From Catajapyx aquilonaris (lineage: Eukaryota): a DNA stretch of 37,179 nt. A program made the position numbers and the translations under genes. Under the pieces are notes generated by a model that worked only from the letters and a program-made list of their open reading frames with translations, had not been told where the DNA came from and ran no database searches. The DNA lies in NCBI GenBank assembly GCA_000934665.2, contig JYFJ02003827.1, positions 1 to 37,179 of the forward strand. Direction: 5' to 3'. Of the stretch, positions 1 through 37,179 are shown piece by piece; within the stretch, counting starts at the first letter, position 1, and every line of letters starts with the position of its first letter.

Positions 1-1147
1 TCACCACAGCCTCCGGGGCGTAGCCGGCTCTTATTTCCAACACCCACTTGCTCTCGGGGGCCTCTCCAAATAACAAACAGTCGTATTTCCTTCACAGGTG
101 GAGGAACTGGGGGGGACAGTTGTAAGGTGGGGGGAGATGATGCGTACTTCTAAATCAGGAGCACGCCATTTTTTAAAAAACGCATGTCAACGACCCTGCA
201 CGATTTGGCAAAGCGAAATCAAAACTTCCTTTCAATCAATAGGAAAGTGTGGTTGGAAATAGAGCAGGGGGGGAGGGGGAGGGGGTTGGTGTCTTTTGAT
301 GGAATTGGGGGAGTGATCTCCCAGGCATTAGGACCCCCCAAAAATTGGCCACGATTTTGGCAACACCGGGGGCGCCCCCATCTGTTTCGGACTCCCCGTA
401 TAAACTTGCAGCTTCTGCCAAAATTGTCCATTGGTAAAAAGAGGCCTACTATCTGCAGTTGGCAAAAGGGGATTCAAGTCCGGCGAGTTAGGGGTTGAGG
501 GTAGCAGAGCGGAGCCAAGCCGTTGACAGCGTCGTGGCAGCGTTGCCAAGAGTCGGGGCGCCGTCATGAAAAATGACTGCAGCACCCCCCCGAGGCCATG
601 GTTGCCAAATTTCCTGCCAACCCCTTTTCCATACACACCCCCTCCAGCTCGCGCACCAAAACTGCCTCTGGAGAATGCTGCATCAAAACCGTGCTTCCAA
701 AAATCTCACCGCCATTTTTTAATATATTTTTTTGCAGGTTCCTTGTCCATGCTCCCAGGACCGATTTATAGTCGGCAAGCTGATGACGTGATAAGACACG
801 TACGGTTTATGGTATGACGTGCTGGGTTATCGTGGGGGAATCTACAAGTTAATTTTGTGGCACGTTCGCGGTTTTTTGGGCATTGCTTGGGTCTTTTGTC
901 GTGCTAGAGCGGAATTTACGGTAGGGTCTAATTTGATTTCGTGGTTTGCATGCGTTGACACACATGTCTCAATTCCAGATGGCTGTTAGCTGTGTGCGTG
1001 CATGACAAGTTCGTTGACCATATGGTGTTTCAGGCAAGGGGCAATATGGCCTGTGTTGTCCATAATAATGAGTTATTAGCAGGAGGAATCGGGGTGTGCA
1101 GTTTTATTCGTATGGTACATGTGATGCGACAGTAAGGGGACACTTAC

Positions 1148-1361
1148 CGCGCTTAGCGTTGTTGCTGACGGCCATCTTGGAAGATTGTCCGGCGCCGTCG
1201 GCGGCGCCAGTTTGGTGACCCAGAGCGCCGGTCGGCGTGCTGAACGGTACCCCCGCGTTGGAGGACGTCGTGGAGGCGGGAGAAGAAGATGCGACGACAA
1301 GGAAAGGCGCCGCCATCAGGGTGGCCAGAGTTAGCAGCAGCAGCAGCGTCGTCGAGTCCAT
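1148..1361 (-). CDS. First coding exon of an unidentified secreted or type-I membrane protein (signal peptide plus S/T/G/A-rich linker); gene continues off the left edge
   Basis: Strong Kozak gccATGG at 1361-1359. Translates MDSTTLLLLLTLATLMAAPFLVVASSSPAS...SKMAVSNNAKR (71 codons + 1 nt) with a hydrophobic signal-like N-terminus. Ends at a perfect G|GTAAGT donor (phase 1). No downstream exon recognised in 1-1147. Confidence 0.7.
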
Positions 1362-2099
1362 GGCGACCACGGCGTCGGCGACGGCGGCAGAAAATGTGCT
1401 GCTGCTGCTGCTGCTGCTTCCTGCACCCGCACCCACACCGCGACCGCGACCGCGACCGCAACCGCACCCGCGCCAGCACCCACCCTATTGATGATACCCG
1501 ACGACTCATGGGCCGACCCCCGCCATCATGGGAAAAATTATTCTTGCAGGTGTCGTCTCTTAGGGTCGACTTCTCTAGGGGGAGGCCACTGCACTTGCCG
1601 CTCTCAAACCACCAAACTTTGCTCCTCCTAAAGAACAACTCTGAATCAAATTTGGGCGGCACAGGGGCGGGGCAATAGACTTGCCCGATGGGATGACTCA
1701 CTTGCCACTACTTGTAACAACAACAACAGCCGGGGCCTGCTTCCTCCATAGCCGGGGTTTTTTGATCAGGCGGCGACGGTGTTGTCGTCGGCGGCGACGC
1801 CCCTCCGACGCCCGCGACGCTCCCCCCTAAAGCTCTCCCGCGCCCTCATCGCATCACAGCTCTCGCCCCGCGACTCTCTTTCTTTTCCCACCCTACCCCT
1901 TTCCTCTCTCCCGGTTTTGCCCCCCAACCCAACCCACCTTCCACACCCCGAGCCTCCCAAAACTCAGCCTCTCTCTCTGGCTCGCTCGATCCGGCTATCG
2001 ACCCGCGCATGTCCCCCTCGACGCCGACGCTCGGGATGCCCCATGGCACACACCTCTCTCGCTCTCTCTCCCCATCCGTGATTCACTTTACCCTCCTCT

Positions 2100-2250
2100 T
2101 TCCTGAATCACACAGGAATATCAAAGATGGCCGACGGATGTAGTCAAATGCGGGTCTGGTCATTGACTTTATATGTCAAATGACGTCATGTATCGATAAT
2201 ATCGATGCGGGTCATTAATATCGATGCTGTGATGACGTAGCGTTTGAGAC
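2100..2250. promoter_or_regulatory. Bidirectional housekeeping-type promoter between the - strand gene and ELP2
   Basis: Perfect DRE TATCGATA at 2191-2198 and two near-DREs TATCGATG at 2200-2207 and 2219-2226. CRE palindrome TGACGTCA at 2181-2188 and YY1-like AAGATGGCCG at 2124-2133. CpG-rich, and lies between divergent start codons at 1361 (-) and 2281 (+). Confidence 0.7.
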
Positions 2251-2280
2251 ATGGCGGCGGCAACGAGGCGCTGAAGCAAC

Positions 2281-2403
2281 ATGGCCGTTGAAACGAGCTA
2301 CATTTCGGTGGGATGCAACCCCGTGCCTCACGCCCTGGACTGGGGCAGGAACGGATTGGTGTGCTTTGGGGCCGCCACTGGGATTGCCATATACGATCCT
2401 GAT
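2281..2403 (+). CDS. ELP2: ELP2 coding exon 1 ([41 protein letters not shown])
   Basis: aacATGG start, ELP2-like N-terminus, GAT|GTAAGG donor in phase 0. Not in the ORF track because it is too short. Confidence 0.9.
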
Positions 2404-5400
2404 GTAAGGAGGGGTTGCAGGAGATTGGAGTTATGAGGCTGCAAGTGTAGAGCACATGGTTCCTTGTGGGCATTACTGTAGCTGCATCATTGGGTTAGGG
2501 TTCTTAAAATGCAGTTGCTGGGGTTGGTGCTTGTGGCATGACGTGCTTGTAAATGGGCAAAAGTAGGGCGTGTTATAAGGACCCCACAGATGTCAAATGG
2601 TTAATCAAAGTACGCCATGTGTTTCTCACGTGGCTGTTTGAATAATAATATTTGCATGAAAGAGACTTGCCCCTGGGTTAGTATAATACATAAGATTACT
2701 GACTGATTGAGAAAAAAAAATGCGTTCATTTCATGCCTTATAATGTATTGTTGCTAGCTGTTTTTTGCTTGTGGGTTGATTTATTGGATGAGAGCTTCAG
2801 TGTGACAGGTCCTGTAGAGTATCAACTTGTTTATGATACATATTGGCATTCCAGAGAAGATGCAATCTTCCCATGCCATGACCAATCATATCCTACTTTT
2901 TTCCCACATATGGCCGTGTTTACATGTAAGTGATTTATCAGCAATGTTGCAGTGATGTACATCGCTGGTAAATTGCTTGCTTGTAAATACGGCTGAAGTT
3001 TGTTAAGAATGGACAAATCAGGTTACTTGATTATAGGGGACCCAGCCGAAAGTGGGCTCTACACAGGCGGTCCGACTCGGAGGCATCGGACACCCTCTTC
3101 AGACAGAGGTCTGCTGTTCGATGTTCGAAGGTGGGGGGACACGATCTTGTGGAGGGGGGGTGGAGGGTGGGGGACAAGTTTGTTTACTATGTTTAGGTGA
3201 AGGTGAAGGTGGTGTCGGGGGCAGTGAGTTCGACAAGAAGACCCCACTAGCCAATCAGAGAGCAGGGATGAGTCGAACAGTGATTCACACAGTCAATCCA
3301 ACGTTTTGCCCTGCCCACTCTCCCTTTTCCGACCTGCCTAGGTGACTTGAGCTGGCCTCCCTAGCTCCGACGTCAGATCCAACACGGAATTCCATTTACC
3401 CAGAAGGTCCGATGGTCGAATCAGGTCGGAGTCGGACCAACTGTGTAGAGCCCATTTAACCTGACTGTGACGTCATCATATTGCCATGATATTGCTTAGC
3501 AACTCCTAGTCAACGGAAATCTGCCAAACAGTCCTCGGAAACCTCCCACTTTTCCTGTTTCTATGGCAATGCCTTCACGCAACAATAAGAGTAAACAGTG
3601 TTGATGTTTATGCCTTTTGTTGTGTACTTAGAAACAGAAAAGTGGGAGGTTCCAGATGTGTGTTCGGCAGATTTCCATTGGCTAGGAGTTGCTGAGCGTT
3701 ATGATGAACTTCACTGGCAGGTTAAGCTGGGTTCCCTATATTAGTGATCACTCATGTTCAAGCTTCATCACCAGTAGGCCATAGTCTTATCATTTGAACA
3801 GGCATTTTGCTAGTCTTTGTATTATCAGCAGCATCACTGTTTTGTAACTGCCATCATTACAGATGTGCTGTCACTGAGCAATGCACATACCTGTACCATC
3901 TGCACACACTTGCAATAGGAATATGTTAAAGTTGTCTGAAAGTTGTGTGGCATATGCTGCTTATGAGATGTCATTGATTAGTTATTTAATATACAGTAAC
4001 TGTCTTTTGCTCTTGTGAACCTGCACCCATTCTTTTCCTTATTGCACACATTTGTGCACATTGCATCATGACAGTTCCCTTGATGGGGTAGTCTGCAATG
4101 ATGAAGGAAATGCAGCTTTATGATATGCAATTCACCTCACCATCTCACATGACCAAGATGATACTCTGAGACACAGTCAGACACCTGTGTAAAAAAAAAA
4201 CTATTCTTGCATTCATAAAACTGTGTAAAGCACATGGATTTTTACACTCTCTGTTTCTGTTTTCAGCATTCCAACGAAGCTGGCAAGATTCTTCACATTC
4301 TTCCAGCCCATACTGCTCGTATTAACAGCGTTCGATGGATGAGCACCCATGACAATCAACCTGAATCATACCTGGTGTCTGCTTCAGTGGACAAAACTGC
4401 ATCGTGTTGGAGTCTTGAGGATGGAAAATTCAAGAAAGTTGCCCGCCTTGAAGGTCACACCGAAGAAGTCACCGTCTCAGATGGCGTGCACCTTGGATCA
4501 TCCATTTTGGTGGCAACTGCAGCCTCAGATTCTACTGTTCGAATCTGGTCTCAATTTGAGTCAGTTCAGGTCATACAGGTGGCGCCTGAATTGGTGCTGG
4601 ATGTTAAGCTTCACATGATATCTGGAACTGTGCTGATGGCTTGTGCTGCATCCGACTGTAAAGTACACCTTTTTGTTGACAACACAGGCTTCAAACGTGT
4701 GGCAACTTTAACTGGACATGAAGACTGGGTTCGAGGAGTAGATTTTGCAATGGAAAATGGAGATATATTGCTGGCAACCTGTGCTCAAGATGCTTTGATT
4801 CGACTATGGCGTCTGACAACTCAGTCACAAACTGGCGGCGATTTGAAGTTACCAGAAATAACTTTTGAAGCTGGTGGTGACACGTGGATTGTGAAATTGG
4901 AGTCTGTTCTTTCAGGCCACGAATCACGTGTGTATGCTGCCAGATGGCTCCATACTCCCAAATTGCAGCTACTTTCAGTGTCTTGGGACAAAAGTGCCAT
5001 ACTTTGGGAACCAGAAGAATCAGGTGTCTGGACAGAGGTGACCCGTATTGGCCAAGTTGGTGGGTCGTCAGGTGGGTTTCTAGGAGGTGCCTGGAACCAA
5101 TCAGGTGCTGTACTACTTCATGGGTTCCAAGGTTCCCTACATTTGTGGCGTCAAGAAGAGAATGACTGGACTGTAGCTGTTGCTCCTAGTGGCCACTTTG
5201 GTCCTGTGTCAGATATTGACTGGAATCCAATGGGTGCATTTTTAATATCTGTTTCTGAGGACCAGACAACTCGGCTGCATGGTTGTTGGAAGAAAGCAGG
5301 CACTTGGCATGAGCTGAGTCGTGTGCAGATCCATGGGCATGATTTAACATGTGTGGCAGGGATATCCAATTGGAAGTTTGCTTCAGGAGGTGAGGAGAAA

Positions 5401-8400
5401 GTAGGAAGGGCCTTTGAGGCACCTAGAAATGCAATTGAGAACCTCTGCAGATTTACTGGAGCCGACTCGGAGAAGGAACTAGTCGGATTCAGTGGGCCTG
5501 AGGGTGCAACTATTCCTAGTCTTGGTCTGTCCAACAAGGCTATATATGAAGGAGGACAGGGTGATGCTGAGTTCACACCAGTTCATTTCAAACGTGAGTA
5601 TGGTTATCAAGGGTGGCATGGCAGTAACTAGAATGGGGGGATTGGGGGCAGCTGTTCTCAACATCAGTGGAGTTGGGCCCTTTGGCACCTGAACGCCTGA
5701 AGCAATGGTTCCTATTGCAAATTTCAGTGATATAGTCATGCCTGTCCATCTGAACACATCATATTTGTAAAGTAGTCCTACAAAGAAAAGTGTGACCAGT
5801 TTTATTTCCATCCTATGTTAATTATTACCATTGAATCCGGATGTAACAGTCTCTGCTATAACAGACTTTCAGCTACAACAGACTTTCGATTATAACAGAC
5901 TGAAAAGGTCCCAGCAAACTTCAATATATGGTTTGTGTGTTCAGCTATGACAGACCTTGGTTATAGCAGATTGATTTCCGCAGTCCCTTGAAGTCTGTTA
6001 TATCCGGATTCAACTGTATTAACATCAATCACAATCTGATCTAAGTCCAGTCAGTTGCCAAAGGGCCCAACTCCTGGAGTAGGCAACGGACTGCGAAGCA
6101 TCACATTAAATTATTTTAAAGTACTTCTAATTGACTTTGCCTTGTCATCTTTACCAGGGACTCCAAGAGTAGGAATCCTCAATAAAACAGTTTTTCGACA
6201 TTTTGGGAGTTGGGCCCTTTGGCAATTGACTTCTTCAATTCTCAACCTTATCGTACACATTGTAGTGACAGTTTTTATAGTAGGCCATTTGGTATCCAAC
6301 GCCTTTCCAAACCAAGCCCTAACTTGCAAGCATGCAGATGTAATTCTACGAAAATTCAGTTAGGCCAAATAGAGTAAATAAGAGTATTATCTCCTACTTG
6401 CCTGGTCAGTAGCATAATCATTGTCACCTGTTAAGTTATTAATACTCCTCAATAATATCCTAAGTAGGGTTTACAGAGTTGATTTTCTGCTATCACATCT
6501 GGAGTATGAAAACTGAATTGATGTGACATGTTATAATTGTTGTGTTTTGTTGGAGTAAGTAATAAAGTGAAGTGAGTCAGTTTTGCAGTTTTGCAGATCA
6601 ATTCTGTGCAGCATGTAGGCCCTATGTCTAGGTTAAACATAGCCACCAGCTGTCAGGTTGGTATGACGTCACTGTAGGATTTGAGAAAGGTACAGTTTCA
6701 ATTTGTTACTCCTGCGAGGACCATGGGGTGGGGAGACTACAAATTAACTCACTGACCTGTGAGTATGGAATAACCCCACTTCATCACAAGGTGATTTTCT
6801 TAAGTGAATTTTAACAAATTAGTTTGTGTTGTTGATGGAATGTGGAAAACTCTATCTGTTATTTTTATGTTTCTTGATTAATTATAGGTGGATGTATGAT
6901 TTAGTTCTTCTCACTTTACCCTTGCTGATTCTTACAGAACCACCCCCAGAAGATCACCTGCTAAGGAATACCCTGTGGCCTGAGGTGCACAAGCTCTATG
7001 GACATGGATATGAACTCATTTGCATGGCTGCCAACCCTACTGGCACACTTTTGGCCACAGCCTGCCGCTCCACTGATCAAGCCAATGCTGAGATCATACT
7101 CTGGTAAGTCTTCGACATTTTGCAGCAAGAGATTGTGAATTGAACTATTTGGACCAAGAAATACTCTTGACATTAAAGCATTGTTGAGAAAAATTATGAG
7201 AGAGTAGGTGCACACATAATTATGTCACAGTTTAGAGGAAGGGGTGAGCAGAAAGAAAACTGTTAAGAATCTCATCATAGCAAGGAGAAACAAACCTGCA
7301 TAAGGCAGTGTTGTATAAAGTCTTTCTTGCAGCTTATAAGGACAGTTTAGTTCACAATGATTCTAGGAAAAATTGCCACTCTGCCCGGTGGATAATCCAT
7401 TAACCCTTAACTAAGTAGGTAGGCGAAACACCTTTAACTACGTAGGTGGAGCCTGAGAGGCTCCAACGGTGTATTTAAATTTCTGCTTATGAACTAAATT
7501 GTTATATTGGACTTTTCACATACAGAATGTGCAGTTCAGATCATTCGGCTTCCGAAAACGTAAAAATCACACGCTGAGTCAGCATATTCTGACGGGGAAA
7601 AATTCTTAATTAAAAGGTTACATCATGCTTGAGCCGCTCAGGCTTCACCTACGAGATATAGAGCCTGAGCGGTTCCTCGTTACGAATTTTTTTAAACCAA
7701 ACAATAGGGACTAAAAAAAAATTTCTTTCCTTTTCATGCTTAGGAAGATTTTTCTGACAAAGTCATGGAAGGACAGTGGAAAATAAAATTCAATGAAAAA
7801 GTTACATGCGTTTAAATAGTGCTCGGAGCCTCTCAGGCTCCACCTACGCAGTTAAGGGTTAAGACTGCGGATTGGAAGTTTTATGATGATTGTGTTACCA
7901 GATATCAGATTTGGAACGTGGGTAATGCTTAAACTTAGACTACAACTAGTTGCTGGACAAGTATACTTGTTTTTAAATATCAGTATTTCTATTACACATA
8001 CATTTTTAAGCTATTGCTAAACATGATTTCGATTGTATTTATCAATCTCTGTTACAACTGTTTAAATTGAATGCTAATATTTACAGGAATGTTTCCACCT
8101 GGGAAATACATGCTCGCTTGCGCCACCACAAGTTGACAGTGACACAGCTAGCCTTTTCCCCATGTAATGCTCACCTCCTGAGTGTCTCTCGAGACAGAAC
8201 ATGGGCATTGTTTTCTACAAATGAGTCTGGTGATTGGAAAACCAGGCTAGTTTCAGGCCAGAAATCCCTCCACACACGAATTATATGGACATGTGCTTGG
8301 ACCTTAGATTCACAGTTCTTTGCGACTGGATCTAGAGATGGAAAAGTAGGTGTATGGAATGCAGACACTGGCACTTTGGCTGGAACTGCAATGGATCTGA

Positions 8401-9659
8401 AGACGTCTGTGACAGCTCTGGATTTTGGACTTTCCACTGGAGATAAATACTTGGTGGCAGTGGGAATGGAAAATGGTGTCATTGGTCTTTATATGTGGAG
8501 TAAGGAGTGTTGGAGCCAAGTCTTCATCATGGACAACCAGTATCCTTTTTGTCATAGTGAGTCAGAAAAATGTAGTATCAAAATAATCTTGAGTAGGCCT
8601 ACTCCATGAATATCAAGAAACAGTGTCAAAATGCATTAATATTGTAACATCTGGGTTAAAAGGAGATGAAATTATGCATGTTAGAAGTATTGATTGTTTG
8701 CATGGTTGACACCATTATTACAACAAAATGTTGTAAGGGTTCAATATTGCCACAAGTTGAGCTCCAAAAGTCGGGAGGAAATCAGTGATTGCAAACTATG
8801 CCATTAGGTGTAAGTGGTAAGACATGATTGTATCATCAATACATTAGCTGCTTTCCTTGCTGCCATCCCTCTATGGCCAGTTGCGCCATTGCATGTTTCA
8901 ATGTTGGTTTTACAAACCTCAAGTTTGTGAACAAACTCAGGTGCAGGTGCAAGAGCAATATATTAGTTTAGCAATGGCCTATTCAGTCAGTTCCCCTGGA
9001 GGTCCAATTTACCACAAATCCCACCCAAGACGAAGTTGGTGGGATCATTAAATGCCGCAGGAGATGAGAGAGAAATCTGAGCTTCAGATTGAGCCTGGAA
9101 CCTTTCTATTTGTGGATGCTTGCATTACTGCTATGCAGTCTGCCTTCTCACTAATATAGTATATTTATTTAGCTATATTCAGAGATTTTATTACTGAGAG
9201 ACCTAGAAATGCTGTGCATTTCTATGTTAGACAGCTTCCATTACATCAGACCAAAATTTGAGGATAGTGAGGATAAAGTAAGGATATACCAGCATTTAAT
9301 AGGTGAAAGGGGGGGAAGACCCTAGCTTCAGATTTAACCTGGAACCCCTCCAACCATGTGTGTGTATGTATGTTACTGCAGGCCACCCTGTAATATTTAG
9401 TGTCTGGCAGTGATCAATATCTGGAAAACAGCCACCTCAAATATTATGCAGAGAATGATGGCTAAAACATGCAACCAAGATGTAAATTTTGAATTTTATG
9501 GGCCCAAATTGGATTATGTTCCTTAATTTGTATCACAGTCTTCGCCATCTTTCAACTGTTAAATGCCTGAAGTTTCGACCCTGTGAAGAAAAAGATGTGG
9601 CACTGCTGGCCAGTTGCAGTACTGATCATTCAGTACGACTCCACACCATCAAACTGTAA
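2281..9659 (+). CDS. ELP2: Elongator complex protein 2 (tandem WD40 propellers), 729 aa; join(2281..2403,4267..5593,6938..7103,8087..8539,9539..9659)
   Basis: ELP2 motifs present: [122 protein letters not shown]. All intron phases are compatible and the total of 2190 nt gives 730 codons. Confidence 0.96.
3032..3740. mobile_element. Fold-back (palindromic) MITE in ELP2 intron 1, interrupted by a second MITE
   Basis: Ends are TATAGGGGACCCAGC (3032-3046) and GCTGGGTTCCCTATA (3726-3740). The left arm resumes at about 3456 (TTAACCTG...) and is complementary over about 110 bp to about 3629-3725. Confidence 0.8.
3053..3454. mobile_element. MITE with about 28-bp imperfect TIRs (PIF/Harbinger-like ends), nested in the left TIR of the fold-back element
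   Basis: TGGGCTCTACACAGgcGGTCCGACTCgGA at 3053 versus TCgGAGTCGGACCaaCTGTGTAGAGCCCA ending at 3454. No clean TSD, so the superfamily is tentative. Confidence 0.75.
4267..5593 (+). CDS. ELP2: ELP2 coding exon 2 (1327 nt)
   Basis: tttctgttttcag| acceptor and C|GTGAGT donor (phase 1). Corresponds to ORF 4234..5631. Confidence 0.95.
5828..6016. mobile_element. Tc1/mariner (pogo/Tigger-like) MITE with TA TSD
   Basis: TA|CCATTGAATCCGGATGTAACAG ... CTGTTATATCCGGATTCAACTG|TA, with internal reiterated ATAACAGAC motifs. Confidence 0.8.
6050..6230. repeat. 25-bp inverted repeat pair (MITE-like), with a third copy at 5669-5692
   Basis: GTCAGTTGCCAAAGGGCCCAACTCC (6050-6074) versus GGAGTTGGGCCCTTTGGCAATTGAC (6206-6230), 1 mismatch. 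GGAGTTGGGCCCTTTGGCA also occurs at 5669. Confidence 0.75.
6938..7103 (+). CDS. ELP2: ELP2 coding exon 3
   Basis: ttcttacag| acceptor, [15 protein letters not shown] motif, TG|GTAAGT donor (phase 2). Confidence 0.95.
7404..7858. mobile_element. piggyBac-like MITE (TTAA TSD, CCC...GGG ends), 455 bp, in ELP2 intron 3
   Basis: TTAA|CCCTTAACT... at 7400-7412 and ...AGTTAAGGG|TTAA at 7850-7862. The TIR core CGTAGGTGGAGCCTGAGAGGCTCC is present at both ends, with internal copies of the motif at about 7631-7674. Confidence 0.85.
8087..8539 (+). CDS. ELP2: ELP2 coding exon 4
   Basis: atttacag| acceptor and WD40 repeats. Ends at the U12-type donor CA|GTATCCTTTT (phase 2). Confidence 0.92.
8540..9538 (+). 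other. ELP2: U12-type (minor spliceosome) GT-AG intron, last intron of ELP2
   Basis: 5' splice site GTATCCTTTT at 8540. U12 branch sequence TTCCTTAAT at 9519-9527, with the branch A about 12 nt before CAG| at 9538. No polypyrimidine tract. Splicing restores the frame into the last WD repeat. Confidence 0.92.
9539..9659 (+). CDS. ELP2: ELP2 last coding exon ([39 protein letters not shown])
   Basis: Terminal WD40 repeat matching the ELP2 C-terminus. TAA at 9657-9659 and AATAAA at 9853-9858. Not in the ORF track. Confidence 0.9.
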
Positions 9660-11179
9660 TTTTCATAGGACAAGGAGTAAGTAAAACAAGAATGTCACAT
9701 TTCATTTATACCTCTATTATATTTCCATGTACTTTCTTTTTTTCAATATTCTTGTAATGTTGAAACAATCGTTGTATTACAATGAAAAAACGAGGCCTTC
9801 CCATTTTGGCCTTGACACAAGAGACAACTCCCAAGATTTGTTTTTCTTGAGTAATAAAGAGTTGGGAAGGGGACTCTGAGCATCGAGAAACATTGGTTGT
9901 ACTTGGTCCAACAAGCCAATAACATCCATAAAGCTGAGAAGCTAAGACAGAAGCAAAAAGGCGTCAGAAAAAATGTAGCAGCTGGAGTGACCCAAGCTCA
10001 CTCTTCTCTCTCCCTCATTTATCTACAAGTACCTACACCTTTTTGGCATTTTTGGCCTCAAAATTACAGTTGAGCTTGCAGTCAACTAGCTCAATGTGAC
10101 TGCCCTTGCAACAATGGTCCCTTTCCAGAGAAAACGATTAAAAGCCTGTGAGCATAGTTTAGCCACTCCAGCTGCACAAGGGACGAGTTTCAAGCTACTA
10201 CTGAACACTGCATTAACTGGGCTCCGCAGCCAATATTACAAGCAACACAGCTCCATGTAAAAAAAATTCCAATCATTTGTATTTTTTATCAGTTTTTGTG
10301 TTATGTTTGTCCTTCCTACCTGCGATGGCCACGCTGTCAGCCAACCCACAGGTGGCTTTATACAAAATAATTATTTACAGAGAAATGAAGAGGCACTATT
10401 GCCATAACAAACTTCAGAAAACTAGGAAGGAGGGAAATAAATCAGGGACTAAATAGGAGTTCAAATAAGTCAACTTATTGTCAACACAGCGGGATTAATT
10501 TAGGCAAAGGGGGTTAAAACGCTATAAACCAAGCAATTTACAACTCAACGCAAGAACCTTGTAAAACTCCCTATGTAGAAAAATTGACAAAATATACGCT
10601 CATCCTTACAAAGACTGGTCAGGTGTATGCATAGAATGCTACATTTTAGTGCGTGCAGTGAGAAATTAAAAAATCTTTACAAATGCATTGTACTTTGTAA
10701 CTCTTGCCATTGTTTGTCACATTGAAAATTTGCAAGATGTTTTTTAAAAACCTTTTTGAGTCCCTCGGTTTGTCTTCTTCATGACTTTAAAAACGTAAAC
10801 AAAGGGTTGGTATAAAACCACAGCAAAGTGTCGCATTAACGTCAACTACATGTATGTATAAACCCCACACATGGTTCAAGCAGCCTAGGGCAAACCCTAC
10901 AGAATCTGTCTATTTAGCATGGTGATGGGGAAACAACACTATGCCCTACAGAACATGTCGAAAAGTGTGATGTCTGGTGTCTTAAATAAAAAACGACAGG
11001 ACTGTAGGGAACAAGGGGAGGATTCAGGAATGTACTAAGAAACGGAAGCAGACGACAGTTATATACAGACACGGGTTAATATGACATATACCGGTATTAG
11101 ACGCCTAGGACAAAATTTTTTTTCTTTCTTCTTTTTGCATTTTTGAGGAGTTTTTGGATGGGTGTAATTGGGAAGGGAA

Positions 11180-11327
11180 TCACAGGCGCTCAGAGACGTA
11201 GTCAGGCTGAGGAGGGGGCGGGGGTCTTCTGCAGAGGAGGTGCGGGAGAAGCACCGCTGCACCCAGCAGGGCAGCCCCCAGGGCGTTGAGCACCACTGCC
11301 TCCAGGGGCATCTCCGAGTAGCGCAGG
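11180..11327 (-). CDS. nemy: Cytochrome b561 alternative last exon B (LRYSEMPLEAVVLNALGAALLGAAVLLPHLLCRRPPPPPQPDYVSERL*)
   Basis: Branch CTAAC and tgcttgcag| acceptor, phase 2 matching the donor at 12637. Fits the family pattern Y-S-x-(L/M)-P-x-E-x-x-x-x-N-x-L-G followed by TM6. TGA at 11182-11180. This frame is absent from the ORF track. Confidence 0.85.
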
Positions 11328-14300
11328 CTGCAAGCACAGCGCGGTTAGAAAAATACAGAGAGAGGCACAAAGCCACGCCCTCACTCACACACATACAAGC
11401 ACTGGGTTCATTTTTCTAAAACAGATTAGAGGTGGTCATAAGCAAGTACCCAAGCCATTATAGCGACAACACAATAGAGGCAGTGGTGAATGTTGTGTCC
11501 AGACCTGCGATTAGAGCCCCATGGAAATTCTGAAGATCCTGTTAGTTGTAGTGGGACTGGAATGTCAGGTGGAATGAAATGGCTCAATTATTATTGTTTC
11601 CTGTTTTGCAAGGTTTTCACAAGCTGTAGCCCAGAAGAGAGATGACTTCAGAATTTTCACGTGACAGACCCTGCTGGCAACTTCTCATAAGCAGTTTTTT
11701 TTTTGTTTATTGTCATTTTTTTCACTTTATAGCTGGCATATGCAAAACTCAGCAAATAAATAGTCTATTGCAATAAGAATTTCCCAGCAGGACCCAAAAA
11801 ATTCAGAAGAAACAAACACACATTATAAAGCAGGAGCATAAGTTCCCAACACCACAGCTGTCTGTTGGCAGGTTGGTTGGTTTGGTTAGTCAAAAGACAA
11901 TGTACTGTGCCAAGAGGGGCAAGGGGGCAGGTTATGAAATTTGACAGATGGAAAAAAAAAACTATCTCAGAGGTCTGTTTGAGCAGTGATTAGGATATGA
12001 GAGCGCATCCTAGAGGGGTCCCTGCGAAACAGCAGGTAGGCTGTGGCGATGGAGGCTGCCACCAGGACGACGGCCAGAGCGTTGACAATCACTCTCTCCA
12101 TCTCAACATCCTGGCGATCTCTGGAAGTCCTGCAAGCGTCCATTAAAATCAGTTTCTGGGTGATGGGCCATCATTTCCATGGAGTAGGGTTCAAATATGA
12201 CCAAGTTTCAAAATAAATAGGAAATAATGGGTGCATACTCTTTTTTTCTAAATTAAATACCAGTAATCTCTGAAATAAGAAAGGGACAGATATCACAGGC
12301 ATTTTACCCCTTCCCTTCCTCAGTTCCTTCTAAAATAAAGTGTGAAGACCAAATTTTGCTAACAAAAACTAATTTTTAAAAACTGAGGCTGGATATCTTG
12401 TGGGCATGGGTTATGTCATTTACCTTTGTACCATGGTGCAGCTAACAGATTTTGTAAAATAGTGACTTTTAATGTTACATTATGCTGAAAGAAATGACAC
12501 TACAGTTAACTTTCATGATCACCTTTGGCTGCAATAAATACTAAGTTATATAAATGCTAGATGTAGAGAGCATACATCTGATTTCTCAGTGATGAGCTCA
12601 GATTATCCAGTGTATCTAACTAAGCTTATTACTCACGTCTCTGTCATGTAGATCTTCTGCGTGAGTCCGGTGAGGCAAGCGGCCACAGCCACTCCAAAGG
12701 TTGTGGCTCCAAAGGTGGCATGAACTGGAACCAGTGCAGTACGGAACGCCTCGGTTGCTCCCTCGCAGCAGAGCAGAATCAGGAAACTGAAGAATCCAAC
12801 CACAAACTGAAAAAGTAAAGTTTTTACAAATAAATGCAAAATGATGCTACCAGTTGATCTGCAACAGTACCCAGAGTATACACAACATGAGAGCCTAGTT
12901 TCCTGCATTGTGTCCAATTGACTCTAATGGGTCAAGGCTTTAAAATGACCCTGTGTGCTTGGAAGTGAATAGGCTATTATAATTATGTATGCTTTGGGTG
13001 CACCCAAACCAGGGTCCTTTTCACATCCCCCTCCCCCTCCATGCGCATGACATTCATTACTTGTATTGCTACCTGGAGAGCAAAGAGTCCCATGGCAGTG
13101 AGTCCCACCCAGGAGTGGAGACTGTAGAAGTCAGGGATGGCTGTCGGCTGGCGTTTGTGCCATTCCAGCACTGCGATGAAGCCCATGACAATGCATGGGA
13201 TGGCCAGCAGGTGGAACACAGTGTGAACCAGCTTCACATATAGCTTCTTGCAGCAGTAGAACACACGGTAGAACAGCATTGCTGTAATAAGCCACAGCAT
13301 GAGTAATATATAGCCTTATTCTGTAGTAGTTGTTCTGAGTAGTCTTATTTTTTGAACTTTTACTTGCCAAAAACTTGGATTACCTCCAAGAGTCAGAAAC
13401 TAATGTGCATGTTCATGAATTTAGTTTGTGGTTCGCATACGATTTTAGGTATACATGGACTGAGAGATGGATTAACGGGTAGCACAGCAAAGTGGGACAA
13501 ACACATTTTCACACAGCAAGCACAGTGCCCTGAAACTGCCCATCCCTGCAGAGAGGCCTTTAAAAAAAACCCACTACCCCTGAAGAACTGTATTGTTCAA
13601 AACCATGAACATCAGTTTTCACTTGGCTGAATCACAACTGGCTGTGTCATATAGTGAAACAGAAATGGAGAGTACTTTTTCAGCAAGTAAAAGTACCTCT
13701 TTAGTTCGGCTTTGTTATTCTGTCTATTTAAGTGGAACAGCCACAAAGGAAAATGTGCATCTCTCTACTCTCTTGCTTCTAGTGCAAATATTAAATCAGG
13801 CCATACTGAGGAAGCCCCTTTTCAATAGGCTTGCAGATAGCGGAATGCATTTTTATGGAAATGTGCATCCCTTCTATACATCTCATTTATGTAGCAAAAT
13901 AGAAGTCACACTCACAAAATCCGGAGAAGAAGATGAATCCTGAGACCATGAGGACAGGATGGAGGTTGAACTGCTTGTCAAGTTGAGTAATGTCATCCCA
14001 GGCGAAACCCTCTCGAAAGTAGATGGCCCAGAAGAAGACCAGCGCCAGGGCTCCAATCAGGAGAAATGCCAGTGCCACCAGCACCAGCAGGTATTCGCAC
14101 CGACTTGCACATCCCCACTCTGAAGTGCTGTCTGTTGACGACCGATGCCTGTCAGATGAGCCAACATGATTATCATTAGCACCATCAAAGGTTGGCGGAT
14201 TTCCATACAAACTCGTGCATGTTTTTGTTCTGTCAGGCTGCCAAGCATGACACTTGTCAGGTCTGATTGTTTTCTGGCTGCGTGTGACACAGTNGGGGGG

Positions 14301-17300
14301 AACACAATTGGTGAGGACATAGCTCTCTAAGCTCATACACTGAAATCCTAGAAATTCTTTAACAGTTACATTACTGGTACATATTATATCACAAGATCGT
14401 AACATTTTATATTCACTCGTGTTTGTGAGCAGGAGGGGAATTTATTCCAACCCGTTAGAAGTCATCGGATGAGTGCAGCAAGCCTGCATTGATTGAGTTG
14501 GTTGTTTCAACTCGATCTGGACATGCTTGAATTGGCAGGTAATGGCCCACTGATGTGCATGACTCCCTTATGCATGGGCAGTCATGAGGGGGTAACGTAG
14601 TGATAATAATGCATCGTCGGGTATGCTGGGAGAAAATAAGCTACTTTTTCGGTAATTTTCACGAAACAAATTAATATTGCCTGGATAACTTGATTAAGAG
14701 TTAAATTATTACCTAATATAACCTATTTATTCGCAAGAACTTGAGGGGAGGCAAACTATCATTAAAACAGGTTCTAAATAGTTTTACATTGGATTTTAAA
14801 ATAAATACCATATAAAACAGGGAAGTCCCAGAACGGATATAGCCGACACAGTGCCTTGATTAATAATCCTAATTGCAAGGTAAGATATGTTCTTGGTAAA
14901 ACTTCGTACTTTGTTATTAATATGCTATGGATTTTTATAAATATCGATCATGCTGTATACAAGTGTTCACCAATGATTCTTCCACAACAGCACTTGGAAA
15001 AAGTTGATAAACATACTACTTGTATATGATTAATGATAGTACTTTTATGACTGTGCCCTAGCCCACTGTTTCACATTTCCAGAAATGACCATGGATTTAT
15101 AGTGTCCACCATAATCTCTTCCATGAAAATATCCACAGGTATCATTTCAGGCGGCATGAATTTCAAATGCACCAAAACCTTCATGGCTTCATACATATTT
15201 AATAATCATAATACTGTAACAGCAAGAGTAGTAGTAGCAATGCCCTAGGACTGTGACCTCAGATCATTTTTCTTGATTTATTAATGAGTTAGGTATTGCA
15301 GAAACTTGAGAGGGGAGGAAATGGCGAAAAAATGCACGCAAGCAAGAAGAGAACCCATCGAAACTCCACTCACCAGATAAATCTATCACCAACATTTATC
15401 TAATAAAAAGTCGCGTTTTAATACATGCGGAAATTTGTTTAATCAGTCGTTACAGTAATGACAGTAAAACTATTATCCTTTAAATTTCGGATGAAATTTT
15501 TGTGACATTATATTTGACAGAGAATGCAAGAAATACGTTGTGGTTGCAAAATAACAAGTTTCATTACCATACTCAATTTGACTCTTTAACTAATACTTTA
15601 TACTACTTAATACTGTATTGACGATATTTGTGATCTCAAAGGTACAGCAGTAATATCCTGATAACCGCAACTACCACTGCCATACTGCCCTGGTTACTTC
15701 CACAAAGCTGTTTCCATCATATTCAATTTATATTCTAAGCACAAAATTTTCAGCTCCACATTAATTGTGCGTTAAAGGTGCTGCAGCCATAGTATACATG
15801 GGCAGATTGTTCTAAGTGTCAATCGTCACGTGGATCTCTGGCTGTTACTAAAAGCAAACTTGAGAAGGCAAAGCAATGAATGGTTTGCGTTATCAGGTGG
15901 TGACCACATACACAAGGTCCCACCCAAATGGCCTTCAGCCAAACCTCACACTGGAAACATGCGGTGTCAGAAACGTGTAAATATGTGCAAGGCAGGTAGG
16001 AAGTCGCAATGTTATACTGCACATGAAGCGAGTATGACCTAACGCACTGTACAATCACGAGCGCAATGATGGTAACGGACTTGAGCAGGAGCACGAACAA
16101 TATTTCTGTTTAAAAGTGATGATGTATGAAATGCGGTATCACCTCAGGATTATGAGTTCCGTACTTACAACTTAGTTTTCTGTAACAATTCGGTTCGGGT
16201 TTATTGCAGGCGACGATTTTTACCAATTTTAATTCCAAGCGTCTATATAGTATTGTAAATGATATCGCGTAACACTGGATGTGCCATCATAAAGTACACG
16301 TCGAGGACTACATTATGCAATGCCTAACTCAATTTCAGCGCAAATGTGACGGACCGTTCTGCAAATCAAGGCTTCAAGTGCAGAAGCCTGTCAGTTCATC
16401 CTGACACTTCAGGGCAATCTGGATGGCTCCGATGTTGGCGGAAAGCCTAACTCTCAGGATAATCCATTTTCACTCACTTTTTGGAAGAACATCCGGGATT
16501 TGGAATATTTTGTTGGAATATCTCAGTTGTATCAGCTATAAGACTAAGAAAAATGTTTTAAAGTCATACGAATACCTATAGGCCTACGTACGTAATTTTA
16601 TATGCGTCCGTGCAATTGGGCCTTATAAGCTCTCGCATGACAGCGCATATCATGTTAAACAAAAAATCAATCGAGGTAGCAACCGATGCCAAAAACCTTC
16701 CACTCGCATATGTACTGTACAGGATGTCACGTAACATCAGAATATTGTTATATCTGCATCAGTCACACTTGTAGAGGTTTTGTTATATGCAGTATTTCAC
16801 AATATTACCTATAGGTGAAGTGAGACAGCAATCCCACCTGTTTACGTCTGGGTCATTCATGCATAATTTGTAAGCGGTACTTCCGAATAATAACAGGCTT
16901 GCTGAGTTGATTCGTTAGTGTTTGTTTAGAAATTGCAATTCAAGGTTCGTTGGCATTTGGCAAGCAAACATAATCGTCTCCACCCTCCGTGGAAGAAATC
17001 GTATATAGAGCCCTTTCCACGCAAAACCATATAACTTCCGGTGTATCCCGCCCCCCTTGGTCTATCTATCTTGACCAATCGATGGATGGCCTACTTATTC
17101 TAGGCCACATGTGATATTCACACACGTAAATCTAGCTCGATATTTTGGAGGTTGTTTCTTTATCCAGCAAGCCCATTTATTATTGAAGTCGGCGTTTCAT
17201 TATTCGTTGACTTCCAACGAACTCCCTAGCCTCGATGCAACATTAATATTGTCGGTGGCGCCAGAAATATGCCGAGACATTGAGGTGCACCATAATTTAT

Positions 17301-20300
17301 TTGGTCTCTTTTCACACTCGGCTCACATGTAGGTCTAAGTTTGCACAAGAATCGTAGTGTGGTAGACCTTTTTTTCCGCAAGTGGCCTAACGCTTTTGGT
17401 TGCAAACGTACACCAGATCTCTTATCTCGGCCAAATAAACAGCGATGTAGGCCAAGTATAGTATGGTGTGGTTATGTGCCATTTCCAAAAAATTCGTCCA
17501 GCCCTCTTACATGAAGGGCTCCGTTACGCTAGTGCCGAACCGCGTTAATTTTGATGTCATGAGGAATATCCTCCTTAGCAGATCCTGGCCTAGAGCCAAT
17601 TACTACCTAATGAACTGCACATGTGAGCCTTATGCAAGCCTCGGTCTTTTGGTAGCTGCCCATGTACCGCCTAAAATCCGTGCCCCTCTTTAGTTTGTAC
17701 TAGGTGGCTGCAAGGTGGCTGTAAAAGCAACCCCTAAAGGGTCCCGACGGTCCATAACGGCAGTGTTGATGGCCACGTGCCATTCCGGTAATGGCTCAAG
17801 TAAATGTGGCCCTATAGACACAAGAGGTCATTGGGGAAGTATCCTCTCGCGCAGGGGTGCCCGGGAGCTCATTTGCATACGTGATGCAGGCGAAAGGCTG
17901 CGTGTCCCGTTACAATTGGAAAGGCCGGCCCCAACCTCGGGTACGGCCACCGTGGACAAGTGTTGGAATCACACGCTGGACCACGGGGAGATGCGGAAGA
18001 ACAGCTGGTTTCCAAGCGTGGACACCCAAGGCCGCTATATTGTATACCCCCTCCCCAAACCCTGTCCCTTGCTTTTTCTTTTCTGCAAACCCACTCCTCG
18101 GTTTGAGTCCCGCTCCTTCTTTGGAATGCGCCATTGCCACGTCTTGTAAAGTGCCTCGAGGGGCGCCTGGCGCCACAGCTGTTTACGTTGCACGGTATCT
18201 CTCTTGGTGCACCCAAACACAAGGTGGGCGGGACGATATAGGTGCTGCTGTTGGGATGAAGATTCGCGGCCTTGAGGGTGCCGTCATCGCTTAAGCTGGG
18301 TCGAAGGTCAGGGATGGGCCTTGGTTGCCGCTTCTGGCACTCAGGGTCACTGGGTCACGCCCAGAGGAAATACAAGGGGCAAGGACGGAGCAGATCCTTC
18401 CGGAGATGAGAGGCCGTTCATCCGGAAGTTACGGGGGAGCTAAGCGTTTAGCACGGACGGCAACACCGTTCATTTCCATCAAACTACGTCGCCTCCCTTT
18501 ACAAGTTCACGTCGTGATGACTGATGAGGAAGCAAATGAGCCGCTTCCCGTTTTAAACACTGGTGTACCATGCTCGGGCGGGTATATACTGCTTTGCCTT
18601 TCACCCAAAGTTCACTAACTTGGACATTTCAGATTCAATAAGGAGCGTCTCCCCCCTGCTTTTCAATTACCTTGATCAATATATGCTATAGAAAAAAGAC
18701 GGTTAGAAACAAGCGACGTCAAGAGGAAGTGACGTCAGGTTGCCCACTGTTACCTTTACCACCTGCTCCACACACATCACACACTCTCTCTCATTCTCAC
18801 AGAAACGCATGCACTAAACGACAACTCACTTCAACTTGGACGTCATCCTCCTGATCCTCCTAGTGGAGCACTAATCACAGGGTGCACAAGAAAAAACCTC
18901 CGAAAATGTATATCACCGGAGGGCGCCCCTCGGGTGTTGTCCACGCAAAGGTCCACTGGCGGCCCAAACTCAACTGCGGCCGCTCAGCCAACCAGCCAAC
19001 CAACCAACCAACCAGACTGCCTCGACTCCTCCAACTCCCCACCACTTCAATTCGACCCCCACCATATCCCCCCACATTATATTCCTCCACCTCTTTTCCA
19101 TGGGGGCAGGTTGCCAACCCTCCAAGTCATGGGCTTACTTGGCAACAATGTCCCCTTTCACTATTGTCTCCCCCTTCACCAATCGCACATGTCACCTTTG
19201 ACACCCCCACCAATTTACAGGAGGTAAACAACGATTTCTGTGGTTTATTTGGAACCTGTAGGGGGGGTGGTGGGCATTACCGGGCACCAGCTAACGGGTG
19301 TTCCGGATTCCGGGGTGGGGACCAGGCACCTATATTTTCGAGGAGGACGCCGCGCAGGCCCTGGGATCGATACAGGGACAAGCAGCTTGCAGAAGTCGAT
19401 GAACGCTTTATTTGCCCAGATAGGCATCGAATTGGGAGGACATATCAAGTTCTTTGGCCAGTTGGCAAGCCTTCTAACCAATTCCCCCACCCTTATATTC
19501 ACCACCCCCTATACTTTAATCCACGACTGGCTCCCCCTCGGGGGGCTCATGGACCCTGTTGCCACTTTCCCCTCCAAACGTCGTTGCCAACTTTGAAAAT
19601 CTGTACTTACCTACCAACATGAACACAACAAAAACTGGTATGCCCCCACCTTTTATGCGATAACTGCATCTGGAGAAAGTGGGGCTCAGATCTCACAGAC
19701 GGACGAATTCTTCTGTACCCACTTGTTGTTGTTGACTGTCCGGATGATGAGGAGAAAATGGCCTTACGTCCTTCGCTCATTGAACTTTTCAGATCGTTAG
19801 CCAGGTGTTATGCTGTACCTTTTTCCCTTCACGCTTTTGCACTTGGGTGAGCTGCGTAATGAGTCTCGTAAACGGCGTACCAGCTTAGCGATACCGATAG
19901 GCTACCGTATCGATATGCACACCGGAAGGAAATTCTTTGAGGATTATGTAAACGAGCCATCCTTGTCCTTTGCATCATAATGCGGCCAATGGGAACGCAC
20001 CTATACGCTGACTGAATACACTATTTTTTTCCTGCAGTATTGGCAATTCAAAGCGTATTCATGAGGCGTGCAACTTTACGAGTTTTCCTTGCTCGAGTGT
20101 TTACTTCGCCGCAAAAATGTGCATAACCGGGCCTGAATATAATGGATCGATCTTTTTTTTCTTTCTACGTCCTTTTCGCTTCTTTGTTTCCGACGGATAA
20201 TTCAATTCTTTCAGGGACAAGTAACGTGCGTGCGTTCTAAATATTCCTCCAGGCCACAGAGACGCGAACAAGTTGTGGGCTGCAAATTATAGTCATTGAA

Positions 20301-22731
20301 TACATCTGGAATCACGACATGGTCACATCTGCCGGTTTCATGAAGCTGAAACTGTCATGGAATATTGCACTCGATGCATTATTTTCTGCGGAGCACGATT
20401 ACCCTTCTCTAAACGCAGTTGTAATTAGGATGTAGGTCTCGCGAAGAAATAAAAGGAGAAGCGTGGGAGTACACTCACTGGGAGAGAGGCTAACAACAAA
20501 CAGGTGCTTTAAAAGCAACCAGAAGTCGTCACATTGTTAACTGCTTCCGTAAGCTCTCCATTATGACACTTGGTCGGTGATATAGGAGAAAGCATGCTGT
20601 TAGCGCCACTTGTATCAATCCGAGATCGTATCTCATTGCCCCCTGGTGCACTTAATCATATTGGACACCTCTTCTGAACAGTCCGTGTATCATCTATAAT
20701 AATGAATGGAAGTAGTGAAAGTACGAAAAGCATTGCCTGCTAAAAATTCTATAGTTTGGTTTTTGTTTTTTTGTTTTTTTTTAAAGTCACGATGACAAGT
20801 AGCGGTACGTGAGATAGCTTTTTCAGGACGTTGTTAATTCTAGTTCTAGAAATGTATGTCCCAGTTTAGGATGAAATTGCATTTTATAAGAAAACTTCTT
20901 GTACAGTACAGTATTTTGTCGTTAACTTCAATAGAATCATAGGTGAATGTGGTTGTGTTTAATTTACTCTTCCTATATGAGGTGATGAAGAACCAAAAAC
21001 GGTCAAATAATTTTTTCTAATCACCTAAAAAATTATAATTATTTTCATCAAAAATATATACGAGGCTCATAGAGCCCAAGTCCAGCAGGGTAGGCTGAAT
21101 AAAATTACTTCTTTCAAAACTATATAATTATGATCCTAACTTCGATAATAATCCTAAAAGGATTATCCGAACAGTCAGGGTTTTCTTAGTTTTAAAAAAC
21201 ATGGTGTAAGTTACCTTGATTCCAAATATTACTGTACATTTTTGGATTTGAGCTCTTGTTATACAGGGCAATTTTCATTCTATATGTATTTAAGAAATTG
21301 CAACTTTATAGCAGATATATTTCTACTGAATTGCCGAGTTACACATTTTATGATTAACCTTAAAGTCGTCGGATATTACATTTGTAATTTTACAGCTTTC
21401 ATTGTCTTCACATTGATCTCTTCCGCAGTCAAGTGTCAACCATACATAGTCACTAATCTCCGCATTTATACAGTATAGAAGTGCGTGAGAATTCCAGTCT
21501 CAGGGACGATTGGTGCTATCTCCAGTACAGTTTCAATTGTGCCATTATGTAGTGTTGCCCTCGGTACGCACAGCATCCACTCCCACCGTGCAAAATCATC
21601 CGGACCGTAAAAAAAAATAAGTGAAAGCCATCGCATCCGTTGCCTAATTGTTGGCCAACTGTGATGGGAGCGAAGGGCAAGTTCGGAGAGATCTTGAAGG
21701 GTGGGGTGCCACGCAGGGGAAACAAGAATCGCATTAGTTTTCAGGTGAGGTGGGCGAGGCGCGTAATTGGCAAGGGCGCTAGCTTCCAAATGAGTCTCAT
21801 AGGCTGCGTGAGAGATAGCTAGTCCTCAAGGCCTCCTGCAGGATGAGCCTATTGAGCCCAATTGAGCCCACTTCCCCTGTCTGCCTGGAAGCCACTTCCG
21901 GGTCAGCTGCTACTGCTGCCCTCCCACTCTCATCATGTACCTTTTTTTCTTCTTTATACACTATATCCACCCCACCCCCCTGCCTTGCCATCCCCCCCAA
22001 TATCATTTGGATGACTGATCAGCTTCCAAACGTTGCAAATACTGACCTCGTCACAACGGGCTGATAAAACCCGTTTTTTTTTTTGTCTGGCAGAGATTCA
22101 AAATGGGTGAATTTTATCTGTCAATCGGAAAAGTGCATTGGCCAGACTGATGGGAAATATTTAGTATAGTAGAGTGAAAGTGGGTTAAACTAAAAATAGG
22201 GGACGCATACCATTTCAGGACACGGTTTACAAAATGCGGGCAAAATTGTCCCCTGAACTTTGCTCCTACTCTACGTGCCTAGGAGTCCATTCACATTCTT
22301 GCAGTCAATGCGTGCGAATTCATTAGATTCGTTTCGGGTAAACGGTTGTTATGGGCGAGTTAAAATGTGAACAGGCGCGTGCCTCTATAATTAGGTGCGC
22401 ACTCTTTGTTAGTTGAAACTGATGGGAATTTATTGACAAACAGACGCTCATTAGCTGCAATAATATGGTGGGACCATACAGTACATTAATGTTGGGGGTG
22501 CATAAAATATTTTGTAGTTGAAAATATTTTTTTGAGTGCCTACTTTTTGGAAGGAGCGGAGGTGGGTTGTTCTGGTTGCGGGGTCGGGGGCGGAGGAAGC
22601 TCGTCGGTCACAATGGTCACCTCTGTGGCCTCGTTGGCCGCAACAGTGCCGTCCTCAAGGGTAGTGTCCTCTTCTTCTGCCATTTTAGCCTTCAACTTCC
22701 CTTCTTCGTCCTCGTCACCCTCCTCTCCCAT
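11180..22731 (-). CDS. nemy: Cytochrome b561 (ascorbate-dependent transmembrane reductase), nemy/CYBRD1-like; join(22731..22544,14148..13916,13281..13073,12806..12637, then 12129..11967 [320 aa] or 11327..11180 [315 aa])
   Basis: Four heme-ligand His contexts: FNLHPVLM, KLVHTVFH, FYSLHSWVG and VPVHATFG. Six hydrophobic helices. The LLCCE loop recalls insect nemy, but the symbol is from memory and less certain than the family call. All phases are compatible. The start could be ATG 22731 or 22683. Confidence 0.9.
11967..12129 (-). CDS. nemy: Cytochrome b561 alternative last exon A (TSRDRQDVEMERVIVNALAVVLVAASIATAYLLFRRDPSRMRSHILITAQTDL*)
   Basis: cgcttgcag| acceptor in phase 2. E-x-V-I-V-N-A-L followed by TM6. 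TGA at 11969-11967 and its own AATAAA on the - strand at 11711-11706. Confidence 0.85.
12637..12806 (-). CDS. nemy: Cytochrome b561 exon (TM4 end to TM5; FVVGFFSFLILLCCEG...GLTQKIYMTE)
   Basis: ttactttttcag| acceptor and AC|GTGAGT donor (phase 2). Confidence 0.93.
13073..13281 (-). CDS. nemy: Cytochrome b561 exon (TM3 to TM4, SLHSW motif)
   Basis: ttattacag| acceptor (phase 1) and CAG|GTAGC donor (phase 0). Confidence 0.93.
13916..14148 (-). CDS. nemy: Cytochrome b561 common exon (HRSSTDSTSEWGC...TM1...FNLHPVLMVSGFIFFSGF)
   Basis: Branch GCTAAT and ctgacag| acceptor (phase 2); T|GTGAGT donor (phase 1). Confidence 0.9.
16478..16543 (-). CDS. Candidate 66-nt in-frame cassette exon of the cytochrome b561 gene (LIADTTEIFQQNIPNPGCSSK)
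   Basis: catttttcttag| acceptor and AA|GTGAGT donor, phase 2-2, stop-free. Ends TTCCAAAAA|GT like the exon ending at 22544. Confidence 0.45.
18830..18846 (-). CDS. Candidate alternative first coding exon (MTSKLK) of the cytochrome b561 gene
   Basis: ggaggATG ACG TCC AAG TTG AA|GTGAGT, phase 2 matching the acceptor at 14148. GC/CpG-rich surroundings, with an ETS-CRE composite GGAAGTGACGTCA at 18725-18737. Confidence 0.45.
19611..19669 (-). CDS. Candidate alternative first coding exon (MQLSHKRWGHTSFCCVHVGR) of the cytochrome b561 gene
   Basis: ccccactttctccag|ATG...GGT AG|GTAAGT, phase 2. Preceded by a plausible 98-nt UTR intron (19767-19670, donor GTAAGG) and a perfect DRE at 19908-19915. 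Confidence 0.5.
19908..19915. promoter_or_regulatory. DRE element, possible internal promoter of the cytochrome b561 gene
   Basis: Perfect TATCGATA about 140 nt upstream (- strand) of a GTAAGG donor at 19767. Confidence 0.4.
22544..22731 (-). CDS. nemy: Cytochrome b561 N-terminal coding exon (acidic, Pro-rich cytosolic tail MGEEGDEDEEG...MAEEEDTT...PPPPTPQPEQPTSAPSKK)
   Basis: Exon acceptor tcttttacag| at 22810, protein-like composition, and AA|GTAGG donor in phase 2 matching the acceptor at 14148. Confidence 0.75.
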
Positions 22732-25700
22732 ACCCCCCTTGGGCGGCTCTTCTTCGGCACTGATCTTGACGTATCGCTTGGGCCACCTATCTCAAACCCA
22801 TACTTCTCCCCTGTAAAAGAAAAAGTACGAATAAAAAAGGAGGACGCCATAAACAGTCTGGCAGCATGGCATCCGCTTATTTATGCTGTGCGCTTATTTA
22901 TTATTATTTGGGATGTGGCTCAGGGCATGATGAAGGCTGGAAGCTCTCCTTGTGCGCCCACGCATCTCCATGTGGAGAATAACACGCAGGCTCATTTGCA
23001 TCGCATTTAGGCCATTACAATAATGGTTATGCGAGTGCGTTAGTTGGCCGGACAGCCGCCATCATCCCCCTACCCCTTCCCCTCTAAAAACAATGTAAAT
23101 AAATAAATCATCTCGATCAGCTGCCCAGCAAGTAGTGCACGAACTGACGTGTCGTGTCCACTCTAGTTGCCACTTAGGTGGGTGGGATCATGAGCTCGGC
23201 CCCACCACCCATTCATTAAGATGCATTATTTATTTCGCTTCGGTATATGTCATTTACACTGCATTCGCAGGTGGGTAAATTTTGGTTCGTGTCTGGTTTT
23301 AAGTGGAATGGGCGGTTCTTCTTTCTCCCACACAAATTCCCTGGAATGCGCCTCAAACCCTCGTAAGAGCTTATGCAAGCATAGTGCCTCAGAATTATAC
23401 AGGGTAGTGCACTCACAAGTCCATAGTCTAACTGTGGGGGCTGAAGAAATGTTATGGACTATATTTCGATTCCATCAGGCAGTTCAGAGAGAAGGAGCGA
23501 TCACAAGTAAATGTGGCTCCTGAGTGTTGCATCCCATGGGTTTCTGGGGTAAACAATCAATATAAATGCTCTCTCTACTCTCCCTATTGAACTGGGGACT
23601 TGGGCAACATCCTCTATTCCAGCAGATACTGTCCAAAATGCGAATTCAAACGTGGTATCTAAATGTAGCCAATCCTATAATAACATCACAATATGTAATA
23701 AGCAGCTCAGGTATTGCAGAATAGGGCACTGACCTTTTTAACTGAGGAGTAAGTTTAAACTACAAAATACTGAATGGGGAAAAAGGAAACTCCCTGGTAA
23801 TTGGAACTAATTTTACGGCTAGCGAAATTGCGTTTTTAATGGCACAACATGCTGCATAATTTATCCGATATGGAGTATCTGCAGTTGTTGGGCTACATTT
23901 TAAGGAAATTACATGCGGTAATTCCAGGTAGGGCTTAATTGATAATTTAAACTTCCAAGCCACAAAATCCCGCACCTTCTACAGGTAGACATGTTGTATC
24001 CCACACATGAGAGAATGTGGAGTGGAGGGGGAAAAAAGTGGTTCGATATTTTAGCCTGTGGCTCCATTCGTGACGATGATGGATTTATTATTACTTTTCT
24101 CATTCGCAAGGCTCCTGAAAATTAAAACATGTTTACACGTCCGAAAAACGGCACGACCCTTGTAATTCTGTCAGTACAAGGTGCTCGAACACATTTACAT
24201 CGAATTCAAAAGGTGGAACATCAAGTGGGTCCCATACATTATCTCTCTCCCATCACATTACGTGCAGAAGAAGCGTATCCTACTGAACTACACCTACTCT
24301 AACGAGATGTTTTGTACGTGTTTCACGCACCGAAGGATACGCTACCAACCATCAGCCGTCATAATATGTGTAAATGACTATTCCCATCCAAAAAGAGATG
24401 GTCTTTGACCGACACGCCCTGATGGAAATACAGTCGTTTCTTCGCCCCAATGAATCTCAACTTTCCAGTTTGCAATCCCACCCCTTTCATCCATATTTTT
24501 ACACAATATGAACCATACCTCCCACCATCCATATCCCTGGATCCAAAAAATTCTGTCCCAGGAGAGAGTAAGAGAACCAACCGCGCCCCTAACTTTTGCC
24601 CTGATCGATCGTCTAATTCCAAGCCTGAGAGCGGGCATCGACCTGCAGACGCACCTCGTGCACCCCCCTCCTACCCCCTACCCCCTAACCCCCCNCCCCT
24701 TTTACATATATATTCCCATCCCCTTGCCCCTCCCACCACCCCCATAATTTTTGGCCAAACCGGTACGCACCCCGCTCCAAAAAATTCTGCCCCGTAGAGC
24801 TAGGCAACCCAACTCACCTTGAGATCCACCAGAGGAGGTCAGTGGAACTGCCTGATTTGTGTGGGTGGGATGGACTAATGCAATAAACCCACCCCCTCCC
24901 AATGTTGGGTGGGGTCAGGAGGGAAATGGGGGGTGTAAAGATTGAGGGTGGGACACCCCCACCTCTCCCTAGAAAAAAAAAAATTATCCGAGAGAGAGGT
25001 GCAGAGAGGGGCTTCCAAACTCTTCTGCTGCCGGTTGGGTGTCTCTTGTCTGGATTTTGCAGGCCGATATGTGCGACGCTGGGGCTGCCTAGCTTCCCGC
25101 TCATATGCGCGCGCATTGACGTTTTCCCCAACCCCCACCAACCCAGCCTAAAAACATATACCCTCAACCCCCTCCCTAACCCCTTCACAAAACAACCAGA
25201 TGACTTTTGAAGAGAGAAATAAAAAATGGTGGGTCCAGACAGCCTTTTCATTCAGTCTGGTCCATTCATTTGGGCAGAGATTAATTTCGAAGTGTCTGGG
25301 TTGAATTTTATTTAAAAAATATTGCCAAAAAAATAGTTTTGCAATATCTTAGCAATATCAGCAGAACATGATACGGTGGATGGTAATGTCCACTAATTGT
25401 CACTTTCTCCGTTTGTTTGTACTTGATGGCAGGTGAAAAATATACTGCAGCATTATGCAAATGCACCGAACTTGAAAAATGCTGAAATTGCAGTTTCGCA
25501 GTTTCAGGGCGACATTTGAATATTTGCAGGGTCTGCAAAACTCTGGAAGAGAAGAAGGAAATAAATGCCACGTCACTTATGCCTGAGTGCCAGATGAACG
25601 GACTGGTAGTCATTGAACTTGTATAGAATTGGCCAGTGTGCACTTCATACATCCGGTACTACAGTTACGAGCACCACCCAAAAATATGATTACACATCCT

Positions 25701-27871
25701 TTGGAGCTACAAGCAAGCCGCGTTTCCAAGTCTAGCTCGGTATTCCATGATTGCCCTTAGGGCGGATGCTGTTGAATTCCTTTCCAAGCCAGTCTTTCAA
25801 CTCGGTGATTTTCCCTCCAGTCTAAAAGAGGAACCGGCGAAATTTCAGCCACACATGGCTTCAACATATGGCTAAGAGAAAAAATGGCTGCAAAAAGGGG
25901 GGTGTAAAAAAATCTCTGGCAAGGACCCCCTAGCTCCTGGGGAGCAAGTAGGTAATGAAATTATCCCGGGCCGGGGAATCGAAAGTGGATCGATTTCTGG
26001 ACAGCGTCCCATTGTCCCCCATGTAGCCAGACACCGCTTCAAAATCCGATTCTCATCATGAATGACTATTATACAAGGTTGGGGAGAGAGTTGTGAGAGA
26101 TAGCGCAAACAATATTCCAGAAGCTTGCTACGGTGTTGGGGGCAATGATCCAATAAGTAATCAATAAGTACTGTGAGAGAGGGGGGGGGGGAGACTCATT
26201 GTTCGGTGAGGACAGTGTTGAACCATTTCTGACGGGTTGGGGACGCACAGAGATAGCAGAGCGATGAGTTAGTTGCAATGTGCACGAGGGAAATGTTTCG
26301 CTTGCCAGCCACACCATTCTGGGATTGGTTGCTGTTGGCACCGGTTTTTATGGTCGCGTGCGAAAAGGAGTTATCAACAGCCCGCTACAACAATTGGGGA
26401 AGGAAAGTTTACGAGAATTGCAAACGCGAGCATGTTCAGTCGAAGGGGGTGTATTAGTGAATCCTTGCAAACTGTTATGGTCTATTTCGGGTGTTATGTC
26501 ATGATTGATGCGGTGGGTTCCGGGGTTTGTTGCTGGGTGGGTTTGGTGAGGTCATGCTGTGTTTGCGCGTGGCCTATTTGAAGAATAGTCGATTTGAATA
26601 TAGGTTATGTGCAAAGAAAGGAGGGGGGGGGGGAGGTAAATGACCGTCGTAATCAATGGTTCCGCGAATTGAGTGCGTATGAGATAGGACGTTACAAAAG
26701 TTTGGGAGCCATTGCTCTATGCGGTAACGTGTAATTCAAAAAAATAACGTGCACATGTAAAATTGTTCGTGGATGAATAGGACGAAATGAATAGTTTATG
26801 TGGGAAAGAAAGCTATAAATACAATACGAGCCTTTATCCAGTAATATTACGTAGTACATGTACAATAATAATAATTGTACAGGTTAACCCAAAATACGGT
26901 GGCTATAGATGCTGAACAATAGCACTATAGGCTATATGCGTGTGGATACAAGGTTAAATCATAGATTTTTATTCCATGTTGCATGTGGTATTGTGTACAT
27001 GGCAATATTATCCGAAATAGTAACTGTGGTAATCATGTATCAAGTACAGGTATCAAAGCTAGCTGTTTCGCAGTATTATAGTAACATTATATTTTGTGCA
27101 GATGTTAAATTGTAATTAGCATTCTGCAGAGGTATTCAGTGGATTGAGGTATTATTACTCTTTTTTAACCAGGTGATGAGAGATGGGAACTGTAAAAATT
27201 TGATATAAAAGAATCTCCCAAGCGTCAGTCGTAACTTTTAAGTGTACAAAAGGTTTATTACCCCACGTCATAATAATACAGACATTTCGAGCAGTTATCA
27301 TGTCCTGCCAGCCAATGGATACGCAAAATGATTTCATTCAGGAGACTATGTGAACAATTTTTTGGCAGAGCAATTGTAACAGAAACTCGCTGAAACAAGG
27401 TGTCGTCGACCCAAGAATTTTAATATGCAAATTTAGCATACATGAATATTGACTTATTACCGACAGTCCTTAATATAAGGAAGGGTGTGTCCTTCGCATC
27501 CGGACTGATCATGTCCGCAGGATGTCATGTCAAACATGATCATGCATTCAACAGAATAGAAACGAACCCTCATCCCGCATTGGCTCAAGGTTATGGTCGC
27601 GTGCTTCATGTGTTCTGTCTGATGCGTCACGTATGTTGGTCACGATCGATACAATGTTCTACGCTCATAATGGCTAGTAACAGTCACAAGCTTCATTCCT
27701 GCTCCGTTATGGTGCGTGGTAAAAAAAATAGAGTTGGTAAAATAATTGAGTCACCCTGTGCAACATCTCTTCTAGCTTGTGGTGAAATTGAGTTTGCAAC
27801 AGTTTCGACATCGTGCCGTACGCTCGAAACAAGAACCCGGGTTCACAGAAGTGTTACCGCCCCTAAAAATA

Positions 27872-28054
27872 CAGGGTGGTGAACTTCTCAAGCCCCCAGT
27901 TCAAGTGTAGGGTATAGGTGAAGAAGCTGGGCAGTTGAAAGAAAATTTATGATCACGACAAATGTTGCTGACGCCAGGTTTCTTATTTTTAAACGGTTGC
28001 TAAGGTCAGAAATCGATTTCTCCTTAGGAAACACTTGGGCCACTCACCACCCTG
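27872..28054. mobile_element. Short Tc1/mariner-like MITE remnant
   Basis: TA|CAGGGTGGTGA ... TCACCACCCTG|TG. The 11-bp TIR is short and the right TA has decayed. Confidence 0.45.
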
Positions 28055-28223
28055 TGCTGTTCACTACAACAAACTTGCATCAAGCGAAAACCGCTTCCAG
28101 CTCGGTTCAACGTCCTTTAGACAACATAATTGTCATTTGGAGCTTTAAAAATATCATGTACATCCCTAATGTCTTAATTATTTTTTGTTGAATTTTTTCA
28201 ATACTTTTCTGTTTATGAACAAA

Positions 28224-28538
28224 CTAGCCGGATACCCGGCGTTACTCGGGTTATGAAATACTTTTCCATAGGAGTAAGTCATTGATGTAACAGCATCAAC
28301 AATGGCTGCATTATTTTCCAAGGAGTAACACTAAAGGGTAGGCCTACTTTTCTGCCTTGTCGCCTCCTGTGGCCAAGGATGACCTCGGAGGTCAAGCTCA
28401 ATGTGCTAAAAACCTTCCCCGTTAAAAACTATACCCCTAATGATCACCCTGGGGCATATGTCGAGCCCTCCGTATTGATTTGTATCAGGAACGTACAGAC
28501 ATAGCTCGTACGTCTTGAAATATACTGTATATAAAATG
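28224..28538 (-). mobile_element. Probable non-autonomous Helitron remnant
   Basis: On the - strand a GC hairpin ACCCG(agtaacgc)CGGGT is followed 6 nt later by CTAG|T (28227-28224), the canonical Helitron 3' end. AT-rich TATATA-like sequence near 28530 is the putative 5' end, and that boundary is uncertain. Confidence 0.45.
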
Positions 28539-31299
28539 ACTGCTGACGTGTCCTACATAATTATAGGACCCTAGGCGCTGGGTTTTAATATTACAGTCCA
28601 CAACAATGCGCCTTATTAAACTCCGCACGTTCCATCCAGATAATCCATAAAAGGAGTCTAAAAACGGCCATATTTCCACCACCCCCCCCCCCCCCCTATT
28701 TTACGTAATCAATTTCCTCCAGGCTCTGTTTAGTGGATTAGGAACAACGTCGAAACAAACAAGCGGGGTTGATTATTCAATCAGAGTGCAACTCTTGAGC
28801 TCTCTCCGCCTTGTTGGAGGCTTTTCCCCCCCATGCCCCATCCTCCCCATTTTACATCCCCCAAGCCCCGCTGGTTGTTCCGGAAGCTGCGGAGGAGCAC
28901 TTGCCATTCCCATCTGGAAGTACAAGATGAGACGAGAGGCAAAGGCACGCGGTTCCCTTTCCCCCCTCTAGCACTATTCACCACTTCCGCTCAGAAGGCT
29001 ATTTTTTGCTATAGCCGCTGAGAGGCCTCCGCTCATATGACCGGCCCTTTCTTATGCCAGTCAGAGCGAGAAAAAAGGAGGAGAAAACCTGGAGAAAGTG
29101 AGCTGGACGTGAAATTGGGACGAAGGAAAAAGAAGGGAGAAAAAAAAAATGGGTAAATGCAGCATGTACCAAACATTGTAATCAGCAGTGTGTCGGAACG
29201 CGCACGACAATCATACCACTCGGCACATTTTTCGCCTGGTGTGTGAGTATATGATGGAAGGTTAACGGGCAGAACTCTCTAGAGGAGTTCGTGCGTTACT
29301 TTAGAGGACATATTGGAAGGACCCCGATTTTTTGGGGAGGATTTTGGTGGAACCGGCTGCGAGCTAGGTGGTAGAAAGAAATGGTGTATTTTGGTGTTGA
29401 GTCTGCGGTTGGCAAGTTGAGGGGAGAAGCTGGAGGCGTTATTTTTGGTCGGGGAAACTCGTTTCAAAGAAAGTGCAACTTTGGGTCGGAGGGCCGAATG
29501 GGTTTCAGCGATTTTCAGAATGAGGTGGGGAAATATACTAGGCAATTTTTGTCCCCCAGGTTTCTGCAACATTCTGCACTGTGTGAGGACGCAATCTGTA
29601 TTTTATCCGCAAAATATCGTGGGCATGAAGGAGACACACTAAGCCCAAAAATCCAGTTTCGAGAAAATTCTGTCTTGCTGGATCATTATGACTTATGACT
29701 GCTTCAGGAGATATAGCAAAAAAATGCTACTTGTATTTTTAAAAGTAACCACCGAAGTGGGGAAAGGGGTAAAGAACCAAAGTGGCCCTGATTGTTGCTT
29801 GAATTCAAGGTGGTTGCTGGGATAAGCAACCCATAATTACTTCCCCTATCCCCTTCTTATACACTTGGGATTTGAACAGTTCACTGCCCATGAGTACACA
29901 TCTGATTCATCAGCGCAGAGCAGTTATCCTGCAGGAGTATGCAACCCAAATGGCACTCGGATTCTCGTCAGGATTATTGGAGAGAAGACTGTCGCTGTAT
30001 TTTCTGGACAGTGCGGGGAACTGTCACTGTGAAGTGCATTCCTGTACTTGCGCCTTTGAGAGAGACCGTTCGATGCTTGTAGCCTGCTCAAAGGGAGTAC
30101 TATTGAGTTCGTGAACGTCCGGTAGAACTCGAAGTCACGAGTCACATTACAGCAGGTATTTCTCGACTTAACGTGATTGCATTTTTAGAAAAATACTTAC
30201 CCAAATGCGGTCATTTGCTGGAAAATCCCATTGTGTAACATATGAAATATTTTGCCTAGACGGGGCCCTAAGCTCTAAGGGCAGACTGCCAACTAAATAT
30301 TTTTTTCAATGCACTCCAGCAAATAGAGGTTTTATCTAAAGTATTTTACGCTGGAACTATCTAAATTGGTTTCACCATGAGGCCGTCAGCGGAAACACTA
30401 ATTCTACGAACAGCATGGTGTTATCAACAAACTCGCAATTTCTCCGTCCTCGCTGATATCAATGAAACAGGCTAACGCATTAAAGCCAGCGTTGTAATGC
30501 AAATGTGATGTAATTGCCGGCTGGTTGGGTAAGCCTAGAAACACGGGCGTTAACATTTATTCGGGCCATAATTCAGTGTAAACGTCACAGAAAGGAAGGT
30601 AAAACTTAAGGAAAAGTGTATTAATTACTTCGTCGTCCTCATATTAATGCGCTGCAATGCATATACTCAACGCCACTCTGGTTGGGACTCAGCAGGGCGG
30701 GTGACGGGCGTGATAAATCGAGTACGGTATCTCGGCCTGTTGTAAGCTCGAACGTGCCGAGGTCTCAAGATTGGTAAGAGCCCGACGTCACAAGTGTGTA
30801 ATGTACTGTCAATCGTGCGAACCTGTGAGTTTTATTGTCGTTGATCATTAGGTCGCAGCTTCAATTTTGATCTTCCCTGTGACTTTATAGGCTACATTTT
30901 CGTGACATCCTGAAGAAACGTACTATTGCTCAACCTTGTACTAAAAAGGGGCAGTAACTTTGTTATCTGTAACAGATTTGTATAATGACTCCGAAGAATT
31001 TAGTCATACACGTGCCATAATTTTTCCGTCACCACGTCACAAGACATTCCATTACACCGAATAGCGTGCCTCAGCATTGTTTCCCAACCTTTTGCAGCCC
31101 CCTTTGGTCCTCCAAATGACCCCACATTTCATGGCCAGGAAGGAATTCTGTTGCAGAAATTGATCCCCTCACGTCCATTTTCATTAGTATCTGCTCCTGA
31201 ACATGTCACGGAAACTCAATAATGACATCCTGCGATACTGCCACTTCATCCTCCTTCCTGTAAGTGCACTTAAAAACTAATTATCTCTGTGCGAAACGT

Positions 31300-31700
31300 G
31301 CACGGCAGATTAGCATCCGTGATTGACAGCTTGGTTCAGGACCTCCAGACAGAGGCCGCCACCTTCCGGGCCGTATAGTGCCATGGCTGTCCATAAAGTG
31401 TCATGGCCGCCGATATGTACGTAAATATGGCTGGCATATTCCCCATTCTAAACGTACGAGTCGTTGTGCCCCACCGACAGGTGTGTATGGACGATCCGTG
31501 CCCAGTCGATAGGCGATACGAGTCCTGGGCTGTGTAATTTTCTCCTCTTCCTGATTCCTTTCCCCCCGTTTCCTCCCCTGCTGTGAGGTCCCAGCCCAGC
31601 CCAGCAGCAGCCCGTCACAGGCACTGAGATGACCAGCTGACGATACAGCCACGATGCCCGCAGCCCTTCGAACGTATGACCCCCTTAATCTTACTAGAAT
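31300..31700 (+). promoter_or_regulatory. CpG-rich promoter / non-coding first exon region of SNX13
   Basis: CpG-rich block upstream of the SNX13 ATG exon, with candidate donors AC|GTATGA at 31674 and TC|GTAAGG at 31793. Confidence 0.45.
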
Positions 31701-31992
31701 TCAACCAGGCCTAACATGATAAAACCATGTTTTGAGCGCGGGTGCTGAACCGTTTGCTGACCTCGAGTGTTTTTCCTAGATCAGACAGTTTCGTAAGGCG
31801 GGTGACTCACTTCATGAATCACCAATCAGCTGATTAGCTCTCAAGGCATTTTATGCAAAATGGATTTTTAAGTGGGGTTTATTGCAGTATGCTGCGTGCA
31901 TGGGAAAGAGAGAGAGAGTGTGTGGAGCAGTCCTGCGCTGAGTGGGTTACGGAGGCAGTGTCATGGGTGGTGATGTGACTCTTTCTCGACAG

Positions 31993-32105
31993 ATGATTGT
32001 GCAGGTGTTGGGCTGGGGAGGCCTGGTGCTGCTGCTGGGTGCAGGGACATTCGGGCCAGGATGGACCGTGGCCTGGTGCTGTACCCTCATCGCATTCTTG
32101 GCCGG
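31993..32105 (+). CDS. SNX13: SNX13 coding exon 1 (MIVQVLGWGGLVLLLGAGTFGPGWTVAWCCTLIAFLAG)
   Basis: ctttctcgacag|ATG, N-terminal TM hairpin, GG|GTATGT donor (phase 2). Confidence 0.88.
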
Positions 32106-35100
32106 GTATGTATAGCCCCTCTGGTCACTGCACCAGGGCCTGTAACCCTCATCATGTATCTGTCATGGCAGTGAAGAAAAATTATGTTGGCAAAACCTGA
32201 GTGTGCAACCATTGGAATGCACTGACTCCTCCACTTGTAGAGGGAGAATCATTTCTTAGCTGCAACCCAAACTGCTACAGCCCTTTTTATCAAACAGAGA
32301 CACTCAACTTTAATGCAATTTTGATCCATTTTATGTCACTAATGAGAGGCCAGAAGTGTTGTTATTTTTGTGACCTATCTCAAAGTTTTCAAGAAATATG
32401 AAAATAATGGCACCTACTCAATTAGGGTTAGAGATGTCACAGCAGTGTGAGCTAGCTTTGGGTAGGTTTTGCTAGACTCTTTTGGAGTCATGGAGAGATC
32501 AGATTTGGTTCCATTTTATATTTAAAACTGATGAAGCAAGTACAAGTGTCTGTTACATGGAAACTTCGCCATGTGAAGTTTGGGATGTCTCACATTACAT
32601 GAGCTGCACATTGCTGGATGTTAACCACCTGCTACGCACCACCAGATACATGCCAGTATAAAACCAAATAGTTGGTACCTTGCCAGAAACAGGACATTCA
32701 CTTAGAGTATTGCTAATAGGTTTTATAGCATTGTATGATTTTGTCTCCACTCATCAGAACTAGCAGTCCAGATTTGAAAGGTGTGAAAAAGAGTTGTGCA
32801 CTATATGTTAATGCACACCAAAAGGGGAAAGTTTGGACACTTTCTGCGGCAGTCAGACTTCGAATGCCTACTCTCAAATACTACCTACTAATCGTAGCTA
32901 CTGAATGCAAATCTACATAACTAACCACAAGGTTCTTTTGTTAATTAGAGCTCTGGCCTTCTTATACCGCCGGGCCGAACCAGTCACGCAGTTGTTTCTG
33001 TTAGAGGCCACACGAAACAGACTACCTTTACCAAAACCTGCGGTGAGGCGACTTCTAGAAGATGCTGAATCACCCCCAAAGGTAAGTGACATAAAAACAG
33101 ATCATTTTTTTACAGGATTATCTAGTTTCTAGTTCATGGGTCATCATACAGAACCTGCCCCATATTTTGACACCTCATCAAGAGTTGTAGTGCTCAACTT
33201 CTGTCACTGTTATTTGTCATTCAAATGGTATACTAAGGCAATCTTTTGGAAAAATACAGGTAAATGAAACATGACATGCGTATTAAAATGTTACTCTTAA
33301 ATAACAACTTTTCAAAGTGGAAAGGCAGAGGAATGTTATTGTAGGATATCTGAGGTTAATTTTCACAGATGGAAAATGATATAACCAATTATAATGGTTT
33401 TAATGCTTTCAGGTGGACCGAAGTGATCGCCGTCTGACAGGCTCTAGTGTGATTGATGAGTCTCTGCAGGAGATTCTTGGCTATGTACTCCGAGATTACG
33501 TCCATCCCTGGTATGAGGACCTTGGGAATGAGGAGGAAATCCTCTCAGAAGAGAGCTGCAGAGGGAGTGATCTACCTGAGGAACTTCGTCGGACCATCCA
33601 AAATGCTCTGGTGGTTATCTCTGGGCGTATCAAAGAGGTGGACTGGATCCCCTACTTGGCAACTCGTCTGGTAGATGATGCTGCCTCACACCTCCGGCTC
33701 TTCAGGCAGGCCAGGTCCAGATTGGATGGCCGGAATTCAAGCACTGCTAATACAGCATTAGAATCATCTGGGTCCTCTGAGAGTGATGCCAACTCTTCTG
33801 GTTCATCTGCTTCTTCAGCCCCAGCACCCACCCTGCAGGAATTGTTCTTCCAGATGGAGGCAGCCATGGAGAACTCACTCTCCAGACGTGATGCATGTGT
33901 TTCTCCTGAAGCACAAAAAAGTTAGTTTTTTCAGGACTGAAGTAGTGTAGAATCCACGACAGATGTTGCCATATTTAGGCAAGCATGCATACAGATACAC
34001 CCAAATGCAAACTTTTATTTGCTGGTAGACTTTTTGTAGGCATTGGTAGGCTTTTTGTAGACAGTGCTCATTTTAAACAGAAATGTAATAATTACTTTTC
34101 TACATTTTTATTGGTTCTCACTTGTAAGAGATTGATCTCGATGAATTACTTGAAGTGTGCTAATGAAACTCATTAATTTATGTAATGGCAGAATACCTGG
34201 AGGATGTGTGTGAGGCAGTGCTGTACCTGGTTCTCCCTGAGATTGATTTCCAGTGCAGGGCCATACGATTCTTGGCCCGAGAGCTTCTGGTAGAGGTTGT
34301 CCTCACACCCACTCTACAACTGCTTTCTGATCCAGATTATGTTAACCAGTCAATTGTGTGGCTGGTAAGTCACATATTGTGTTTGTATTGCTATCAGAAA
34401 TCTAAGGTCTTTGATGTATTACAGTTCCGTGACTTCAGCATTCCCAGCGAAGTGTTTCTCACTGTTCTGAGAGTCACCCATAGTAAGGATGAACTTCATG
34501 CCACCCGGGATCTGGTGGGGAAGGAAATTTCTCAGCTGGTGAGTGCATTTGATTCTTTTCCAATTGACCAAAGAATTATGATACAATGAATAAGGTAGGA
34601 ATTTTTAGAGTATATGAGGGTTGCATGATGCCAGGGGATAAATTACTACATGCATGTGTGTTGTGCAGATTGTACATTATGTAACTTGCCCAGGTCATTG
34701 GCATTATGTCAGCTCAGTTCACTCCATCATGGATGATCATCTGCATCTGAGTAAGCTGGTGGCCTCATGAGTACCCCAAATGTGGAAGAAACAATTGTAA
34801 TGATGATGTGTATTTTTGCCGTGGTTTGATCTTGTTATGTTATGGAGAGACTTCTTTCAAATAGCAACGGATAAGTGTTCTGTGTCTGAGATATTTTGAG
34901 ATGTATGAAAAAATAGATGACAATGTAACGATGGGTGAATTAATGCTGTATTTTTTCTCCTCCATTGTATTTGGATAGCGTTCAAGAGATACAGGGGGTG
35001 AAGATGATGCGCAAATCAAACAGCAGTTACGGAGCTTGCAATACCTTCGAAAAATTATTGATATCAGGCTCCAGAGGTTGCAGGCTAGGGAGGGTGGGGG

Positions 35101-35929
35101 GATGGGAGGTGGGGGAGGAGGTGGAGGCTCAGGAAACCAACTAGACTGGAGCCGATTGTTGCAGCCCACATCTGCTGGAGGACCAAGGTGAACATCTGAC
35201 TCTTTTTTCCCACTTCTTTTTTGTCTTGGAAGGTGAGGGGAGGGATGTTTCTGTTGCAGTTGTGAAAAATGTCTCCTCTCCGTAATATGATCTTATCGTG
35301 TGAGGATGGACAACAGGGCTATTTGAGGGTGGGGAACATCTGGTTTCTGATGGTATGGACTGCCTATCCAAGGTTGCAATGGTCATATAGTTGGACCATG
35401 GGAACATAATTATTGAAACCTCCTAAGTGATTAGTGAAAGAAATAGCTTGCCATGGTAAAGGTCAAACCTTCACTGCAATGGTGGGCTAGACACCCCCAC
35501 TGTGATTAGTTGATAATGGGAAATCATTAACTGGTGATTAATTTTTAGTTGAATTGTCATTAACTTTCCACATATTACTGGCATGAATTTTGCAGTAATT
35601 TTTTCTGAATTATGATTGTACAGGGTGTACACTAATGAGATTTTGTATGGCACAGGGTGTACCAGCTTCCCCTGGACGTGGTTTTGAGAAACCCACTCGC
35701 TCTTTCCTACTTCATGGACCACCTGGCTTCAGTGGACATGCAGCATTATCTTTTCTGCTACCTCAATGTGGAAGGTTGGAAGGTGGCTGCTGAACAGCAG
35801 ATTTCTGCAATGCAGCTAGATAAGATGTCAGAACGTGCTTCAACCAAAGCCTCTCCAGACTACCAAGCTCTTCTGGAAAACATGAGGGAAGCTGCTCTGT
35901 CCATACATGAGCAGTATCTTTCTGACAAG
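31993..35929 (+). CDS. SNX13: Sorting nexin 13 (TM-TM-PXA-RGS-PX-PXC family), 5' part; join(31993..32105,32949..33081,33413..33920,34192..34364,34425..34538,34979..35187,35656..35929); continues beyond the window
   Basis: SNX13 motifs: GWGGL..L..GTFGP, DRRLTGSSVIDESLQE, LRDYVHPWY, KEVDWIPYLATRLVDD, LSDPDYVNQ, RSRDTGGEDD..IKQQL.SL, LPLDVVLRNPLALSYFMD, VEGWKVAAEQQ, YLSDK. All phases are compatible. Confidence 0.95.
32949..33081 (+). CDS. SNX13: SNX13 coding exon 2
   Basis: ttttgttaattag| acceptor (phase 2) and AAG|GTAAGT donor. Confidence 0.85.
33413..33920 (+). CDS. SNX13: SNX13 coding exon 3 (PXA domain)
   Basis: gctttcag| acceptor and A|GTTAGT donor (phase 1). Confidence 0.93.
34192..34364 (+). 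CDS. SNX13: SNX13 coding exon 4 (PXA C-terminal part)
   Basis: ggcag| acceptor and CTG|GTAAGT donor. Confidence 0.92.
34425..34538 (+). CDS. SNX13: SNX13 coding exon 5
   Basis: gtattacag| acceptor and CTG|GTGAGT donor. Confidence 0.9.
34979..35187 (+). CDS. SNX13: SNX13 coding exon 6 (includes a poly-Gly linker)
   Basis: ttggatag| acceptor, RSRDTGGEDDAQIKQQLRSLQYLRKIIDIRLQRLQ, AG|GTGAAC donor (phase 2). Frame absent from the ORF track. Confidence 0.9.
35656..35929 (+). CDS. SNX13: SNX13 coding exon 7 (RGS domain)
   Basis: Branch ACTAAT and gcacag| acceptor; AAG|GTGAGG donor. Confidence 0.92.
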
Positions 35930-36042
35930 GTGAGGACTCATTCTTGTACACCCAAATGCTTGGCAGAGAATGAAAATGCCTACAGCAGAGCATAAATTCC
36001 CATAACCCCTTCGCTACCAAATAAGCCCGAACCACACAGATC

Positions 36043-36854
36043 GGTGGCGCAGTAGCAAAAATACTGTAACAGTATGGAGCCCTTGCAGATGACCCAAACA
36101 AGCTTGCTTATGCATGGGCAACATATGGGGATTTGACATGTGTACATTTCTGTGGCCATACGGCCACAAAAATGGTACAATCGAACCGAAGCAGTTTGGT
36201 GGAGTGGCTATAGGGTCCCGACTGCTAATCGGGGAGGTCCTGGGTTCGAGCCCCGGGGCCGGCAACTCTAACCGTGGTTTTCTGTGGTTTCCGACGGTCC
36301 CTCCAGGAGAATTCCGGGGTTGCTTCCTAATTAAAGAGGCCACAGCCGCCTCCTTCCTTCCCTATCCTATCCCAAAAATAAAAAAGTAAACATGTAAGCA
36401 AGAGTTCCAGACAAAACAAAAATCCCCCCTACAGAGCCGAAAAAGGCTGATAACAGGGTAAGATATTATTATTATTATTATTATAAATGGTTCAATCGAA
36501 ACAGAAATTGCAACAAAAAATAGTAGATGATCTGGCGCAGGGCCCCTAGTTAGTCTTTTTCCCATTTTCGGCCCAAAAGTGACATTTAGGACGAGTTGAA
36601 GTGAATGGAAAAGGACACTTTTGAAAAGTCAATTTGAATAACATGGCAGCAGAAATTGTGTGAAAATCACACATTTCTGTGGCTGAATGTCCACAATTTC
36701 AATGCAATCATGTTGAGTATGGTATCATTGTAAAGGCCAAACCTTTGGGCAGGGCGCCTAGTCCGGGTTTTTCCTGATTAATGGTGCATTTCGCCAACAA
36801 AAAAATAAAGTTTCCTTCGAAACGGCCCCACCATATTTTTGCTACTGCGCCACC
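36043..36854. mobile_element. Non-autonomous DNA-transposon remnant bounded by a perfect 21-bp inverted repeat; hosts the SINE
   Basis: GGTGGCGCAGTAGCAAAAATA (36043-36063) versus TATTTTTGCTACTGCGCCACC (36834-36854). The true termini may lie further out. Confidence 0.65.
36186..36484 (+). mobile_element. Full-length tRNA-derived SINE (about 300 bp; Lm1/Talua-like body) with (ATT)n tail and 16-bp TSD
   Basis: A box TGGTGGAGTGG at 36197-36207 and B box GGTTCGAGCCC at about 36243-36253, with a tRNA-like anticodon arm. Body GGTTTTCTGTGGTTTCC...CTCCAGGAGAATTCCGGG...GGCCACAGCCGCCTCCTTCC. (ATT)n tail at about 36465-36484. TSD AAATGGTACAATCGAA (36170-36185) / AAATGGTTCAATCGAA (36485-36500). Confidence 0.9.
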
Positions 36855-36989
36855 TTATGCGTACTCGGAAGATAGGGACAAGATGTTTTACAGCTGAAGT
36901 GAAGTATATGGCCCATTCGCCGAATCAGTTAGGAAACAGTACCTTGCCTAGTAGCTTGCTGACCCTTTACATCGTTGTTTCGTGTGGGT

Positions 36990-37179
36990 TTAACCTCCTG
37001 AGACCCGAGAAGAATTGAGTAACGCAACATCAGTTCCTATTGCATTTTCTGAACATTTTCCCAATAAGAAACGAGAAAAATTTTTTAGTTTTAAAATATC
37101 GACAAAATTGGCGACAAACAACCAATGAGAACATTAGGACCCAATTGGTGCTACAAAAGCAGAACGGATGAAAGCTGAA
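36990..37179. mobile_element. Possible left end of a TTAA-target MITE running off the right edge
   Basis: TTAA|CCTCCTGAGACCCGAG resembles TTAA-type element termini. The partner end is not in the window. Confidence 0.3.

Follow-up and report, generated by a model that had tools for sequence, protein, structure and literature searches.

Cytochrome b561 is an ascorbate-dependent reductase, and we know of no alternative sixth transmembrane helix (TM6) for either human Dcytb/CYBRD1 or Arabidopsis Cytb561-B. Tandem-duplicated exons that are mutually exclusive or alternative are found in arthropod ion-channel and Dscam genes. In Drosophila, the insect cytochrome b561 nemy (no extended memory, CG8776) has several splice forms with different synaptic action (PMC4523183). 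These forms are distinguished by length and first exon, and the available text of the relevant papers does not mention an alternative C-terminus (PMC4523183; PMC10691727). A tandem-UTR event in nemy, reported in the accessible part of a 2026 preprint, is distinct from the exon pair described here. As far as its text was available, the literature on cytochrome b561/nemy isoforms and alternative last exons describes no alternative TM6 or C-terminus.

The isoform pair is already annotated automatically in databases for relatives. RefSeq holds CYBRD1/CYB561-like pairs from the beetles Anthonomus grandis (XP_050310288.1, X1, versus XP_050310289.1, X2) and Euwallacea similis (XP_066248078.1 versus XP_066248079.1), and from the crustaceans Tigriopus californicus (LOC131882483, X2 versus X3) and Penaeus japonicus (XP_042880284.1 versus XP_042880286.1). 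As in the window (the whole 37,179-nt stretch of DNA analysed), their alternative segments of about 48-77 residues follow H4+27/28, each with its own loop, TM6 and tail. The window's A tail resembles the beetle X1 tail, and its B segment resembles Tigriopus X3 and the '..SERL' kind; the window's A loop differs in being unusually charged and without Tyr, and beetle B tails end in ..DHM where the window has ..ERL. The RefSeq pairs are automatic annotations compared as proteins, whereas the window shows exons, order, phase, acceptors and RNA junctions directly. Its exons A and B are homologous, tandem, of equal phase and joined to one donor in RNA contigs, one per mRNA, like the ion-channel and Dscam exons, and as in such arrays the choice between them exchanges a membrane helix and leaves the core unchanged. 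Unlike in those genes, the duplicate is terminal, and the A stop, possibly with polyadenylation, enforces exclusion at the protein level, rather than splice incompatibility. We consider it very likely that this is one b561 gene with tandem, anciently duplicated last exons, in which two acceptor choices give two proteins.

The gene and its paired last exons

The minus-strand gene (Table 1) is a cytochrome b561 of the six-helix, two-haem, CYB561/CYBRD1-like kind, from an arthropod, probably an insect. The Pfam family PF03188 matched two exons, with E 4.7e-20 for the exon 3 ORF (72.7 bits, cutoff 23) and E 3.2e-9 for the exon 4 ORF, and exon 3 is 65% identical to a weevil protein. The spliced product carries haem-ligating histidines at 69, 103, 139 and 182 (TM2-TM5). 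In a 60-sequence alignment led by a 259-aa weevil isoform, which does not include the window protein but whose numbering coincides with it, the H69 and H182 columns are invariant and those of H103 and H139 nearly so. Acceptor 14148 lies at an 85-letter loose contig end whose initial 30 letters match uniquely at 18830-18859; joining this first coding exon to exon 2 gives a frame without a stop, and the resulting N-terminus is similar to that of weevil isoform X4, MAKNKMHAAHRHYEDDNEWGC.

Table 1. Features of the cytochrome b561 locus in window coordinates
Feature	Position	Strand	Content
First coding exon, 3' end in RNA	18830..18859	-	ATG 18846-18844 (MTSKLK..); donor GTGAGT after 18830
Exon 2	13916..14148	-	TM1 and start of TM2 (..HRSSTDSTSEWGC..FNLHPVLMVSGFIFFSGF); joint 13281<>13916, contig piece 13916-14148
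Exon 3	13073..13281	-	TM2-TM4 part with MLFYRVF and YSLHSW; joints 13281<>13916 and 12806<>13073
Exon 4	12637..12806	-	TM4-TM5, fourth haem histidine H182; ends in split codon H4+28
Last exon A (proximal)	11967..12129	-	charged loop, TM6, tail ending ..RSHILITAQTDL and stop
AATAAA after exon A	11706..11711	-	about 256 nt past the A stop, then a genomic A-run
Last exon B (distal)	11180..11327	-	YSxxPxE loop, TM6, proline run, tail ending ..DYVSERL and stop
Transcribed stretch 3' of exon B	9647..11179	.	3' UTR of the B form and/or of the convergent WD40 gene

Exon 4 ends ..GAG AC|GTGAGT in phase 2, and its donor at 12637 is common to both last exons. In exon A the frame is T-TSRDRQDVEMERVIVNALAVVLVAAS..HILITAQTDL, closed by a stop at 11969-11967; in exon B it is T-LRYSEMPLEAVVLNALGAALLGAAVLL..PPPPPQPDYVSERL, closed at 11182-11180. 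Counted from stop to stop, the two open frames span 67 and 54 aa. The full coding frames are 792 nt (A) and 777 nt (B) with zero internal stops, giving proteins of 263 and 258 aa. Both forms share TM1-TM5, the four haem histidines and both ascorbate-side motifs, and from H4+29 on their residues differ, first in the non-cytoplasmic loop between TM5 and TM6 and then through TM6 into the cytosolic tail. Six TM helices are predicted, the sixth outside the haem core; the last hydropathy stretch lies at 218-246 in the A form and 216-243 in the B form, and in each form TM6 has an RR at its cytosolic end.

The two exon peptides are identical at 12 of 32 residues (pairwise E 8e-8). The likeness goes beyond chance. 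A profile HMM was made from the C-terminal segments of 45 homologues, leaving out the window rows, and among the 1619 six-frame window ORFs of at least 15 aa it found just two, that of exon B at E 1.3e-9 and that of exon A at E 1.6e-5. The next-ranked ORF had E 0.81, and no third exon copy turned up. When either peptide alone was searched against 5.8 billion proteins, allowing longer targets and E up to 10, no match was returned. The acceptor octamer GCTTGCAG directly precedes both exons, at 12130-12137 (A) and 11328-11335 (B). In itself the octamer is weak evidence: the window contains five copies where 1.28 would be expected, and 2 of 100 shuffles attain that number. The earlier note's description of the sequence itself, with two alignable phase-2 last exons behind a common acceptor, each with its own stop and A with an AATAAA, holds throughout.

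Splice junctions and 3' ends in RNA contigs

The RNA data are the assembled contigs of one public run (X1; run type unrecorded), which are unstranded and carry no level, tissue or replicate. The earlier note had proposed that one gene yields two mRNAs and two proteins with an exchanged TM5-TM6 loop, TM6 and cytosolic tail, by way of junctions 12637>12129 and 12637>11327, and both junctions exist in these RNA-derived contigs. The A joint (12128/9<>12636/7) has GT..AG borders, a contig depth of 37 and a short side of 31 letters; the B joint, also GT..AG, has a contig depth of 32 and a short side of 30 letters. In all, X1 contigs skip four introns at GT..AG borders, these two included; the other predicted introns are spliced as well, and intron bins have depths of 0-2.4.

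If the joints were artefacts of de Bruijn assembly or came from another organism in the run, then each might well be represented as it is here, by a single contig whose 30-31-letter short side lies at the caution limit of the method. In a graph with k=31, however, contigs that branch at a shared donor are bound to have a side of k-1 letters, which accounts for this length. Frame and GT..AG had also predicted these very borders in advance, all seven aligned contig pieces match the window at 99% identity or better, and the run splices the three upstream introns correctly. We regard an artefact as extremely unlikely. In the reading that we favour, the spliceosome would pick acceptor 12129 (exon A) or 11327 (exon B) from donor 12637, and the ratio of A to B would be set by this choice, which may itself be linked with cleavage at the proximal poly(A) signal.

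Both last exons contain stop codons and an AATAAA follows A only; from 9500 to 12000 the minus strand has no other AATAAA and no ATTAAA. The earlier note had inferred that the isoforms differ in their 3' UTRs. This is not supported by the exon-A contig, which continues past the AATAAA into exon B. The B-side contig (1681 nt) is aligned over 10500-11327; it is unstranded, and its end at 9647 is extrapolated from its length. The locus could use an alternative 3' splice site within one composite terminal exon, in which case A mRNAs would run to the distal 3' end and the exon B sequence would be 3' UTR of the A form. The exon-A contig (862 nt, depth 37) is unbroken from 12128 to 11298, reaching 30 nt into exon B, and the run of A that follows the AATAAA in the genome might pass for a poly(A) site. 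Contig depth, however, is a single mean, and the part from 11700 to 11328 could be thin read-through or pre-mRNA; intron 12130-12636 is likewise partly covered, at depths of 0.7-7.6. The canonical AATAAA lies at a normal distance past the A stop, and none occurs between 9500 and 11180. We judge a composite exon possible, although on balance unlikely.

Conservation of the exon pair in arthropods

In all six isoform pairs compared, from five species (the beetles A. grandis, E. similis and E. fornicatus, the copepod T. californicus and the shrimp P. japonicus), the two proteins are identical up to H4+27/28 and then different to the end. The alternative segments of the shrimp pair begin with S and R, respectively, which is consistent with one split AG|N codon. 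Published models from the cockroach Blattella (PSN31400.1) and the moth Phthorimaea (KAI5636318.1) each run through an A-like copy and on into a B-like one within a single chain, which is the window's order. The best match of exon A is a beetle X1-type C-terminus (47.5% over 40 aa), and the best whole-exon matches of exon B are Lygus P0020 (39% over 46 aa, reaching the very end) and Tigriopus X3. Sequence comparison thus indicates that the exon pair is old, with its switch point and both copies conserved. Since both exon types are conserved in relatives, the outcome on which the earlier note would have given up its proposal, a lone junction beside an unconserved exon, was not found.

The tails, too, are specific to their type. 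In a gapped local test, the A tail RRDPSRMRSHILI scored 39 against the beetle tail QRDEFRYRAHILI (..RAHILIRSGDL), with the next best at 27, and 3 of 1000 shuffles reached 39. The end-anchored test failed for A (1808 of 2000 shuffles reached the observed score), since one tail is a residue longer than the other, and the gapped local test was used instead. For B, the end-anchored comparison of ..YVSERL with Lygus SYVSERL, Laodelphax FISERL, Blattella and Chrysoperla FVTERL was reached by 1 of 2000 shuffles, and the gapped local test was not significant (306 of 1000). The class I PDZ ligand (T-x-L) that the earlier note had read at the end of A is not conserved: the window has TDL, three beetle species GDL and moth copy 1 VDL, so that A-type tails have only ..DL in common. 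E-R-L-COOH ends six sequences (window, Lygus, Laodelphax, Blattella copy 2, Chrysoperla and P0024); other B-type ends are D-H-M in beetles, ..SERLTEHL in shrimp and lobster, and H-D-I in Tigriopus. The E-R-L end of the B tail fits the class III PDZ ligand pattern (D/E-x-hydrophobic-COOH), but PDZ binding by it is a guess.

Exon A could be a little-used duplicate decaying in this lineage, its junction being splicing noise while B makes the working protein. The pyrimidine tract is weak at the exon A acceptor (12129) and strong at that of exon B (11327); the A loop is divergent, charged and without the usual Tyr and Pro; in the loop+TM6 tree only three branches are longer than that of A; and the HMM score of A is below that of B. 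No in-frame upstream acceptor was found that would give exon A a Tyr-containing loop, the phase fitting only 12129 or 12120 (9 nt inward). Tyr is present in six other listed A-type loops, and constraint on exon A may be relaxed. Against decay, the 53-codon frame is open and its stop comes directly after ..DL as in beetles, the tail pattern RxHILI..DL is kept in a protein merely 65% identical in its core, and contig depth, a poor measure, is 37 at the A joint and not under the 32 of B. Decay of A therefore appears very improbable to us.

We also weighed whether the copies arose or were homogenised within the lineage, by independent duplication or gene conversion, and so are not one-to-one orthologous with the A and B copies of relatives. 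A tree of 47 loop+TM6 segments formed no A and B clades and paired window A (branch length 1.94) with window B at 94/81, not with their presumed orthologues; the A and B labels need two changes each on it, and the octamer is common to both exons. That tree, however, has 54 columns and many open forks, and in the AU test an A-versus-B split was not rejected (p 0.225). The tails, which are type-specific, were mostly dropped from the trimmed alignment, and the A-then-B order is that of the cockroach and moth models. The exon DNAs are identical at 51 of 96 nt (53%), with 12 of 32 third positions, so that no recent conversion tract is present. A lineage-specific origin is in our estimation improbable, and we continue with an anciently duplicated pair.

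Position of the swapped segment and its meaning

The models folded were of weevil proteins. The A-type model (pLDDT 89.8, TM6 217-242) and the B-type model (pLDDT 84.7, helix 271-310) both had Dcytb 5ZLE as best match, with TM-scores by target of 0.91 and 0.88, and across human Dcytb/CYBRD1 (5ZLE/5ZLG) and Arabidopsis Cytb561-B (4O6Y) the weevil models superposed at 0.88-0.92. Both weevil isoform types are thus predicted to be complete six-helix, Dcytb-like proteins. The window shares with Dcytb the four histidines and YSLHSW, and has RR at the cytosolic end of TM6 where Dcytb has Lys225.

According to the accessible text on the structure, the N- and C-termini of Dcytb are cytoplasmic and TM6 belongs to the dimer contact (PMC6123691). 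The cytoplasmic termini place the helix 5-6 loop on the non-cytoplasmic side, in agreement with the earlier note. Its further claim of a difference on the electron-acceptor side stands only in part: the loop is swapped, but the residues reported, in the available text, to contact the non-cytoplasmic haem and ascorbate, H4+21 and H4+25 (PMC10691727), fall in the constant exon, outside the swapped part. At H4+21 the window carries Gln in place of Glu, and at H4+25 Met in place of Phe (numbering after the accessible part of PMC10691727); the Glu reported at H4+25 for D. melanogaster Nemy was found in one candidate among the matches (P0075).

As far as its text was available, the same survey finds the Nemy group to be without the EDXXLL lysosomal motif of the CG1275 group (PMC10691727). 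Both window tails lack EDXXLL, like the Nemy group, and placement in the CG1275 group was rejected; the nearest named relatives are automatic 'CYBRD1' or 'CYB561-like' entries. Proteins with ..PEDxxLL.. (P0063, P0066 and P0006) group with the outgroup, behind a 98/98 branch.

Because TM6 lies in the Dcytb dimer contact and the tails have different conserved ends, the isoforms most likely differ, we infer, in partner or dimer choice and membrane sorting, not in the core electron path. A wider reading, which we put forward tentatively and think rather doubtful as a whole, is that the choice between A and B is a switch found throughout Pancrustacea and dating back hundreds of millions of years, with separate A and B homodimers in different membranes. 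Such a switch would leave the redox core as it is and change the dimer-contact helix and the end motif of the tail.

The finding bears on how such genes are annotated and studied. The published cockroach and moth models fuse both copies into one impossible protein, and the peptide of either exon alone retrieves nothing in searches. Studies of insect cytochrome b561, whether on nemy in memory and at the synapse or on candidate ferric reductases, have assumed a single C-terminus per gene, and a 2023 insect survey, going by its available text, dropped isoforms from its data set (PMC10691727). A conserved choice of two sixth helices and tails offers a natural experiment on the part that TM6, loop and tail play in the dimer contact, in access to the non-cytoplasmic site and in sorting. 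If the wider reading is true, A and B would be sorted, for example, to secretory vesicles versus the cell surface or endosomes, and one gene would serve both monooxygenase support and iron reduction.

Two alternative last exons in a cytochrome b561 gene

Two exons of the minus-strand gene matched the eukaryotic cytochrome b561 family (Pfam PF03188, E 4.7e-20 and 3.2e-9), and we modeled the gene from a reading of the minus strand together with contigs of public run X1 placed on the window. Every intron of the model has GT..AG borders. Since the 3' border of exon 4 reads ..GAG AC/GTGAGT, one base is needed from the next exon; it is supplied alike by exon A (the proximal alternative last exon) and exon B (the distal one), giving Thr in either case. 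The spliced frames measure 792 nt (263 aa) with exon A and 777 nt (258 aa) with exon B, neither with an internal stop. Both products contain His 69, 103, 139 and 182; a family alignment of 60 sequences, with a 259-aa weevil isoform as its lead sequence, has histidine columns at these positions that are invariant or nearly so. The EDXXLL motif, a feature of the CG1275 group, is absent from this gene.

Coding features of the window
Feature	Position	Strand	Basis
Multi-exon WD40-repeat gene	4219-9659	+	Pfam WD40 on ORFs 4219-5631, 8010-8609, 9486-9656
b561 alternative last exon B	11327-11180	-	minus-strand reading + run X1
b561 alternative last exon A	12129-11967	-	minus-strand reading + run X1
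b561 exon 4	12806-12637	-	minus-strand reading + run X1
b561 exon 3	13281-13073	-	minus-strand reading + run X1
b561 exon 2	14148-13916	-	minus-strand reading + run X1
b561 first coding exon	ATG 18846-18844, exon end 18830	-	minus-strand reading + run X1
PXA-domain gene exons (sorting-nexin-like)	33404-34589, probably to about 36000	+	Pfam PF02194, E 6.5e-20, 4.9e-16

The earlier note had described two alternative last exons, with a common acceptor GCTTGCAG, two peptides each with its own stop codon, and an AATAAA after exon A. All of these were found, the hexamer at 11711-11706, the sole canonical one on the minus strand in 9500-12000. The octamer GCTTGCAG occurs 5 times in the window (1.28 expected) and on its own is weak evidence. 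Exons A and B are identical at 12/32 residues, 51/96 nucleotides and just 12/32 third positions, which indicates that the duplication is old, not recent. A C-terminal HMM built from 45 homologue segments, window sequences excluded, was run against 1619 six-frame window ORFs of at least 15 aa and matched two of them alone, those of exon B (E 1.3e-9) and exon A (E 1.6e-5), the third-ranked ORF having E 0.81. The window holds exactly two copies of the loop-and-TM6 exon. A second AG at 12120 (..acttccag/a, minus strand), also in phase 2, lies 9 nt inside exon A; as an acceptor it would cut the exon A loop by three residues, and run X1 reports a joint at 12128/12129 only. The assembly has single N bases at 14294 (intron upstream of exon 2) and 24695, and the minus strand has short runs resembling (GGTT)n/(CCAA)n at 18975-19030 near the first exon and at 11870-11895 in the exon A 3' UTR.

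Splice junctions and convergent transcripts

Run X1, a set of assembled contigs of unrecorded kind, was the sole run matching the region, with none recorded as RNA, yet it has the character of cDNA: its contigs skip 13915-13282, 13072-12807, 12636-12130 and 12636-11328 with GT..AG borders. Depth in the intron bins is 0 to 2.4, and an 85-letter loose end at 14148 maps to 18830-18859. The last two skips place both alternative junctions in the run: 12637>12129 into exon A (one contig, depth 37) and 12637>11327 into exon B (one contig, depth 32), as read from a single run of unstranded contigs with one depth figure per contig. The short side of each alternative joint is only 30-31 letters, which is the caution limit of the mapping tool and also the necessary outcome of a k=31 graph with two paths from one donor. 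The exon-A contig continues unbroken from 12128 to 11298, crossing the AATAAA and entering exon B, so that a distinct 3' end of the A form is only putative; the A form may arise by use of an alternative acceptor within a single long terminal exon.

The WD40-repeat gene, which we take to resemble Elongator subunit 2, is convergent with the b561 gene. One run X1 contig links 9647-9676 to 12652 onward. Read on the plus strand, this joint is a canonical intron (9676/GTAAGT ... AG/12652) that begins 17 nt past the WD40-gene stop (TAA 9657-9659) and has its 3' side antisense within b561 exon 4. This suggests that some transcripts of the WD40 gene bear a 3'-UTR exon antisense to b561, with an intron covering exons A and B. 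A further contig (1681 nt, depth 93) is by its length unbroken from exon B to the WD40-gene stop region (9647-11327), and the two genes seem to have adjoining or overlapping 3' UTRs. The minus strand has neither AATAAA nor ATTAAA in 9500-11180.

Isoform pairs in other arthropods

Searched singly, the exon A and exon B peptides had no match among 5.8 billion proteins (E up to 10). Exon 3 matched copepod proteins and, at 65% identity, a protein of a weevil. RefSeq isoforms X1/X3/X4 of Anthonomus grandis (labels unrelated to run X1) are the same as X2 through ..GLTEKALFELG and have a different sequence from there to the C-terminus; Tigriopus californicus isoforms likewise have a common first part and then diverge to the end. 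Searching 1.84 billion representatives with a profile gave 1987 matches at E<=0.001, the best 150 of which were inspected; this search and two further cluster look-ups added pairs from Euwallacea similis, E. fornicatus and Penaeus japonicus. Counted from the fourth haem histidine (H4, H182), the identical prefix stops at H4+27 or H4+28 in 6/6 pairs examined (5 species), which is the exact end of window exon 4. The P. japonicus pair first differs at S versus R, and this would fit a split AG/N codon. Gene models of Blattella germanica (PSN31400.1) and Phthorimaea operculella (KAI5636318.1) carry two loop-and-TM6 units per chain, A-like then B-like, in the order of the window. Several predicted proteins from relatives (P0025, P0030, P0180, P0182-P0184, P0187) go no further than the switch point (..EKAFFELR, ..FFSLR, ..FTLG); these may represent models truncated at the exon border, or else read-through forms without TM6.

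Exon A was most similar to the X1-type end of beetles (47.5% over 40 aa) and did not match the C-terminus of their X2 type. Its cytosolic tail RRDPSRMRSHILI aligns with QRDEFRYRAHILI at a score of 39 (next best 27), reached by just 3/1000 shuffles in a gapped local test, and ..DL followed by a stop is common to exon A and the aligned beetle protein. Exon B ends in ..DYVSERL, Lygus hesperus in ..SYVSERL, Laodelphax in ..FISERL, and both the second cockroach copy and a Chrysoperla protein in ..FVTERL. The exon B tail score was reached by just 1/2000 shuffles in an end-anchored test and was not significant in the gapped local test (306/1000). Counting against the A/B type assignment, a tree of 47 loop-and-TM6 segments (54 columns kept) was unresolved and joined window A, on a long branch, with window B (94/81). 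An AU test did not reject the A-versus-B split (p 0.225), a result which shows only that the loop-and-TM6 tree cannot decide.

RefSeq predictions for other arthropods already include isoform pairs like that of the window, so their kind is known at the database level. The accessible portions of the literature on cytochrome b561 and nemy isoforms yielded no published description of such a pair; in the parts available, the Drosophila nemy isoform paper tells forms apart by length and first exon (PMC4523183), and a 2023 insect b561 survey excluded isoforms (PMC10691727).

Consequences of the exon swap

The N- and C-termini of Dcytb are cytoplasmic according to the available part of the structure paper (PMC6123691), so the swapped region comprises the non-cytoplasmic TM5-TM6 loop, TM6 and the cytosolic tail, in agreement with the earlier note. 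Non-cytoplasmic haem and ascorbate contacts reported in the accessible text of PMC10691727, H4+21 (Glu180) and H4+25 (Phe184), are encoded in constant exon 4 and are Gln and Met in the window. Exon A (..FRR) and exon B (..CRR) both retain basic residues where TM6 reaches the cytosol, the site at which Lys225 of Dcytb binds a haem propionate. Because TM6 belongs to the Dcytb dimer contact, a changed TM6 could also alter dimer pairing, a point absent from the earlier note. AlphaFold2 predicted six-helix proteins for the weevil A-type (pLDDT 89.8, helix 217-242) and B-type isoforms (pLDDT 84.7, helix 271-310), each with Dcytb 5ZLE as best PDB match (TM-score by target 0.91 and 0.88); judged from these models, either exon type can complete the fold.

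The case for the PDZ ligand proposed on the exon A tail is weak, just ..DL being conserved (window TDL, beetles GDL, moth VDL). E-R-L-COOH ends six sequences, the beetle end being DHM and the decapod end ..SERLTEHL, and a PDZ ligand on the exon B tail is a candidate possibility. In the exon A loop TSRDRQDVEMER the Tyr of the 6 other A-type loops compared is missing, and the exon A acceptor has a poor pyrimidine tract; in this lineage, window exon A may be undergoing faster evolution.

With both junctions in run X1 and pairs in relatives, there is good support for the structural reading that one gene gives two proteins with an alternative loop, TM6 and tail. The pair is of moderate interest, mainly because its conservation offers a natural means of studying what TM6 and the tail do in the cytochrome b561 family.
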